Shown here piece after piece: positions 1-60,876 of a stretch of 60,876 nt of DNA (within the stretch, counting starts at the first letter, position 1; the number at the start of each line of letters is the position of its first letter). The DNA is taken from the NCBI GenBank assembly GCA_035371905.1, contig DAORXQ010000001.1:1-60876 (forward strand), in the 5' to 3' direction. This DNA comes from a bacterium. Lineage in GTDB: Bacteria > Ratteibacteria > UBA8468 > B48-G9 > JAFGKM01. Both the position numbers and the translations under genes were made by a program. The notes beneath the pieces are model-generated. The model was not told the DNA's origin. It was given only the letters and a program-made list of their open reading frames with translations, and made no database searches.

Positions 1-46
1 TACACCTGACTGGAGAATAACAACAGGAATAACTTTAAACTGGTAA
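1..46 (+). CDS. 3' end (14 codons) of an upstream gene; C-terminus ..[14 protein letters not shown] resembles the last strand of an outer-membrane beta-barrel (e.g. TonB-dependent receptor)
   Basis: Frame starting at nt 2 is open from the window edge to TAA 44-46. Alternating hydrophobic residues end in an aromatic. Too short for a family call. Confidence 0.25.
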
Positions 47-59
47 AAGGGAGGAAATT

Positions 60-824
60 ATGAATAAGAAATTAGTTTTATATCTTTTTCTTTCAATTTT
101 TTTAAATTCTTTTGCTCACTTTGGAATGATTATACCTTCTCCTGACATTGTTGAGGAGAAAGAAAAAGCAAATATAAATTTAAAGATTTTATTTGCACAT
201 CCTTTTGAAGGAAAAACAATGGATATGGAAAAACCATCTGATTTTGGAGTATTTTTCAGAGGAGAAAAGATTTCATTGTTAAATGAGATTAAAGAAACAA
301 GTTATAAATTTTACTCTGATGAAAAGATACACAGAGGTTGGAGTTTAAGTTATACTTTGAAAAGACCCGGAGATTATATTTTTTACTGTATTCCTTCGCC
401 TTACTGGGAACCTGCTGAAGAAAAATATATAATTCACTATACAAAAGTTATTGTTAATGGATTTGGAATGGAAGATAGTTGGGATAAGGAAATAGGACTA
501 AAAGTTGAAATAGTACCTCTTGTCAGACCTTATGGAATTTATGCTGGTAATACCTTTTATGGAATTGTTAAATTTAATGGAAAACCCGTTCCTTTCTGTG
601 ATGTAGAAATTGAGTATTTTAATGAAAAGGGAAATATAAAAGCACCATATTCACCATTTATAACTCAAGTTGTTAAAACAGACCAAAATGGCGTATTCTA
701 TTATTCTTTTCCTAAAAGTGGATGGTATGGATTTTCAGCAATTTGTACAGATGAAAAAAAGATAAATGATAAAGAAGTTGAAGTTGCAGGAGTACTGTGG
801 ATTAAAGTTTATGAAATGAAATAA
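60..824 (+). CDS. Secreted DUF4198-type Ni/Co uptake protein (NikK-like periplasmic component)
   Basis: Signal peptide [20 protein letters not shown] followed by a beta-rich domain. SD AAGGGAGG lies 7 nt upstream. Sits directly ahead of cbiM/nikM (1-nt gap). Confidence 0.6.
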
Positions 825-825
825 A

Positions 826-1413
826 ATGCATATATCAGAAGGGGTTTTGTCCGGACCTATTCTTGGAATAGGCGCTGTAATAACTTTGGCAGGGACATAT
901 AAAGGACTTAAAGATTTAGAATATAAGGATTATCCAAAGGTCTCTTTATTAACAAGTGCTTTTTTTGTTGCATCACTGGTACATGTTCCTGTGGGTCCTT
1001 CAAGTTCTCATCTTGTTTTAAATGGCCTTTGCGGAATAATTCTTGGCTGGAAAAGTTTTCCTTGTATCTTACTTGCTTTATTCTTACAGGCATTATTATT
1101 TCAATTTGGAGGTCTTACAACACTTGGAATAAATACGGCAAATATGGCGATTCCTGCGGTAATTTCTTATTATATTTTCAAACCATTTTTAAAGAAAAAT
1201 TATTTTTTAACAGGTTTTCTTTCAGGCTTTTTTTCAATTATTCTATCATGTGTTTTTGTATTTTTCTCTCTTTATTTTACAGGTAGTTTTTTTGAAAATG
1301 TTGGAAAAACTATTTTTGTAGTTCATCTACCAATTGCAGTTATTGAAGGTTTTATAACCGGCTTTATTCTTTCTTTTTTAAGTAAAACAAAAAAGGAATT
1401 ACTGGAGGTATAA
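826..1413 (+). CDS. cbiM: ECF transporter substrate-capture subunit CbiM/NikM
   Basis: Characteristic N-terminus MHISEGVL and polytopic membrane profile. Lies in an operon with Q and O components. Confidence 0.85.
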   Translation: MHISEGVLSGPILGIGAVITLAGTYKGLKDLEYKDYPKVSLLTSAFFVASLVHVPVGPSSSHLVLNGLCGIILGWKSFPCILLALFLQALLFQFGGLTTLGINTANMAIPAVISYYIFKPFLKKNYFLTGFLSGFFSIILSCVFVFFSLYFTGSFFENVGKTIFVVHLPIAVIEGFITGFILSFLSKTKKELLEV

Positions 1414-1971
1414 ATGAAAAAATTAATTTTTATATTTTTTATTTTTTCAGTCATTACTTTTGCTCACAAAATAAATATTTTTACTTATAAGGAAGGAAAT
1501 AAAATTTTTGTTGAGGGATATTTTCAGGATGGTTCTCCATGTAAAAATTCACCTGTTGAGGTATATAACGAAAAAAGTGAAAAAATTCTTGATGGAAAAA
1601 CTGATGAAAAAGGCATTTTCTCTTTTGATATTCCGGATGCAGAAAAAATTAAAATTGTTCTTACCGCTGATATGGGTCATAAAGTAGAAACAGAAATGGA
1701 ATTGAAGAAAAAAACTGAAATTAAAAAAGAAGAAAAAAAGGTAGAGAAAAAGGAAGAAAAAACTGAAATACAAAAAGGAATTGATGAAGAAAAAATAAAA
1801 GAGATAGTAGAAGAAAGTGTTGAAAAAGCAATAAACCCCCTTATAAAAGAAATAGAAAAAGAAAAACAGAAAATAAAATTGACAGATATAATTGGAGGGA
1901 TTGGTTATATTTTTGGCATATTAGGGATTTACCTTTATTTCCGAGGACGGTCCTCAGAATGGAAAAAATAG
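1414..1971 (+). CDS. Accessory membrane-anchored protein of the Ni/Co ECF system (NikL/CbiN position)
   Basis: N-terminal TM/signal, a small beta-sandwich-like domain, a K/E-rich linker and a C-terminal TM (IIGGIGYIFGILGIYLYF). Occupies the slot between the M and Q genes. Confidence 0.45.
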   Translation: MKKLIFIFFIFSVITFAHKINIFTYKEGNKIFVEGYFQDGSPCKNSPVEVYNEKSEKILDGKTDEKGIFSFDIPDAEKIKIVLTADMGHKVETEMELKKKTEIKKEEKKVEKKEEKTEIQKGIDEEKIKEIVEESVEKAINPLIKEIEKEKQKIKLTDIIGGIGYIFGILGIYLYFRGRSSEWKK

Positions 1972-2669
1972 ACCCTAGATTACGACTTTTAACTTCTTTT
2001 GTTTACTCTATATTTGTTGCTCTTGAAAGAAATTTTGAAATTTTTAAATTTTACCTTATTCTGCCAGTAATTTTATTTTTTTTTATCACAGATTTTAAAA
2101 AATTTTTTAAAGGGCTTATTTCTGTAAATCTTTTTATATTTCTATGCTGGCTTTTTCTACCTTTAAGTATTCCTGGAAAAGAAGTTTTCCGCTTTTTGAA
2201 ATTTTCGGTGACCTATGAAGGAATAAGATATACTCTTTTAATTACAATTAAGGCAAATCTAATCTTTTTAACAAATTTTGTTTTAATTTTTTCAACCCAT
2301 CCCATAAGAATTATTCATGCCTTGCATCATCTTCATTTACCCAAAAAACTTATTAATATCTTCTTTCTTTCAACGAGATATATTCCTGTGATAGAGAAAG
2401 AAAAAAATAGAATTCAAAAAGCAATGAAAATAAGATGTTTTGTCCCTAAAAATAATATCCACACATATAAAACAATAGGAAATTTTGTAGGAATTTTACT
2501 TTTAAGGTCATATGAAAGAAGTGAAAGAATTTATAAAGCAATGATTTTAAGGAACTTTTCCGGAATATTCTGGACATATCATCATTTTGTATGGTCAAAA
2601 AAGGATACATTCGTTAGTTTCTGTGTTATAATTTATTTTCTATGGATAATAATTTTAAAAATCCACTGA
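1959..2669 (+). CDS. cbiQ: ECF transporter transmembrane (T) component CbiQ/NikQ
   Basis: Polytopic membrane protein with a CbiQ-like profile. It has the conserved Arg-containing coupling region (STRYIPVIEKEKNRIQKAMKIR). Overlaps its neighbours. Confidence 0.8.
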   Translation: MEKIDPRLRLLTSFVYSIFVALERNFEIFKFYLILPVILFFFITDFKKFFKGLISVNLFIFLCWLFLPLSIPGKEVFRFLKFSVTYEGIRYTLLITIKANLIFLTNFVLIFSTHPIRIIHALHHLHLPKKLINIFFLSTRYIPVIEKEKNRIQKAMKIRCFVPKNNIHTYKTIGNFVGILLLRSYERSERIYKAMILRNFSGIFWTYHHFVWSKKDTFVSFCVIIYFLWIIILKIH

Positions 2670-3313
2670 TTGAACTTAAAAATATAACTGTTTCATATCC
2701 TGAAAGAGGAAAAGTCCTTGATAATCTTTCCCTTTCAATTTCAGAGAAGGATAGAATTGGAATAAAAGGAGCAAATGGTTCCGGAAAAACATCCTTACTT
2801 TATACAATTGTTGGTCTTGTAAAAATAGAAAAGGGAGAGATAAAAATATTCGGTAAAAAGATGGAAAAAGAGAGTGATTTTGTTGAGGTAAGAAAAAAAA
2901 TCGGTTTTCTGTTTCAGGACTCTGATGACCAGTTATTTTCTCCTACTGTTGAAGAAGATATTGCTTTTGGACCATTAAATTTAAGATTACCAAAGGAAGA
3001 AGTAAAAGAAAGGGTTGAAAGGACTATAAAACTTCTTGGTATAGAGAATTTAAAACACAGATTTTCCCATACACTTTCTTATGGAGAAAAAAGAATTGTA
3101 GCAATTGCAACAATTCTATCAATGGAACCTGAAATATATCTCCTTGATGAGCCAACAACAGGTCTTGATGAAAAAACAAGCCAGATAATTGAAAAATTTT
3201 TAATTCAGAATAATCTTACCTATTTAATGGTAAGCCATGATATAAATTTTCTTGAAAGGGTCTGCAATAAAATATATCTTCTTGAAAATGGCTCTCTCCT
3301 TTCAATAAAATAA
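2642..3313 (+). CDS. cbiO: ECF transporter ATPase CbiO/NikO
   Basis: Walker A GANGSGKT, ABC signature LSYGEKRIV, Walker B IYLLDEPT. Confidence 0.9.
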   Translation: MDNNFKNPLIELKNITVSYPERGKVLDNLSLSISEKDRIGIKGANGSGKTSLLYTIVGLVKIEKGEIKIFGKKMEKESDFVEVRKKIGFLFQDSDDQLFSPTVEEDIAFGPLNLRLPKEEVKERVERTIKLLGIENLKHRFSHTLSYGEKRIVAIATILSMEPEIYLLDEPTTGLDEKTSQIIEKFLIQNNLTYLMVSHDINFLERVCNKIYLLENGSLLSIK

Positions 3314-3319
3314 TTTTTA

Positions 3320-3328
3320 TGCTAAAAT
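3320..3328 (+). promoter_or_regulatory. Extended -10 element TGcTAAAAT, 6 nt upstream of the rpe ATG (leaderless candidate)
   Basis: tgcTAAAATttttctATG read directly; no SD between the box and the start. Confidence 0.4.
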
Positions 3329-3334
3329 TTTTCT

Positions 3335-3985
3335 ATGGTTAAAATTGCTCCTTCTTTACTTTCTGCTGATTTTTCTCGTTTAGGAGAAGAGGTGAAGAAA
3401 GTTACAGAGGCAGGTGCTGATTTGATTCATTTTGATGTTATGGATGGACATTTTGTTCCAAATTTAACTTTTGGTCCAATGGTTCTTGCTGCAATAAGAA
3501 GATATTCACATCTACCATTTGAGGCACACTTAATGATAACAAACCCTGAAAAATACTGGAAAAATTTTGCTGATAGTGGAGCGGATATAATAGGAATACA
3601 TATAGAATGTGAAGTTGACCATAAATACATAATTACAGAAATACAGAAATATGGTAAAAGAGCATGTATTGTAATAAACCCACCCACTCCGGTTGAGAAA
3701 ATTTATCCTGTTTTAGAAATGGTTGATATGGTTTTGATTATGACTGTTAATCCTGGATTTGGAGGACAGAAATTTATATATGAGGTAGTTGAAAAAATAA
3801 AAAAAGTGAATGAATACAGAAAGAATAAGAAATTAAATTTTGAAATTGAGGTAGATGGTGGTATAAATAAAGAGACAGGAAAAATTGTGGTAGAAAATGG
3901 AGTTGATATACTTGTTGCTGGTAATTACATTTTTTCAGGGAATGACTATAAAGAAAGGATTGAAAGTTTAAGATGGAAAAGATAA
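3335..3985 (+). CDS. rpe: Ribulose-phosphate 3-epimerase
   Basis: IAPSLLSADFSRLGEEV, HFDVMDGHFVPNLTFGP, VNPGFGGQKF, VDGGI motifs. Confidence 0.9.
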   Translation: MVKIAPSLLSADFSRLGEEVKKVTEAGADLIHFDVMDGHFVPNLTFGPMVLAAIRRYSHLPFEAHLMITNPEKYWKNFADSGADIIGIHIECEVDHKYIITEIQKYGKRACIVINPPTPVEKIYPVLEMVDMVLIMTVNPGFGGQKFIYEVVEKIKKVNEYRKNKKLNFEIEVDGGINKETGKIVVENGVDILVAGNYIFSGNDYKERIESLRWKR

Positions 3986-5163
3986 GTTTTGAAGAATTGA
4001 AAAAAATACTTGAAAGAAAAGAAGAAGATATAGAAAAAGGTGTAAAGGAAATTATAAAAAGAGTTAAAGAAGAAGGAGATAAAGCAATATTTTATTATAC
4101 TGAAAAGTTTGATAGAGTAAAACTTGAAAATTTAAAGGTGAATGAGGATGAGATAAAAGAAAGCAGAAAATACTTAAAAGGAGAAATTTTTGAATACATT
4201 AAAAAAGCAAAAGAAAGAATAGAAAAATATCATAAAAAACAGTTGCCAAAAGGATTTAAAATAAAGGAAAAATATATTGAAATCGAATTCAGGTATCAGC
4301 CAATTGAAAAAGTTGGTATATATATTCCAGGAGGGCAATCCCCTTTAATTTCAACAATTTTAATGACAGTAATTCCAGCAAAAGTTGCAACTGTTAAGGA
4401 AATATATGTCTGCTCACCACCTTCTTATAATGGGAAAATTCATCCTTTAATAATCGCAACATGTGATTATCTTGGAATTAAAAATATTTTTTCTGCTGGT
4501 GGTGTGTGTGCAATAAGTGCTTTTGCTTTTGGGACAGAGACAATTCCTAAGGTTGATTTAATAGCGGGTCCTGGGAATAAATATGTAAATTGTGCTAAAA
4601 AGTTATTATTTGGAAAGGTCGGAATTGATTTACCAGCAGGACCGAGCGAAGTTGTTATTTTTTCAGATAGTTCTGGAATTCCTGATTTTATTGAATATGA
4701 TTTAAAGGCACAGATTGAACATACTGATGGAACTGGGATTTTAATAACAACAGATGAAAAAATTGGCAAAAATATAGAAAAAAAAGTTGAAAAAGGATAC
4801 TGGATTCTTGTTAAAAATGAAAAAGAAGCAATTGAAATAATAAACTATATAGCACCAGAACATTTAGAGGTAATTTCAAAAAAACCTTTTCTCTTTAAAA
4901 ATTGTAAGGCAGGAGCGATATTTATAGGGAATTATACACCTGTAACAATAGGTGATTATTTTGCAGGTCCTTCTCATGTATTACCAACAGGAATGTCAGC
5001 AAACTTTTCTTCAGGTCTTTCTGTATTTACTTTTTTAAGGAGTTTTGCAGTTATAAAATGTAAAAAAGAATTTATAAAAGAGTACGGTAAATACATAGAA
5101 AAAATAGCAGAGGTAGAAAAACTTGAAAGCCATAAGAATTCAATAAAAATAAGAAAATCATAG
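3973..5163 (+). CDS. hisD: Histidinol dehydrogenase
   Basis: 396 aa. VGIYIPGG...PLISTILMTVIPAKVA, AGPSEV, EHLE and PTG..A.FSSGLSV motifs are typical of HisD. Confidence 0.85.
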   Translation: MEKISFEELKKILERKEEDIEKGVKEIIKRVKEEGDKAIFYYTEKFDRVKLENLKVNEDEIKESRKYLKGEIFEYIKKAKERIEKYHKKQLPKGFKIKEKYIEIEFRYQPIEKVGIYIPGGQSPLISTILMTVIPAKVATVKEIYVCSPPSYNGKIHPLIIATCDYLGIKNIFSAGGVCAISAFAFGTETIPKVDLIAGPGNKYVNCAKKLLFGKVGIDLPAGPSEVVIFSDSSGIPDFIEYDLKAQIEHTDGTGILITTDEKIGKNIEKKVEKGYWILVKNEKEAIEIINYIAPEHLEVISKKPFLFKNCKAGAIFIGNYTPVTIGDYFAGPSHVLPTGMSANFSSGLSVFTFLRSFAVIKCKKEFIKEYGKYIEKIAEVEKLESHKNSIKIRKS

Positions 5164-5246
5164 TTAAACCAACCTTATCTGAAAAAGTATTTTACTTTGA
5201 CAATTTGAGAAATTTGGGTTAATTCTTAAAAGGATAAAAAATAAAA

Positions 5247-5924
5247 ATGAAAAAGAAAATTAAAATTTCACCGTCCTTAATGTGTGCGGATTTATCACAA
5301 CTTGGTGAAGAAGTGAAAAAACTTGAAGAAGCAGGTGCAGATTCGTTTCATTTTGATATTATGGATAATAAATTTGTACCAAATATCACATTTGGTCCTG
5401 ATATAGTAGAATCATTGAGAGAAAAAACATTTTTACCTTTTGAAATTCATATGATGGTTTATCAACCGGAAAATTTGATTGAAAAATTTATAAAAGCAGG
5501 TGGCAATATTATAATAGTCCATTATGAAGCAGTACTTTATCCTTATAGAATTTTAAATGAGTTAAAAAATAAAAATATAAAAACAGGCATTGCGATAAAC
5601 CCTAAAACCCCTGTATGCTGTATTGAAGAACTTATTAAAGAAATTGATACAGTTCTTGTTATGTGTGTGGAACCTGGATTTGCAGGTGGAAATTTCATTC
5701 CTTCATCAATTAAAAAAATAAAGGAAATTAAAAATATTGCAGAAAAAGTTAATTCTGATTTATCCATTGAGGTAGATGGTGGAGTCAATGAAAAAACTAT
5801 TCCCTTATTAATTAAAGAAGGAGCAGATATATTTGTTTTAGGTTCAACAAGTATATTTAGAGAAGAAAGAGATTATAAAAAAAGAATTAAAGATATCAGA
5901 AAGTTAATAGAAAAATACTTATGA
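5247..5924 (+). CDS. Second ribulose-phosphate 3-epimerase family paralog (pentose/hexulose-phosphate 3-epimerase)
   Basis: ISPSLMCADLSQLGEEV, HFDIMDNKFVPNITFGP, VEPGFAGGNF, VDGGV. Its TGA overlaps the ATG of the ribokinase gene. Confidence 0.8.
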   Translation: MKKKIKISPSLMCADLSQLGEEVKKLEEAGADSFHFDIMDNKFVPNITFGPDIVESLREKTFLPFEIHMMVYQPENLIEKFIKAGGNIIIVHYEAVLYPYRILNELKNKNIKTGIAINPKTPVCCIEELIKEIDTVLVMCVEPGFAGGNFIPSSIKKIKEIKNIAEKVNSDLSIEVDGGVNEKTIPLLIKEGADIFVLGSTSIFREERDYKKRIKDIRKLIEKYL

Positions 5925-6844
5925 AAAGGACTCCTGTAATTACTGTTATTGGTTCTTCAAATATTGATCTGGTGGTCAAAACTTCGCATTATCCATCTCC
6001 TGGAGAAACTGTTTTTGGAAAGCAATTTTTTATGTGTCCTGGTGGAAAAGGTGCAAATCAGGCAGTTGTGGCTTCAAGATTGGGTGCAAAGGTAAATTTT
6101 ATATCCTGTATTGGAAATGACTTTTTTGGAGATGTAATTATAAAAAATTTAAAGAAAGAGAATATAAAAACGGAATCTATTATTCGTGACCCTGGAAGTC
6201 CATCAGGTATTGCATTAATTATTATTGATAAAAAAGGTGAAAATTCAATAGTAGTAAATCCTGGAGCAAATTACAAATTAGGGAAAAAGGATATTGAAAA
6301 ACATAAAAAACTTATATTTTCTTCAGATATCCTTCTTCTTCAACTGGAAATACCAATTGATACTGTAGAATATGCTGTAAAACTTGCCAAAAAGAAAAAT
6401 ATCCCTGTTATTCTCAATCCAGCACCAGCGAAAAAAATCCCTGATAGTTTACTTAAAAATATTGATATTCTTACACCAAATAAAATTGAACTTGAAAAGT
6501 TAACAGGCGAAAATTTAAATTCAATCAATTCAATAAAAAAAGCATCTTATAAATTACTACACAAAGGGATAAAGACAGTTATAGTTACTCTTGGAGAAAG
6601 AGGAGTATTTTTAGTTACAAAAACTTTAAGTGAAATTGTACCTTCAAAAAAAGTAAAGGCAGTTGATACAACAGGTGCTGGAGATGCTTTCAATGGTGCA
6701 CTCGCATTTGCTATTGCAGAAGGGAAAGATTTGACACAAGCAGTTTATTTTGCTAATATTGTTGCTGCTTTGACAGTCACAAAAATAGGTGCCCAATCAT
6801 CTCCAGGAAAAGAAGAAGTTGAAAAATTTCTGAAGAACCCTTAA
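5921..6844 (+). CDS. rbsK: Ribokinase (PfkB family)
   Basis: GGKGANQAVVASRLGA near the N-terminus and DTTGAGDAFNGALAF near the C-terminus. Confidence 0.85.
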   Translation: MKRTPVITVIGSSNIDLVVKTSHYPSPGETVFGKQFFMCPGGKGANQAVVASRLGAKVNFISCIGNDFFGDVIIKNLKKENIKTESIIRDPGSPSGIALIIIDKKGENSIVVNPGANYKLGKKDIEKHKKLIFSSDILLLQLEIPIDTVEYAVKLAKKKNIPVILNPAPAKKIPDSLLKNIDILTPNKIELEKLTGENLNSINSIKKASYKLLHKGIKTVIVTLGERGVFLVTKTLSEIVPSKKVKAVDTTGAGDAFNGALAFAIAEGKDLTQAVYFANIVAALTVTKIGAQSSPGKEEVEKFLKNP

Positions 6845-6851
6845 ATAAATT

Positions 6852-6880
6852 TTGACTTAAAAATAAAAAAGATTTAAACT
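6852..6880 (+). promoter_or_regulatory. Sigma70-type promoter TTGACT-N17-TAAACT
   Basis: Hexamers and the 17-nt spacer were counted directly. Lies about 30 nt upstream of the ATG at 6912. Confidence 0.45.
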
Positions 6881-6911
6881 TTTTAACTATTAAATAAACA
6901 GGAAATTAAAA

Positions 6912-7574
6912 ATGAAAAATAAAAAAATAGGCTTCACATTGATAGAACTTCTTGTGGTAATTGCAATTATAGCAATTCTTGCTGGTATGCTTTTACCTGC
7001 ATTAAGTAAAGCAAGAGAAAAAGCAAGACAAGCCACCTGCATGAATAATTTAAAACAGTTATATGTTGCTCTTGAGATGTATGCTAATGATAATGAAGAG
7101 TTTTATCCTTTCTGTCAAGGGAGATGTTTCTGGGGAACAGGAAATATCAGTCCACCACCAAATCTTGGATATCCTGGCTGGACAGAACAACTCTATTCTT
7201 ATGTAAAAAATAAAAATATTTACAGATGTCCTACCTATCCTGTTAAAAATGACCAATTTACTTATTTTTTAAGTGCAAGAGCAGCATATATTGATGCAGG
7301 AAATCAGAGAGCGGCAACAAACAGAAAAAAAATAAGATATCCGAGTGCTTTTGTTCTTGCAGGAGATAATGAGTATAAAAATTTTGAAGTGAATGACAAT
7401 GATAAGGATGACTATTCTCAGAATTGTTTGAGTTGGGAAGAAACAGAAGACCACTGGGCACCATACCATCTTGGTGGATTAAATGTATTGTTTGCTGATG
7501 GACATGTCTCATGGATTAGGGAATATGACCCCCAAAAAATAACTTTCAGATATTATGATTTTTCAAATTGGTAA
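6912..7574 (+). CDS. Prepilin-type N-terminal cleavage/methylation protein with DUF1559-like H-X9-DG C-terminus
   Basis: [46 protein letters not shown] followed by LFADGHVSW near the C-terminus. Confidence 0.8.
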
Positions 7575-7582
7575 AAATGTTG

Positions 7583-7588
7583 TAAAAT
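7583..7588 (+). promoter_or_regulatory. -10 box TAAAAT 6 nt upstream of the hisB ATG (leaderless candidate)
   Basis: ttgTAAAATatttctATG. Nearly the same spacing and sequence as the element in front of rpe. Confidence 0.35.
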
Positions 7589-7594
7589 ATTTCT

Positions 7595-8179
7595 ATGCCC
7601 AGAAAGAAAAAATTTAAAAGGAAAACAAAAGAGACAGATATTGAAATTGAAATCAATCTTGATGGAAAGGGGGATTCTGAAATTGAAACACCGATAGGTT
7701 TTTTAAATCATATGCTTGAATTATTTTCAAAATTTTCAAATTTTGATTTAAAAATAAAAGCAAAAGGAGATATAGAGGTTGATAATCATCATCTTGTTGA
7801 AGATACAGGAATATGTCTTGGTTCAGCAATAAAAGAAGCACTCGGAGATAAAAAGGGAATTAAAAGATTTGGATTTTCTTCAACTCCAATGGATGAAGTT
7901 CTTGTTAATATTTCTCTTGACATTTCAGGAAGACCCTACCTTGTTTTTAATGTTCCAATTATAAAAGGAAGAGAAGGGAGTTTTGAAATTGAAGATTCAA
8001 AAGAATTTTTGAAGGGTTTTGTTAATCATCTTGGACTTACACTTCATATAAATCTTGTTTATGGAGATAACTTACATCATATTCTTGAGGGTATTTTCAA
8101 GGGGATTGGGCTGGCACTTAAAGAAGCGGTAAAAATAGAAGGGAAAAAATTACCATCCACTAAAGGGAAGATTGATTAA
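7595..8179 (+). CDS. hisB: Imidazoleglycerol-phosphate dehydratase
   Basis: RKTKETDIEIEINLDG, GFLNHML, DNHHLVEDTGI, HHILEGIFKG motifs. Confidence 0.9.
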   Translation: MPRKKKFKRKTKETDIEIEINLDGKGDSEIETPIGFLNHMLELFSKFSNFDLKIKAKGDIEVDNHHLVEDTGICLGSAIKEALGDKKGIKRFGFSSTPMDEVLVNISLDISGRPYLVFNVPIIKGREGSFEIEDSKEFLKGFVNHLGLTLHINLVYGDNLHHILEGIFKGIGLALKEAVKIEGKKLPSTKGKID

Positions 8180-8181
8180 AA

Positions 8182-8879
8182 ATGAATTTCAATAACCTAA
8201 AAAAACTTTATGAAGAGTATAAAAATAAATTTGGGAAAATGCATATAATAAAATTTCTGATTTACTAAAAGAAGCCAAAGAAATTCATAAAAAGGACTGG
8301 TTAAAAAATCCAACTCCAAACAAAGACCATGAACAATCATGGAGATCATTTAAAGGGAAAAATCTGGAAAAACTGATACATTATATCATAAAAGATGCTG
8401 TTGAGGAATTAGGATTAAAAATAATAGAAGGAAATACCTTGGAAAGAAAAAAAGCAGAAAATTTGACAGAGGAACTTTCAAAAGTTAAAAGAAATTTGTT
8501 GGTGGATTATGGAGAATATGGTTCACATTTACCCGATGTTGATTTGATAATATATGAACCTGAAAGTTGTAAAATTATTGCTGTTATTTCCAGTAAAGTT
8601 ACTTTAAGAGAAAGGATTGCACAAACAGGTTATTGGAAAATCAAACTTTCTCAGGATAAAATAACAAAAGATATAAAAGTATTTTTTATTACACCCGATG
8701 AAGATAGAACATTGAGTAATAAAAAGCCATGTAAAAAAGGCAGGGCAATTGTTGAAATTGACACAAATGGAGGGTATATTTTAAATGAAGAAAGTATAGA
8801 GGAAAGTGAAAAAGTAAAAAAATTTGACAAATTTGTTCATGATTTAAAAAAACTATTAGGAAAAAATGAAAAGACATAA
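8182..8879 (+). pseudogene. Type II restriction endonuclease (PD-(D/E)XK-like), reading frame broken after codon 17
   Basis: ATG at 8182 gives MNFNNLKKLYEEYKNKF, then hits a stop. The coherent continuation WENAYNKISDLLKEAKEIHKKDW...PDVDLIIYE...VISSKV runs in the -1 frame from 8232 to 8879. One missing T in the ttt(t)ggg run at 8230-8232 restores a 232-aa ORF. Overlaps the methylase gene by 14 nt. Confidence 0.55.
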
Positions 8880-9645
8880 AAAAGAAGTTAGTTTATTTGA
8901 ATCTTTTATAAAAGAAGAAGATTTAATAGAAGAAAAAGAAAGTACAGAAGAAGATGAAAAACCACCTTTTGAAACAACAACACTCTGGGATTACCCTAAA
9001 CAAAGTTATGGAAAAAAAACAAAAGGAGATAATAAATTTCAAGGTGTAACTCCTGCTTTTATAATCTGGAATTTAATACAAAGATATACAAAACTAGGAG
9101 ATTTAGTAGTTGATCCAATGGCAGGAAGTGGAACCACAATTGATGTTTGTGAAGAAGAAGGAAGGAGAGTTATTGGGTATGATATAAACCCAAAGCATCC
9201 CAAAGTAATAAAAAATGATTCCAGACATATTCCTTTACCTGATAATTCAGTTGATATGGTTTTTATAGATTCTCCTTATGGAGATAATGTAAATTATTCC
9301 GATGACCCAAAATTTTATGAAGAACTTGAAAAAGTCGCTATCGAGATTAAAAGAATTCTTAAGCCAGGAAAAGTATTAGGATGGTTAATAGGAAATCAAT
9401 GGGTTAAAGGGAAATTTACTCCTGTTGGATTTAAAGTTTATCAAATGCTTGAAAAACATTTTGAACCTATAGATATAATATGCGTGGCAAGAAGGGGACA
9501 AAGTTCAAATACACCTTTGTGGCATTACAGAGCAAGAAAATTTAATTTCTTTTTAAGAGGGTTTAAGTATTTACTGTTATTTAGAAAAGAAGAAAAAAAG
9601 GAAGAAGAAAGAAATAGAAAGATAAAGTGGAAGAAATATAAGTAA
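8866..9645 (+). CDS. DNA methyltransferase (N6-adenine or N4-cytosine type)
   Basis: AdoMet motif VVDPMAGSGTT and catalytic-type motif FIDSPYG (D/S-P-P-Y class). Adjacent to the endonuclease-like gene. Confidence 0.75.
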   Translation: MKRHKKEVSLFESFIKEEDLIEEKESTEEDEKPPFETTTLWDYPKQSYGKKTKGDNKFQGVTPAFIIWNLIQRYTKLGDLVVDPMAGSGTTIDVCEEEGRRVIGYDINPKHPKVIKNDSRHIPLPDNSVDMVFIDSPYGDNVNYSDDPKFYEELEKVAIEIKRILKPGKVLGWLIGNQWVKGKFTPVGFKVYQMLEKHFEPIDIICVARRGQSSNTPLWHYRARKFNFFLRGFKYLLLFRKEEKKEEERNRKIKWKKYK

Positions 9646-9661
9646 AATTATCTTTACAAAA

Positions 9662-10318
9662 ATGATAAATTTTGAAGAATTGAAGAAAGAAGGGGAAAGG
9701 TGGGTAAGTGAGGGGTTAATTACAGAACAGCAACTTGAAAAAATACTACAGATATATATTCCTGAACAAAAACCCTCTGAAGATGAATTAAGAAAAAATG
9801 TTACAAGATTGATTTTGATTTTTGCATCTGTTTTTATTGGAATTGCTTTTTTCTCATTTGTTGCTTCTAACTGGAAATATTTATCTTTCCTTACAAAATT
9901 TTTTATAATTGTTATATGTATGCTTTCTTCTTATATTTCTGGCTGGTATTTTATAGAATTCAAAAACTTAAAAAGAACTGGAGAAGCACTTATATACCTC
10001 GGACAGTTAATCTTTGGTTCGGGTATTTTTTTAATCGGACAACATCATCATACTCCTGCTTATAACTGGCCTTTAGGTTTTATTTTATGGACAATAGGAA
10101 CAATTTTACTTGCTTTTTCAACAAATATTTTTTCTCTTTTTTATTTTGCAATAGTTTTATCAATAATTCCTGTTATTGGATTTCCTTTTATTATTTTTGA
10201 TGAGAGAATAATAAGTCAGTTTTTCTTTACACCTTTATGGATAGTTCTTTTTATGAGTTTTTTTCTTTTCATTTCAGGATTTATAATTTATAAAAAAGGA
10301 AAAAAACAGGGGATTTGA
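9662..10318 (+). CDS. DUF2157-like polytopic membrane protein
   Basis: Soluble N-terminal ~50 aa, then about 6 TM segments. First gene of the DUF2157/DUF4401/GDYXXLXY arrangement. Confidence 0.5.
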   Translation: MINFEELKKEGERWVSEGLITEQQLEKILQIYIPEQKPSEDELRKNVTRLILIFASVFIGIAFFSFVASNWKYLSFLTKFFIIVICMLSSYISGWYFIEFKNLKRTGEALIYLGQLIFGSGIFLIGQHHHTPAYNWPLGFILWTIGTILLAFSTNIFSLFYFAIVLSIIPVIGFPFIIFDERIISQFFFTPLWIVLFMSFFLFISGFIIYKKGKKQGI

Positions 10319-11398
10319 AAATGGTGTTTGGATATCTTCTTTTGATTTTAATAGTTTTTCTTTTATTTCAAGGAGCAAGAAATTTTCTCTCTTTCCTCTT
10401 TAAAATTAAACAACATCCTGAAAAAGAAATATTTAATCTCACCATAAATAGAGAAAATACTGTCGGACAGATATTTATAATTTTAAGCATTATTTTTTTT
10501 GGTGAATCACTACTAATTCTTAACAGATATTTTTCAGGTAATCTTTCTTTTTACTGGGTCATTTTTATTGTAATATTGATTTCTTTAATTCTTGGTTATT
10601 TCCTTGAATCTCTTTATTCTATTATTTTTGGTATTATATTTCTACCCTGCTGGTGGATTTCCCATTCAGTAGTATGGATTGAAAAGCGAACAATAGCCAC
10701 AAATATCATACTGAGTGGACTTTATTTTATAATTTTAATTTATTATCTTTCAGGAAGAATTCTTGAAAAAAATAAAAAATGGGAAAAAACAGGAATAATA
10801 ATGCATTTCTTATCAATTCCAATGCTTTTTACATTTCTTTTTCTTCTTTCAACTCCTTATGGAATATCACTTATTGAAGGGAATCTTGGAAGCCCAAACA
10901 TTCTTCTTTCAAAACCTTTAACATTTTTTATTCTTTTATTCTTTTTTTCTTCAACAATCTTACTTTTCTATGCTTCATTTAAAAATTTTATTTCTATTTC
11001 CCTTGAATTTATACCTTTATTTTTTATCCTGTGCTTTTTTTTGTCTTTTTTATTCTTTCAAATTCCTCAACTTACAAATATGGAATATACCTACAAAAGG
11101 TCATTTGTTGAAAGTTTTACTCCACAAGGTATTTTTTTTGTTATATTTTTAAATATAATCACTTTTTCATTTTCTCTTTTACTTTTTTTTCCTTGGATAT
11201 CAAAGAAAAGAAGAGATACTTGTAAATTTTGGTGTTCTGTTTATGTCTATTTTTGCAATATTTCAGTATTTTAATTATTTCAAATTTTTAAATAAAAGTT
11301 TGTTTTTCCTTGGAGGTGGGATACTGCTTTTTGTATTGGGTTACTTTATGGAAAAGGGAAGAAGAAAATATATTGAAAAAATTAAAGGAGTACAATGA
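10315..11398 (+). CDS. DUF4401-like polytopic membrane protein with an apparent +1 frameshift in a T8 run
   Basis: The tracked ORF ends at 11274 with an implausible tail. The next frame from the T8 run (11183-11190) reads LGYQRKEEILVNFGVLFMSIFAIFQYF...LGGGILLFVLGYFMEKGRRKYIEKIKGVQ* and stops in an ATGA overlap with the next gene. Confidence 0.5.
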
Positions 11399-11904
11399 AT
11401 AAGAAAACAATAAAGTTTTTTATTGTGATTTTTATCCATATTCTTATTTTAACTGGTGTTGCTCTATATTATAAATGGACAAAAAAAGGTATCACTGTTT
11501 TTTTAAAAATTGGACGATATGATCCGATGAGCCCATTGAGAGGTGATTATTTAACACTATTTTATCCTGAAATTTCACGTATACCATTTACTGAATTTGC
11601 ATCTTCTGTTTCTATAGGAGACACTTTTTATGTTCCACTTGAAAAAAAAGATAAAATATGGATTAGAAAAAAGGATGTAAAAATAGACAAAAGGAAGGAA
11701 TATGAGGGAATATTTATAAAAGGGATGGTTAAAAATGTGGGAAGTTATGTTATATTAGAATATGGAATTGAAACCTACTATATACCTGTTGGAACAGGAG
11801 AGGATATTAAATGGAGTGATAATGATTATGCTGAAATATTTATTGATGAAAATGGAAATGGTAAAATAAAAAAGATTTATTTAAATGGTAAACAATTTCC
11901 GTAA
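11395..11904 (+). CDS. GDYXXLXY-domain protein, membrane-anchored
   Basis: N-terminal TM segment, then the exact motif G-D-Y-L-T-L-F-Y (residues 50-57). Confidence 0.7.
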   Translation: MNKKTIKFFIVIFIHILILTGVALYYKWTKKGITVFLKIGRYDPMSPLRGDYLTLFYPEISRIPFTEFASSVSIGDTFYVPLEKKDKIWIRKKDVKIDKRKEYEGIFIKGMVKNVGSYVILEYGIETYYIPVGTGEDIKWSDNDYAEIFIDENGNGKIKKIYLNGKQFP

Positions 11905-11921
11905 TAATAGAATCTACAAAA

Positions 11922-12248
11922 ATGGAAAAGAATAATTTACCGAATCCAAGAATATCAGCAATACTTTCTTTTATTTTCAATGGACTTGGGCAGATTTATA
12001 ATGGAGAAATAAAAAAAGGACTTACACTTATTTTCCTTTCCGGTGTCTCTCTTTTAATTTTAATACTTGGAGCAATTTTTATCTTTTATTTCATTAAAAC
12101 ACTTCCTCCAATTAGTTTTTTAATATGGGGAGTTTGTCTTTTTTTCTTCGGTCTAACCTCAATTATTATAATAGGAATTTACAGTATTTCAGATGCTTAT
12201 AATAAGGCAAAAAAAATTTTAGAGGAATATGAAGGAAGAACTAAATAA
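11922..12248 (+). CDS. Small membrane protein (3 predicted TM segments)
   Basis: 108 aa, ILSFIFNGLGQIYNG motif. TAGAAT box 8 nt upstream of the ATG. Confidence 0.4.
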   Translation: MEKNNLPNPRISAILSFIFNGLGQIYNGEIKKGLTLIFLSGVSLLILILGAIFIFYFIKTLPPISFLIWGVCLFFFGLTSIIIIGIYSISDAYNKAKKILEEYEGRTK

Positions 12249-13107
12249 ATTTATTGATTATCTTGAAAACCAGAAAAATTATTCAAAACATACAGTAAAA
12301 GGTTATAAAAAAGATATATCACAGTTTATTGAGTTTTTAAAAGAAAAAAAAATCTCTGATTTTGAAAAAGTTGAATATGAGGATTTTATAAGTTTTATAG
12401 GTAAATTAAAAAATTCAAAATTAAAAGAAAAAACAATAGGAAGAAAGGTTGCTTCATTAAAATCATTTTATAAATTTCTTGTTATGAGAAAATATATAAG
12501 GAAAAATCCTGCTATCTTAATTCAATCACCAAAAATACCCGAAAAATTGCCAAATTTTTTAACCTATAATGAAATTTCCAGAATTCTTGAAATACCTTTT
12601 GATAAAAAAAACTGGCAGACATTAAGAGATAAAGCAATTTTAGAGATTTTATATTCCACTGGAATAAGGGTTGGAGAACTTGTAAATTTAAAATTAGAAG
12701 ATATCAATTTTGTGGATGAAGTTATAAAAGTAAAGGGTAAAGGGAAAAAAGAAAGAATAGTTCCAATAGGGAAACCTGCTTTAAATAGTTTGATTGAATA
12801 TATTGAAAAGAGACCGAATAAAAAGGAAAAATTCTTATTTTTAAATAAATATGGTAAAAAATTAACAGAAAGAACTATTGAACGACTTGTAAAAAAATAT
12901 TCATTAATATCTGGAATAAATAAAAATGTAACCCCTCATACAATCAGACATACTTTTGCAACACATCTTCTTGATAGAGGAGCAGATTTAAGAACTGTTC
13001 AGGAATTACTCGGACATGAAAGGATAACAACAACCCAGATTTATACACATCTAACTATAGAAAAATTAAAAGAATTATATGAAAAATTTCATCCAAGAGG
13101 TAAATAA
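12229..13107 (+). CDS. Tyrosine site-specific recombinase, XerC/XerD family
   Basis: N-terminal SAM-like core-binding domain. C-terminal RHTFATHLL...GADLRTVQELLGHERITTTQIYTH carries the catalytic Tyr. Confidence 0.85.
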   Translation: MKEELNKFIDYLENQKNYSKHTVKGYKKDISQFIEFLKEKKISDFEKVEYEDFISFIGKLKNSKLKEKTIGRKVASLKSFYKFLVMRKYIRKNPAILIQSPKIPEKLPNFLTYNEISRILEIPFDKKNWQTLRDKAILEILYSTGIRVGELVNLKLEDINFVDEVIKVKGKGKKERIVPIGKPALNSLIEYIEKRPNKKEKFLFLNKYGKKLTERTIERLVKKYSLISGINKNVTPHTIRHTFATHLLDRGADLRTVQELLGHERITTTQIYTHLTIEKLKELYEKFHPRGK

Positions 13108-13961
13108 TCTTTTAAAATCCTCTTTATCTCTTTTTCATCGGGCTTAAGATTCTCTATTTCAATTAAATCCCATATTTCTTTGTGTTCAATATATCCTTCT
13201 GGTTCAACAGTTTTCAATGGACTTAATGTTTCAAGTTCAAGAAATTGAGAATTTGTATAGACCTCAACATTGCATCCAAAATCAGGGTATTCTCCTTCAT
13301 AGAGAGCAATTTTTTTAACAAATAAAAGACCATCTACATAATAAGCAATCCAGTTTGAATTTACAAATGTTCCTATTTTAAATGGTCTTTCAATCTCTAC
13401 ATCCTGTTGAACAAAAATAAAATTTTCATTTAAAATCAATCTTTTGTCCGAAATATCTGTATACTGCCATAGAGAAATATGCCTGTCAGGTAAAAGTCCA
13501 TGTCTATCAACCTTTTTTGACTTTATAGGAATTATTGCAAAACCACCTTTTTTCATAACAGATAAAGCCCAGCATGCAAATTTAATTGGCCATCTTCCAA
13601 TATTCCTTATCCTGTGGTTTACTTCAATCCCTTCCTTTGTTTTTTTTATTTCAATTTCTTTTTTTACAGAATTCTGTATTTCTGCATTTCCAGAAATACT
13701 TATATTCTTACTCTTTTCTTCAATTTTTACAGGTTTATTATCAAGAGAATAGGAACGAGGTTTATCTTCTGGAGAAGTCCATAATCTGTGTCCTCCATAA
13801 ATCTGCCACTTCCCTTCTTCTGTATCTATTGTAAGGTCTGGAATAACTTCAAAAACATTTCTATCAGGATATTTTTTAAGCGAAAAATGAATAATCCTTG
13901 GTCCAATATCTTCGGGTATACCAATAATAAATTCCCCCATTTCAAACTTTTTTATTTTCAT
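13089..13961 (-). CDS. Hypothetical protein, possibly with a galactose-mutarotase-like fold (DUF4380-like)
   Basis: 290 aa, beta-rich, GGHRLWTSPE motif. SD AGGAG upstream. The family assignment is from memory only. Confidence 0.35.
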   Translation of the reverse strand: MKIKKFEMGEFIIGIPEDIGPRIIHFSLKKYPDRNVFEVIPDLTIDTEEGKWQIYGGHRLWTSPEDKPRSYSLDNKPVKIEEKSKNISISGNAEIQNSVKKEIEIKKTKEGIEVNHRIRNIGRWPIKFACWALSVMKKGGFAIIPIKSKKVDRHGLLPDRHISLWQYTDISDKRLILNENFIFVQQDVEIERPFKIGTFVNSNWIAYYVDGLLFVKKIALYEGEYPDFGCNVEVYTNSQFLELETLSPLKTVEPEGYIEHKEIWDLIEIENLKPDEKEIKRILKDYLPLG

Positions 13962-13974
13962 TTTTTTCTCCTAT

Positions 13975-14868
13975 TTATAGATTTAGAAGTTTAATAGCAT
14001 TTTCTCTTACAATTTTTCTGAATATATTTTCACTTATTTTTCCCTTTTCAACAAGACCTTTTAAAAATTTGATAAGTGGAGTATCCTGGTCAGGTCTACA
14101 TAAATCAGTTCCAAATAAAAGACGGTCAGAAAATTCACTTAAAAATTTAACCGCATATTCAGTGTCTCTTTTAAGTGCATTATATCCACTTCTTGCTGAA
14201 AGGTCTCCATAAAGATTTCTGTATTTTCTGAAAAGGACAGGGACAATTCCCTCTTCAATAACAGGATAATCAGGATATCCATATCTATCTTCCTCATCTT
14301 TTAGAACCGATATCTCTGACCAGAAAGAAGGACCGTGTCCGATAAATTTTAAATCAGGAAAAAGAGAAAGACATTTTTCAAGTTGAGGTAATCCCGGTTC
14401 ATCATATAATCCATAAGTATTTCCAAGTTTACCATTTCCATCAAAAATAATCGGAAAACCAACTTTTTCAGCATGTCTAAATAAATTTAAAACTCTTTCG
14501 TCAAGAAATGGAAGGTTTGGCATAACTTCTCCAATTCCTTTACAACCGAGAGATTTATAATAATTTAAAATTTTTTCAAAATCTGCCTCTGGTGAATTTG
14601 TTATAGCACGAGGGTCAATATTACAGAATGGTATAAATCTTCCTGGATATTTTTCACAGATTTCTATTATTTCTTCATTTGATTGAGGAAGATAAACTTC
14701 TGGATTTACAATCGGTAATAAAACTCCTTTTTCTATACCAAGTTCATCATATCTTTTTATAACTTGTTCAGGAGAAGAAAAGAGGGATTTTCCATCAATC
14801 CATATGTAAGGTCTTTTAAAAACGTGACAGTGAACATCTATAAAAACTTTTTCCATTTTAAAAATCAC
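13975..14868 (-). CDS. Amidohydrolase-family metal-dependent hydrolase (TIM barrel)
   Basis: N-terminal IDVHCH metal-binding motif, a later HGP motif and C-terminal FGTD. Confidence 0.65.
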   Translation of the reverse strand: MIFKMEKVFIDVHCHVFKRPYIWIDGKSLFSSPEQVIKRYDELGIEKGVLLPIVNPEVYLPQSNEEIIEICEKYPGRFIPFCNIDPRAITNSPEADFEKILNYYKSLGCKGIGEVMPNLPFLDERVLNLFRHAEKVGFPIIFDGNGKLGNTYGLYDEPGLPQLEKCLSLFPDLKFIGHGPSFWSEISVLKDEEDRYGYPDYPVIEEGIVPVLFRKYRNLYGDLSARSGYNALKRDTEYAVKFLSEFSDRLLFGTDLCRPDQDTPLIKFLKGLVEKGKISENIFRKIVRENAIKLLNL

Positions 14869-15376
14869 TGCCTATACCGATGAGAAAAAGTTTAGAATTA
14901 ATTCCTTCATTGGGCAATTTTATTCCGGCATTTGAAACATGCCTTAATCTTATCTCAGTATTTAAAAAAACTTTCTTCAAAAAAACCCTTACTCCAAAAC
15001 TTACTGATGATGCAAAATTAAAATGAGTGGATTGTTCAACAAAATCTGATGAAAGATAAATTATTCCTGTACCAACTTTCAAATATGGCTGGAAATTACT
15101 ATCAGAGAATTTATACAATAAAAAACCAGAAACTCCTATTTCAAAATTATCGGCTGGACTGAAGACATAAGAAACATATGGTTCTATCTGATAAAAAAAA
15201 TTTTTACTGTTTTTAATCGGTCTTGTGAAGTCAACCATCAATGTATAAAATTCATAATTTTTTGGATTTTGAATTTTTGCAAAGCCATAACCAGTATAAA
15301 AATCAACCTTAAAATTTCTAATTTCACAGAAACCTGAAGAAAAAATTAAAAAAATCAAGAATAATATTTTTTTCAT
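14858..15376 (-). CDS. Outer-membrane beta-barrel, lipid A 3-O-deacylase (PagL)/acyloxyacyl hydrolase-like
   Basis: Signal peptide, RLRHVSNAGI (H-x-S-N-A/G catalytic-type motif), C-terminal ..IGIGSDF. Confidence 0.6.
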   Translation of the reverse strand: MKKILFLIFLIFSSGFCEIRNFKVDFYTGYGFAKIQNPKNYEFYTLMVDFTRPIKNSKNFFYQIEPYVSYVFSPADNFEIGVSGFLLYKFSDSNFQPYLKVGTGIIYLSSDFVEQSTHFNFASSVSFGVRVFLKKVFLNTEIRLRHVSNAGIKLPNEGINSKLFLIGIGSDF

Positions 15377-15390
15377 CTTATCCCCTTTTT

Positions 15391-15683
15391 TTAAATAACA
15401 TCTTCAACCGGAAGAATAAAAACTTTTAAACCTTTCTTTTTATACTTCTCTTTTGCTTCTTTAAATTTTTCTAATAATAAACTTTCCTTTTCATCCTCAA
15501 CAACTGTGCAAAAAATAAAGTATTCCAGGATGGCCACACATTTGTTCCAAGATGTGGACCTGCTGTTTTCCCAACTCCCTGAACCTTTTCTATCCTTGTA
15601 TATTCTTCAACTTTACACTCTTTCAGAATATCAAGGATTTCTTCGTGAATTCCTATATTTGAAACAATTAAAAACATCTTCAT
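15391..15683 (-). CDS. Small P-II-like transporter-associated protein, interrupted by a 1-nt deletion in a homopolymer
   Basis: The tracked 70-aa ORF ends in junk (AQLLRMKRKVYY*). Adding one base to the A6 run at 15510-15515 gives ..WNTLFFCTVVEDEKESLLLEKFKEAKEKYKKKGLKVFILPVEDVI* (~97 aa), ending 14 nt before the PagL-like gene. Confidence 0.45.
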
Positions 15684-18600
15684 TTTGACTCCTTATTCAT
15701 AATTAAATAAATTATAGGAACAAGTAAAAGTGTTATAATCCATGAAACAAGGAAACCACCTATTGCAGGAACTCCAAAGGATTGCCATATCTCTCCACCA
15801 GTCCCTCTTCCAAGTGCCATAGGTATCATTCCAAAAATTGTTGTTAAAGAAGTCATCATAATTGGTCTTATTCTATTTCTTGCTCCTTTTGTTATTGCAT
15901 CAAACAACTGATATCCCCTTGCTCTTAAAATATTTATATAATCAACAAGAACAATTGCGTTATTAACAACAACTCCCATAAGCATTATTATAGCCATAAA
16001 TGAAGCAATAGAGAAATTTACTCCGGTTATGAGTAAAAATAATATGCTTCCGATAAATGTAAATGGGATTGAGAAGAAAATTATAAAGGGTGTTTTAAAT
16101 GATTCAAACTGACCCACCATAACCATATAAACAAGAATAACTCCAAGGATAAGTAATAATCTTAAATCAGCAAAACTTTCCCTCTGCTGTTTAACCATAC
16201 CCCCATAACTAACTGTGATATCTTCTGGTATATTTAATTTTTCTACTTCTTTCTCAATATCTTTCAATACCTCACTCATAGGTCTTTTGAATGTATCACA
16301 TCTTACCTTTACAATTCTCTGTCTGTTTTTTCTATCTATCTGGACAGGTCCGAGTTCAAAATCTATTTCAGCAACATCCTTTAACTTAATAACTCTTCCA
16401 GATGGAGTAAACAAAGGCAATTCTTCTATTTTTTCAATATCATATCTCTGCTTTTCTTCAAGTTGAACAAATACATCAAAATCCTCCCCACCTTCTCTAT
16501 ATTTTGTCGCAGTGTATCCATATATATAACTTCTTACTATTTGAGAAATGGAAGATGTTGAAATACCAAAATTTTTTGCTTTTTCTTTGTCAATCTTTAA
16601 ATGTATCTCAATTCTGTCTTTTTTGTAAGATGTATCAACATTGACTGCTCCTGGTATTTTTTCAATTCTTTCTTTCAACATTTCAGAATATTTTACAATT
16701 TTATTTAGGTCTGAACCTTTAAGTTCTACCTCTATCTGTTTTGCTCCACCCATAAACATTAACTGTAATGGACTTGCAATTGAAACAGAAAATTTTTCTA
16801 TTCCAGGTATTTCTTTTATTCTTTTTCTTATAATTTCTGCTATTTCCTTATCAGACCTTTTTCTTTCCTCTCTCCATGTAAGTCGTGCAGAAATACTCCC
16901 TGCATAAGGTCCTTCATCTCTACCCATTGCTGCTCCTATACCAGAACCAGATTCTCCGCAACTTCCATACCATGCTTTTCTTTCAGGTATTTCCTCTTCA
17001 TATATCTTCCCTATTTCTCTTACAATCTTATCTGTTTCTTCAATCCTTGTTGACGGATTCATTAAAATTGTTGTTTCTATTCTTGCATTATCTGCTTCAG
17101 GAAAAAATTCAACTCCAATAAATTTAAAAAGAAGAAGAGAAGCAAAAAACACAATTATAATTAAAGAAAGAAATAGATTTTTATGTTTCAGACACCATGT
17201 AAGTAAATTTGTGTATACATCATCTATTTTTGTTAAGAATTTCTCTCCTATTTTATAAAATTTTGTCTCCTTAGGATGACCTTTAATAATTTTTGAAGAA
17301 AGCATAGGAACAAGTAAAAGAGCAACTACAAGGGACATAAAGATTGTTGTAGATATAATATATGCAAGTTGTTTAAATATTATACCTATAAAACCCTTTG
17401 TAAAAATTAAAGGAACGAAAACAACTATTGTCGTAATAGTTGAAGCGATAATCGCAGTTCCAACTTCACTTGCTCCAAAAATACTTGCTTCATCTATTTT
17501 TTCTCCCTCTTCATAATGTCTTACAATATTTTCAAGAATAACAATTGAATTATCAACAACCATACCTATTACAAGTGCAAGAGACATAAGGGATATAAGG
17601 TTTATTGTAAATCCACCGATATAAAGAAACAAAAATGCACATATCAAGGAAAAAGGGATTGAAATTGAAACAATAAAACTTAATTTCAGCCGTCTTAAAA
17701 GAAAAACAGTAACAAGAATAACAAGAATTCCTGCAGTTATAACAGTATTTATAAGGTTTTTAATTGACTTTAATATCATTTCAGAGGTGTCAAAAACAGT
17801 ATTAATTTTAATATCCTTTGGAAGAAACTTTTTTATCTCCTCTATTTTCCTTTTTACATTATTAGAAACAATAACAGTATTTTTTCCTGACTGTTTCTGA
17901 ACCATCAAGATAACTGTTTCCTCTCCATCTGTATATGCTTTTGATTTTACCTCCTCGTAATAATCATCCACTTTTGCAATATCTCTTAAATATACAGGTC
18001 TTCCTTCAATAGTTGTAATTAAAATGTCCTTAATCTCTTCTGGATTAACATATCTTCCTTCAGTTCTCAAGAAATAATTTCTTTTACCCCTTTTTATCTC
18101 ACCAAGAGGAAAATCAATATTTTCTTCTGCAAGTCGCTGAACTATTAAATTTGGAGGTATTCTATAACCATTTATTTTTTCCCAGTCAAGATAAATATTA
18201 ATCTGTCTTCTTATTCCACCAAAAACCATAACTGTTCCTACCCCTTCTGCTCTTTTTAACTGGTCTGCTATCTGTTTATCAGCAATATAATATAGATCGC
18301 CCCAGAGTGTTTTTGAAGATATAGAAAAAATTAAAACAGGTGTCATTGATGTTGAAAATTTAAATATCATCGGTTCTTCTGCATCAGGTGCATGCTGATA
18401 AATATCTTTCTTTGCAAAATCAACTTTATCCCTAACATCATTAACTGCTGTGTCAAGATTTTTACCCCATTTAAATTTACATGTTACAATTCCTACGTTA
18501 TCTTTTGAAACGGAAATTAATTCATCAAGGTCTTCAACTCCTGTAAGATAATCCTCAAGATATTTAACAACATCATTTTCAACATCTGAAGAACTTGCGC

Positions 18601-18757
18601 CCGGATAAGGAACAATAACAGAGACCGCAGGAACTTCAATTTCAGGCATAAGGTCAACAGGTATTTTAGGTATTGTTACAAAAGAAACAATTAAAATCGC
18701 AAGGAAAATCATTAAAGTTGTATAAGGCCTTTTAACTGAAAACTCTGGTAAGTTCAT
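15680..18757 (-). CDS. RND efflux transporter permease (AcrB/HAE family)
   Basis: 1025 aa, 12-TM RND architecture with two large periplasmic loops. Overlaps the adaptor gene by 4 nt. Confidence 0.9.
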   Translation of the reverse strand: MNLPEFSVKRPYTTLMIFLAILIVSFVTIPKIPVDLMPEIEVPAVSVIVPYPGASSSDVENDVVKYLEDYLTGVEDLDELISVSKDNVGIVTCKFKWGKNLDTAVNDVRDKVDFAKKDIYQHAPDAEEPMIFKFSTSMTPVLIFSISSKTLWGDLYYIADKQIADQLKRAEGVGTVMVFGGIRRQINIYLDWEKINGYRIPPNLIVQRLAEENIDFPLGEIKRGKRNYFLRTEGRYVNPEEIKDILITTIEGRPVYLRDIAKVDDYYEEVKSKAYTDGEETVILMVQKQSGKNTVIVSNNVKRKIEEIKKFLPKDIKINTVFDTSEMILKSIKNLINTVITAGILVILVTVFLLRRLKLSFIVSISIPFSLICAFLFLYIGGFTINLISLMSLALVIGMVVDNSIVILENIVRHYEEGEKIDEASIFGASEVGTAIIASTITTIVVFVPLIFTKGFIGIIFKQLAYIISTTIFMSLVVALLLVPMLSSKIIKGHPKETKFYKIGEKFLTKIDDVYTNLLTWCLKHKNLFLSLIIIVFFASLLLFKFIGVEFFPEADNARIETTILMNPSTRIEETDKIVREIGKIYEEEIPERKAWYGSCGESGSGIGAAMGRDEGPYAGSISARLTWREERKRSDKEIAEIIRKRIKEIPGIEKFSVSIASPLQLMFMGGAKQIEVELKGSDLNKIVKYSEMLKERIEKIPGAVNVDTSYKKDRIEIHLKIDKEKAKNFGISTSSISQIVRSYIYGYTATKYREGGEDFDVFVQLEEKQRYDIEKIEELPLFTPSGRVIKLKDVAEIDFELGPVQIDRKNRQRIVKVRCDTFKRPMSEVLKDIEKEVEKLNIPEDITVSYGGMVKQQRESFADLRLLLILGVILVYMVMVGQFESFKTPFIIFFSIPFTFIGSILFLLITGVNFSIASFMAIIMLMGVVVNNAIVLVDYINILRARGYQLFDAITKGARNRIRPIMMTSLTTIFGMIPMALGRGTGGEIWQSFGVPAIGGFLVSWIITLLLVPIIYLIMNKESK

Positions 18758-19866
18758 TTTTTCTCTCCTATTATTTTTATCTTTTTCCCTGTATCAAGAA
18801 TTCCCTGAGAAGTTGTAATAATAATATCATCTCTGTTCAGCCCTTCTTTAACTTCTATAAGATTTTCTTTTATTTTCCCAACTTTTATATACACTTTTTC
18901 AGCAGTATTATCCTTAACCTTAAAACAGTAATAATTACCACTTGCAGGCAATTTCATAACCGCATCAAGAGGAATAGCAAGAACTTTCCTCTCTCCTGTT
19001 ATAATAATTCCCTTACAGTACATCCCAGGTTTTATAAGATAGTTTTTATTTTCAACAATAACTTCAACATCAACTGTCCTTGTTTTTTCATCTGCAACAG
19101 GATATATTTTGGAAACCTTACCATAAAAATCCTTTGTTGGATATGCATCAAGTTTAATTAAAACACTCTGCCCTGTTTTTACCTTTCCAATTTCTTCAGA
19201 AGAAACAGGCAATTTAACTTTTACTTTGCTTATATCTACAATGGCAACAATAGGAACAGACCTCATCATAGAACTTTCTGTAATTAACTCTCCTTCATCT
19301 ATAAATTTTTCAGCAATAAATCCAGTTATTGGAGAATAAATAAATGCTTCATTAAGACGAATTTTTACAAGTTCAAACTGTGTTTTTAATGATTCCAGTT
19401 GATGGGAAACAACTTCATAATTTGTTTTTATATCATCAAGTTTTTTTTCTGAAATTACACCCTCTTTATATAATTTTGTAAATCTTTCATAGTCCTTTTT
19501 TATATTTTCAAGATTTGCCTCCATTGCTTTTATCTGATTTTCCATATTCTCATAATCAATTTTTCTTTTTTTATAATCAATCTGTACTATAAAATCACCC
19601 TTTTTAACAAAATCTCCTTCTTTTACACTCAATTTCTCAATCTGTCCTGAAATTTCAGAATATACAACAACTTTCTGATAAGGTTCAATCTCTCCTATAC
19701 ATTCAACCTCATCTTTTAAAACAATTTCACTGACCTTTTCAACTTCAACCGGTATTTCTGTTTCACTCACAATTTCCACTTTTTTTTCTTTTTTCTTTTT
19801 ATTAAACTGATTAAAAACTACAAGAATTATAATCAAAACTATTAAAACCCATATAATCTTTTTCAT
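18754..19866 (-). CDS. RND efflux periplasmic adaptor (membrane fusion protein)
   Basis: N-terminal TM, lipoyl/coiled-coil/beta-barrel organisation (GDFVKKGDFIVQID, coiled-coil segment). Confidence 0.85.
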   Translation of the reverse strand: MKKIIWVLIVLIIILVVFNQFNKKKKEKKVEIVSETEIPVEVEKVSEIVLKDEVECIGEIEPYQKVVVYSEISGQIEKLSVKEGDFVKKGDFIVQIDYKKRKIDYENMENQIKAMEANLENIKKDYERFTKLYKEGVISEKKLDDIKTNYEVVSHQLESLKTQFELVKIRLNEAFIYSPITGFIAEKFIDEGELITESSMMRSVPIVAIVDISKVKVKLPVSSEEIGKVKTGQSVLIKLDAYPTKDFYGKVSKIYPVADEKTRTVDVEVIVENKNYLIKPGMYCKGIIITGERKVLAIPLDAVMKLPASGNYYCFKVKDNTAEKVYIKVGKIKENLIEVKEGLNRDDIIITTSQGILDTGKKIKIIGEKK

Positions 19867-19874
19867 TTTCCCTC

Positions 19875-21152
19875 CTACTTTAAAATACCACTTGCTTTAA
19901 GAAGTTGACTGTAAGATATCTTATACTCATACAGTGAATTATAGTAATTATTTTTTGCATCTGTTAATGCAGTAATCGCGTCAATCACATCAGTATTAGT
20001 TGCAAGTCCCTCATTATAAAGAAGATTTGCCACCCTAAAATTTTCTTCTGCAAGTTCTATCTGTTTTTTACTTTCTTCAATTTTATTTTCTGCTAATAGA
20101 AAGTTTAAATAAGCATTTTTAACCTCTATTTCTATTGAATTTTTAATTAATTCAAACTGCTTTTTAATTTCCTCTTTCTCAATCTCTGCTTTTCTTATCT
20201 TATCCTTTGTCTGACCCCAGTTCCAAATATCATAAGATAGCAAAAAACCTGTATTCCAGTTAGTATCCCATTTTCCAACAGATGTTTGAGAACCCCTTTC
20301 AATATTGTAATTAAAGAAAAAATAAATCTGTGGATATAAATTACTTTTCTCAATGTCTATATTTTTTTCATAAATTGAAATTAACTTTTCCATACTCTTT
20401 ATTTCACTTCTTTCTTTCAAAGACATTTCTTTCCACCACTGATAATCTTTTTTTTCCTCCTTTACTTCAAGAATATCTTCTATTTCAAATTCATGGTCAG
20501 GAGATTTTCCCAGAAGAAAATTTAAATTTGCTTTTGCAGTTTTTAAATAATTTTCTATCTCAATTATCCTTGTTTCTGCATTTTTTAAAGCGACTTCTGT
20601 CTTTAAAATATCAAGTTTCGTTACAATTCCTTCCTGAAATAATTTTTTTGCATCAGAAAGATGTTTTTCAAGATTTTCTTTATATTTTAACCCTGTTTCA
20701 AGATTTTTTTTAATCTTCAGAATATTATAATATGCTTTTTCAACATCAAATATTAAATTGGATAATTCATTTTCAAAATCAATTTTTGTTTTTTCATAAT
20801 TTTCTTTTGATATTTCATATGTTTTTTCAATTTTCCAGCCAGTAAAAATAGGTTGACTTAATGTAAATTTAAGTGAAAAAATATTGTCTTCTGTAAACTT
20901 CATAGGAATTCCATTAAAAACAAAACCTTCATTATCTCCAAGGTGTGTATAATTAAAGGATGTTGAAAATGTTGGGAGTTTATATTTTCCGGCTATTTCT
21001 TTTTGATAATATGCACTATCTATTTTATCCTGTGAAATTTTTAACTTTAAATTGTTTTCAATAGCAATTTTTATACATTCATCAAGATTAAACACTTCTT
21101 CAGAAAAAGAAATTAAAACAAAAACGAAAAAGAAAATTAAAAATTTTTTCAT
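19875..21152 (-). CDS. TolC-family outer membrane efflux protein
   Basis: Signal peptide and two-repeat alpha-helical/beta-barrel OEP pattern; 425 aa. Confidence 0.85.
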   Translation of the reverse strand: MKKFLIFFFVFVLISFSEEVFNLDECIKIAIENNLKLKISQDKIDSAYYQKEIAGKYKLPTFSTSFNYTHLGDNEGFVFNGIPMKFTEDNIFSLKFTLSQPIFTGWKIEKTYEISKENYEKTKIDFENELSNLIFDVEKAYYNILKIKKNLETGLKYKENLEKHLSDAKKLFQEGIVTKLDILKTEVALKNAETRIIEIENYLKTAKANLNFLLGKSPDHEFEIEDILEVKEEKKDYQWWKEMSLKERSEIKSMEKLISIYEKNIDIEKSNLYPQIYFFFNYNIERGSQTSVGKWDTNWNTGFLLSYDIWNWGQTKDKIRKAEIEKEEIKKQFELIKNSIEIEVKNAYLNFLLAENKIEESKKQIELAEENFRVANLLYNEGLATNTDVIDAITALTDAKNNYYNSLYEYKISYSQLLKASGILK

Positions 21153-21154
21153 TT

Positions 21155-21727
21155 TTATCTCCTGATTCCTTCTATAAATATTTTAAAAATAACCTCTTTC
21201 TTTTTTACAAGTGAGTATTTTCTTTCATTTAGTATCCATCTGTGAATATTTCCATGCAATATCCCAATCAATGAGTAAATTATATCTTCTAAATCAAATT
21301 TTTTTATTTTATTCTTTTTTATCTGTTCTTCAAATCCCTTCTTCATAAAATTATCCCATCTTTCAAAAAAATCCTTCCAGAATTTTTCAAAACTCTTTTT
21401 TCTTATAAATGGTTTTTCCTGAAGTAATATTTTAAAAAAAGCATAATTTTTTTCGTGATAGTCAAGATACATTTCAATCTCTTTTTTTAATCTTTCAAAA
21501 AAATCATCAATACCTTCCACCTCTTTTTTAATTTTTAGCATAAGATTTTCAAACTCTTCTTTAATTATTGAAAAAAATAAATCATTTTTATTTTTAAAAT
21601 AAAGATAAAATGTTCCCTTACCTATTCCTGCCTTCCTTGTTATCTCTTCTATTGTGGTTTTTGAATATCCCTTTTGACTTATCAATTTTTCCGCGACTTT
21701 TATAATTAATTTTCTTTTATTTTCCAT
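21155..21727 (-). CDS. TetR/AcrR family transcriptional regulator
   Basis: HTH KGYSKTTIEEITRKAGIGKGTFYLYFKNK. First gene of the efflux operon. Confidence 0.9.
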   Translation of the reverse strand: MENKRKLIIKVAEKLISQKGYSKTTIEEITRKAGIGKGTFYLYFKNKNDLFFSIIKEEFENLMLKIKKEVEGIDDFFERLKKEIEMYLDYHEKNYAFFKILLQEKPFIRKKSFEKFWKDFFERWDNFMKKGFEEQIKKNKIKKFDLEDIIYSLIGILHGNIHRWILNERKYSLVKKKEVIFKIFIEGIRR

Positions 21728-21748
21728 ATGACTGACCAGTCAGTCATA
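21727..21748. promoter_or_regulatory. Candidate TetR operator: perfect 10-bp inverted repeat TATGACTGAC-CA-GTCAGTCATA
   Basis: Read directly. Abuts the tetR start codon on one side and the -10 box on the other. Confidence 0.6.
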
Positions 21749-21777
21749 ATTCTATATTAAAATTTCTATTCTGTCAA
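21749..21777 (-). promoter_or_regulatory. Sigma70-type promoter TTGACA-N17-TAGAAT for the tetR-efflux operon
   Basis: The reverse complement of 21772-21777 is TTGACA and of 21749-21754 is TAGAAT. The 17-nt spacer was counted. Confidence 0.55.
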
Positions 21778-21855
21778 GTAATTTTCAAAAACATTGATAT
21801 TTCTACAATTATCAAATTTTAAAAAATTAACAGAAAAAGAAAAATCATGTAAAAT

Positions 21856-21883
21856 TTGACAAATATAAAAAGGAATGTAAAAT
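21856..21883 (+). promoter_or_regulatory. Sigma70-type promoter TTGACA-N16-TAAAAT for the small basic ORFs
   Basis: Read directly. About 30 nt upstream of the TTG start, with GGAGGTGA in between. Confidence 0.45.
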
Positions 21884-21913
21884 TTTAAAAAAAATTAAAG
21901 GGAGGTGAGGAAA

Positions 21914-21991
21914 TTGGCAAAAGCAAAAAAAACAGTAAAGAAAGCAGCAAAAAAAACAGCAAAGAAAAAATGCGCGAGTAAGAAAAAATGA
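21914..21991 (+). CDS. Candidate 25-aa lysine/alanine-rich basic peptide (MAKAKKTVKKAAKKTAKKKCASKKK)
   Basis: TTG start 5 nt after a strong SD AAAGGGAGGTGAGG. Has its own promoter. Its TGA overlaps the ATG of the next small ORF. Below the ORF-track cutoff. Confidence 0.35.
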   Translation: MAKAKKTVKKAAKKTAKKKCASKKK

Positions 21992-22062
21992 GAAGAAAAA
22001 AAAGAAAATTAAGATGGAGAAGTAAAAAAGCACTCCATAGAAAAAAACCTACAATGGGTTAA
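21988..22062 (+). CDS. Candidate 24-aa arginine/lysine-rich peptide (MRRKKRKLRWRSKKALHRKKPTMG)
   Basis: ATGA overlap with the preceding ORF. Ends 1 nt before the convergent prs stop. May be the second half of a single ~49-aa gene split in an A-run. Confidence 0.3.
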   Translation: MRRKKRKLRWRSKKALHRKKPTMG

Positions 22063-22992
22063 TCAGATAAAAAGTTTACTTACAGTTGTCTCAAGGTGGA
22101 TGCTTTTAATCGCTTCTCCAAGTAATTCAGAAACAGTAAGAACAGTAAATTTAGAAGGTAAAGAGAGGTGAGGGATTGTATCAGTAATAATAATTTCTTC
22201 AAAAATTGAGTTTTTGAATTTTTCAACAGCATCGCCTGCAAGAACTGCATGAGTACAGCATCCATATATAACTTTTGCTCCATTTTTCAACAAAGCAGAT
22301 GCTGCTTCTATCATTGTGTTTCCTGTGGAAATTAAATCATCTACAATAATTACCTCGCATCCATTAACGTTTCCTATAACATGCATCATTTCAACTTTAT
22401 CAGGAGATTCTCTTCTTTTATCAACTATTGCGAGATCTCCCGGTAATCTTTTTGCAAATGCTCTTGCCATTTTGACACTTCCAACATCAGGTGAAACTAT
22501 AACAGGTTTTTTAAATTTTTTTTCTCTGAGATATTTTATAATTACAGGCGCTGCAAAAAGATGGTCTACCGGTATATCAAAAAAACCCTGTATCTGTGGT
22601 GCATGAAGGTCCATTGTAAGAATCCTGTTTGCTCCTGCTGTAACAAGAAGATTTGCTACAAGTTTTGCTGTTATTGGAACTCTTGGTTGGTCTTTTCTAT
22701 CCTGTCTTGCATATCCATAATAAGGGATTACTGCTGTTACCCTTCTTGGAGATGCCCTTCTTAAAGCGTCAAGAGTTATAAGTAATTCCATCAAATTTTC
22801 ATTAACTGGTGGACAGGTTGATTGAATGATAAAAACATCCTTTCCCCTTATATTTTCTTCAATTTTTACACATATTTCACCATCTTTAAATCTATAAATA
22901 TTAATAGGGCTAAGTTCTTTATTTAAGTATTTAGCAATTTTTTTTGATAATTCTATATTGGAATTGCCTGAAAATAGCAAACAACTGTCCAT
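22063..22992 (-). CDS. prs: Ribose-phosphate pyrophosphokinase
   Basis: YYGYARQDRK and DLHAPQIQGFF motifs, plus the PRPP-binding loop VIIVDDLISTGNT. Confidence 0.92.
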   Translation of the reverse strand: MDSCLLFSGNSNIELSKKIAKYLNKELSPINIYRFKDGEICVKIEENIRGKDVFIIQSTCPPVNENLMELLITLDALRRASPRRVTAVIPYYGYARQDRKDQPRVPITAKLVANLLVTAGANRILTMDLHAPQIQGFFDIPVDHLFAAPVIIKYLREKKFKKPVIVSPDVGSVKMARAFAKRLPGDLAIVDKRRESPDKVEMMHVIGNVNGCEVIIVDDLISTGNTMIEAASALLKNGAKVIYGCCTHAVLAGDAVEKFKNSIFEEIIITDTIPHLSLPSKFTVLTVSELLGEAIKSIHLETTVSKLFI

Positions 22993-22993
22993 T

Positions 22994-23743
22994 TTATTTC
23001 CTCCTTTTTTTCAAATATTCCTCTGCCTTTTTTAAATCAGATAAGGTATTAATTCCAATTGTCTCATCTGGATCTGGTGTTGTATAAGTTGAGATTTTTT
23101 TATTTTCCAATCTATAAATTTTTATTATGTCGGTAAGATAATATTCTTTTTTCAAAGAATTCATTTCTATCTTTTTCAAACTTGAAAATAAACTATCTGA
23201 TTTAAAAACATATACACCTGCATTTATTTCTTTAATCCTTTTTTCTTCATCACTTGCATTTACTTCCTCAACTATCCCTATAACTTCTCTTCTTTCATTT
23301 CTTAAAATCCTTCCGTAACCAGTGGGATTATCTACAATAGAAGTTAAAAAGGTACAATAACTATTTTCTTCTCTGTGTATTTTAATAAGAGTATTTATTG
23401 TTTTTTCAGAAATAAAAGGTACATCTCCATTAAGAACAATTATATCTCCTTTAAAATTATTCAGTATTTTTTCTGCCTGTAAAACAGCATCACCTGTTCC
23501 TTTCAATTCTTTTTGTTCCACATATTCAACATTTTCACCTTCAAGTTCCTTAAAAACTTCTTCTTTTTTAAAACCAATAACTATTATTATTTTTGATGGA
23601 TTGATTTTTTTTATTGTTTCAAGAAGATACTTAAGCATTGGTTTTCCAAGAAGTTTTGTAACTGTTTTCTGATTTTCTCCACCAAGTCGTTTTCCCATCC
23701 CGGCTGCAAGAACTACAAAACATAAATTACCTTTATTTTCCAT
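22994..23743 (-). CDS. Sugar-1-phosphate nucleotidyltransferase, GlmU N-terminal-domain-like; no left-handed beta-helix acetyltransferase domain
   Basis: VLAAGMGKRLGG motif. 249 aa, ending 1 nt before prs, so there is no room for the acetyltransferase half. Confidence 0.7.
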   Translation of the reverse strand: MENKGNLCFVVLAAGMGKRLGGENQKTVTKLLGKPMLKYLLETIKKINPSKIIIVIGFKKEEVFKELEGENVEYVEQKELKGTGDAVLQAEKILNNFKGDIIVLNGDVPFISEKTINTLIKIHREENSYCTFLTSIVDNPTGYGRILRNERREVIGIVEEVNASDEEKRIKEINAGVYVFKSDSLFSSLKKIEMNSLKKEYYLTDIIKIYRLENKKISTYTTPDPDETIGINTLSDLKKAEEYLKKRRK

Positions 23744-23754
23744 TTTTTTCTTTC

Positions 23755-23825
23755 CTGCCCGGCAAGGACTCGAACCTTGATCCTCGGCTCCAAAGGCCGG
23801 TGTGTTACCATTACACTACCGGGCA
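23755..23825 (-). tRNA. tRNA-Gln (anticodon UUG)
   Basis: The reverse complement folds by hand into a cloverleaf: acceptor TGCCCGG/CCGGGCA, D stem GTGT/ACAC, anticodon loop CT-TTG-GA, T arm CAAGG-TTCGAGT-CCTTG. CCA is not encoded. Confidence 0.85.
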
Positions 23826-23871
23826 AACCTTCTGAGAAGTTTAAAAATAAATAGTTAATTAATAGAAAAAT

Positions 23872-24261
23872 TTATTGTTCAGGGTAATTCTTTCCTGTCC
23901 CTTTTTTAACTTTTTCATACTCTTCAAGAACCTTTTTTTGAATATATTCTCTAAAATCTGTTTTTATTGGATGAGCAAGGTCCCTGTGCTGTTGAGAAGG
24001 AGAAAGTCGTTGTTGATTTACTGGATTTAAAGATGCTCCACATGAACCACAAAATTTGTGGCTTATGGGATTTTTAAATCCACATCTTGAACAGGGTCTC
24101 TGCATCTTTTTGCTGGGCATAGCAACAAAAAGTCCTCTTTTACCCTCTATAATCCTTATATCTCTTACCACAAAAGAATCATCAAAAGTTATTGAAGCAT
24201 AAGCTCTTAAACGACTGTTTGGTCTTTCCACAAGAGAAATTCTGGTTTCAGTAATTTCCAT
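23872..24261 (-). CDS. spoVG: SpoVG-family protein with an inserted CxxC..CxxC zinc ribbon
   Basis: The N-terminus MEITETRISLV...AYASITFDDSFVVRDIRIIEGKRGLFVAMPSKK matches SpoVG. It is then interrupted by CSRCGFKNPISHKFCGSCGASL before the conserved RDLAHPI segment. Confidence 0.8.
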   Translation of the reverse strand: MEITETRISLVERPNSRLRAYASITFDDSFVVRDIRIIEGKRGLFVAMPSKKMQRPCSRCGFKNPISHKFCGSCGASLNPVNQQRLSPSQQHRDLAHPIKTDFREYIQKKVLEEYEKVKKGTGKNYPEQ

Positions 24262-25123
24262 CTTTACCTCCTTTTACAAGCATAACACTTTCAACTTCTA
24301 TTTTTTCCCAATTTTTCAAAAAAATTAAATTTTTAACCTTTCTGACCTCCTCCTTCTCTTTAAATATACTGAATAAAACCCCACCACTTCCACTCAAAAA
24401 AAATCTTTTTCCTGTTTTTTTCTCTACCTCATCTCTCACCTCCTTTATCTCATTATTCAATTCAAAACATGGCTTTTCAAGACGATTAAACATATATTTT
24501 TCCATTTCACAAATATCGCCTTCTTCTATCTTTTCAATAAGAATTCTAACTTTTTCGCCTGCATATGTCAAATTACCAAATTCTCCAAGTTCATCAAGTT
24601 TATTATAAACATCAGATGTTTCTACAGAAAATTCAGGGATTAAAAGTAAATAATAAAATTTGAAATCATTACAAATTTTAAATCTTTCTCCATAATTTTC
24701 TATCAAACATCTCTTACCGGAGAGAAACAAAGGAACATCAGAACCAATTTTTTTTGCAATTTCAACCATATTATCTATATTAAATCCGAAATTAAACATT
24801 TTGTTTAAATAAATCAACACGTAGGCAGCATCGGAACTCCCACCACCAAGACCTGTTCCAGGAGGAATTTTTTTTTCAATTTTTATGTCTACTTCAAAAT
24901 TGAATCTTTTTTTCAAGATAGAAATCAATTTTGTAACTGTATTGTCAGGTGGTATTTCCCATTTTGAAACAAAACTTATATTTGTTTTTCCCGATGGATT
25001 TAAATATATAAAGTCGTATAAGGAAACTATGTCTATAAGGGAAACTAAAGGATGAAGAGAACCATTCTTCTGCCCAACCTCAAGAAAAAGATTAATTTTT
25101 GCCGGTGCCTTTATCTTCAACAT
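24248..25123 (-). CDS. ispE: 4-diphosphocytidyl-2-C-methyl-D-erythritol kinase
   Basis: KAPAKINLFLEV, PPGTGLGGGSSDAA (GHMP kinase motif). The likely start is the internal Met (MLKIKAP), 8 codons inside the tracked ORF. Confidence 0.88.
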   Translation of the reverse strand: MLKIKAPAKINLFLEVGQKNGSLHPLVSLIDIVSLYDFIYLNPSGKTNISFVSKWEIPPDNTVTKLISILKKRFNFEVDIKIEKKIPPGTGLGGGSSDAAYVLIYLNKMFNFGFNIDNMVEIAKKIGSDVPLFLSGKRCLIENYGERFKICNDFKFYYLLLIPEFSVETSDVYNKLDELGEFGNLTYAGEKVRILIEKIEEGDICEMEKYMFNRLEKPCFELNNEIKEVRDEVEKKTGKRFFLSGSGGVLFSIFKEKEEVRKVKNLIFLKNWEKIEVESVMLVKGGKDGNY

Positions 25124-25664
25124 TATTCTTACTCTTCCTTTTTGCAACCTTAACCATTGATGGCTTTATAACTCTATCATTATAAAGATATCCACTCTTT
25201 TCCTCTTCTACTATTATACCATCTTCAAAATCATCTGTCTCTATAACTCCTGTTGCTTCATGAAAATGGGGATTAAATTTTTCTCCTTTTGCTTGTATTT
25301 TCTTCACACCAAGATTTTCAAGAAACTTCTCAAACTCCTTTTTAAGCAGTTCAAGTCCTTTTTTAATAACTTCAACTGAAGGAGTCCTGTCTATCTGTTT
25401 TAAAACACTTTCAAAAATTTCATCAAATGGTATGAGTTGTAAAATAAGATTTTCATTTCCATATTTAAGTATATCCCTTTTTTCTCTTTCAATTCTTTTT
25501 CTATAATTATCAAATTCTGCCAGAGTACGCAAATACTTATCGTTCAATTCTTCTATTTTTTTATCTGATTTTTCTTTTTCTTTCAAAAGTTCTTTAAATT
25601 TTTTAGCGATTTCTCTTAAATTATTTAAATCATCTTCCTTCACATAATATATCTTTTTGTTCAT
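25092..25664 (-). CDS. grpE: Nucleotide exchange factor GrpE
   Basis: RTLAEFDNYRKRIEREK and a C-terminal beta domain. The Met at 25664 forms an ATGA overlap with the lepB stop; the tracked ORF extends to 25685. Confidence 0.88.
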   Translation of the reverse strand: MNKKIYYVKEDDLNNLREIAKKFKELLKEKEKSDKKIEELNDKYLRTLAEFDNYRKRIEREKRDILKYGNENLILQLIPFDEIFESVLKQIDRTPSVEVIKKGLELLKKEFEKFLENLGVKKIQAKGEKFNPHFHEATGVIETDDFEDGIIVEEEKSGYLYNDRVIKPSMVKVAKRKSKNNVEDKGTGKN

Positions 25665-26203
25665 TTTATAAACCCCATTCTCCAAGGTGGCCAGTAAATA
25701 AAAAGTGCTTTACCTATAAGATTTTTTCTGGGGACAAAACCCCAATCTCTACTGTCAGAACTATTTATACTGTTATCTCCAAGAACATAATATGAATTTT
25801 CAGAAACTTCTATTTCTTTTTCAACTCCATATTCTCCAATACTATAATAATACCTGCAACTTATTTTTGGGTCTTCAATTACTTTGCCATTTATATATAT
25901 TTTACCCTCTTTTATCATAACTTTTTCTCCTGGAAGTCCAATCAATCTTTTAACAAAATCTCTTTTCGGGTCATGTGGTGGCTTAAAAATAATGACTTCC
26001 CCTCTCTTTGGCTCTCTGATTTTAAAAATTATATTATTAGAAAGAAGACGGTCTCCAACTTTCAATGTTGGAACCATAGAAGTAGTTGGGATTTTAAAAT
26101 TGCCCACAAAGAATGTTCTTATAAATAAAGCAATTATAAATGCCCAAAACAGCGATTTAAACCAGTTAAATGTTTCCTTTTTTAAATCTTTTTTCTTTTT
26201 CAT
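25661..26203 (-). CDS. lepB: Signal peptidase I
   Basis: SMVPTL (catalytic Ser), KRLIGLPGE (Lys box), GDNSINSSDSRDWGFV. Confidence 0.9.
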   Translation of the reverse strand: MKKKKDLKKETFNWFKSLFWAFIIALFIRTFFVGNFKIPTTSMVPTLKVGDRLLSNNIIFKIREPKRGEVIIFKPPHDPKRDFVKRLIGLPGEKVMIKEGKIYINGKVIEDPKISCRYYYSIGEYGVEKEIEVSENSYYVLGDNSINSSDSRDWGFVPRKNLIGKALFIYWPPWRMGFIK

Positions 26204-26250
26204 TTTTATGTTTTTTGAAGTTTAAATTTTAACATCTTATTTTTTATTTA

Positions 26251-27324
26251 TCAATTTTTCCCTTCTAAATATATAGATGAATATGCTTTAACCATTTCTT
26301 CAAAAGAATAATTCTTTTTTATTTTTTCTCTTGCTCTCTGTCCCATTTTTTCTCTTAAATTTTTATCTTCTATCAATTTTATAATGTTTTCAGCCATTTT
26401 TTTATAATCACCACTTTTTACAATATATCCATCTTCTCCATTTTCAATAATATAGGGAACATCTCCGACATCAGTAGCAACAGGGGCTATCCCGTATCCC
26501 ATACTTTCAAGTAAACTGACAGGACATCCCTCCCACAGAGAAGGAAGAACAAAAATATCAAAGATTTTTAGATATTCATAAATGTTTTCAGCATATCCAG
26601 TTAAAACAAAATATTCAGAAAGCCCATTCTTCTCTATCTCCCTTATAATTTCATCTTTTAATTCGCCTTCTCCTACAATATAAAACTTAACATTTTTAAA
26701 TTTCTCTATAACTATCTTACCCGCTTTGATTAAATTAAAATATCCTTTTGCCTTTCTCAAGTTACCAATTGCACCTATAACTATATAATCTTTATTAATC
26801 CTTTCTATTCTTACGGGTATTTCAATTCCATTTGGTATAACTTTTATTTTTCTTCTCGGTATTTTCCCTTTTTTTATCAGAACTTCTCTTGCTGAATAAG
26901 AATTTGATATGATTAAATCAACATATCTTTCTGTTATTCTTTCTAAAAACCAGTGATACCACTTCCGCCAGGGGTCTGTACTTCTCTGGGAAGAAATTAT
27001 AAACTTAATACCCGCAATTTTTCCATAAATTCTACCAATGATATTTCCAACAAAAAGAAAAGATTGAAGGACATCCAATTTTTCTTTTTTTAAATAAATT
27101 AAAAGAGTTAGAAAGGAAATTGGATTTCTTTTTAAGTCAAAAACATAAACTTTAAAATTTTCATCCCTTAACTTTTTAGTAAATTTCCCCTCTCCCTTTA
27201 TACAGAAAAAAACAATTTCAAAAATATTTTTATCAAGATATTTTGCAATCGTTAATATCATTTTTTCTGTTCCACCAATTTCAGAACTACCAATTAAATA
27301 ACCAATTTTGACTTTATTTCCCAT
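26251..27324 (-). CDS. Glycosyltransferase, GT4 (GT-B fold)
   Basis: C-terminal PSLWEGCPVSLLESMGYGIAPVATDVG (E-x7-E region); 357 aa. Confidence 0.8.
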   Translation of the reverse strand: MGNKVKIGYLIGSSEIGGTEKMILTIAKYLDKNIFEIVFFCIKGEGKFTKKLRDENFKVYVFDLKRNPISFLTLLIYLKKEKLDVLQSFLFVGNIIGRIYGKIAGIKFIISSQRSTDPWRKWYHWFLERITERYVDLIISNSYSAREVLIKKGKIPRRKIKVIPNGIEIPVRIERINKDYIVIGAIGNLRKAKGYFNLIKAGKIVIEKFKNVKFYIVGEGELKDEIIREIEKNGLSEYFVLTGYAENIYEYLKIFDIFVLPSLWEGCPVSLLESMGYGIAPVATDVGDVPYIIENGEDGYIVKSGDYKKMAENIIKLIEDKNLREKMGQRAREKIKKNYSFEEMVKAYSSIYLEGKN

Positions 27325-27925
27325 ATATCGGTTCCGGTAAAAGAGATGGAATATTCCTTTTTATTTTTTGATAGGCAACCATACCATTCAATGACGCTCT
27401 TGGATACCACAAATAATCAATTGTTTTTATTTTTTCAATATTTTTAAATTCTTTTAAGTTTATAACTCCCGGACCGATTAAAAAACAATCTTCCCTTTCA
27501 ATCTTTAAAAGTAGATTTTTTAAGGTAATTTTTTTTATTTTGAATGAGTTTTTATAATTAAATCTTCCATTAAATTCTGAGTAAAAAAACATATCCCTTG
27601 AAGAATAAACTATACCTATAAATTTCTCCTTTATATCTTTAACTGAATAAAAAATTGAGTCAAACACATTTACAACATATATTTTACTTTTATCTGCAAG
27701 AACAAGTCCCTTTGCAAAACTGATACCAATACGAATACCTGTCCATGAACCAGGTCCTGCAGAGACAACAACATAATCAAAATCTTCATAAATAATATTA
27801 AGTTTTTCAATAATCTCACCAGCAATATCTGAACTTTCAAACAAAATTTCTTTTTTTAAATTATTATATTCAAGAAGTGCTATACTGCCAAAATTTGTAG
27901 TTGTTTCAATGGAAAGAATTTTCAT
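27314..27925 (-). CDS. tsaB: tRNA t6A biosynthesis protein TsaB (YeaZ)
   Basis: MKILSIETTTNFGSIALL, GPGSWTGIRIGISFAKG. Confidence 0.85.
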   Translation of the reverse strand: MKILSIETTTNFGSIALLEYNNLKKEILFESSDIAGEIIEKLNIIYEDFDYVVVSAGPGSWTGIRIGISFAKGLVLADKSKIYVVNVFDSIFYSVKDIKEKFIGIVYSSRDMFFYSEFNGRFNYKNSFKIKKITLKNLLLKIEREDCFLIGPGVINLKEFKNIEKIKTIDYLWYPRASLNGMVAYQKIKRNIPSLLPEPIYGK

Positions 27926-27934
27926 TTTAAATTT

Positions 27935-28993
27935 TTAATAGCCTTTCCTACATTCCTCTACAAATGCTTCAATGTTTTCAATAGGAACATCCGGTTCAAG
28001 AACATGAGTTGGAGATAAAATTAAAGCACCATCATAACCAATTTTTTCTTTTCTATCTCTTACAACTCTTTTAACCTCATCAGGTGTTCCAAAAGGCATT
28101 GTTGACTGAGTTCCAATGGTGCCATCAAAAACAATATATTTACCAAATTCTCTTTTAATTTTATAAATATCCATACATTCCGGTTGCAGCGGATTTAAAA
28201 TTGTTACGCCTATATCAATCAATTCTCCTATTATCTCTTCAATATTTCCATCACTATGATACCAGATTTGAATATCTGGTTTTATACTTTTTGCCTTTTC
28301 ATAAACCTTTTTCCACCTTGATTTTATAAATTTCCTCCACATCTCTTTTGAAAACATAAGATTTTTTTGATTTGCAACATCATCTCCTGTGGTTATCATG
28401 TCAACTCCTGCCTCTGCTGCAAACTGGGCTATTTTAATATTTCTATCTGTAAACCTGTCAAGTATATATTCACACCATGATGGGTTTTCTATCATATCTA
28501 CTAAAAATTCTTCATATCCCCGAATTTGCCATGAATTTTCATACATATGACCAACCCAGCATACTGTAACTTTCCCTTCCTTATGTGCTTTTTCAACTTT
28601 TTCTATCATACCTATTGGATTTAATTTTTCACTTTCTGGAAAAGGGAATTCTTCAATATCCTTTAATGACTTTGCATTTCTTAATGGACTTATATAGCCG
28701 GTAAAGTGATAATATTTTGCAGGAATTTCAAGGACACCAAGTGAATTTATAAAGGAACCTTCGGGTTTATCAATATCCACATAATATTTTGAAAAATCAA
28801 CTTCTCTTTTCTCTTCCTCTGGCTGGATACTTATAGGACTGAAAAAACCAAAAAAATCAGAAATTTTTCCCTCATCTATATTAAATTTTTCAATTATCCT
28901 TTTTTTTAAATCAGGTGTAAAACCTGCATGATATAGAAATGTATTATGGGGTCTGTGATTTACTGTCATTTTAAATATTTCAAATTGAGTCAT
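27935..28993 (-). CDS. Uroporphyrinogen decarboxylase (URO-D) family protein, probably a methyltransferase-like paralog rather than HemE
   Basis: URO-D/MtaA-like length and TIM-barrel pattern. The Met at 28993 is preceded by AAGGAG; the tracked ORF starts at 29017. Confidence 0.5.
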   Translation of the reverse strand: MTQFEIFKMTVNHRPHNTFLYHAGFTPDLKKRIIEKFNIDEGKISDFFGFFSPISIQPEEEKREVDFSKYYVDIDKPEGSFINSLGVLEIPAKYYHFTGYISPLRNAKSLKDIEEFPFPESEKLNPIGMIEKVEKAHKEGKVTVCWVGHMYENSWQIRGYEEFLVDMIENPSWCEYILDRFTDRNIKIAQFAAEAGVDMITTGDDVANQKNLMFSKEMWRKFIKSRWKKVYEKAKSIKPDIQIWYHSDGNIEEIIGELIDIGVTILNPLQPECMDIYKIKREFGKYIVFDGTIGTQSTMPFGTPDEVKRVVRDRKEKIGYDGALILSPTHVLEPDVPIENIEAFVEECRKGY

Positions 28994-29864
28994 TTTTTTC
29001 TCCTTTAAGTTTTTCAATTATCCTTTTTATATATCTAATATCCATCTTTGTCTGGTCAATCAAATCATCAATTTTAAGTTCTGAATATTCACTATGTATT
29101 GAAATAGGACCTGAAAATTTAATTTCAAATAATATATTTAAAACTTTTTCCCAGTCAACATATCCCTCACCCAGAGGAACAATTCTTATTTGCCAATTTT
29201 TCTTACCATCCACAAAAACTCTTTCCCTTTTTAAATCCTTGATAGCAACAGCACTTATATATTCTTTAACTATATCCACAGCCATATCTATTGGTTCTCC
29301 AACAATAGATAAATGCCCCGGGTCTAAAAAAACACCAACAAATTCCTCTGGAAATCCTTTTATTAAATTCATAACACTTGAACTATTCAAACTCATTGTT
29401 GAACCAGAATGATTATGTAAAAGAAACTTCACATCATATTTTTCCGCAATCTTTATAAATTTTTCTATTTTTTTCCTTATTTTTTCTACTGTTTTCCAGT
29501 AACCATCTTTCTCCATAAACCAGTATCCTATTTTTATAAGTTTTATTCCTGAAAACCCACAGGCAGAAAAAACTTTCTCCACAACCGGATTTTCAGGGTC
29601 ATTAAAATTTGTTGGAGTTGTTATCATAGAAATTGTAAGTCCTTCTTCTTCAAATTTCTTTACAGTAAGCGGCAGTTGGTTTTCTATATTTTCAGGATTA
29701 ACTGGATACTCTGGTCTGACACATAAATCTGCTCCATAAACACCCATTTCTTTTATTTTTTCAATAAGTTTATCAATATCCAGTTCCTTAAAGTGTTTTG
29801 TAAAAACAATTAAATTTTTATCTTCCATGTTCTTTATTTTATAATTCATGTATTTACTGGTCAA
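28980..29864 (-). CDS. Sugar phosphate isomerase/epimerase (xylose isomerase-like TIM barrel)
   Basis: Family-typical H-N-H..., DPGH and HSEY metal-ligand spacing (LLHNHSG, FLDPGHL, ISIHSEY). Confidence 0.6.
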   Translation of the reverse strand: MTSKYMNYKIKNMEDKNLIVFTKHFKELDIDKLIEKIKEMGVYGADLCVRPEYPVNPENIENQLPLTVKKFEEEGLTISMITTPTNFNDPENPVVEKVFSACGFSGIKLIKIGYWFMEKDGYWKTVEKIRKKIEKFIKIAEKYDVKFLLHNHSGSTMSLNSSSVMNLIKGFPEEFVGVFLDPGHLSIVGEPIDMAVDIVKEYISAVAIKDLKRERVFVDGKKNWQIRIVPLGEGYVDWEKVLNILFEIKFSGPISIHSEYSELKIDDLIDQTKMDIRYIKRIIEKLKGEKNDSI

Positions 29865-29869
29865 TTATC

Positions 29870-31150
29870 TTATTTATAAATCAGCCATAAAAGTAAACTC
29901 ACTCCTAAAACTGAAACTATACTGAAAGGAAGTCCAATTTTGACAAAATCACTAAATTTAACCTTATATCCATTTTTTCTTAAAATCCCGACACTCACAA
30001 TATTACAACTTGCTCCAATTGGTGTTATATTTCCACCAACACATGTTCCTATTAGAAGACCGAAAAGAAAAACATAAGGATTGGCATTCAATCTTTCACA
30101 TAAAATTTTTATTCCTGAAATCATAGCCATTGTGTAAGGAATATTATCAACAAAAGCAGAAATAAAAACACTTATCCAGACAATCATTAAATAAATAATA
30201 AATTCATTTTTGCCTGTTTTTAAAAGAAAATTCGCAATATCTTCAACAATTCCAACTTTCTTTAAAGAACCAACAAGTATAAATATTCCAATAAGTAAAA
30301 AGAAACTCTCCCAGTCAATTTCTTTTAAGTCAACCTTTTCTGCTTTTTTTATAAATAACCATAAAAAACCTATAAAACCGTAGGCAAGGCAGATAATAGC
30401 AGGGAAATAGGAAAAATGTTCTTGAAAAAAAGAAGTTATTGCAAGAGAAAAAATAAGTAAAATCAGTAAAAATGTTGGAAAAAAAGAATTTATTTTATGT
30501 TTTTCTTCAAAGTCCTTATGTATTTCCTTTTCTTTTTTGAAAAAAAGATAAAGAATAAATAAACCCAAAATCGCTCCGAATTCAACAAAGAAAAATATTC
30601 CGGGCTTTCCGGAAATTGCTCCGATTTTATGAGATGGCATATAGAAAAAATCATTAAAGTTTAAACCAGATTCCATTGCAAGGATTATACTGGGACTATC
30701 TCCAACCATAGTAGCACAACCCTGTAAATTTGAACTTACTGCCATTCCTACAAAAAGAGGCACTGGATTTATTTTATATTTCTTTGTAAATTCAAGAGCA
30801 ATTGGAGCCATAATCATAACGGTAGCAATATTTTCAACAAAAGCAGAAATTAAACCGGTAATTAAACATATCAGCAAAAAAATAATACCTGTTGGATACT
30901 GTTTTTCAACAATGCTATCAACTATATGAGAGGGAACTCCTGAATATGCAAAAAGATATGAAAGAATACTTGTACCAAGAAAAATACCAAGAACATTATA
31001 ATTTATGAACTTAAAAATTTCAGAAAATACAATTATCCTTAATATCAAAAGCAGGAGAACAGCACCAAAAACAAAATAAAATCCTTTTTCTCTTTTCAAA
31101 ACAATTCCTGTATAGGCAATCAAAAAAATCAAAAGTGTTGTAAGTTTCAT
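29870..31150 (-). CDS. ArsB/NhaD-superfamily (CitMHS-like) anion permease
   Basis: About 12 TM segments with an internal duplicated pattern. The start Met overlaps the uvrD stop (TGATG). Confidence 0.55.
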   Translation of the reverse strand: MKLTTLLIFLIAYTGIVLKREKGFYFVFGAVLLLLILRIIVFSEIFKFINYNVLGIFLGTSILSYLFAYSGVPSHIVDSIVEKQYPTGIIFLLICLITGLISAFVENIATVMIMAPIALEFTKKYKINPVPLFVGMAVSSNLQGCATMVGDSPSIILAMESGLNFNDFFYMPSHKIGAISGKPGIFFFVEFGAILGLFILYLFFKKEKEIHKDFEEKHKINSFFPTFLLILLIFSLAITSFFQEHFSYFPAIICLAYGFIGFLWLFIKKAEKVDLKEIDWESFFLLIGIFILVGSLKKVGIVEDIANFLLKTGKNEFIIYLMIVWISVFISAFVDNIPYTMAMISGIKILCERLNANPYVFLFGLLIGTCVGGNITPIGASCNIVSVGILRKNGYKVKFSDFVKIGLPFSIVSVLGVSLLLWLIYK

Positions 31151-33057
31151 CAAGATAAATCCCATTCTTCGTATAAATCAGGGGAAACTTCTTCAATAAA
31201 TATGGATTTTTTTACTGGCATATATCTATAAAAATCATAAGAATAATAAGTTATATACAGGTCTTCTTTTGCTCTTGTTATTCCCACATAAAAAATCCTC
31301 CTTTCTTCTTCAAGAGCCACCGGGTCTTTTTTAGAATAAGGATGTGGGAAATGATTATCACAAACACCAATTATAAAAACAATTTTCCATTCAAGTCCTT
31401 TTGCCTGATGTATAGTTGAAAGAACAACCGCATTTTTTATATTTGGACTTTCTCCTTTTGAATATTCCTGTAAAGACGCTTCTGATAAAAAATCAGAAAT
31501 GTTTGAGTAAAAAGATGCAATCTCTTTCAAACTTTTTATATCTTCCAACCTTTCTACATCATCTTTATATTTTTTGATTAAATATCTTGTATATCCTGAA
31601 TTCAAAATAAGTTCAATCCCTTCTGCAATTGATTGTTTTTTTAAATCTTCAATAATTTTAATCTGCTTTTCTAAACTATTTTTACCCTTTTTTATCAATT
31701 TTACTTCATCTATTTTATTTTTAAAATCTTCCAGATTTTCTGATTTAAGAATCAAATTTATTATTCTTTCTACTCCTTTTTCTCCTATTCCTTCACTTAT
31801 GTTCAATATTCTCCTCCATGAAAGAATATCTTTAAAATTTTCTTCAACTCTAAAATAAGCAACAATATCCTTAATATGCGCCTGCTCAAAGAACCTTAAA
31901 CCACCTCTTATTATATATGGAATTTTTAATTTTGTAAGTTCAATTTCAAGTTCTGCTGCCTGATACCTTGAACGGAATAAAACTCCTATTTCATTTGGTT
32001 CTATCCTAAGTTCTATTAACTTATTTATTCTCTGAGATATAAAAATTGCTTCTTCTTTCATATTTCTACATTTAACAACAACAGGTTTTACTCCATTCTT
32101 TCTTATACTTACAAGATTTTTGGGAAACTGAATTTTATTATGGGATATTACATTATTTGCAAAATTCAAGATTTCTGGAATACTTCTGTAGTTTATGTCA
32201 AGATAAAAGATTTTTGTTCCTGGATATATTTTTGGAAATTCTATTATATTTTCAATTGTAGCACCTCTGAATGAATATATACTTTGTGCATCATCGCCAA
32301 CAACCATAATATTTTTATGTTTCATTGAAAGCAAATAAAGAATTTTTGCTTGAAGTTTATTAGTATCATGATATTCATCAACAAGTATATACTCAAAACG
32401 TGAAGAAATTTTCTCTCCAGTAATCTCATTCCTCATAAGTTTCAACCAGTAAACAAGTAAATCATCATAATCAAGTTGATTTAAATTTTTTTTGGCTTTC
32501 TGATACTCTTTATAAACCTTTTCTACCTCTGAAATTAAGAAAGCATATTCAGGAAAAAAATTTATTATTGTTTCTTTTAAACTTTCACATGTATTGATTG
32601 ACAAACTTATAAATTCTTTTATTTTTGAAGGATGAGGGAATTGGTCTTTTTTACCTGTTTTTTCTATTATTTCTTTAATAATTGAAACTGAGTCCTCTTC
32701 ATCAAGTATTGTAAAATTTGGATTTATATTTATTTCTTTCCCGTATATTTTCAAAAGTAAATTTGCAACATGATGAAAAGTCCCTCCTAAAAGACCCTTT
32801 GGATAAATCGTCAAAATTTTTTCAACTCTTTCAAGCATTTCTTTCGCTACTTTATTTGTAAAAGTTAAAAGTAGAATTTTTGATGGAGGAACCCCTTTTT
32901 CTATAAGATAACACACTCTGTAAACCAGAACTCTTGTTTTTCCACTTCCTGCTCCAGCAAGAACAAGACATGGACCTTCTGCATTTTTCACTATCTCAAA
33001 TTGTTTCTCATTCAGTTTTTCTTCATATGAAATTTTGGGATAAACATTAATACTCAT
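31150..33057 (-). CDS. ATP-dependent DNA helicase, UvrD/PcrA/Rep family
   Basis: Motif I AGAGSGKT, motif II VDEYHDTN, later QAKGLEW and YVGITRAK. Confidence 0.88.
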   Translation of the reverse strand: MSINVYPKISYEEKLNEKQFEIVKNAEGPCLVLAGAGSGKTRVLVYRVCYLIEKGVPPSKILLLTFTNKVAKEMLERVEKILTIYPKGLLGGTFHHVANLLLKIYGKEININPNFTILDEEDSVSIIKEIIEKTGKKDQFPHPSKIKEFISLSINTCESLKETIINFFPEYAFLISEVEKVYKEYQKAKKNLNQLDYDDLLVYWLKLMRNEITGEKISSRFEYILVDEYHDTNKLQAKILYLLSMKHKNIMVVGDDAQSIYSFRGATIENIIEFPKIYPGTKIFYLDINYRSIPEILNFANNVISHNKIQFPKNLVSIRKNGVKPVVVKCRNMKEEAIFISQRINKLIELRIEPNEIGVLFRSRYQAAELEIELTKLKIPYIIRGGLRFFEQAHIKDIVAYFRVEENFKDILSWRRILNISEGIGEKGVERIINLILKSENLEDFKNKIDEVKLIKKGKNSLEKQIKIIEDLKKQSIAEGIELILNSGYTRYLIKKYKDDVERLEDIKSLKEIASFYSNISDFLSEASLQEYSKGESPNIKNAVVLSTIHQAKGLEWKIVFIIGVCDNHFPHPYSKKDPVALEEERRIFYVGITRAKEDLYITYYSYDFYRYMPVKKSIFIEEVSPDLYEEWDLS

Positions 33058-33977
33058 ACTTTTCTTCCAATTGTAAGATATAAAACAGCCATTCTAACAG
33101 CAATTCCATTTGTCACCTGTTCAAGAATTAGAGATTTTTCTTTTTCTGCAATCTCTGATTTTATTTCTATACCCCTGTTCATTGGACCTGGATGCATTAT
33201 AAATGTCCTTTTCTTCATTTTTTCATATTTTTCAATATCCAGTCCATAAAGAAAACTGTATTCTTTTAAAGATGGAAGGAAATTTTCTTTCTGTCTTTCT
33301 CTTTGAAGTCGTAAAAGATAAACAATATCTGCATCTTCTATTGCCTTTTCAAGATGATAGGTAACTTTTATACCTATGTTTTCAATATCTTTTGGTATTA
33401 AAGGAGGTGGTCCACAAACACAAACTTCTGCTCCAAGTTTTTTAAATCCCCAAATATTCGACCTTGCAACTCTACTATGTAAAATATCTCCAATAATAGA
33501 AATTTTAATGCCTTTGATTTTACCGAATTTTTCTTTAACAGTAAATAAGTCAAGAAGTGCTTGAGTTGGATGTTCATGACACCCATCTCCTGCGTTTATT
33601 ACAGAAGCAGAAACATTTTTACTTATAATCTCAGGTGCACCTGAAACAGAATGCCTTACAATAAAGCAATCAACTTTCATTGCTTCTATATTTTTTGCAG
33701 TATCAACAATTGTCTCACCTTTTGAAACAGAAGATGAACTTACATCAAAACTTAAAACATCAGCACTTAATCTTTTTGCAGCAAGTTCAAAAGAAGTTCT
33801 TGTCCTTGTACTTGGCTCAAAGAAAAGATTAACAACAGTTTTACCTCTTAAAGCAGGAACTTTTTTAACAGAACGGGTACTTACATCTTTAAATGAGTCA
33901 GCAACTTCAAGAATAATTTCTATTTCTTCTTTACTTAAATTTTCAAGCCCTATAAGGTCTTTCCTTTTCCATTCCAT
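33054..33977 (-). CDS. pyrB: Aspartate carbamoyltransferase catalytic subunit
   Basis: FFEPSTRTRTSFE, HPTQALLD, HPGP motifs. Confidence 0.92.
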   Translation of the reverse strand: MEWKRKDLIGLENLSKEEIEIILEVADSFKDVSTRSVKKVPALRGKTVVNLFFEPSTRTRTSFELAAKRLSADVLSFDVSSSSVSKGETIVDTAKNIEAMKVDCFIVRHSVSGAPEIISKNVSASVINAGDGCHEHPTQALLDLFTVKEKFGKIKGIKISIIGDILHSRVARSNIWGFKKLGAEVCVCGPPPLIPKDIENIGIKVTYHLEKAIEDADIVYLLRLQRERQKENFLPSLKEYSFLYGLDIEKYEKMKKRTFIMHPGPMNRGIEIKSEIAEKEKSLILEQVTNGIAVRMAVLYLTIGRKV

Positions 33978-34489
33978 TTTTTTACTATGACAACCTCATC
34001 TTTTTTATCTATTTCTTTTAATCTTACCTCAACCATTTCATCTTCTCCAATATCAACTTTCTTACCGAAATAATCAGGACATACAGGTAATTCTCTATGC
34101 CCTCTATCAACAAGAACAAAAAGTTTAACAAATTTAGGTCTTCCAAGGTCAATTAAAGCATCAAGTGCTGCCCTTACAGTCCTTCCTGTGTACAAAACAT
34201 CATCAACCAAAATAACTTTTTTATCGTCTATATCAAATAGAATTTCAGTTGTACCAACTACTGGATGAGCACCTATTTTACTGAAATCATCTCTATAAAA
34301 TGTTATATCAAGGTATCCAACAGGTATTTCTTTTTTTAAAATTTCTTTAATTCTGTCTGCAATTATTGCACCCCTTCTCTTTATTCCTATAATTACAAGG
34401 TTATCTAAACCAATCTCTTTTTCAATTATCTCTGCCATTTGTTTCAAAATTTCCAATATTTCCTCTCTGTCCATAATTTTCTTTTCCAT
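33950..34489 (-). CDS. pyrR: PyrR bifunctional pyrimidine regulator/uracil phosphoribosyltransferase
   Basis: PRPP loop VILVDDVLYTGRTVRAA. Sits directly upstream of pyrB. Confidence 0.88.
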   Translation of the reverse strand: MEKKIMDREEILEILKQMAEIIEKEIGLDNLVIIGIKRRGAIIADRIKEILKKEIPVGYLDITFYRDDFSKIGAHPVVGTTEILFDIDDKKVILVDDVLYTGRTVRAALDALIDLGRPKFVKLFVLVDRGHRELPVCPDYFGKKVDIGEDEMVEVRLKEIDKKDEVVIVKKWNGKGKTL

Positions 34490-34495
34490 ACTTTT

Positions 34496-34504
34496 ATATT
34501 ACCA
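34496..34504 (-). promoter_or_regulatory. Extended -10 TGgTAATAT, 6 nt upstream of the pyrR ATG (leaderless candidate)
   Basis: The minus strand reads tgTGGTAATATaaaagtATG. Confidence 0.4.
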
Positions 34505-34534
34505 CAAAAAATTTAAGAGGAAAACTTGAAAATG

Positions 34535-34543
34535 TGTTATAAT
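34535..34543 (+). promoter_or_regulatory. Extended -10 TGtTATAAT for the GH42 gene
   Basis: Read directly. About 38 nt upstream of the ATG at 34582, which has SD AAGGAG. Confidence 0.4.
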
Positions 34544-34581
34544 AAAAGCAAAATTTTGAAAATTTAAAAGGAGAAGAAAAA

Positions 34582-36681
34582 ATGTTCATAGGAGTTCAGT
34601 ATTATAGACCGCCTTTTCCTGAAAAAAAGTTCTGGGATGAGGACCTTAAAAAAATAAAAGAAACAGGGATAGATGTGATTCAATTATGGGCATGCTGGGG
34701 ATGGATTGAAAATTCTCCCGGAAATTTTAATTTTGAAGATTATGATTACTTGATTGAAAGGGCAATAAAGTTAAATCTAAAAGTTGTTATAAGCACAATT
34801 GCGGAAATTCAACCTTTCTGGATTGAAAGAGAAGTTCCTGATGGAATTATGGTAGACCATCTTGGAAGAAAAGTAAAATCTATAACAAGAAAAGAGTGTA
34901 TTGTAGGATTAACTCCAGGTGGATGTACAGACCACCCGAAAATAAGAGATTATATGATAGGTTTTTTAAAAGAAATAGGTAAAAGATACGGGAAAATTGA
35001 TGAAGTTATTGGATGGGATTGCTGGAATGAAACAAGATGGAATGTTCATTCTACAGGATATGTTTGCTATTGTCCAGAAACAATTAAAAAATTTAGAGAT
35101 TATTTAAAGATTAAGTATAAAAGTATTGAAGGACTGAATGAAGCATGGAAACGAAGATATATTTTATGGGACGATGTTTTACCTGGAACTACTTACGGCA
35201 AGGGATGTACAGAATTAATTGAATTTTTAAACTTTCTTTCCTATCGTGCATCTGAAATAATGAAATTTCGTGCTCAAAGTTTAAGAGAAGTTGGTGTTAA
35301 AGGTATTATAACTGCTCACTGTGCCGCTCCTTCAATTCTTTCAACTGGCTGGGAATGGGAACAACCTTTATGTAGAGGGAATGACTGGGATTTTTTACAA
35401 TATCTGGATGGCTATGGATGTTCTCATTTTCCTTTCTGGGGTAAATTTGATGATAGAATTTTTGGTATAAGGGTTGAATCTGTAAGAAGTGCCAATCAGG
35501 GTAAAATTTTATGGGTTAGTGAACTTCAGGGAGGTTCTGCAAGAGATGGACTTTCTGCAAATTTACCTGTTGAGGCAAAAGCACAACAGAGATGGGTATG
35601 GAATGCTTTTGGAAGAGGTGCTAAAGGATTGATTTTCTGGTGCTGGAAAGATGAGGTATTTGGTCATGAATCAGGTGGGTTTGGTATAAGTGGAAATGAT
35701 GGTATGGCAGAAAATAGATTGAAAGAACTTAAAGAAACTTCTATTTTTCTTAAAAAATATGATTTGCTACTAGAAAATTATAAACCAGTTACTCCTTCGG
35801 TTGGAATTTTATTTGAACCTTTAAATTACTTCCTTGAATGGTCTTTTGAGGGTAAAGTTGAAAAGTCAGTTGAAAGTTTAACCGGCTATTTAAAAGTTCT
35901 TGAAGATTTAAACATTCCTTATGAAGTTGTTGAAAGCAGTCATACAGATATTCTGAAAAATTTAAAATTTTTGATATTACCATTCCCTCTTGTAATTACA
36001 GATAAAATCTCAAAAATTATAGAAACTTTTATTGAAAAGGGAGGGATTATTTTAACAGAAGGAGACATGGGTGCTTTTAATGAACTTGCTTTTTACCGAT
36101 ATCCCGGACAGGACAGGGAACTTCCCTATAAACTTGGAATATCCCCTGTTATGGATAGACAGTTAATTGAAAAAGAATATTTTAATTTAAAAATAGACAA
36201 TAAAATTTTTAAACTTAAATCTTCATTATGGATAAGCCCTTTAAACGAAAAAAACAATAAAGTTCTTGCAAAAGATGAGAAAGGTAGAGTAGTTGCAGTT
36301 TTAAGTAATTTTGGCAAAGGAACAATTTATGCTTTCGGAACATTTTTAGGGATTAACTATGGAAAGGATAAGGAATTTGATAAAAACTTTAAAGATTTTA
36401 TTTTTTATCTTTTTAAAAAACATAATTGCTTACCCCAGATAAAACTTGAAAAACAGAAAGAAGTTATTTATAGATTTGGTAAAAGCGGTGAAAATACACT
36501 CCTTTTTGTAATAAATCCAGCAAAAACAAAAAGAATAACTTTCAAAATCCCTGAAGATTTATTAAAAAATACTATTATAGATGTAAGGAAAAATAGAGAA
36601 ATAAAATTAAGAAAAAAAGAAAATGATGAAATTAATTTAGAACTTCATCATTATTCATGGGACCTTTTTATTTTTAAATGA
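34582..36681 (+). CDS. Beta-galactosidase, glycoside hydrolase family 42
   Basis: The N-terminus GVQYYRPPFPEKKFWDEDLKKIKETGIDVIQL is typical of GH42. 699 aa with a three-domain length. Confidence 0.8.
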   Translation: MFIGVQYYRPPFPEKKFWDEDLKKIKETGIDVIQLWACWGWIENSPGNFNFEDYDYLIERAIKLNLKVVISTIAEIQPFWIEREVPDGIMVDHLGRKVKSITRKECIVGLTPGGCTDHPKIRDYMIGFLKEIGKRYGKIDEVIGWDCWNETRWNVHSTGYVCYCPETIKKFRDYLKIKYKSIEGLNEAWKRRYILWDDVLPGTTYGKGCTELIEFLNFLSYRASEIMKFRAQSLREVGVKGIITAHCAAPSILSTGWEWEQPLCRGNDWDFLQYLDGYGCSHFPFWGKFDDRIFGIRVESVRSANQGKILWVSELQGGSARDGLSANLPVEAKAQQRWVWNAFGRGAKGLIFWCWKDEVFGHESGGFGISGNDGMAENRLKELKETSIFLKKYDLLLENYKPVTPSVGILFEPLNYFLEWSFEGKVEKSVESLTGYLKVLEDLNIPYEVVESSHTDILKNLKFLILPFPLVITDKISKIIETFIEKGGIILTEGDMGAFNELAFYRYPGQDRELPYKLGISPVMDRQLIEKEYFNLKIDNKIFKLKSSLWISPLNEKNNKVLAKDEKGRVVAVLSNFGKGTIYAFGTFLGINYGKDKEFDKNFKDFIFYLFKKHNCLPQIKLEKQKEVIYRFGKSGENTLLFVINPAKTKRITFKIPEDLLKNTIIDVRKNREIKLRKKENDEINLELHHYSWDLFIFK

Positions 36682-36688
36682 TTATAAT

Positions 36689-38086
36689 TTAAGGTTTTTC
36701 AGAAACTTTCCATCTTGTTCCATAAGGTGTATCTTCAAGTATTATTCCTTTCTCTTTCAAAATTCCCCTTATTCTATCTGCTTTTTCAAACTCCTTATTT
36801 TTTCTTGCTTTTTCCCTTTCCTTAATTAAATTTAAAATCTCTTCAGGTAATGTCTCCTGTCTTTTTTCAATTATACATAATACCTTATCAATTCCTTCAA
36901 TAAAATCCTTAACTTCTTTCACATTCTCTTTCCCGAATTCTCCCTTTGAGAAAAAGACATTTACTTTTTTTATAAAGTTGAAGATACTTGATAAACCAGA
37001 TGAAATATTTAAATCATCAGAAAGTCCTTCAATAAACCCTTTTTTTGCTTTTTCTATTTCTTCCTTTATTTCTGGATTATACTTCTCAGAACCACATATA
37101 TTTAAACCCTGATAAAACTCATTATAATTTCTGACAGTATTTTCTGCCTGCTTTAATGAACTTTCTGTAAAGTTTAAAGGGTCTCTGTAATGAGTTGAAA
37201 GTAAAAGATATCTAATAGCAACTGGATTATAACCTTTATTAAGCAAGTCCCTCAAAGTATAAAAATTCCCTTTTGATTTTGACATCTTTTCACCATTTAC
37301 AAGTAAATGAGCACAGTGAAGCCAGAAATTTACAAATTTTTTGCCTGTCGCACCTTCACTTTGAGCAATTTCATTTTCGTGATGTGGAAATATGTTATCA
37401 ACTCCTCCTGTATGAATATCAAATGTCTCTCCAAGATACTTCATGCTCATTGCTGAACATTCTATATGCCAGCCGGGTCTTCCTTTTCCAATTTCTGTTT
37501 CCCACCAGACTCCTTCATCTTCCTTTGCTTTTTTCCACAAAACAAAATCCCTCACATCCTCTTTTTCATATTCATCTGTATCTACCCTTGCTCCAATTTT
37601 TATTTTAGATAAATCTATTCCTGAAAGTTTTCCATAAGAAGGGAATTTTGAAATGCTGAAATAAACTGAACCATCTTTATAATAAGCATATCCTTTCTCA
37701 AGTAATTTCTTTATAAGTTCAACCATTTCTTTAATATGTTCTGTTGCTCTTGGTAGAAAATCTGGTTTTTTTAATCTCAATGTCTCCATATCTTCAAGAA
37801 AAATCTTTATGTATCTATCCGTGTATTCTTTTAAACTTATACCTTCTTTTTTTGCTCCTTTAATTGTCTTATCATCAACATCTGTAATATTCATAACTCT
37901 TACAACTTTATAATCCATAAATTCAAGATATCTGTGAAGCAGGTCCTCAAAAACATAAGCACGGAAATTACCAATATGGGCAAGGTCATAAACAGTAGGT
38001 CCACAGGTATACATTTTCACAAATCTATCACTAATCGGATAAAAATCCTCTTTTTTCTTTGTAAGTGTATTATAGAATTTAATCAT
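36689..38086 (-). CDS. cysS: Cysteine--tRNA ligase
   Basis: HIGN and KMSKSKGN class I signatures; CGPTVYD. Confidence 0.93.
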   Translation of the reverse strand: MIKFYNTLTKKKEDFYPISDRFVKMYTCGPTVYDLAHIGNFRAYVFEDLLHRYLEFMDYKVVRVMNITDVDDKTIKGAKKEGISLKEYTDRYIKIFLEDMETLRLKKPDFLPRATEHIKEMVELIKKLLEKGYAYYKDGSVYFSISKFPSYGKLSGIDLSKIKIGARVDTDEYEKEDVRDFVLWKKAKEDEGVWWETEIGKGRPGWHIECSAMSMKYLGETFDIHTGGVDNIFPHHENEIAQSEGATGKKFVNFWLHCAHLLVNGEKMSKSKGNFYTLRDLLNKGYNPVAIRYLLLSTHYRDPLNFTESSLKQAENTVRNYNEFYQGLNICGSEKYNPEIKEEIEKAKKGFIEGLSDDLNISSGLSSIFNFIKKVNVFFSKGEFGKENVKEVKDFIEGIDKVLCIIEKRQETLPEEILNLIKEREKARKNKEFEKADRIRGILKEKGIILEDTPYGTRWKVSEKP

Positions 38087-38137
38087 TTTTTCTCCTTATT
38101 AAGTATTTTATCACATTAATGAGGATATACATAAATT

Positions 38138-38166
38138 TTGACAAAAACAAAAAATGGGAATAAAAT
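38138..38166 (+). promoter_or_regulatory. Sigma70-type promoter TTGACA-N17-TAAAAT for serA
   Basis: Counted directly. SD AAAGGAG precedes the ATG at 38189. Confidence 0.5.
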
Positions 38167-38188
38167 TTAAATTTAAAGGAGTAAATTA

Positions 38189-39763
38189 ATGGAAAAAGTA
38201 AAAGTTTTGATAACAGAGCCATTTGAAAAAGAAGGAAAAGATATTCTTGTGAATGAAGGATTTGAGGTTAAAGAAGCAGGGAAAGTATCCTCTGAAGAAT
38301 TAATAGATATGATAACTCCTTATGATGTATTAATAGTAAGGAGTGGAACAAAAGTAACAAAGGAGGTAATAGAAAAAGGAGAAAAACTTAAAATAATTGG
38401 AAGAGCCGGTGTTGGTCTTGATAATATTGATATAGAGGCGGCTACTTTAAATGGTGTAATTGTGATGAATGCTCCTGAAGGAAATACAATTTCAGCCGCT
38501 GAACATACAATAGGTCTTATTTTTTCACTTGCAAGAAATATACCGGCTGCAAACCAGACATTAAAAAACGGAAAATGGGAAAAAAAGAAATTTTTAGGAA
38601 CTGAACTATATGGAAAAACATTGGGGATAATCGGTCTTGGAAGAATAGGTAAAAGAGTTGCAAGTATGGCAAAAGGAATTGGTATGAAAGTTGTCGGATA
38701 TGACCCGTATGTTAAAGAGGAAGTGATAAGAGATCTTGGTGTTACTATGTTAAATTTTGAAGGGGTACTTAAACAAAGTGATATAATTACATTTCATCTT
38801 CCACTTAAAGATGAGACATATCATTTAATAAGTGATAAAGAATTTGAAATTATGAAAGATGGAGTTATGATAGTAAACTGTGCAAGAGGTGGAATTATAG
38901 ACGAAGAAGCACTTGTAAGGTATCTAAAAAAGGGCAAGATTAAAGGCGCGGCTTTAGATGTATTTGAAAAAGAACCCATTGAAAGTTCTCCTCTTTTTGA
39001 ATTTGAAAATGTTATAGTAACACCGCACCTCGGAGCCTCTACAAAGGAAGCTCAGGTAAATGTTGCATGCCAACTTGCAACTCAAATAGTTGATGCAATA
39101 AAAAAGAAAATTGTTAAAAATGCTGTTAATTTCCCTGTCCTTGACGAAAAAACATATGAAAAATTAAGGGGGTATCTTTCACTTGGAGAAAAAATGGGAT
39201 TGTTTTTAAGACAGATGATTGATGGAGATTTAAAAAGTGTTGAAATCAAATATTCAGGAGAAATAGCGGATTATGACCTGACTTTACTGAGGGCTAATAT
39301 ACTTGTCGGTCTTTTGAAAGAAGAGAAAAAAGTAAATCCTATAAATGTTTTATTGATAATGAAAGAAAAAGGCATTAAACTTATTGAAAAAAGAGAAAAA
39401 ACTCCATCTGAATTCACAAATTTAATTACAGTTGAAGTAAAAAATTCAAAAAAAGTTTCTTTATCAGGGACTCTGGTAAGGGATGAAGGAAGAATTGTTA
39501 AAATTGATGATTTTTCTGTTGAAGCTGTACCTGAAGGTTTTTTACTTATTTGCTATAACGAGGACAAACCGGGAATTATGGGTCATATAGGTACAATTCT
39601 TGGACAAAAAGGTATAAACATTGCTTCAATGACTCTTGGAAGGAAGAAAAAAGGTGGACCTGCAATAACTGTTTTAAATCTTGACCAAGAAGTTGATAGA
39701 GAGGTATTATTAAAAATAAAGGAGTTTCCAGCAATAAAATCGGTCAGACTGGTAAGGATATAA
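38189..39763 (+). CDS. serA: D-3-phosphoglycerate dehydrogenase, long form with ACT domain
   Basis: GIIGLGRIGKRVA Rossmann motif, catalytic region ..NCARGG..D..AL, C-terminal ACT (GIMGHIGTILGQKGINIASM). Confidence 0.9.
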   Translation: MEKVKVLITEPFEKEGKDILVNEGFEVKEAGKVSSEELIDMITPYDVLIVRSGTKVTKEVIEKGEKLKIIGRAGVGLDNIDIEAATLNGVIVMNAPEGNTISAAEHTIGLIFSLARNIPAANQTLKNGKWEKKKFLGTELYGKTLGIIGLGRIGKRVASMAKGIGMKVVGYDPYVKEEVIRDLGVTMLNFEGVLKQSDIITFHLPLKDETYHLISDKEFEIMKDGVMIVNCARGGIIDEEALVRYLKKGKIKGAALDVFEKEPIESSPLFEFENVIVTPHLGASTKEAQVNVACQLATQIVDAIKKKIVKNAVNFPVLDEKTYEKLRGYLSLGEKMGLFLRQMIDGDLKSVEIKYSGEIADYDLTLLRANILVGLLKEEKKVNPINVLLIMKEKGIKLIEKREKTPSEFTNLITVEVKNSKKVSLSGTLVRDEGRIVKIDDFSVEAVPEGFLLICYNEDKPGIMGHIGTILGQKGINIASMTLGRKKKGGPAITVLNLDQEVDREVLLKIKEFPAIKSVRLVRI

Positions 39764-39768
39764 AAAAA

Positions 39769-39861
39769 ATGGAACTAAAAATTAAAATAGATAAAAAACA
39801 TAGTAACAAATTTTTAAAGATTATTTTTCTAGAGTTCCTTCCTGTCTGTCGTGCTGGATAA
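39769..39861 (+). CDS. Speculative 30-codon upstream ORF (MELKIKIDKKHSNKFLKIIFLEFLPVCRAG)
   Basis: The ATG lies 5 nt after the serA stop. The TAA ends 1 nt before the left arm of the hairpin that masks the rny SD. It has no SD of its own. Confidence 0.15.
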   Translation: MELKIKIDKKHSNKFLKIIFLEFLPVCRAG

Positions 39862-39892
39862 CTCCTTTACTTAATTTTTAAAAGTAAAGGAG
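39862..39892 (+). promoter_or_regulatory. Perfect 11-bp stem-loop (CTCCTTTACTT-N9-AAGTAAAGGAG) occluding the rny Shine-Dalgarno
   Basis: The arms are exact reverse complements. The right arm contains AAGGAG of the SD, 7 nt from the ATG at 39899. Confidence 0.5.
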
Positions 39893-39898
39893 GGCAAA

Positions 39899-41476
39899 AT
39901 GCCAAATTCAATAAATACTCTCAAACTTGTTATGCCCTGGTTTATTCTCTGGGGTGCAATATCAATACTTGTGGGATATTTATGGAGAAAATATGTTGGA
40001 GAAAGGACAATTAAATCAGCAGAAAAGAAGGCAAAAGAAATCATACAAGAAGCAGAAGATATAGCATTAAAGAAAAAGAGGGAAATAGATATAGAAGCAA
40101 AAGAATTGTTTTACAGATTAAGAAGCGATTTTGAGAAAGAAACAAAAAACAAAAGAAAAGAATTACAGTTTCAGGAAAAAAGATTACAGCAAAAAGAACT
40201 TGCAATTGAAAGAAAAGCAGAAATTATTGAGATTAAAGAAGAGGAATTATCAAAAAGGGAAAAAGAAATACAGAGAAGAGAAGAAGAGATTAAAAATAAG
40301 GAGATGGAATATTTACAACTCATAGAAGAAGAAAAGAAAAAACTTGAAGCAATTTCCGGTATTTCAAGAGAGGAAGCAAAAAATCAACTTTTGAAAATAA
40401 TGGAAGAGGAAGCAAAAAAAGAAGCGATAAAATTACAGCAAAAAATTGAAAATGAAGTAAGAGAGAATGCTGAAAAAAAAGCAAGAGAAATTTTATTGAC
40501 CACAATGCAACGATTAGCACCTGAAGAAGCGACTGAAAGTGTTGTTTCTGTTGTCAGTTTACCATCCGATGAAATTAAAGGAAGGATTATAGGAAGAGAA
40601 GGAAGAAACATTAAAGTTTTTGAAGCACTTACAGGAGTAGACCTGATAGTTGACGATACTCCTGAAGCGGTTACAATTTCCTGCTTTAATCTTTATAGAA
40701 GAGAACTTGCAAGACAGGCACTTGAAAAACTTATTGCAGATGGAAGAATACATCCAGCAAGAATTGAAGAGATTGTTGAAAAGACAAAAAAAGAACTTGA
40801 AGAACAACTTGTAGAAGATGGAAACAGGACATTACTTGAAATAGGAATAGAAAATGTACATCCAGAACTTGTAAAATTACTTGGTAAATTAAAATACAGA
40901 ACAAGTTATGGACAAAATCTTCTTATTCACAGTAAAGAATGTGCATTTATGGCAGGAATTATTGCTTCTGAACTCGGATATGACCCAAAAATTGCAAAAA
41001 GAGCAGCACTTTTTCATGATATAGGAAAAGCAGTTGACCAGGAAGTTGAAGGTGCACATCCTGAAATTGGTGGAGAAATTTTGAAAAAATATGGAGAATC
41101 TGAAGAAATTATAAATGCTGCTCTTAATCATCACAATGACATGCCAATTAATGAACCATATACAGTTATATCTCAGATTGTAGATGCACTTTCTGCTACA
41201 AGAACAGGAGCAAGAAGAGATACTCTTGAAAAATATTTAAGAAGGATAGAAGAACTTGAAAAAATTGCTTCTTCTTTTAAAGGGGTAGATTCTGCTTATG
41301 CTATATCTGCTGGAAGGGAAGTCAGGGTAATAGTTAAACCTGAAGAAATCACAGATGATGAAGCAAGAACCCTCGCAAAAGAAATTGCAAAAAAGATTGA
41401 AGAAAACATGGAATACATAGGACAGGTGAAAGTAACTGTCATAAGAGAAAGAAGAGAAGTGGAATTTGCTAAATAA
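39899..41476 (+). CDS. rny: Ribonuclease Y
   Basis: N-terminal TM, K/E-rich coiled coil, KH domain (GRIIGREGRNIK), HD domain (LFHDIGKA). Confidence 0.92.
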   Translation: MPNSINTLKLVMPWFILWGAISILVGYLWRKYVGERTIKSAEKKAKEIIQEAEDIALKKKREIDIEAKELFYRLRSDFEKETKNKRKELQFQEKRLQQKELAIERKAEIIEIKEEELSKREKEIQRREEEIKNKEMEYLQLIEEEKKKLEAISGISREEAKNQLLKIMEEEAKKEAIKLQQKIENEVRENAEKKAREILLTTMQRLAPEEATESVVSVVSLPSDEIKGRIIGREGRNIKVFEALTGVDLIVDDTPEAVTISCFNLYRRELARQALEKLIADGRIHPARIEEIVEKTKKELEEQLVEDGNRTLLEIGIENVHPELVKLLGKLKYRTSYGQNLLIHSKECAFMAGIIASELGYDPKIAKRAALFHDIGKAVDQEVEGAHPEIGGEILKKYGESEEIINAALNHHNDMPINEPYTVISQIVDALSATRTGARRDTLEKYLRRIEELEKIASSFKGVDSAYAISAGREVRVIVKPEEITDDEARTLAKEIAKKIEENMEYIGQVKVTVIRERREVEFAK

Positions 41477-42138
41477 TGGAAGTTAAAAAGTTACACAGGT
41501 GGGATATAGATAAAGAAGAAGCAGAGAAAATACAGGAAAGGTTAAAAGATAAAGTTGTGATAAAACCCTTATCAAAAAAAATAAATATTATATGCGGGAT
41601 TGATAGTAGTTATAATGAAGAAACAATACAAACATGCGGTGTTTTATGTAAATTCCCTGAACTTGAAATAATAGAAATTGTAAAAATTAAGGGAAAGGTG
41701 AAATTCCCCTATATTCCGGGACTTCTTGCATTCAGGGAAGGTGAAAATACAGTCAATCTTATAGAAAAAATAGAAAAGGAAGTGGATTGTTTTATTTTTG
41801 ATGGACACGGAATTGCTCATCCTAAAAAATTTGGTTTTGCTTCTCACATAGGAGTACTGATTGAAAAACCAACTATTGGATGTGCAAAGTCCTTACTTTA
41901 TGGTAATTATTTTGAACCACCCTCTTTCCCGCTTTCATCAACATTTATAAAAGACACTGAAGGAGAAATAATTGGCCATGCTTTAAGAAATTACAATGAT
42001 GGAATAATTTTTATTTCTCCCGGACATTTAATTGATTTTAAGGATTCTTTAAGTACTGTAATCAAATGTATGAAAGAGAAATACTCTATCCCTTATCCTT
42101 TATATCTTGCACATGAAAACTCAAAGTTAACTGACTGA
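41476..42138 (+). CDS. nfi: Endonuclease V
   Basis: GIDSSY.., PYIPGLLAFREG, DGHGIAHP motifs. Confidence 0.85.
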   Translation: MEVKKLHRWDIDKEEAEKIQERLKDKVVIKPLSKKINIICGIDSSYNEETIQTCGVLCKFPELEIIEIVKIKGKVKFPYIPGLLAFREGENTVNLIEKIEKEVDCFIFDGHGIAHPKKFGFASHIGVLIEKPTIGCAKSLLYGNYFEPPSFPLSSTFIKDTEGEIIGHALRNYNDGIIFISPGHLIDFKDSLSTVIKCMKEKYSIPYPLYLAHENSKLTD

Positions 42139-43649
42139 TACTTTTTGTTTTTTCTACTTTCAATTATCTCTTTATTCAGAATACATCCAGGGTCAGGAGA
42201 AACAAAATCACCAAAATAAGCATAACTTCTTGCAACACATCCTCCACAAACAGAAAAATATTTACCCTTACAACCATATCTTTCAGGATGATTTCTCCTA
42301 TCCCTTATTATATTCAAAACTTCTGAATTATCCCACACATTCAAAAGATTTTCCTTTTTAATCTCTCCATTTTCTTTTATACTTCCTATATAAACATCAG
42401 GCATAAAAACACATGGAGTTATACTTCCATCAGGTTGAATTGCTATATATGCTCTTCCTGCTCCACAGCCACCAATAAGTTCAACAATGTTTTTTAGTTT
42501 TTTTACATTACCAGATGTAAAATGGCCGATGATAGTAAAATCCCCTTCTCCAAGTTCATACATCTGTTTACAGTATCTACCAAATTGAGGCGCAGTTGAA
42601 AGTAAAGTTTCTTTTCCAGTTTTCAAATCTTCATAAAACAATTCAAACAATTTTTCTCTTTCCTCACACGTTAAATCATTTCCAAAATCAGCCCTTCCAC
42701 ATGGTATATAATTATATAAAACAACTTTTCTTATTCCAAGTTGGTCTCTCAATTTAATCATTTCAGGTACTTGATTTTTAACAATTGCATTTTCTCTTGC
42801 AACAGTAAAGGAGATACAAACCTTGTCTGCCTCCCCAACTTCTACTAAATTTTTAATTCCATTCAACGTTTTCTCAAATGAACCATTAACACCTCTAAAA
42901 CTATCATGTATTTCAGGACTGGCACCATCTAAACTTACTCCATAATATGCAAAACCGATCTCCTTTAATCTTTCTGCCACTTTTTTTGTTATCATGGTTC
43001 CATTTGTATTTATTGACATATATAAACCGCCCTCTTTACCAATCTTTGCAAGTTCCCAGAAAACAGGATCCATCAATGGTTCTCCTCCTGCGAATGCAAG
43101 AGTTGGAATGTTTGTTTTTACTATTTCCTCCATAACTTTTATTTTTTCCTCATTAGTCAGTTCATCAGGAAGTCCTTTTGATAAAACACCTGCATCTTCA
43201 TAACAGTGTTTACATCTCAAATTACATCTACCTGTAATATTCCATACAACCATTAGTGGTTCAGCAAAGATAAGTGGTTCTCTTACTCCATATTTTATAA
43301 CTGTCTCAGCAATATTAAAAACAGACCTTTTTATAACCGGATTTTTCATTGCTTCTTTCAATTCTTTTCTCTCAATAGAAAAAATTTTACATATATGGTC
43401 AAAAATCATATAAGGAACAATGGTTTCCTTCTCCTTAAAAATTCTTTCTAAAATCCCCCGTGTATCTATACTGAACTTTTCAATAAATTCTTCAAGTTTA
43501 GTTTTTCCATTTTCATCTTCTTTAAGGTATTTTAACAGAACCCTTTTTGTCATATAACTATTAAGAATTTTATAAAGTGTCCCTTTTTTTAAACCATCAG
43601 AAAGGGTTTCAGGATTAAAAGGAAATCTATTTAAATTCCAGAGTCCCAT
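42093..43649 (-). CDS. Radical SAM enzyme with a C-terminal SPASM-type auxiliary cluster domain and a ~130-aa N-terminal extension
   Basis: NITGRCNLRCKHCYE (CxxxCxxC). Cys-rich C-terminus GGCGAGRAY...PCVFMP...CGGCVARSY. Confidence 0.75.
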   Translation of the reverse strand: MGLWNLNRFPFNPETLSDGLKKGTLYKILNSYMTKRVLLKYLKEDENGKTKLEEFIEKFSIDTRGILERIFKEKETIVPYMIFDHICKIFSIERKELKEAMKNPVIKRSVFNIAETVIKYGVREPLIFAEPLMVVWNITGRCNLRCKHCYEDAGVLSKGLPDELTNEEKIKVMEEIVKTNIPTLAFAGGEPLMDPVFWELAKIGKEGGLYMSINTNGTMITKKVAERLKEIGFAYYGVSLDGASPEIHDSFRGVNGSFEKTLNGIKNLVEVGEADKVCISFTVARENAIVKNQVPEMIKLRDQLGIRKVVLYNYIPCGRADFGNDLTCEEREKLFELFYEDLKTGKETLLSTAPQFGRYCKQMYELGEGDFTIIGHFTSGNVKKLKNIVELIGGCGAGRAYIAIQPDGSITPCVFMPDVYIGSIKENGEIKKENLLNVWDNSEVLNIIRDRRNHPERYGCKGKYFSVCGGCVARSYAYFGDFVSPDPGCILNKEIIESRKNKKYQSVNFEFSCARYKG

Positions 43650-43661
43650 TTTCCACCTCCT

Positions 43662-44126
43662 TTAATTTTCTTCATATTTCATTTTTTTCAAATCTATATT
43701 TGTTTCTTTAAGGATTCTCCTTATTGTTTCATGACTTATTCCTTCAACAATCCCTTTATCTTCAAGATAATTTTTCAACTTATAAAGAGTCCACATTGAA
43801 AATAAAAGTCCGAGTTTTCTCGGAGGTGTTTTAACAATCTCTATTATTCTGTTTTTTATATTTTCTTTAAATTTCTTCTTTTTACCTGTTTCAGGAGATT
43901 CAACAATTGATTCCAGACCATGTTTATTATATCTGTGAATCCATTTTCTTAAATGATTTGGATGAATTTTTATAATTTTTGTTATTTCAGAAACTTTATA
44001 TCTATGAATACCCGAAAGAATTATAAGATGCGCTCTTTTTTTAATATATTCTTTTTCATCTTTTAAAAATTCAAATAATTTTTTAACATCTTCCTTTTTA
44101 ATTTCAGCAAATAAATGTTTTGCCAT
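43662..44126 (-). CDS. Stand-alone IS630-type transposase N-terminal HTH/winged-helix protein; no DDE domain
   Basis: The pattern KRAHLIILSGIHRYKVSEITKIIKIHPNHLRKWIHRYNKHGLESI and ..WTLYKLKNYLE.. resembles the IS630 DNA-binding half. The gene ends 12 nt before the radical SAM gene. Confidence 0.5.
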   Translation of the reverse strand: MAKHLFAEIKKEDVKKLFEFLKDEKEYIKKRAHLIILSGIHRYKVSEITKIIKIHPNHLRKWIHRYNKHGLESIVESPETGKKKKFKENIKNRIIEIVKTPPRKLGLLFSMWTLYKLKNYLEDKGIVEGISHETIRRILKETNIDLKKMKYEEN

Positions 44127-44168
44127 TTAACCCCCTTTTTTGAAATTATTATACCCTGTTTTTTGAAA

Positions 44169-44197
44169 TTGTCAAGAGAATTAATATATGTTAGTAT
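44169..44197 (+). promoter_or_regulatory. Promoter TTGTCA-N17-(TGt)TAGTAT, 6 nt upstream of the sigma-factor ATG (leaderless candidate)
   Basis: Counted directly. Only TTTTTT separates the -10 box from the ATG at 44204. Confidence 0.45.
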
Positions 44198-44203
44198 TTT
44201 TTT

Positions 44204-44779
44204 ATGAATGAAATTGAACTTGTTGAAAGGGCTAAGGCAGGAGACAATAAAGCATTTGAAGAACTTGTAAAAAGAACACAGGATAAAATTTATAATCTTG
44301 GACTCAAAATTCTTGGGAATAGAGAAGATGCTGCGGATCTTCTTCAGGAAACCTATATAAAAGCATATGAAAGTTTGCAAAACTTTGAAGGAAGGTCTTC
44401 TTTTTCAACATGGCTTTACAGAATTGCTACAAATTTTGCCCTTATGAAATTAAGAAAGGAAAAATATAAAAAAATATCAATAGATGAAATAAAAGAAGCA
44501 TCTGATGGAAGTTATAAATTAGAAATCTCTGACTGGTCAAATAACCCTCATCTCCAATACAAAAATGAAGAATTGAGAGAGATTTTAAACGAAGCAATAA
44601 ATTCCTTACCTCCGAAATATAAAACTATTTTTATATTACACGATATAGAAGGACTTTCATTATCAGAAATATCAGAAATTCTTTCACTATCAATACCAAC
44701 TATAAAAACAAGAATTCACAGAAGCAGATTGTATTTAAGGGAAAAACTATCAGAATATTTTAAAAGGAAAGGAAATTAA
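44204..44779 (+). CDS. ECF-type RNA polymerase sigma-70 family factor
   Basis: Region 2 (DAADLLQETYIKAY..FSTWLYRIATN) and region 4 (LSLSEISEILSLSIPTIKTRIHRSR). Confidence 0.88.
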   Translation: MNEIELVERAKAGDNKAFEELVKRTQDKIYNLGLKILGNREDAADLLQETYIKAYESLQNFEGRSSFSTWLYRIATNFALMKLRKEKYKKISIDEIKEASDGSYKLEISDWSNNPHLQYKNEELREILNEAINSLPPKYKTIFILHDIEGLSLSEISEILSLSIPTIKTRIHRSRLYLREKLSEYFKRKGN

Positions 44780-44780
44780 A

Positions 44781-45014
44781 ATGGATTGCAGAGAGATTAT
44801 AAAACTTATATCTGACTACATTGATAAAGAAATAGAACAGACAAAAAAAGAAATACTTGAAGAACATATTAAAATCTGCAAAAAATGTGAATCTATTTTA
44901 AATACTACTGAAAAAACCTTATTCCTTTCAAGAAAGATTTATAAAAATAAAAAAATCCCAAAAAAAATAGAAAAGACACTTTATTATCAAATAAGAATAA
45001 GATATAAAAAGTGA
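44781..45014 (+). CDS. Soluble zinc-binding anti-sigma factor (ZAS, zf-HC2)
   Basis: H29-x3-C33-x2-C36 (EEHIKICKKCE) plus Cys3. No TM segment. Starts 1 nt after the sigma gene. Confidence 0.7.
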   Translation: MDCREIIKLISDYIDKEIEQTKKEILEEHIKICKKCESILNTTEKTLFLSRKIYKNKKIPKKIEKTLYYQIRIRYKK

Positions 45015-45019
45015 AACCA

Positions 45020-45066
45020 ACCTCCTTTTCTGCTCATCTAAAAAATGAAAAAACAGGAAAGGAGGT
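45020..45066 (+). promoter_or_regulatory. 13-bp stem (one G-U pair) sequestering the hsp20 Shine-Dalgarno; RNA-thermometer candidate
   Basis: ACCTCCTTTTCTG (45020-45032) pairs with CAGGAAAGGAGGT (45054-45066). GGAGG of the SD lies inside the right arm and the ATG is at 45075. Confidence 0.5.
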
Positions 45067-45074
45067 GATGAAAA

Positions 45075-45515
45075 ATGGCAAAACTCGCAAGATGGAATCC
45101 AATAAAAGAAGTTCTTGATTTAAGAGATGATTTTGACAGATTAATTGATAGATTCTTCTCAAAAGATTTTGATATTTGGGAAGGACCGAGACCTTTTGAT
45201 GTAGACATATATGAGGAGGCAGATAATGTTGTTGTAAAAGCAGAAATCCCGGGTATGAATAAGGAAGACATCACTGTTTCACTGACCGAGGATACAGTTA
45301 CCATATCCGGGAAAAAAGCAGAGGAAAAGAAGATAGAAAAAGAAAATTATTTCAGAAAAGAAATCCGCACAGGAAGTTTCTCCAGAAGTTTTACTCTTCC
45401 ATGTGCAGTGGATAAGGAAAAAGTAAAAGCCACTTACAAAAATGGCATCCTTGAGATAGTCCTTCCCAAATCAGAAAAAGCAAAGGAAAAAGAAATAAAG
45501 GTAGAAGTTGAATAA
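45075..45515 (+). CDS. Small heat-shock protein, Hsp20/alpha-crystallin family
   Basis: Alpha-crystallin domain (VDIYEEADNVVVKAEIPGM...F.R.F.LP..V....A.Y.NG.L.I.LPK). Confidence 0.9.
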   Translation: MAKLARWNPIKEVLDLRDDFDRLIDRFFSKDFDIWEGPRPFDVDIYEEADNVVVKAEIPGMNKEDITVSLTEDTVTISGKKAEEKKIEKENYFRKEIRTGSFSRSFTLPCAVDKEKVKATYKNGILEIVLPKSEKAKEKEIKVEVE

Positions 45516-45526
45516 TAACTATTCTG

Positions 45527-45558
45527 AAAAAGGGGGGCTTTTCCCCCTTTTTTATTTT
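45527..45558 (+). terminator. Rho-independent terminator after hsp20
   Basis: AAAAAGGGGGG-CTTTT-CCCCCTTTTTT followed by a T-rich tail. Confidence 0.8.
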
Positions 45559-45625
45559 ATTAGAAATATTACCCACTTAAATAATTTTTGAAAAACAGAA
45601 AATATTTGGTGTAAAATAAACGGAA

Positions 45626-46540
45626 ATGAAAAAAGTAATAACAATTGGTGCTGGACCTGCCGGGCTTTCTGCGGGTATTTTTTTGTGCAGGGATAAAATC
45701 CCGACATTAATTATTGAGAAACTTTCTCCTGGTGGAAATATGCTTCTTACAGAAATTATAGAAAACTATCCCGGTTTTCCTGATGGAATAAGTGGTTTTG
45801 CGCTGGCAGAAAATATGAGAAAACAATTTTTAAAATTTGGTGGAGAAATAAAAACAGGAGAAGTTGAAAAAATTGAATTAAAAGATAATGAAAAAATAGT
45901 TATAATGAGAAATGGAGAAATATTAAAATGTGATGTTCTTATAATCGCCTCAGGTTCTTCAAGAAAAAAATTAAATGTGAAGGGAGAAGAAGAACTCATG
46001 GGAAAAGGAGTATCTTACTGTGCAATATGTGATGGTGCTTTCTTCAGGAATAAAGATGTTGCTGTTGTTGGTGGAGGAGATTCTGCACTTGAAGAAAGTA
46101 TATATTTAACAAGATTCGCAAATACAGTTTATCTTATACACAGAAGAGAAAATTTAAGAGGAAAAAGATACTTACAGGAAGAAGTAAAAAACAATAAAAA
46201 GATAAAACTTATATTACCTTACATTGTTAGAGAAATAAAAGGAAAAGAGAAAGTGGAGAAATTGATTTTGCAGAATACTAAAAATGAGGAAATTATTGAT
46301 TTAAAAGTTGACGGTATTTTTATTTCAGCAGGACAAAAACCAAATACAGAATTCTTAAATGGAATTGTAAAAACGGATGATAATGGATTTATAATAGTTA
46401 ATGAAAAAATGGAAACAAATGTACCTGGAATTTATGCATGTGGAGATGTAATTAAAAAATCATTATATCAGATAATAACAGCAGCAAGTGAAGGAATGAT
46501 TGCTGCTTTCTTTGCAGAAAAATATCTTGAAAAACTATAG
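45626..46540 (+). CDS. trxB: Thioredoxin-disulfide reductase
   Basis: GAGPAG FAD motif, redox-active CAICDG, GGGDSA NADPH motif. Confidence 0.9.
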   Translation: MKKVITIGAGPAGLSAGIFLCRDKIPTLIIEKLSPGGNMLLTEIIENYPGFPDGISGFALAENMRKQFLKFGGEIKTGEVEKIELKDNEKIVIMRNGEILKCDVLIIASGSSRKKLNVKGEEELMGKGVSYCAICDGAFFRNKDVAVVGGGDSALEESIYLTRFANTVYLIHRRENLRGKRYLQEEVKNNKKIKLILPYIVREIKGKEKVEKLILQNTKNEEIIDLKVDGIFISAGQKPNTEFLNGIVKTDDNGFIIVNEKMETNVPGIYACGDVIKKSLYQIITAASEGMIAAFFAEKYLEKL

Positions 46541-47500
46541 GTAATTATAAAATTCTTCTGGTTTGAGCGAATCAAATTTAAATTTATTTTCAATTAAAAA
46601 TTTCCTTATATCAAGACATAGATGACACTTATTAATATAACCATCCTTTCTTTTATAACCATAACTTTCAGCCCATAAAAGTAAATCATAAATATCAGTC
46701 ATAAGAAAGTTTAAAATTTTATCACCTGTATTTATTCCATTTTTCAAAACTTCTTCAAATTTTCCAGGAGTTATTCCAGAACAAAAACTTGTTATATAAT
46801 TTCCATAAAGGTCTATATGAATATGATAAGGATTAAGAAATTCACCAATACAGTTTGCTCCTTTAAACTTTTCTGCCTTAAATTTAACAAACCAGTTTTC
46901 CAGTGTATACAAAAATTTTCCTTTTGGTACAATATAATTTTTAAGAAAATTGATAAATTTTTCCTGTCCAATAATTTTTAAACAATCTTCAAAATTCATG
47001 GTTCCCCTTATACCCTTTTCTTTAATAATCCTGTATGCATCAATAGTGTAAAAACTCACATTTTCCATTCCAAAAATTTCAAAACTTTTTTTCATGGCAA
47101 TTTCAAAATTTTCAACAGGTACTTTATTGAGGTAGAATACTGAATAACTTAACATAATAGAATTAAGTCCTCCTTCTTTTATTTTTTTTAATTTTTCTTC
47201 AGCAACTTCTTCATTCTTTGCCCAGTAACAATTTGTCTCAACAAAAAACGGGATTTCATATTTTTTTGTCAACTTTACTGCTTCAAGCAAAAGGGGAAAA
47301 TTGATAAATGGTTCTCCTCCTGTTAAATGCAAGGAGACAAAAGAAGATATGTTTTTCAATATTTTTAAACATTTTTCAAATTTATCTATATCTATCCATT
47401 CCATCCAGTTTTTCCTACAATTATATAAGCAGTGTATACAAGATAGATTACATTGATATGAAAGTATAATACCTCCTGAATAAGGAAGAGGTATTTTCAT
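46535..47500 (-). CDS. Radical SAM protein of unknown function, translationally coupled to trpG
   Basis: SYQCNLSCIHCLY (CxxxCxxC), GGEPF. ATGA overlap with the trpG stop. C-terminal CHLC pair. Confidence 0.7.
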   Translation of the reverse strand: MKIPLPYSGGIILSYQCNLSCIHCLYNCRKNWMEWIDIDKFEKCLKILKNISSFVSLHLTGGEPFINFPLLLEAVKLTKKYEIPFFVETNCYWAKNEEVAEEKLKKIKEGGLNSIMLSYSVFYLNKVPVENFEIAMKKSFEIFGMENVSFYTIDAYRIIKEKGIRGTMNFEDCLKIIGQEKFINFLKNYIVPKGKFLYTLENWFVKFKAEKFKGANCIGEFLNPYHIHIDLYGNYITSFCSGITPGKFEEVLKNGINTGDKILNFLMTDIYDLLLWAESYGYKRKDGYINKCHLCLDIRKFLIENKFKFDSLKPEEFYNYL

Positions 47501-48060
47501 TTTATTTCCAAAAAATTTTTTAGAATTTTTTTCCCTTCTTCTGTTAAAATTGATTCAGGATGAAACTGTACACCAAAAATTTTGTACTCTTTATGTCTTA
47601 CCCCCATGATTTCATCATCTTCTGTCCATGCTGTTATTTCAAGAGAATTGGGTAAACTTTCTTTTTCTATTACAAGTGAATGATATCTTGTAGCAACAAA
47701 AGGATTTTCAATTCCCTCAAAAATATCTTTTCCATTATGATAAATTAAAGATGTTTTCCCGTGCATAAGTTTTTTAGCATAGGTAATCTTGCCCCCAAAA
47801 ACATATCCAATACACTGATGTCCAAGACATACCCCGAGTATAGGAAATTTATCCTTAAATTTTTCTATTATTTCACATGAAATTCCCGCATTTTCAGGTC
47901 TTTTAGGTCCCGGAGAAATAACAATTCTATCAAATTTTATCCTTTCAATTTTTTTAATACTCACATCATTTCTATAAACTATAATTTTTTCTCCAAGTTC
48001 TCCGAAATACTGAACAAGGTTATAAACAAAAGAATCGTAATTATCTATCATGAGTACCAT
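47497..48060 (-). CDS. trpG: Anthranilate/aminodeoxychorismate synthase glutamine amidotransferase component
   Basis: Triad motifs GVCLGHQ and FHPES. Confidence 0.88.
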   Translation of the reverse strand: MVLMIDNYDSFVYNLVQYFGELGEKIIVYRNDVSIKKIERIKFDRIVISPGPKRPENAGISCEIIEKFKDKFPILGVCLGHQCIGYVFGGKITYAKKLMHGKTSLIYHNGKDIFEGIENPFVATRYHSLVIEKESLPNSLEITAWTEDDEIMGVRHKEYKIFGVQFHPESILTEEGKKILKNFLEIK

Positions 48061-48062
48061 TT

Positions 48063-49541
48063 TTATATCCTTTTTGAAAAATTATAACTTTCAATAAGTG
48101 CTTTTGCTTTATTTTCCGTTTCTTCATATTCTTTCTCAGGAACAGAATCAGCAACAATTCCTGCACCCGCCTGTATATATATTTTTTTACCCTTAATTAT
48201 AAATGTCCTTATAGTTATACAGAAATCCATACTCTTCTGTAAACTGAAATAACCAACAGCACCTCCATAAGGCCCCCTTCTAACTCCCTCTAACTCTTCT
48301 ATAATCTCCATTGCTCTTATTTTTGGCGCTCCTGTTAATGTACCTGCTGGAAAAGTTGAATTGAATAAATCAACAGAACTTTTGTTTTTCATCAATTTAC
48401 CTTCTACATTTGAAACAAGATGCATAACATGAGAATATTTTTCTATTTTCATCAACTCTGTAACCCTAACAGTTCCTGGATAGCAAACCTTACCGAGGTC
48501 ATTTCTTCCAAGGTCAACAAGCATAATATGTTCTGCTTTCTCTTTTTCATCATTCACCAATTCTTCTTCAAGTTTTTTTTCTTCTTTTTCATCTTTTCCT
48601 CTCGGTCTTGTCCCTGCAATTGGTCTGACATTTGCAATTCCATTTTCAAGTTTTACAAGTATTTCAGGAGAAGAACCAATCAATTTTAAATCTCCAAGTT
48701 CAAGATAAAACATATATGGAGATGGATTCAAACTTCTCAATGCCCTGTATATTTTAAAAACCTCTGTATCAATTTCTCTTTCCCATCTCTGAGAAATAAC
48801 CGCCTGAATTATATCTCCTTCAAAAATATATTTTTTCACCTTCTCAACATTTTTCAAAAATTCTTCCTTTTTAAAATTGCTTTTAAAATCATCATTTTTC
48901 TCTTCAACTTTCCTTTCAATTACTTTAAATGATTTAAAAAATTCACCTGTAAATTTTAAAAGATTCTCTTTTCCTTCATCATAAATCTGTTTTAAAGTTT
49001 TATTCTTTTCAACAAATACATTTGTTATTAAAAAAATTTTCCTTTTAAAATGGTCAAAAATTATCAATTTCTTTGGGAAAAAGAAAATAAAATCAGGAAT
49101 TGAAAGGTCATCCTTACATATCTGTGGAATTTTCTCTATATTTCTCACATAGTCATAAGAAACAAATCCAACAAAACCACCTGTAAAAGAAGGAAGGGGT
49201 TTGATTTTAACTGTAGAATATTTTTTTAAAAAGTCATCTATTATCTTTAAAGAATTTTTTTCCTCAAACTTTTCAATTATCCCTTTTGTATAATCTGTAA
49301 TTTCTACTCTATTTTCCTTTCCCTTGATTATTATTTCAGGATATGAGCCAATAAAAGAATATCTACCTGTTTTTTCTTCTTGCTCAGCGCTTTCAAGAAG
49401 AAAATTATAACTTCCTTTTGCAATTTTTAAAAAAGAAGTAACAGGCGTTTCAAAATCAGCAAGAAACCATGTATGAAAAGGAATTACATTTACTTTTTTA
49501 CTCAAACTTTTAAATTCTTCAAAATCAGGAAATATCTCCAT
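48063..49541 (-). CDS. trpE: Anthranilate synthase component I (chorismate-binding TrpE/PabB family)
   Basis: LESAE.. N-terminal region. C-terminal GTLTGAPKIRAMEIIEELE, RGPYGGAVGY, GAGIVADS. Confidence 0.85.
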   Translation of the reverse strand: MEIFPDFEEFKSLSKKVNVIPFHTWFLADFETPVTSFLKIAKGSYNFLLESAEQEEKTGRYSFIGSYPEIIIKGKENRVEITDYTKGIIEKFEEKNSLKIIDDFLKKYSTVKIKPLPSFTGGFVGFVSYDYVRNIEKIPQICKDDLSIPDFIFFFPKKLIIFDHFKRKIFLITNVFVEKNKTLKQIYDEGKENLLKFTGEFFKSFKVIERKVEEKNDDFKSNFKKEEFLKNVEKVKKYIFEGDIIQAVISQRWEREIDTEVFKIYRALRSLNPSPYMFYLELGDLKLIGSSPEILVKLENGIANVRPIAGTRPRGKDEKEEKKLEEELVNDEKEKAEHIMLVDLGRNDLGKVCYPGTVRVTELMKIEKYSHVMHLVSNVEGKLMKNKSSVDLFNSTFPAGTLTGAPKIRAMEIIEELEGVRRGPYGGAVGYFSLQKSMDFCITIRTFIIKGKKIYIQAGAGIVADSVPEKEYEETENKAKALIESYNFSKRI

Positions 49542-49544
49542 TTT

Positions 49545-51107
49545 TTAAAGTGTCTGTTCACAGATTATCTTCCAATTTCCATTTCTTTTAACAAGATAAA
49601 GAATTTTTCTTGTTTTTGAAGAAAAATTATCTGATGTATAATTCTGTTTGAAAAAAGAGATTGCCATCAGTCCAAATTTCTTTTCCCCATAGGGTAAAAT
49701 CTGTAAATCAGAAAGTTCAATACTTATATATTTTTTTCCTTTATTAATTCTTTCCTTGTATAATCTCCATTCCTTTTTATTCTTTCCTCCTGTTAAAAAT
49801 TCATCATCATAAAATTTTATATATTCCTCTATATTTTTACTTTCCCATGCATTTTTCCATCTTTCCACTGTTTCTTTTATCTCCTTAATATACTCAAATT
49901 TATTAAACAATTTATCCTGTGAAATACAGATAAAAGTTTCTCCTGTTTTAATGTATGGCATTATCTGTTTCATATCACCATCATTAACAACAATACAACC
50001 TTCACTATTGTAAGGCGGTCTCTCTATTGGTGTAGCATGAAACCATATACCATTTCCGTCTTTATTCAATCTTAAATCTATTGGATTTGGATAATTAAGA
50101 GGAAAGGCGGCAATCCCGTATTTTGAAGGTAGATTTGGCGGTTCTATTTTTGATGTTAAAAGGTAAGTACCCTCAGGTGTCCTTTTATCTCCTTTTTTCT
50201 CCTTATCCCCTTTTTCTGTTCCGGTAGTACATTTAAATTCTTTTATTTCTTTAAAAGTATATCCATCAAATGAAACAATATATAATTTCTGCTCATTTTT
50301 TGACACATTTATAAAGCTATATGGATTTAAACCTTCAATCTTTTCCTTTTTCGTTATTTTTTCTTCTTTTTTCTCCTCTATTTTCTTTTCTTCTCTAACA
50401 GCAAGTAAATTTTTAATTTTTTCCCTTTCTGATATCGCCATTCCTTTATTATTTTGAGCAAGATATATTTTCAGAAGTATTTTATGAAGATTAATATCAT
50501 CAGAAATTGCAAGTCCTTCTTCAATATATTCTTTTGCTTTTTTATAATCTCCCTTATTAAGATAATAAAGGGAAAGGTAATAAAAAAGGGATACATCTTT
50601 TAAATTGTAATTATATGCCTTTTCAAGTGCTGAAATTCCCTCTTCTTCTCTATTAATCCCCAGAAGTAATTTACCGAGATTATACCAGTAAATTGGATTT
50701 TGAGGAGAAAGTTCTGTTGCAATATAATAAAGATTAATTTTTTCCCTTATATCCTGACTTTTTTCTATTCTCTTTTCTATATAAGATAGCGCATTTTTCC
50801 TGTCAAAAAGCGAGATTTCAAGTAAAATTTCAGAAACCCTTGGTTGTAAATTTATTTCTTTAAAAATTAAAGCCAGTTCTATTTTTGCTTCTGTCTTTCC
50901 AACAGTACTTTCCAGAATCTTTATATATTCTTCTATTATTTCATTATTATTTGGATTCTGTTTTATCGCTTTTCTGTATTCTTCAAGAGAAAGTTTAAAA
51001 TATCTTCTCGCTTTTTCTTCTGGCTTTTTTATTAAAAATGGTTCACTCTCTTTAATAAGAAAAAAGAAAAAAAATAGAAAAATAACAAGTACCTGTTTTC
51101 GTTTCAT
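49545..51107 (-). CDS. L,D-transpeptidase (YkuD domain) with N-terminal TPR repeats and a C-terminal NTF2/SnoaL-like domain
   Basis: Catalytic region GIWFHATP...NSEGCIVV. TPR-like repeats in the first ~230 aa. Confidence 0.75.
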   Translation of the reverse strand: MKRKQVLVIFLFFFFFLIKESEPFLIKKPEEKARRYFKLSLEEYRKAIKQNPNNNEIIEEYIKILESTVGKTEAKIELALIFKEINLQPRVSEILLEISLFDRKNALSYIEKRIEKSQDIREKINLYYIATELSPQNPIYWYNLGKLLLGINREEEGISALEKAYNYNLKDVSLFYYLSLYYLNKGDYKKAKEYIEEGLAISDDINLHKILLKIYLAQNNKGMAISEREKIKNLLAVREEKKIEEKKEEKITKKEKIEGLNPYSFINVSKNEQKLYIVSFDGYTFKEIKEFKCTTGTEKGDKEKKGDKRTPEGTYLLTSKIEPPNLPSKYGIAAFPLNYPNPIDLRLNKDGNGIWFHATPIERPPYNSEGCIVVNDGDMKQIMPYIKTGETFICISQDKLFNKFEYIKEIKETVERWKNAWESKNIEEYIKFYDDEFLTGGKNKKEWRLYKERINKGKKYISIELSDLQILPYGEKKFGLMAISFFKQNYTSDNFSSKTRKILYLVKRNGNWKIICEQTL

Positions 51108-51118
51108 TCAACTCTTTT

Positions 51119-51304
51119 TCATTCTATTATTATTGCCTCTACAGGACAACTTTCTGCGGCTTCCTTTACTTTTTCCTCAAGTTCAGAAGGAACATTTGTC
51201 AATTTTACAGTTGAAACTGTTTCACCCATTTCAAAAACTTCCGGACAGATATCAACACATAACCCGCAACCAGTACAGAGTTCTTTATCAATTCGTACTT
51301 TCAT
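51119..51304 (-). CDS. Small single-cluster ferredoxin
   Basis: CTGCGLCVDICP ... CPVEAI; 61 aa; strong SD GGAGG. Confidence 0.85.
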   Translation of the reverse strand: MKVRIDKELCTGCGLCVDICPEVFEMGETVSTVKLTNVPSELEEKVKEAAESCPVEAIIIE

Positions 51305-51367
51305 TCTTTCCTCCTTCCTTTTTTAAGATAGTAAATTTTATATTTTTCTTAAAATTTGTCAATATTG

Positions 51368-51439
51368 CTGGGGGAATAGGACTCGAACCTATACGCCGGG
51401 ATCCAGAGTCCCGTGTCCTACCAGTTAGACGATCCCCCA
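51368..51439 (-). tRNA. tRNA-Gln (anticodon CUG)
   Basis: Hand-folded cloverleaf: acceptor TGGGGGA/TCCCCCA, anticodon stem CGGGA/TCCCG with loop CT-CTG-GA, T arm ATAGG-TTCGAGT-CCTAT. CCA is not encoded. Confidence 0.85.
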
Positions 51440-51454
51440 GTTTAATTCTTCAAT

Positions 51455-51661
51455 TCAATCCTTTTTCCTTAAAACTATTCTGTAGTCAGTATCTTTTTTA
51501 GTAAGAATAATATGTCCTTCTCTTGCAAGCCACCCCAATCCCATTATCAGTAAATCCCTATCCCTTCCTGTTATCTCAATTAATTTAGTCAGAGTGGTTT
51601 CATTATATTTTTCAAGATACTGCCATATTTCTCCTGCCACTATTCCTATTTCAGTTATCAT
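51455..51661 (-). CDS. Small winged-helix protein (DUF2582-like)
   Basis: 68 aa, IVAGEIWQYLEKY...LIMGLGWLAREGHI pattern; SD GGGGG. Confidence 0.5.
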   Translation of the reverse strand: MITEIGIVAGEIWQYLEKYNETTLTKLIEITGRDRDLLIMGLGWLAREGHIILTKKDTDYRIVLRKKD

Positions 51662-51687
51662 TTTACCCCCTTGCTTTTTTTATTTTA

Positions 51688-51912
51688 TCATCTTTCTCCC
51701 TTTTTGTGAAGAGTTTTACATCTTGGACATCTGCTTATGTCATTACTTTTACTATCAACATATTCATAAAAACATATAGGACAACACCACAAAGTATTTT
51801 CTTCTGTTTTCTCATATTTTCTTCTTTTTTCTAAAAAAATCCACATAAAAAGAATGCATACACTTATTAAAAGATAGATACTTGCTATAAGGTCAATTGA
51901 TACCTTTATCAT
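51688..51912 (-). CDS. Membrane-anchored zinc-ribbon protein
   Basis: One TM segment, then CPIC...CPRC. Overlaps the tonB stop by 4 nt. Confidence 0.45.
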   Translation of the reverse strand: MIKVSIDLIASIYLLISVCILFMWIFLEKRRKYEKTEENTLWCCPICFYEYVDSKSNDISRCPRCKTLHKKGER

Positions 51913-52586
51913 TTGAGTTTAAAAACTAATGTTATAATTCCCCAGACATCTTTTTCACTTTCCACAGATTCAAATAACCATTTTTTAAATTTTCTTTCAG
52001 CATAGAAATCAATTTCCGGATTACCCGAAGATAAAGAAATTTCTGTATTAAATATTTTTCCTTCCGGATTCACCCAGAATTTTATCTTTACTTTCCCCTC
52101 TATTCCTTTTTGTTGAGCCCACAGTGGATAATCAATTTTTTCCCTGTATATAATTTTTCTTGAACCTGCCGGTCCTTCTATCAAATCTTCAGAAGGATTA
52201 TTCTGTGGAAGATTTAAAACTGGTACTGGTAATGATAATGAACTTATTTTATATTCTGCTTTTTCAACATCAAGGTCAAGTTTCACAGGAGTTATATATT
52301 CTTTTTCGCCAACAATATCCTTTGATGTAATATTTTTAATATTCATTGAAGGGACTTCCTCTTCTGTTTTAATTTTTTGACTACCTATGTTCTCCTCTAT
52401 CTTTTTTGAAACAAAATTAATATTTTCCCTGATTTGTCTTGTTTCCAGAGAAGGATAAATAACAACTTCTATTGGTTTTATTTTTTTTAGAGGGCCTGGC
52501 AGTACAATAGAAAAAAGAGATAGCCCAAGAATATGAATAGAAAAACTTATAAAAATTGCTTTAAGAAAAATGGAATTTGTTCTCAT
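51909..52586 (-). CDS. TonB-family energy transducer
   Basis: N-terminal TM (IFISFSIHILGLSLF) and a C-terminal TonB_C domain (YPLWAQQKGIEGKVKIKFWVNPEGKI). The start is taken at the Met just after the exbD stop. Confidence 0.75.
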   Translation of the reverse strand: MRTNSIFLKAIFISFSIHILGLSLFSIVLPGPLKKIKPIEVVIYPSLETRQIRENINFVSKKIEENIGSQKIKTEEEVPSMNIKNITSKDIVGEKEYITPVKLDLDVEKAEYKISSLSLPVPVLNLPQNNPSEDLIEGPAGSRKIIYREKIDYPLWAQQKGIEGKVKIKFWVNPEGKIFNTEISLSSGNPEIDFYAERKFKKWLFESVESEKDVWGIITLVFKLK

Positions 52587-52587
52587 T

Positions 52588-52995
52588 TTAAAATTCTGGC
52601 ATTGTTGCAACTGCGATTTTTTCAATGCCACAACTTCTTGCCTTATCCATAACACTAACAACTATTCCGTGTTTTGTATCCTTATCTGCTTTAACAATAA
52701 GTATTATATTTTCTTTTCTATTCTTTAATTCCTCTTTTAATTCTTTTTCAAATTCTGAAAGATTAACAACCTTCCCTTTAAAATAAATTTTCCCTTCTTC
52801 TGTAATATTAACAAAAATCTCTCTCTGTTTTATTATGTCTGTAGTTTCTGCTTTTGGTAACTTTATTTTTATTCCGGGCTGCATAATAAAACTTGAACTT
52901 AACATAAAAAATATAATCAACTGGAAAACAACATCTACCATAGGAGTAAGATTTATCTCCCCTTTTACTATCTCACAGTGCCTTTTGAACCTCAT
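52588..52995 (-). CDS. exbD: ExbD/TolR biopolymer transport protein
   Basis: EINLTPMVDVVFQLIIFFM; 135 aa. Confidence 0.85.
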   Translation of the reverse strand: MRFKRHCEIVKGEINLTPMVDVVFQLIIFFMLSSSFIMQPGIKIKLPKAETTDIIKQREIFVNITEEGKIYFKGKVVNLSEFEKELKEELKNRKENIILIVKADKDTKHGIVVSVMDKARSCGIEKIAVATMPEF

Positions 52996-53001
52996 AATTT
53001 A

Positions 53002-53030
53002 ATTTTACTTTTTATTATCTTTACCATCAA
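53002..53030 (-). promoter_or_regulatory. Promoter TTGATG-N17-TAAAAT, 6 nt upstream of the exbD ATG (leaderless candidate)
   Basis: The minus strand reads cTTGATGgtaaagataataaaaagTAAAATtaaattATG. Confidence 0.45.
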
Positions 53031-53046
53031 GTTTTGAATTGTTTTT

Positions 53047-53052
53047 TAAAAT
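53047..53052 (+). promoter_or_regulatory. -10 box TAAAAT 6 nt upstream of the ATG at 53059 (leaderless candidate)
   Basis: ttttTAAAATgataaaATG. No convincing -35 element. Confidence 0.3.
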
Positions 53053-53058
53053 GATAAA

Positions 53059-53922
53059 ATGAAAATAATGGAAAAATATATATGTGGAATAGATGAAAAT
53101 GGTTTTGGTCCTGTTTTAGGTCCGCTTGTAATTACCGGTATCTTAACTTCTGAAGATATAAAAATTCCTGATTATATAAAGGATAGCAAAATTTTTTATA
53201 AGAATAAAAAGGACTTAAAAAAAATTGAAGAAATTGCGGTTATTTCTTTTTATATGGTTGAAAATAGGACACCTTCCTCTCCATACGAAATATTTAAAAG
53301 ATTCAGTTATAAAAAATGTGCCTTTGAAGAAAACCTGTGTGAAAAAAATATCCCCCTTTTTTTTGAAAGTGAAAACATAAAAGAAATTATAAAAAGATAC
53401 AGTGATCTTCTGAAAGAAAAAGATAAAATTAAAAGAATAGAGGTAAAAACTGTATGCCCGTATTTTTTTAACGATTTTGTAAAGAAAAAAAAATCAAAAT
53501 TTCTTTTAAATTTATTCAATTTCTGTGAAATAATAAAAGAGATGGAAAACTACAAAAATATAAAATTCTTCTGTGGAAAAATTGGGGGTACCATCTATTA
53601 CAGAAATTTTCTAAAATATTTTTTACCTGATTATGAAATTTATGCTTTAAAGGAAACTGACGACTTTTCTGAATATAAAATTTCAAAAAAAAATCTTTCT
53701 TTTGAACTTGGATTTTATAAGAATGTTGAAAACATATCACCAGTTGCTTCCTTTTCTTCAATAATAGGTAAATATATGAGAGAAATAATTATGAAGAGTA
53801 TAATAAAAAGTTTGAATATGGATGAGGATATTTCAGGATACAGGGATAGGAAAACAAAAAAATTTATAGAAAAAATTAATTTTTCAAAATTCAGAAAGGA
53901 ATGCATAATAAGAATTTCCTGA
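53059..53922 (+). CDS. Divergent RNase HII-superfamily protein
   Basis: CGIDENGFGPVLGPLVITG resembles G-[VI]-D-E-x-G-R-G-P..GP.V. KDSK follows, and the late SPVASFSSIIGKYMRE resembles ..SAASI[IL]AK..R[DE]. The middle region is not recognisable. Confidence 0.4.
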   Translation: MKIMEKYICGIDENGFGPVLGPLVITGILTSEDIKIPDYIKDSKIFYKNKKDLKKIEEIAVISFYMVENRTPSSPYEIFKRFSYKKCAFEENLCEKNIPLFFESENIKEIIKRYSDLLKEKDKIKRIEVKTVCPYFFNDFVKKKKSKFLLNLFNFCEIIKEMENYKNIKFFCGKIGGTIYYRNFLKYFLPDYEIYALKETDDFSEYKISKKNLSFELGFYKNVENISPVASFSSIIGKYMREIIMKSIIKSLNMDEDISGYRDRKTKKFIEKINFSKFRKECIIRIS

Positions 53923-53931
53923 AAGAAAATA

Positions 53932-53960
53932 TTGACAAAAATAAAAAAGGGGGGTATTAT
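53932..53960 (+). promoter_or_regulatory. Promoter TTGACA-N17-TATTAT, 8 nt upstream of the ATG at 53969 (leaderless candidate)
   Basis: Counted directly; no SD in the 8 nt. Confidence 0.5.
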
Positions 53961-53968
53961 TTACTAAA

Positions 53969-54658
53969 ATGAAAAAAGTTATTGAGTTTTATAAAGGATT
54001 GAATAAACAGAATAGAATAATATTTTGGGTTTGTGTAGGTGTTATTTTTCTTACAATTTTAAGAGTGTCTATCTGGAGTGCAAAAAAAGACAAAACTCCT
54101 ACCGCAAAAATATTTATAAAACAGATAAAAAGTCCGAACAAAAATGAAAAAATATATGCAATTTATAATGCTGGAAATCTGAAGATAAAAGAGGCATTAC
54201 CTGATGTTGAGGATGTATTTCAAAAAGAAAACGATGAGGAAATTAAAAGAGTTTGTGCATGGAGTATAGGACAGATTGATTTTAATAAACTTCTTACATA
54301 TCTTGATAGTTCAGATAAAAAAATAAAGGAAATAACATTTGAAACGATATTGAAAATTGATAAGAAAAATATTGATTATCTTATAGAGAGATTTGATAAG
54401 GAAGATACGGATACAAAATTTAAAATACTTGATTATATGAATTCTCCGGAATATCAGGAAAAATTATTAAAAATTGTTGAAAATGAAAAAGAAGAAATAC
54501 CTGTCAGAAAGAAAGCACTTGAAATATTAAAAGAAAAAGGGAAACCAGAAGAAATAGAAACACCTTTATGGGCTCTTTATTATAATGAGCAGAATGATGA
54601 AATGAAAAATTATGTTTATCAGATAATTAAAGAAATTCAAAAGAGAGGCAAAAAATGA
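53969..54658 (+). CDS. Membrane-anchored HEAT-repeat protein
   Basis: N-terminal TM, then repeats of the ..vR..A.w.LGqI.. type (KRVCAWSIGQID, PVRKKALEILKEKG). Confidence 0.45.
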   Translation: MKKVIEFYKGLNKQNRIIFWVCVGVIFLTILRVSIWSAKKDKTPTAKIFIKQIKSPNKNEKIYAIYNAGNLKIKEALPDVEDVFQKENDEEIKRVCAWSIGQIDFNKLLTYLDSSDKKIKEITFETILKIDKKNIDYLIERFDKEDTDTKFKILDYMNSPEYQEKLLKIVENEKEEIPVRKKALEILKEKGKPEEIETPLWALYYNEQNDEMKNYVYQIIKEIQKRGKK

Positions 54659-55374
54659 AAACAAAAAGAATAAAAAAAGGAGGTTTCACATTAATTGAAC
54701 TTCTTGTTGTAATTTCAATAATCTCAATGCTTGCGGGCCAGATTTTACCATCACTTTCAACTGCAAGAGAAAAAGGAAGACAGGCAAACTGTATTAATAA
54801 TCTCCATCAGATTGGACTTGCAATTGAAATGTATTATCAGGATTATGATGAATATCCAACATGGCTTTCTTTACTCTGTAAAAGCGATACCCCTGGAATT
54901 GGTTCAAATTATCTCGGAACAGGTAAAATTTTTCTCTGTTTAACCGATATGAATAAAGGAAATAAAGGACATGGAAATCCATCCTTTCCTGAAATATGTG
55001 ATATCCCATTATCAAAAGTTCAGAATAGTTATCCTTCATATACGCCTGATACCTTTGACCAGAATGCTTATGCCCATAGAAATCCATCTGTTGAGGCCTG
55101 TTCATATTCATACGAATTTGCTCCAACGCATTGCAAATGGTTTGAAAGTACTCATAACCAAACAGATATTGCCCAGGCAGATGTAAACAACGATGGTGTA
55201 GTTTCATGGAAAGAAGCAAAGGTCTGGCAATCAAATCATGGTTATGGTGGACAAGTACCAATTGTAAGATGTTTCTGGCATTACTACAATCATAAACAGA
55301 AAATATTAAATCTTGCTTTCAGGGACTATAATGTTTTTATAAGCCAACCCGAATGGGAATCCTCATCTTACTGA
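54655..55374 (+). CDS. Prepilin-type N-terminal cleavage/methylation protein (DUF1559-like)
   Basis: [51 protein letters not shown] overlap with the HEAT-repeat gene. Confidence 0.75.
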   Translation: MKTKRIKKGGFTLIELLVVISIISMLAGQILPSLSTAREKGRQANCINNLHQIGLAIEMYYQDYDEYPTWLSLLCKSDTPGIGSNYLGTGKIFLCLTDMNKGNKGHGNPSFPEICDIPLSKVQNSYPSYTPDTFDQNAYAHRNPSVEACSYSYEFAPTHCKWFESTHNQTDIAQADVNNDGVVSWKEAKVWQSNHGYGGQVPIVRCFWHYYNHKQKILNLAFRDYNVFISQPEWESSSY

Positions 55375-55379
55375 AAAAT

Positions 55380-56306
55380 TTATCTTTTTGAGAGAAACCA
55401 TTCAATTGTTTTTTTAATTCCCTCTTCTATTTTATATTTAGGAGCCCAGTTGGTCTGACTTTTAATCTTTTCAATTGATAGGCAACTCCTTTTTAATTCT
55501 CCCTTTCTTTCTTCTCCATAAACTTTTTTACAATTTTTTCCAATATTCTCTTTTATAATCTCAAATATTCTGTTTACACTTGTTTCAATCCCTGTTCCCA
55601 CATTAAAAACTCCTGTTGTTTCATTCTTCATAAATAAAACATTTGCCTCAACAACATCATCAATAAAAATAAAATCCCTCGTCTGGTTTCCATCTCCAAA
55701 AATTATACATTCTTTCCCATCAAGTATTCTTGATATAAAAATTGCAATAACACCTGCTTCTGACAGATAATTCTGCCTCGGACCATAAACATTTCCATAC
55801 CTTAAAGCAACATAATTTATTCCATACTTTTTCCAGTAAGCATATAATAGTTTTTCACCTGTTAATTTTGAAATACCATAAACACATATAGGAAATGGCT
55901 CAATAGTTTCAGGACTTGGAAAAATATCAGTCAATCCATACATAACTCCACCTGTTGAAGAAAAAATAATTTTTTTGGGTGGTTTTTCCTTTGCACATTC
56001 AAGAATATTTATAATCCCTCCTATATTTACATCAACATCAAAGATAGGGTCTTCCTCTCCCTTTCTAACATTTATCTGTGCAGCAAAATGAAAAATATAA
56101 TCAAAATAATAATTATCAAAAATCTCTTTTAACTTTTCTTTTTCCCTTATATCAAAATTATAAAAAATAACTTCTTCATTCAGATTTTCCAGTGAACCTG
56201 TTGAAAGATTATCAATTACTATAACTTCATTCCTTTCTTTAACCAATCTATCAACTGTATGACTTCCTATAAAACCTGCTCCACCTGTAACAAGAATTTT
56301 TGACAT
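55380..56306 (-). CDS. NAD-dependent sugar epimerase/dehydratase (UDP-glucose 4-epimerase-like SDR)
   Basis: ILVTGGAGFIGSH, Y-x3-K (YGISKLTGE). The start is taken at MSKILVTG, 2 nt after the upstream stop. Confidence 0.8.
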   Translation of the reverse strand: MSKILVTGGAGFIGSHTVDRLVKERNEVIVIDNLSTGSLENLNEEVIFYNFDIREKEKLKEIFDNYYFDYIFHFAAQINVRKGEEDPIFDVDVNIGGIINILECAKEKPPKKIIFSSTGGVMYGLTDIFPSPETIEPFPICVYGISKLTGEKLLYAYWKKYGINYVALRYGNVYGPRQNYLSEAGVIAIFISRILDGKECIIFGDGNQTRDFIFIDDVVEANVLFMKNETTGVFNVGTGIETSVNRIFEIIKENIGKNCKKVYGEERKGELKRSCLSIEKIKSQTNWAPKYKIEEGIKKTIEWFLSKR

Positions 56307-56308
56307 TT

Positions 56309-57280
56309 TTAATCCTTCAAAATGACATCCTTGAGCCAATCCCTGTTTTCAATATACCAGTTTACTGTTCTTTCAATACCTTCATTTATATCAATTTTAG
56401 GAGTCCAGTTCAATAAATTTTTTGCCTTTGTTATATCAGCATAAGTTGCCTTTATATCCGCTTTATGAAATGGAGCATAAATAATCTTTGCTTTTTTATT
56501 CAATTTTTCCTCAATTAATTTTATAATTTCATTCAATTGATGTGGATTGCTGTTCCCAAGATTTATTACATGGAAACCAGAAAGATTGAGCCCTGAAATA
56601 GTCCCTTCTGCAATATCATCAATATAGGTAAAATCCCTGCTCTGTGTCCCATCTCCATAAACAGTTATCTCTTTTTCCTCATCAATCAATTTTATAAACT
56701 TAAAAATACTCATATCAGGTCTTCCACATGGTCCATAAACAGTAAAATATCTGAAAATAACAACATCAATCCCGAAAAGATAATGGTAAGTATAACAGGT
56801 AAGTTCTGCTGCTTTCTTACTTGTAGCATAAGGAGAAATTGGATTATTTACAGGCAAGTCCTCTTTAAAAGGTGTATTACAACCAGCATAAAGAGAAGAT
56901 GTTGAGGCAAGAATAAATTTTTTTATTTTAAAGTCCTTCGCACATTCAAGAAGATTTAAATTCCCTATTACATTTGTCTGGTAATAAATTTCAGGATTTT
57001 CAATACTTGCTCTCACTCCAGCACGAGCAGCAAGATTTATTATTGCATCCGGCTTTGCTTCCTTTACAATATATTTAATATTTTCCCTTGAAATATCAAG
57101 TTTTACAAATGAGAAATTTTTATTTTTCTGTAATTTATCCAGTCGCCACTTTTTCAATTTTACATCATAATAATCATTCAAATCATCAATACCAAGAACT
57201 TCTTCTCCTTTTTCCAATAACTTTTCCGAAACCTTCCATCCAATAAAACCACATGCACCTGTAACTAAAATTTTTCCCAT
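56309..57280 (-). CDS. NAD-dependent sugar epimerase (UDP-glucuronate 4-epimerase-like SDR)
   Basis: ILVTGACGFIGWK, YATSKKAAE, GDGTQSRDFTYIDD. Confidence 0.8.
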   Translation of the reverse strand: MGKILVTGACGFIGWKVSEKLLEKGEEVLGIDDLNDYYDVKLKKWRLDKLQKNKNFSFVKLDISRENIKYIVKEAKPDAIINLAARAGVRASIENPEIYYQTNVIGNLNLLECAKDFKIKKFILASTSSLYAGCNTPFKEDLPVNNPISPYATSKKAAELTCYTYHYLFGIDVVIFRYFTVYGPCGRPDMSIFKFIKLIDEEKEITVYGDGTQSRDFTYIDDIAEGTISGLNLSGFHVINLGNSNPHQLNEIIKLIEEKLNKKAKIIYAPFHKADIKATYADITKAKNLLNWTPKIDINEGIERTVNWYIENRDWLKDVILKD

Positions 57281-57287
57281 GCTTTAA

Positions 57288-57296
57288 ATTATATCA
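57288..57296 (-). promoter_or_regulatory. Extended -10 TGaTATAAT, 7 nt upstream of the ATG at 57280 (leaderless candidate)
   Basis: The minus strand reads tTGATATAATttaaagcATG. Confidence 0.45.
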
Positions 57297-57332
57297 TAAA
57301 TTTAAAAAGTCAAATCAAAAAATTAATTTAAC

Positions 57333-57362
57333 TTGACACACCTACAAAAAACAAGGTAAAAT
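57333..57362 (+). promoter_or_regulatory. Promoter TTGACA-N18-TAAAAT, 6 nt upstream of the GTG at 57369
   Basis: Counted directly. Only CAAACT separates the -10 box from the GTG. Confidence 0.45.
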
Positions 57363-57368
57363 CAAACT

Positions 57369-60026
57369 GTGGAAAAAAAAAGAAATAAAGGTGTAGCATT
57401 AATTGCTGTAATTGTAATGATAGTTCTTTTTTCTTCCCTTATAATGGTCGTTGTCCTTTCATCTACAATGTCAATAAAAAGGGCTTATTTTTATCATGAT
57501 AGAACAAAAGCACTTGAAATAGCAGAAAACGCAATACAGGATGTATTTAACTGGATGAATTACCGTGCCTATGATACAGAATACTATCCTTCCTGGTATG
57601 CAAACAATCAACCACCTGATTCTCCAACAAAAGTTTACTTTACAGGAACAACTTTTTCCCCAAGTCCTGTAAAAGTAAATGCCCCTTATATTCCAGAAAA
57701 AGGAGAATGTATAGTTGAATTTTTTGATGATAATGGGGAGAATAAAGATACAATAACAGCTATAGGTAAATACAGGGGGAGAACAGCAAAATTAAGTGTG
57801 AAGGTAAGGGGGGAAAATGGATATGATAATAATACACATAAAAACTTTGCTTTAAGATTGGGGAATATAGAGACATTTCAAGTTGATATAAATTTTGAGC
57901 CAATAGGTGCTAATCCATCCATTCAATATCCTGATAAAGGAGAAGTTTTTGGAGATAGAGGGAATGGTTATAAATATGGCTGGAGTGAGGATAGAACTGG
58001 TTATGTATATGACAGGGATATATTACCCAACTCTTATCAGTATCTTGATAATCAGTATCTTGATACCCTTGCGATAATGAATGGAGCAAAATGGGAGATA
58101 GAAGTTCCTAACTGGTATTATAGTGTTACCGTTGATTGTGGAGACCCTATGGACCCTGAGTGTGATGATTATAACCATGATTTAATTATAGAAGGGCAAT
58201 TAAGTCACATTTCTTCACCTAATTTTTCTGTTAGTGTTTTAAGAAACCCTGGACCACCTCCAGTATACGATGTTTACTGGTATAAAAGGCACATTGTAGA
58301 TGTCACAGTAAATGATGGGAGATTAACAATTGAACCAGTAGATACATCTAATAATGGTCCGAGAATATGTCATATTCAAATAAGACCAAATTCAGGTGTA
58401 AACTGGGCAACACCAGAAGCATTTAATAAACATCTTGTATATTCAAATACTGTGTCAGGAAATACAGGGTCAAATCAAATTCTTGTTAATGGAAATATAA
58501 CTTATAATAACTGGCAGGCAAATTTAAATTATAAAGATGAAAGTAAAAAAACTTTTACACATACCAGTTCTTTTTCAATTCCGAGAAATTCAGCAAGTAT
58601 AAGTATTCCAGTAGCAACAACTTTACAACAGCCAAATTTTACACCAACTCCTACAATGAGATTTAAGGATAGCAATGGCAGTACTCCTTATGACCCTGCA
58701 ACAGGTTATAATTCTTATACTGACTTAACAAATATTAATGGTGGAAATGACCCTTATAATGTTTCAGGAACAAGTGAATATTATACCTTTTCAAATTTAA
58801 GTAATCTTTCATCAGGTACTTATTTTTTTGAAAAAACAGATAGTAAAACACAATTACAGATAAAATTTACACCAAACAGCAATCCCAACATTCCTTCAGG
58901 AATAATCCTAAAAGCAGGAGCAATTGATTCAGGTGAAGCAGCAGATATAATAATTGATGTTAATCTTGATTCATCTACCTCAATACTCGGTCAACTTATG
59001 GCTGAAAGAAATATTGAGATAACTGGAAGTATCCCTGTTTCCATCGGTTCTTCAAATCAATATACAATTGCTGCAAGAGATACAGTTAAAATCAGTCCAT
59101 CAGGAAATCTTACAATAAATGGAAATATTTATGGTGGAAAAAAAGTTTATATTCAGGCAAATAACAATACAATCACAATAAATGGAAATATCTGTGCAGA
59201 TAATCAAAGTGAAAATAGTGAAATAGAAATAAGAGGAACAGGAACAATAAATATAAATGGAAAAATCTATGCTAAAACTAAAATAACAATAGATGGAACA
59301 GGTTTAAATTTAACAATAAGCGATGAAGTTAACTGCCCTGGTGAAGTAATAATTCAGGGAAGTGGAAATGTAACAATTAATAAAGATTTAAAAGGTGGAC
59401 TTCAAACAGGTGGTTCAGTAAATTTAACTGTAAACGGCAGTGTATTTTCTAATACCGCAAATATACCTATAAATATTGGAGGAACTGGAAATATCAACAT
59501 AAATGGAGTTATAGCAGGAGTGGGTGTTATTACAATTTCAAATTCAAAATTAACAGTTGACGCAAGAAATACAAATTATGCTGGTGCTATATGCTGGGAT
59601 GGAAATGGAACAATAACAATATCTTCCTCTCCAGCAATTTATCTCGGCGAGCATCAATATTCAGCAATTTTTGTTGATTCTGGAACAGGTGATGTAAATA
59701 TAAATGCCCGTATAAATCCAAACTATTATCTACCCACTTCTCAATCAGTTTCAAATCAGATGGCCATAATAAACAAATCAAGTTCTAATAATATAAACAT
59801 TAATGCAGAAGTGGTTGGACCTGTGTATTCAAGAACAAATATAACAGTGGGAACAAACGGAAAAGTAAAAGGAGCAATAATAACAGACGGGACTCTTACT
59901 TTAAATGGTGGAGAAATAATTTATGATAGCGCTCCTTTTAAGAATAATACAGAAGTTTATAAGGGCTTTACAGGTGGCAGAAGAAAATATTTACCAGTTA
60001 TAGGAAGTTGGAGAATTGAATGGTGA
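57369..60026 (+). CDS. Giant PilX-like minor-pilin/pseudopilin: N-terminal PilX-type anchor, lectin-like beta-sandwich, long C-terminal beta-solenoid
   Basis: The leader MEKKRNKG is followed by the hydrophobic VALIAVIVMIVLFSSLIMVVVL and ..RTKALEIAENAIQD (PilX_N pattern). Residues ~160-340 have a malectin/CBM-like signature (KWEIEVPNWYYSVTVDCGD...VNDGRLTIEP...ICHIQI). Residues ~560-860 carry ~20-residue repeats (TINGNIYGG, TINGNICAD, NINGKIYAK, NINGVIAGV...). Confidence 0.65.
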   Translation: MEKKRNKGVALIAVIVMIVLFSSLIMVVVLSSTMSIKRAYFYHDRTKALEIAENAIQDVFNWMNYRAYDTEYYPSWYANNQPPDSPTKVYFTGTTFSPSPVKVNAPYIPEKGECIVEFFDDNGENKDTITAIGKYRGRTAKLSVKVRGENGYDNNTHKNFALRLGNIETFQVDINFEPIGANPSIQYPDKGEVFGDRGNGYKYGWSEDRTGYVYDRDILPNSYQYLDNQYLDTLAIMNGAKWEIEVPNWYYSVTVDCGDPMDPECDDYNHDLIIEGQLSHISSPNFSVSVLRNPGPPPVYDVYWYKRHIVDVTVNDGRLTIEPVDTSNNGPRICHIQIRPNSGVNWATPEAFNKHLVYSNTVSGNTGSNQILVNGNITYNNWQANLNYKDESKKTFTHTSSFSIPRNSASISIPVATTLQQPNFTPTPTMRFKDSNGSTPYDPATGYNSYTDLTNINGGNDPYNVSGTSEYYTFSNLSNLSSGTYFFEKTDSKTQLQIKFTPNSNPNIPSGIILKAGAIDSGEAADIIIDVNLDSSTSILGQLMAERNIEITGSIPVSIGSSNQYTIAARDTVKISPSGNLTINGNIYGGKKVYIQANNNTITINGNICADNQSENSEIEIRGTGTININGKIYAKTKITIDGTGLNLTISDEVNCPGEVIIQGSGNVTINKDLKGGLQTGGSVNLTVNGSVFSNTANIPINIGGTGNININGVIAGVGVITISNSKLTVDARNTNYAGAICWDGNGTITISSSPAIYLGEHQYSAIFVDSGTGDVNINARINPNYYLPTSQSVSNQMAIINKSSSNNININAEVVGPVYSRTNITVGTNGKVKGAIITDGTLTLNGGEIIYDSAPFKNNTEVYKGFTGGRRKYLPVIGSWRIEW
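60004..60024 (+). repeat. Direct repeat copy 1: GAAGTTGGAGAATTGAATGGT
   Basis: Identical 21-mer at 60504-60524, offset exactly 500 bp. Covers the last codons of the 885-aa gene. Confidence 0.95.
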
Positions 60027-60040
60027 AGAAGGAGGAAAAA

Positions 60041-60289
60041 ATGTTAATGGAGTATATTGAAAAAGCGTTAAAAAAAGCAGAATATAAAAAAATTGAAGAT
60101 GGAACCTGGTTTGGTACAATAAAGAATTTTGAAGGTGTTTGGGCTAATGGAAAAACTATTGAAGAAACAAGAAGACAACTTATAGAAGTATTAGAAGAAT
60201 GGCTTTTACTGAAAATAAAAGATGGAGATGAAATTCCGGAAATAGACGGTGAAAAAATTGAAATAAAAAGAGTTCCAAGTAAGATATGA
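60041..60289 (+). CDS. hicB: HicB-family antitoxin (UPF0150-like)
   Basis: ..GTWFGTIKNFEGVWANGKTIEETRRQLIEVLEEWLLLKIKDGDEIPEI. The ATG at 60041 is preceded by GGAGG. The tracked ORF starts at the duplicated ATG at 60020. Confidence 0.75.
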   Translation: MLMEYIEKALKKAEYKKIEDGTWFGTIKNFEGVWANGKTIEETRRQLIEVLEEWLLLKIKDGDEIPEIDGEKIEIKRVPSKI

Positions 60290-60501
60290 AAAAAGTAATA
60301 AAATTTGATGAACTTGTGAGAAAATTTAGGAAATTAGGTTATGAAGGGCCCTTTTCAGGTGGGAAACATTTATTTATGAAAAAAGGAAGTAAGAAGGTTC
60401 ACATACCCAATCCTCATAAAAGTAAAGATATTCATATAAGTTTGCTTAAAGAGATTTTAAAATGTGCTGGAATTGATGAAAAGGAATGGGAAGATGCATA
60501 A
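60286..60501 (+). CDS. hicA: HicA-family mRNA interferase toxin
   Basis: KLGYEGPFSGGKHLFMKKGSKKVHIPNPHKSKDIHISLLKEILKCAGI. ATGA overlap with hicB. Confidence 0.8.
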   Translation: MKKVIKFDELVRKFRKLGYEGPFSGGKHLFMKKGSKKVHIPNPHKSKDIHISLLKEILKCAGIDEKEWEDA

Positions 60502-60503
60502 GA

Positions 60504-60524
60504 GAAGTTGGAGAATTGAATGGT
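60504..60524 (+). repeat. Direct repeat copy 2: GAAGTTGGAGAATTGAATGGT
   Basis: Contains the ATG (60520) of the downstream prepilin gene and a dead ..SWRIEW-TAA remnant. Confidence 0.95.
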
Positions 60525-60876
60525 AAATAAAAATGGATTAACTCTACTTGAAGTTTTGATTGCAGTTTTTCTTATGGCTATTGTTATTGCTGGTGGACTT
60601 CTTTTAATTTCAGGAAATTTAAATGTTATAAAAAAGGCAAATGAATTAACTATAGCAACTGCTTTATTACAATATACAATTGAAGATATTAAAAATATTG
60701 ATTTTCCACCAGTTTATTATGATAGGCAAGGTAATTTTGGAGATGAAGTTGAAACAGAATCAATTGTAGATGTAAATTTATATACTGATTATACACCTGT
60801 TTTTTACAAAAATGATTATAGGATTATAAGATTTGTTCAAGGTTTAGATAGTTCTGGGAATATTATTTCAAATTTT
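60520..60876 (+). CDS. Prepilin-type minor pilin/pseudopilin (5' partial, runs off the window)
   Basis: MVNKNG/LTLLEVLIAVFLMAIVIAGGLLLI: a class III signal peptide with Glu at +5. Open to the window end. Confidence 0.7.
   Translation, partial: MVNKNGLTLLEVLIAVFLMAIVIAGGLLLISGNLNVIKKANELTIATALLQYTIEDIKNIDFPPVYYDRQGNFGDEVETESIVDVNLYTDYTPVFYKNDYRIIRFVQGLDSSGNIISNF

Follow-up and report, generated by a model that had tools for sequence, protein, structure and literature searches.

In the window, by which we mean the whole 60,876-nucleotide stretch of bacterial DNA analysed here, a 479-bp cassette carrying the toxin-antitoxin genes hicB and hicA has been inserted at the junction of two pilus-operon genes, and the 21-bp direct repeat that brackets it is a duplication of the target. 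That this is an insertion with target duplication follows from related lineages that carry a single copy of the same junction. The features concerned are listed in Table 1.

Table 1. Features of the pilus operon and of the inserted hicBA cassette (window coordinates)
Feature	Position	Strand	Basis and remarks
Promoter-like site TTGACA-18-TAAAAT	57333..57362	+	11/12 consensus matches, best in 57200-60876, a call by consensus match only, with total promoter-like sites not above shuffles; just upstream of the PilX-like gene
PilX-like large pilus-operon protein, 885 aa	57369..60026	+	ORF; N-terminal hydrophobic segment, conserved C-terminus ..GGRRKYLPVIGSWRIEW
Repeat copy 1	60004..60024	+	Native 3' end of the PilX-like gene (..S W R I E W); every empty site aligns with its left flank
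Inserted DNA, 479 bp	60025..60503	+	16-nt leader, hicB, hicA and 2 nt past the hicA stop; absent from five empty-site lineages
hicB antitoxin, 82 aa, UPF0150 type	60041..60289	+	Pfam PF21748
hicA toxin, 71 aa	60286..60501	+	Pfam PF07927
Repeat copy 2	60504..60524	+	Pilin Shine-Dalgarno and ATG restored; right flank aligns with all empty sites
Minor prepilin gene, 5' part	60520..60876	+	Pfam N_methyl 5e-06; runs past the window end

The duplicated junction and its cargo

A search of the whole window for GAAGTTGGAGAATTGAATGGT finds exactly two copies, both on the forward strand, and no third even when up to 3 mismatches are allowed; none of 100 dinucleotide-preserving shuffles yields a match. 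The edges of the repeat are sharp, with G preceding copy 1 and A preceding copy 2, and again G and A following them. The exact search and the Pfam matches agree with an earlier note on this DNA, which placed the two copies here and described them as bracketing hicB and hicA alone; the exact 500-bp spacing that it stressed is a coincidence without meaning, as related loci are spaced by 503, 526, 529 and 569 bp. Copy 1 ends the 885-aa reading frame as claimed (..GSWRIEW), the stop codon TGA (60024-60026) being completed by the GA with which the cassette begins. It also contains the ancestral Shine-Dalgarno sequence GGAG (60010-60013) and the ATG (60020) that was formerly the pilin start. Copy 2 contains the equivalent Shine-Dalgarno sequence (60510-60513) and the ATG (60520) of the N_methyl prepilin gene, and retains a dead ..SWRIEW-TAA remnant. 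The insertion point lies 5 bases into the minor-pilin gene, within its 7-base stop/start overlap with the PilX-like gene (ATGGTAA), and the duplication has indeed kept both neighbours intact, with copy 1 providing the last codons and a new TGA and copy 2 the ribosome-binding site and ATG.

The PilX-like protein has orthologues of 72, 66 and 51% identity, and a C-terminal GSW(R/K)IEW is found in 12 of 13 homologues. A weak Pfam match to PilX_N (E=0.038) is seen in the homologue from locus L028, the window protein having no Pfam or NCBIfam match at E<0.01, and a further homologue (P0009) is named by NCBI as a 'pilus assembly PilX N-terminal domain-containing protein'. The prepilin gene is complete in a longer contig (L001, 10235-10711), where it encodes 158 aa; the protein matches the NCBIfam model IV_pilin_GFxxxE and gives weak GspI/PilV-like matches. 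Prepilin genes lie downstream of the PilX-like gene in every lineage except L024.

Matches to Pfam models for both genes confirm the identification of the cargo as hicBA. HicB scores 95.7 bits against PF21748 (UPF0150/HicB-like; cut-off 27.3; 1.5e-27) over residues 4-66 of 82, and its residues 2-75 match PDB 2DSY (TTHA0281, 87 aa; 3e-11); it consists of the HicB/UPF0150 fold domain only, with no HTH, RHH, Phd or other DNA-binding domain. HicA scores 42.6 bits against PF07927 (HicA_toxin; cut-off 27; 6.7e-11), has its closest solved structure in PDB 1WHZ (0.007) and, at 71 aa, is inside the 60-85 aa range of the family. It contains GGKH, and GG(K/R)H is seen in 7/7 clade members compared, the HMMER alignment putting this candidate catalytic histidine one residue off the GGH of 1WHZ. 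The hicB stop and hicA start overlap by 4 nt (ATGA, 60286-60289), and this overlapping arrangement with hicB upstream, like the HicB length of 82 aa (60-90 aa in the class), is that of compact Class 2 hicBA (PMC10865869). An AGGAGG in the cassette (60030-60035) lies 5 nt upstream of the hicB ATG at 60041. An upstream in-frame ATG had also been pointed out; it is present at 60020 and would give a product of 89 aa, but its role is probably incidental, as the HicB homologues, which start ML.EY, and the PDB match begin at the ATG at 60041.

The GC content of the cassette is 29.6%, against 29.4% for the window. The nearest HicA in the databases is 86% identical with a dS of ~1, and no near-identical donor cassette was found in the databases searched. 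Compared with four other junction-associated cassettes (L023, L024, L028 and L036), hicA has a dN/dS of ~0.07-0.13, and values for the cassette are ~0.07-0.28 wherever dS is measurable; both genes are intact and under purifying selection.

The promoter-like site ahead of the PilX-like gene is a candidate promoter for the entire operon, cassette included. The PilX-like stop and the hicB ATG are separated by 14 nt, which leaves no promoter-sized space, and no promoter or terminator signal was found inside the cassette. Junction-associated cassettes are co-oriented with the upstream gene in 8/8 cases; in the same clade, the upstream spacers of four hicBA loci from unrelated contexts measure 80-700 nt, and these loci lack a flanking duplication. 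The leader of just 16 nt, together with a HicB that has no DNA-binding domain, suggests dependence on the pilin-operon transcript, whereby the pilin-operon promoter would drive transcription of hicBA and the AGGAGG of the cassette would serve for its translation. HicB proteins without a DNA-binding domain form Gerdes' Class 2, the regulation of which is stated there as an open question (PMC10865869). Judging from the family, HicA is likely to be an mRNA-cleaving toxin, and since it would be held in check by HicB, the module may persist as an addictive passenger of the pilin operon.

Empty and occupied junctions in related lineages

The predicted empty site, with one junction copy and the stop/start overlap ATGGTAA, is present in five related lineages (L013, L016, L017, L039-41 and L042-43). 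The gene order upstream of the PilX-like gene is common to the window, L016 and L039; downstream, L039 has Gly_transporter and tRNA-Ser as in the window lineage, and L013 has tRNA-Ser. The relatives with the gene order of the window (L016 and L039, and L013 in part) are all empty, the syntenic closest relatives included, which makes gain in the window lineage a simpler account than repeated loss. In a 1.2-kb alignment, nucleotide identity peaks at the junction, at 0.90 for positions -29..0 versus 0.4-0.76 across most of the PilX-like gene; no other DNA of the region is as conserved as the junction, a natural homology anchor.

Comparison of the available loci shows that hicBA insertion at this junction is not unique. 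At least three other lineages, all more distant, have related hicBA cassettes behind their homologue of the PilX-like gene; in two of them, copies of the junction native to the lineage flank the cassettes (19-20 bp and ~56 bp). In the first (L028-30), three copies of CTGGAGAATTATATGGTA surround two different hicBA cassettes in a row. The limits of this repeat differ internally (19 vs 20 nt, plus a 47-nt tract), and its copies remain similar for 27 nt inside two hicB genes that are not homologous; this similarity breaks off at a GAATAT common to both, the pattern to be expected from a crossover at microhomology. In the second (L024-27), the ~56-nt repeat matches only L024's own gene; the copy is mostly non-functional, yet only one indel and at most 1 substitution separate it from the gene, while the cassettes differ by a dS of ~1 or more, so that this duplication is far younger than the cassette split. 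In a fourth locus, L023, a decayed junction remnant is repeated exactly over 30 nt, and a captured ATGGAAGAA forms a short shared sequence at the joint. The cassette of L036 lies at the same junction without a duplication.

In three loci (the window, L028 and L024) the insertion point is within 2 nt of the end of ..TGGT, and the other limit varies. Duplications across the related insertions measure 19, 20, 21, 30, 47 and 56 nt, and the 3' tails of the cassettes (2, 2, 13, 19, 22 and 34 nt) have no sequence in common. The duplication length, which the earlier note called longer than is typical of transposons, is variable rather than fixed, as the 19-20 and ~56 bp of the other junction cassettes indicate.

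Mobility signatures and possible routes of spread

No terminal inverted repeats were found at the cassette ends, no cassette ends are conserved across the loci, and both junction regions fold into hairpins no better than shuffles on either strand (z-scores +0.5 to +1.4). The bracket contains no recombinase, its 479 bp encoding HicB and HicA alone, and no transposase was found in it or within the fetched flanks of L028, L036 and L024. The earlier note had reported the absence of a transposase, integrase, inverted repeats and attC-like structures; this holds within the window but not past its end, where a tyrosine integrase abuts tRNA-Ser ~1.6 kb beyond hicA. This integrase is part of a separate island outside the operon, and the tyrosine recombinase scores 69 bits against the integron-integrase model, for which the cut-off is 265.

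Several classes of element were considered and rejected: 1) an integron gene cassette, there being no attC hairpin, no inverted repeats and no integrase in or adjoining the operon; 2) an insertion sequence, MITE or transposon, given the lack of terminal inverted repeats, a bracket made up of hicB and hicA and a duplication length that is not fixed; 3) an integrase-borne integrative element with att core repeats, as no tyrosine or serine recombinase lies between the direct repeats; 4) a Xer-dependent dif/pdif module, as the 21-mer and its flanks lack dyad symmetry. A dif/pdif site is 28 bp long, with two partly palindromic 11-bp arms and a 6-bp spacer.

On balance, we lean towards spread of the cassette by recombination guided by the conserved junction, combined with selection, with hicBA as a putative operon-dependent passenger. 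Host recombination would spread the cassettes with no element-encoded transposase or integrase taking part, the likely route being one in which a small circle or repeat-ended fragment, carrying the cassette and one junction copy, enters by a single crossover. A circular molecule that enters in this way is documented to leave the homologous segment duplicated on the flanks (PMC3240628). As guidance by homology would lead one to expect, the segment that was duplicated is already there once in each of the five empty lineages, with the exact 21-mer in L013 and L039. Each lineage would have been founded by a rare illegitimate event, and selection would retain only those products in which the Shine-Dalgarno sequence and start of the downstream gene are duplicated and the pilin start is rebuilt.

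Several points count against junction-guided recombination. Among the 12 clonal contig loci of the window lineage there was neither a circular or excised form nor an empty allele from that population, and the databases searched gave no near-identical donor cassette. The homology of 19-21 bp is at or under the length on which RecA-type recombination usually depends. Guided recombination propagates only existing repeat-cassette-repeat units, and each lineage-specific repeat needs a founding duplication. The exact 30-nt repeat of L023 is of a decayed remnant, which is more easily obtained by copying whatever target is hit, and the recurrent insertion point after ..TGGT could also indicate a site-specific nick.

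More tentatively, we propose that the PilX-like stop/start junction might act as a de facto attachment site for promoterless hicBA cassettes, which would form integron-like arrays without an integrase or attC and be moved through copying of 19-56 bp of any target entered, be it by host recombination of junction-bearing mini-circles or by a template-switch/cDNA route. In that case toxin-antitoxin modules would have a means of independent movement not described so far, and the recurrent colonisation of one junction hints at the spread of selfish gene pairs without a mobility enzyme of their own.

We consider it unlikely that the insertions were made by a site-preferring enzyme acting in trans, such as a transposase, casposase-like integrase or nickase, which would make staggered cuts between ..TGGT and AA and leave target-site duplications of variable length. 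Such an enzyme would account for the exact duplication of the local target in each lineage, including the non-functional remnant in L023, and for the common insertion point with its varying other limit. Long duplications are also known from IS1634-type insertion sequences, whose direct target duplications are of variable length and far above 2-14 bp; unlike the window cassette, in which neither was found, these elements encode a transposase and bear terminal inverted repeats. The lack of hairpins and of conserved ends, and the absence of a transposase from the bracket and the fetched flanks, speak against an enzyme in trans, the sole nearby recombinase being the integrase of the tRNA-Ser island. 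The observed duplication lengths are likewise incompatible with a fixed stagger.

Equally improbable, in our estimate, is copy-choice template switching, either during DNA replication or in cDNA of the operon and hicBA transcripts. Here a polymerase would leave the template at ..ATGGT, copy hicBA and re-enter 21 nt upstream, a cDNA product being fixed by homologous recombination via long flanks. De novo local duplication of any length is explained in this way, as are the strict co-orientation with the operon, the promoterless limits of the cassette, from just before the Shine-Dalgarno sequence to just past the stop, and the joints at short shared sequences in L028 and L023. However, the joints of the window itself show no microhomology, no reverse transcriptase or donor copy is present in the available sequence, and occupation of the same junction in several lineages is left unexplained without homology-guided spread or strong selection.

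A single ancient insertion in the common ancestor of all PilX-like operons, followed by precise repeat-to-repeat loss in the empty lineages and by selection holding the copies identical, appears less probable still. The 21-mer is strongly constrained, with no difference between the window, L013 and L039 despite proteins of at most 65% identity, so that the identity of the two repeat copies is a poor guide to age; synonymous divergence between the cassettes of different lineages is saturated, and precise loss between direct repeats is easy. Yet at least 3 independent precise losses would be needed, some of them in relatives that share the gene order, against one gain; the L024 duplication is too young relative to the cassette split, and the limits of the repeat vary between lineages and even inside L028.

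An assembly artefact, for which nothing speaks beyond the general risk of repeats in metagenome assemblies, can be dismissed: the 521-bp block recurs without any difference in 12 contig loci, which come from 11 different samples/assemblies (JGI, ENA, NCBI MAGs and Logan; different assemblers) and are clonal with 100% identity over kilobases on either side, another contig encodes a variant of HicB, 96% identical, that has captured the same N-terminal extension, and a mis-join or chimeric contig is at odds with intact genes under selection.

Comparison with known systems

Like integron gene cassettes, the hicBA cassettes are small, promoterless, co-oriented and read from an upstream promoter, and they can stand in rows with repeats between them, as in the repeat-cassette-repeat-cassette-repeat of L028; they differ from integron cassettes in lacking an attC hairpin, IntI and attI, and in that the repeated sequence derives from the host gene junction and is not a site brought in by the cassette. 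Among toxin-antitoxin systems, the module resembles the compact Class 2 hicBA (Gerdes 2024, mBio, PMC10865869) in its hicB-hicA order, gene overlap and small HicB lacking a DNA-binding domain. That work leaves regulation open and does not address movement, whereas the module described here lies inside an operon, without promoter space, at a duplicated junction.

Campbell-type single crossover of a circle bearing a piece of the target likewise leaves the insert between two direct copies of that piece, but documented duplications are 109-950 bp as against 19-56 bp here (PMC3240628). In homology-facilitated illegitimate recombination one homologous end can anchor foreign DNA, although this usually deletes recipient DNA rather than duplicating it (PMC3240628).

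In E. coli, yafNO is a toxin-antitoxin pair directly behind a host gene, dinB, and is expressed in an operon from the host promoter (PMC7167474); it stands at the operon end, not between overlapping genes, and the portion of that source dealing with yafNO describes no junction duplication, recurrent colonisation or array. The hicAB module of Haemophilus influenzae, the source of the name, is found within the hif major pilus cluster of some strains only (cited in PMC11594946); that pilus is of another type, hicA comes first and the HicB is of another type, so the parallel may be coincidence. The ccdO157 locus of E. coli lies in the variable folA-apaH intergenic spacer, which often holds REP sequences, rather than in a gene overlap (PMC3184786); as with the cassette in the pilus operon, a strain-variable chromosomal toxin-antitoxin pair occupies one fixed site between housekeeping genes.

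The hicBA cassette and the empty junction

The 21-mer GAAGTTGGAGAATTGAATGGT occurs twice in the window and at no third place in it, even with up to 3 mismatches allowed, and no match to it appears in dinucleotide-preserving shuffles (0/100). A repeat scan and family matches confirm the earlier note's observation that the two copies bracket hicBA (Table), and identity is lost sharply at both limits of the repeat. Copy 1 is the source of the final codons (..GSWRIEW) of the 885-aa PilX-like ORF, hereafter the big gene, and copy 2 is the source of the ATG of the downstream prepilin gene, which carries an N_methyl motif.

Examination of related loci reveals a pilin gene directly 3' of the big gene in five lineages: three with orthologues of it (L016, 72% identity; L013, 66%; L017, 51%) and two with more distant homologues (L039-41 and L042-43). 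All five possess a single copy of ..AGTTGGAGAAT(T/A)GAATGGTAAA, in which the TAA of the big gene overlaps the pilin ATG (ATGGTAA). The gene order upstream of the big gene is common to the window, L016 and L039, which helped to set the orthology of these empty sites; downstream, L039 also resembles the window (two pilin genes, Gly_transporter and tRNA-Ser), and tRNA-Ser is likewise found downstream in L013. The check for an empty site with a single 21-mer, proposed in the earlier note, thus succeeded, with the exact 21-mer present in L013 and L039. Copy 1 aligns with the empty sites leftward, as far as ..ATGGT, and copy 2 rightward, starting from GAAGTT.., indicating that 479 bp were inserted with a 21-bp target duplication. 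The insertion point lies five bases inside the pilin gene; the ancestral TAA stop of the big gene has become TGA via GA, the first bases of the cassette, and 2 nt separate the hicA stop from copy 2. Together with the empty sites of the five lineages, these observations make the proposed insertion of hicBA into the operon junction nearly certain. The spacing of exactly 500 bp carries no meaning, since spacings differ among related loci.

Table. Coordinates of features at the hicBA locus and at related loci (L numbers, database contig loci; L001, the longer contig with the window locus; other positions refer to the window)
Feature	Position	Strand	Description
Upstream block	53969-55374 and 55380-57280		HEAT-repeat gene; prepilin-type N_methyl/SBP_bac_10 (DUF1559-like) gene; two divergently oriented NAD-dependent epimerase genes
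Promoter-like site	57333-57362		Best of the region, upstream of the big gene; 11/12 consensus matches
Big gene	57369-60026	+	PilX-like protein
Repeat copy 1	60004-60024
In-frame ATG	60020	+	Start of 7-codon hicB extension
Inserted segment	60025-60503
hicB	60041-60289	+	UPF0150/HicB-like match, 95.7 bits (cut-off 27.3)
hicA	60286-60501	+	HicA_toxin match, 42.6 bits (cut-off 27); ORF overlaps hicB
Repeat copy 2	60504-60524
Pilin gene ATG	60520
tRNA-Ser island	L001 12010-15281		~1.5-4.8 kb past hicA stop; tRNA-Ser(GCT), tyrosine integrase, HTH_17 excisionase-like gene, further small genes; far end beyond contig
Shared gene starts	L023 56-91 and 1091-1126		First cassette; nitroreductase gene
ORFs past second junction copy	L024 2002-2644		158-aa and overlapping 58-aa ORFs
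Extended repeat copies	L028 3221-3267 and 3724-3770		Similarity runs into two hicB genes
Second hicBA pair	L036 1412-1865		Directly upstream of the big gene
Hairpin-type repeats	L036 3626-3758 and 4829-4887		GC-rich

Expression and persistence of the cassette

The HicB protein has 82 aa, with the 87-aa stand-alone TTHA0281 as its nearest solved relative (2DSY, 3e-11, residues 2-75), and leaves no space for a DNA-binding domain; HicA has 71 aa and is closest to 1WHZ among solved structures. Among toxin-antitoxin modules the cassette is unremarkable and falls into 'Class 2', the compact hicBA type defined by Gerdes (2024), whose regulation is unexplained given that the antitoxin has no DNA-binding domain, and is explicitly an open question (Gerdes 2024, PMC10865869). 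The GC content and third-position GC of the cassette are those of the host, and dN/dS values of ~0.07-0.28 against related cassettes, where dS is measurable, indicate that both genes are maintained. No promoter- or terminator-like signal was found within the cassette, and no Rfam match in 59500-60876 (E<=1). The stop of the big gene is separated from the hicB ATG by 14 nt, which include an AGGAGG five bases before the ATG. From this arrangement we infer that hicBA is co-transcribed with the pilin operon, and that translation of the pilin gene would now rely on the Shine-Dalgarno sequence rebuilt by copy 2, 19 nt past the hicA stop. The upstream in-frame ATG that the repeat was said to supply to hicB does exist and is used by some gene callers (89 aa vs 82 aa); the resulting extension is itself probably incidental, given that HicB homologues start at ML.EY.

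An identical 521-bp block is present in 12 of the 12 loci examined through exact-protein look-ups, from 11 samples or assemblies (JGI and ENA metagenomes, two NCBI MAGs and Logan assemblies), which rules out an assembly artefact. These loci are 100% identical across kilobases to the left and right of the block, with no empty allele of the species among them; they are a single clonal population sampled repeatedly and hence uninformative on polymorphism. Digester samples (e.g. JGI 3300010338 and ERZ795060) contain the organism. A HicB variant 96% identical to that of the window (P0193, encoded together with P0147 on a 680-nt ENA contig) has at the protein level the captured extension MVKKEGK, as against MVKKEEK in the window. 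It points to a diverged strain that shares this left junction, implying that the insertion predates the split from that strain. P0193 is the only HicB homologue found with a captured 'MV..' N-terminal extension, used as a proxy for further junction insertions.

Recurrence at the junction and possible mechanisms

The closest HicA relatives were examined in their own contigs. In L028-30, the big gene is represented by a 574-aa homologue (..GSWRIIW). After it come two hicBA cassettes that differ from each other, first HicB_lk+HicA and next UPF0150+HicA, and then pilin genes, with the cassettes enclosed by three copies of CTGGAGAATTATATGGTA. In L024-27, hicBA lies behind a homologue with the end ..GSWQVRW, and past hicBA the final ~56 nt of that gene occur again, with one indel, plus one substitution in one contig. 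L036-38 have hicBA at the same junction with no repeat. L023, a contig with a coverage of only 2.5x, contains two cassettes in tandem; the second lies between exact copies of a 30-nt sequence, readable as the decayed end of a PilX-like gene (..CSWKVEW*). The orientation is that of the upstream gene in all junction-associated cassettes (8/8). At four control loci with same-clade hicBA in unrelated contexts (L018, L019, L031 after secF, and L033-35 from a deltaproteobacterial MAG), the upstream spacer is 80-700 nt and no flanking duplication is seen. What is new here is the recurrence: hicBA cassettes of several lineages share this junction as a hotspot, the duplications there vary, and no mobility gene accompanies them. 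The second hicBA pair of L036 (HicB_lk of 73 aa, a weak match; HicA of 81 aa), whose hicA stop overlaps the ATG of the big gene (ATGA) and for which no flanking duplication was found, shows that this operon harbors toxin-antitoxin pairs at more than one of its junctions.

Several further features were observed at these loci. GC-rich hairpin-type repeats resembling REP or MITE (e.g. GCCACGCCCGCCTGAGGCGGACTCGCAATGAC; a 59-nt family at 76% identity) occupy the spacer that separates hicB from the big gene in L036 and reappear downstream of the pilin gene, with a further hairpin within the long leader of the pilin ORF. Past the second junction copy of L024 there is no pilin gene; the 158-aa ORF found there has a weak PIN_12 match, below cut-off, and with the 58-aa ORF may constitute another toxin-antitoxin-like cassette, which would make the gene end a small cassette island. 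The PilX-like proteins (the window protein and homologues P0002-P0018; 562-889 aa) are nearly identical in an N-terminal hydrophobic segment and conserved at the C-terminus (..GGRRKYLPV.GSWRIEW). Their highly divergent middles carry 'GTGNININ'-type repeats (direct repeats at 59235, 59481 and 59682); the overall pattern suggests a surface or tip protein that is hypervariable between conserved ends. Within the window, a direct-repeat scan found no other exact pair of at least 16 nt within 5 kb except low-complexity A/T runs, and hicBA was the only toxin-antitoxin-like pair when small non-overlapped ORFs were scanned. The databases contain no near-identical donor cassette, the nearest HicA being 86% identical, and eight matches of the junction motif in viral contigs are all due to chance, none having a PilX-like reading frame.

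Three constraints bear on the mechanism. Firstly, conservation in the region peaks at the junction, with a mean identity to the five empty lineages of 0.90 over the final 30 nt of the big gene vs 0.4-0.76 across most of it, likely because C-terminus, Shine-Dalgarno and start codon are encoded together. Secondly, the downstream limit of the duplication is nearly fixed (within 2 nt of the end of ..TGGT in the window, L028 and L024) and the upstream limit is variable (at 19, 21 or 56 nt from it; two of the duplications begin only 2-6 nt ahead of the Shine-Dalgarno). Thirdly, similarity between the repeat copies of L028 extends 27 nt into two hicB genes whose proteins are 26% identical and ends at a common GAATAT, and the first cassette of L023 opens with ATGGAAGAA, with which the downstream nitroreductase gene also begins; both boundaries look like joints at short shared sequences. 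HicB_lk-type antitoxins also seem to start with codons of the downstream gene (MLNEY.. of the neighbouring hicB in L028; MEE.. of the nitroreductase gene in L023), which suggests that a cassette captured the start region of a host gene in frame.

Given that, when a circle bearing a piece of its target integrates by single crossover, that piece is known to end up directly duplicated on either side of the insert (PMC3240628), we favor, at roughly even odds, homology-guided host recombination. The cassette with one junction copy would leave as a circle, or enter as a repeat-ended fragment, and recombine with the junction of a related genome by host recombination, using the conserved junction as a guide. 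Each lineage-specific arrangement would have been founded by a rare illegitimate event, and selection would discard products that do not duplicate the Shine-Dalgarno and start of the downstream gene. Against this stand the shortness of the homology and the lack of an observed intermediate. A further weak point is that in L023 it is a decayed remnant that has been duplicated exactly, which is simpler under a target-copying mechanism. Insertion of the cassettes by a trans-acting nickase or transposase is a live rival, as is template switching, at the DNA level or through cDNA.

The evidence goes against one ancient insertion, later lost in the empty lineages: the repeats match the gene of their own lineage and not one another. 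Furthermore, the 56-nt copy of L024 is almost intact though mostly non-functional, while the cassettes differ by ~1 synonymous substitution per site or more, so that this duplication is far younger than the cassette split. Since the syntenic relatives are empty, a single gain in the window lineage is more parsimonious than multiple precise losses.

The reported absence of a transposase, integrase, inverted repeats or attC-like structure from the bracket is borne out: the bracket codes for HicB and HicA only, the cassette has no terminal inverted repeats, both junction regions fold no better than shuffled sequence on either strand, and the post-hicA tails of the compared loci (2, 2, 13, 19, 22 and 34 nt) have no sequence in common. 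An integron cassette (attC-like structure absent), an insertion sequence or MITE (terminal inverted repeats absent), an integrase-borne element (from the coding content) and a Xer/dif module (inverted-repeat and folding tests negative) each fail on a defining feature. A tyrosine recombinase ~1.6 kb past hicA, beyond the window end and scoring far under the integron-integrase cut-off, is rejected as the agent: it lies right beside tRNA-Ser(GCT), with an excisionase-like gene next; in L039 that tRNA gene follows Gly_transporter with no integrase called, L013 also has the tRNA downstream, and no integrase shows up in the examined flanks of the occupied junctions of L024, L028 and L036. The island is an ordinary tRNA-targeting genomic island, separate from and unrelated to the hicBA insertion.

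Significance and comparison with known systems

The spread of chromosomal toxin-antitoxin pairs outside plasmids, phages and transposons is poorly understood, and the present locus is a concrete example in which the states before and after can be compared cleanly. The module has no promoter and probably borrows pilus-operon transcription, mends its own insertion damage by duplicating the ribosome-binding site and start codon of its neighbor, and has repeatedly colonized the same junction in related bacteria; together these features make host-operon regulation and enzyme-free homology-guided mobility directly testable. For annotation, the insertion yields a dead gene-end remnant and a spurious 7-codon hicB extension, inconsistently called (82 or 89 aa).

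In open-access text we found no account of a toxin-antitoxin cassette that lies between copies of a duplicated gene junction, or of such cassettes returning to a single conserved junction. The first description of hic genes was of an insertion in a Haemophilus pilus gene cluster (cited in PMC11594946), a parallel that is possibly a coincidence. Like yafNO behind dinB (reviewed in PMC7167474), the window hicBA is an operon passenger. While it differs from an integron in having no integrase or attC, the arrangement resembles one in its array of promoterless, co-oriented cassettes with a repeat between them.
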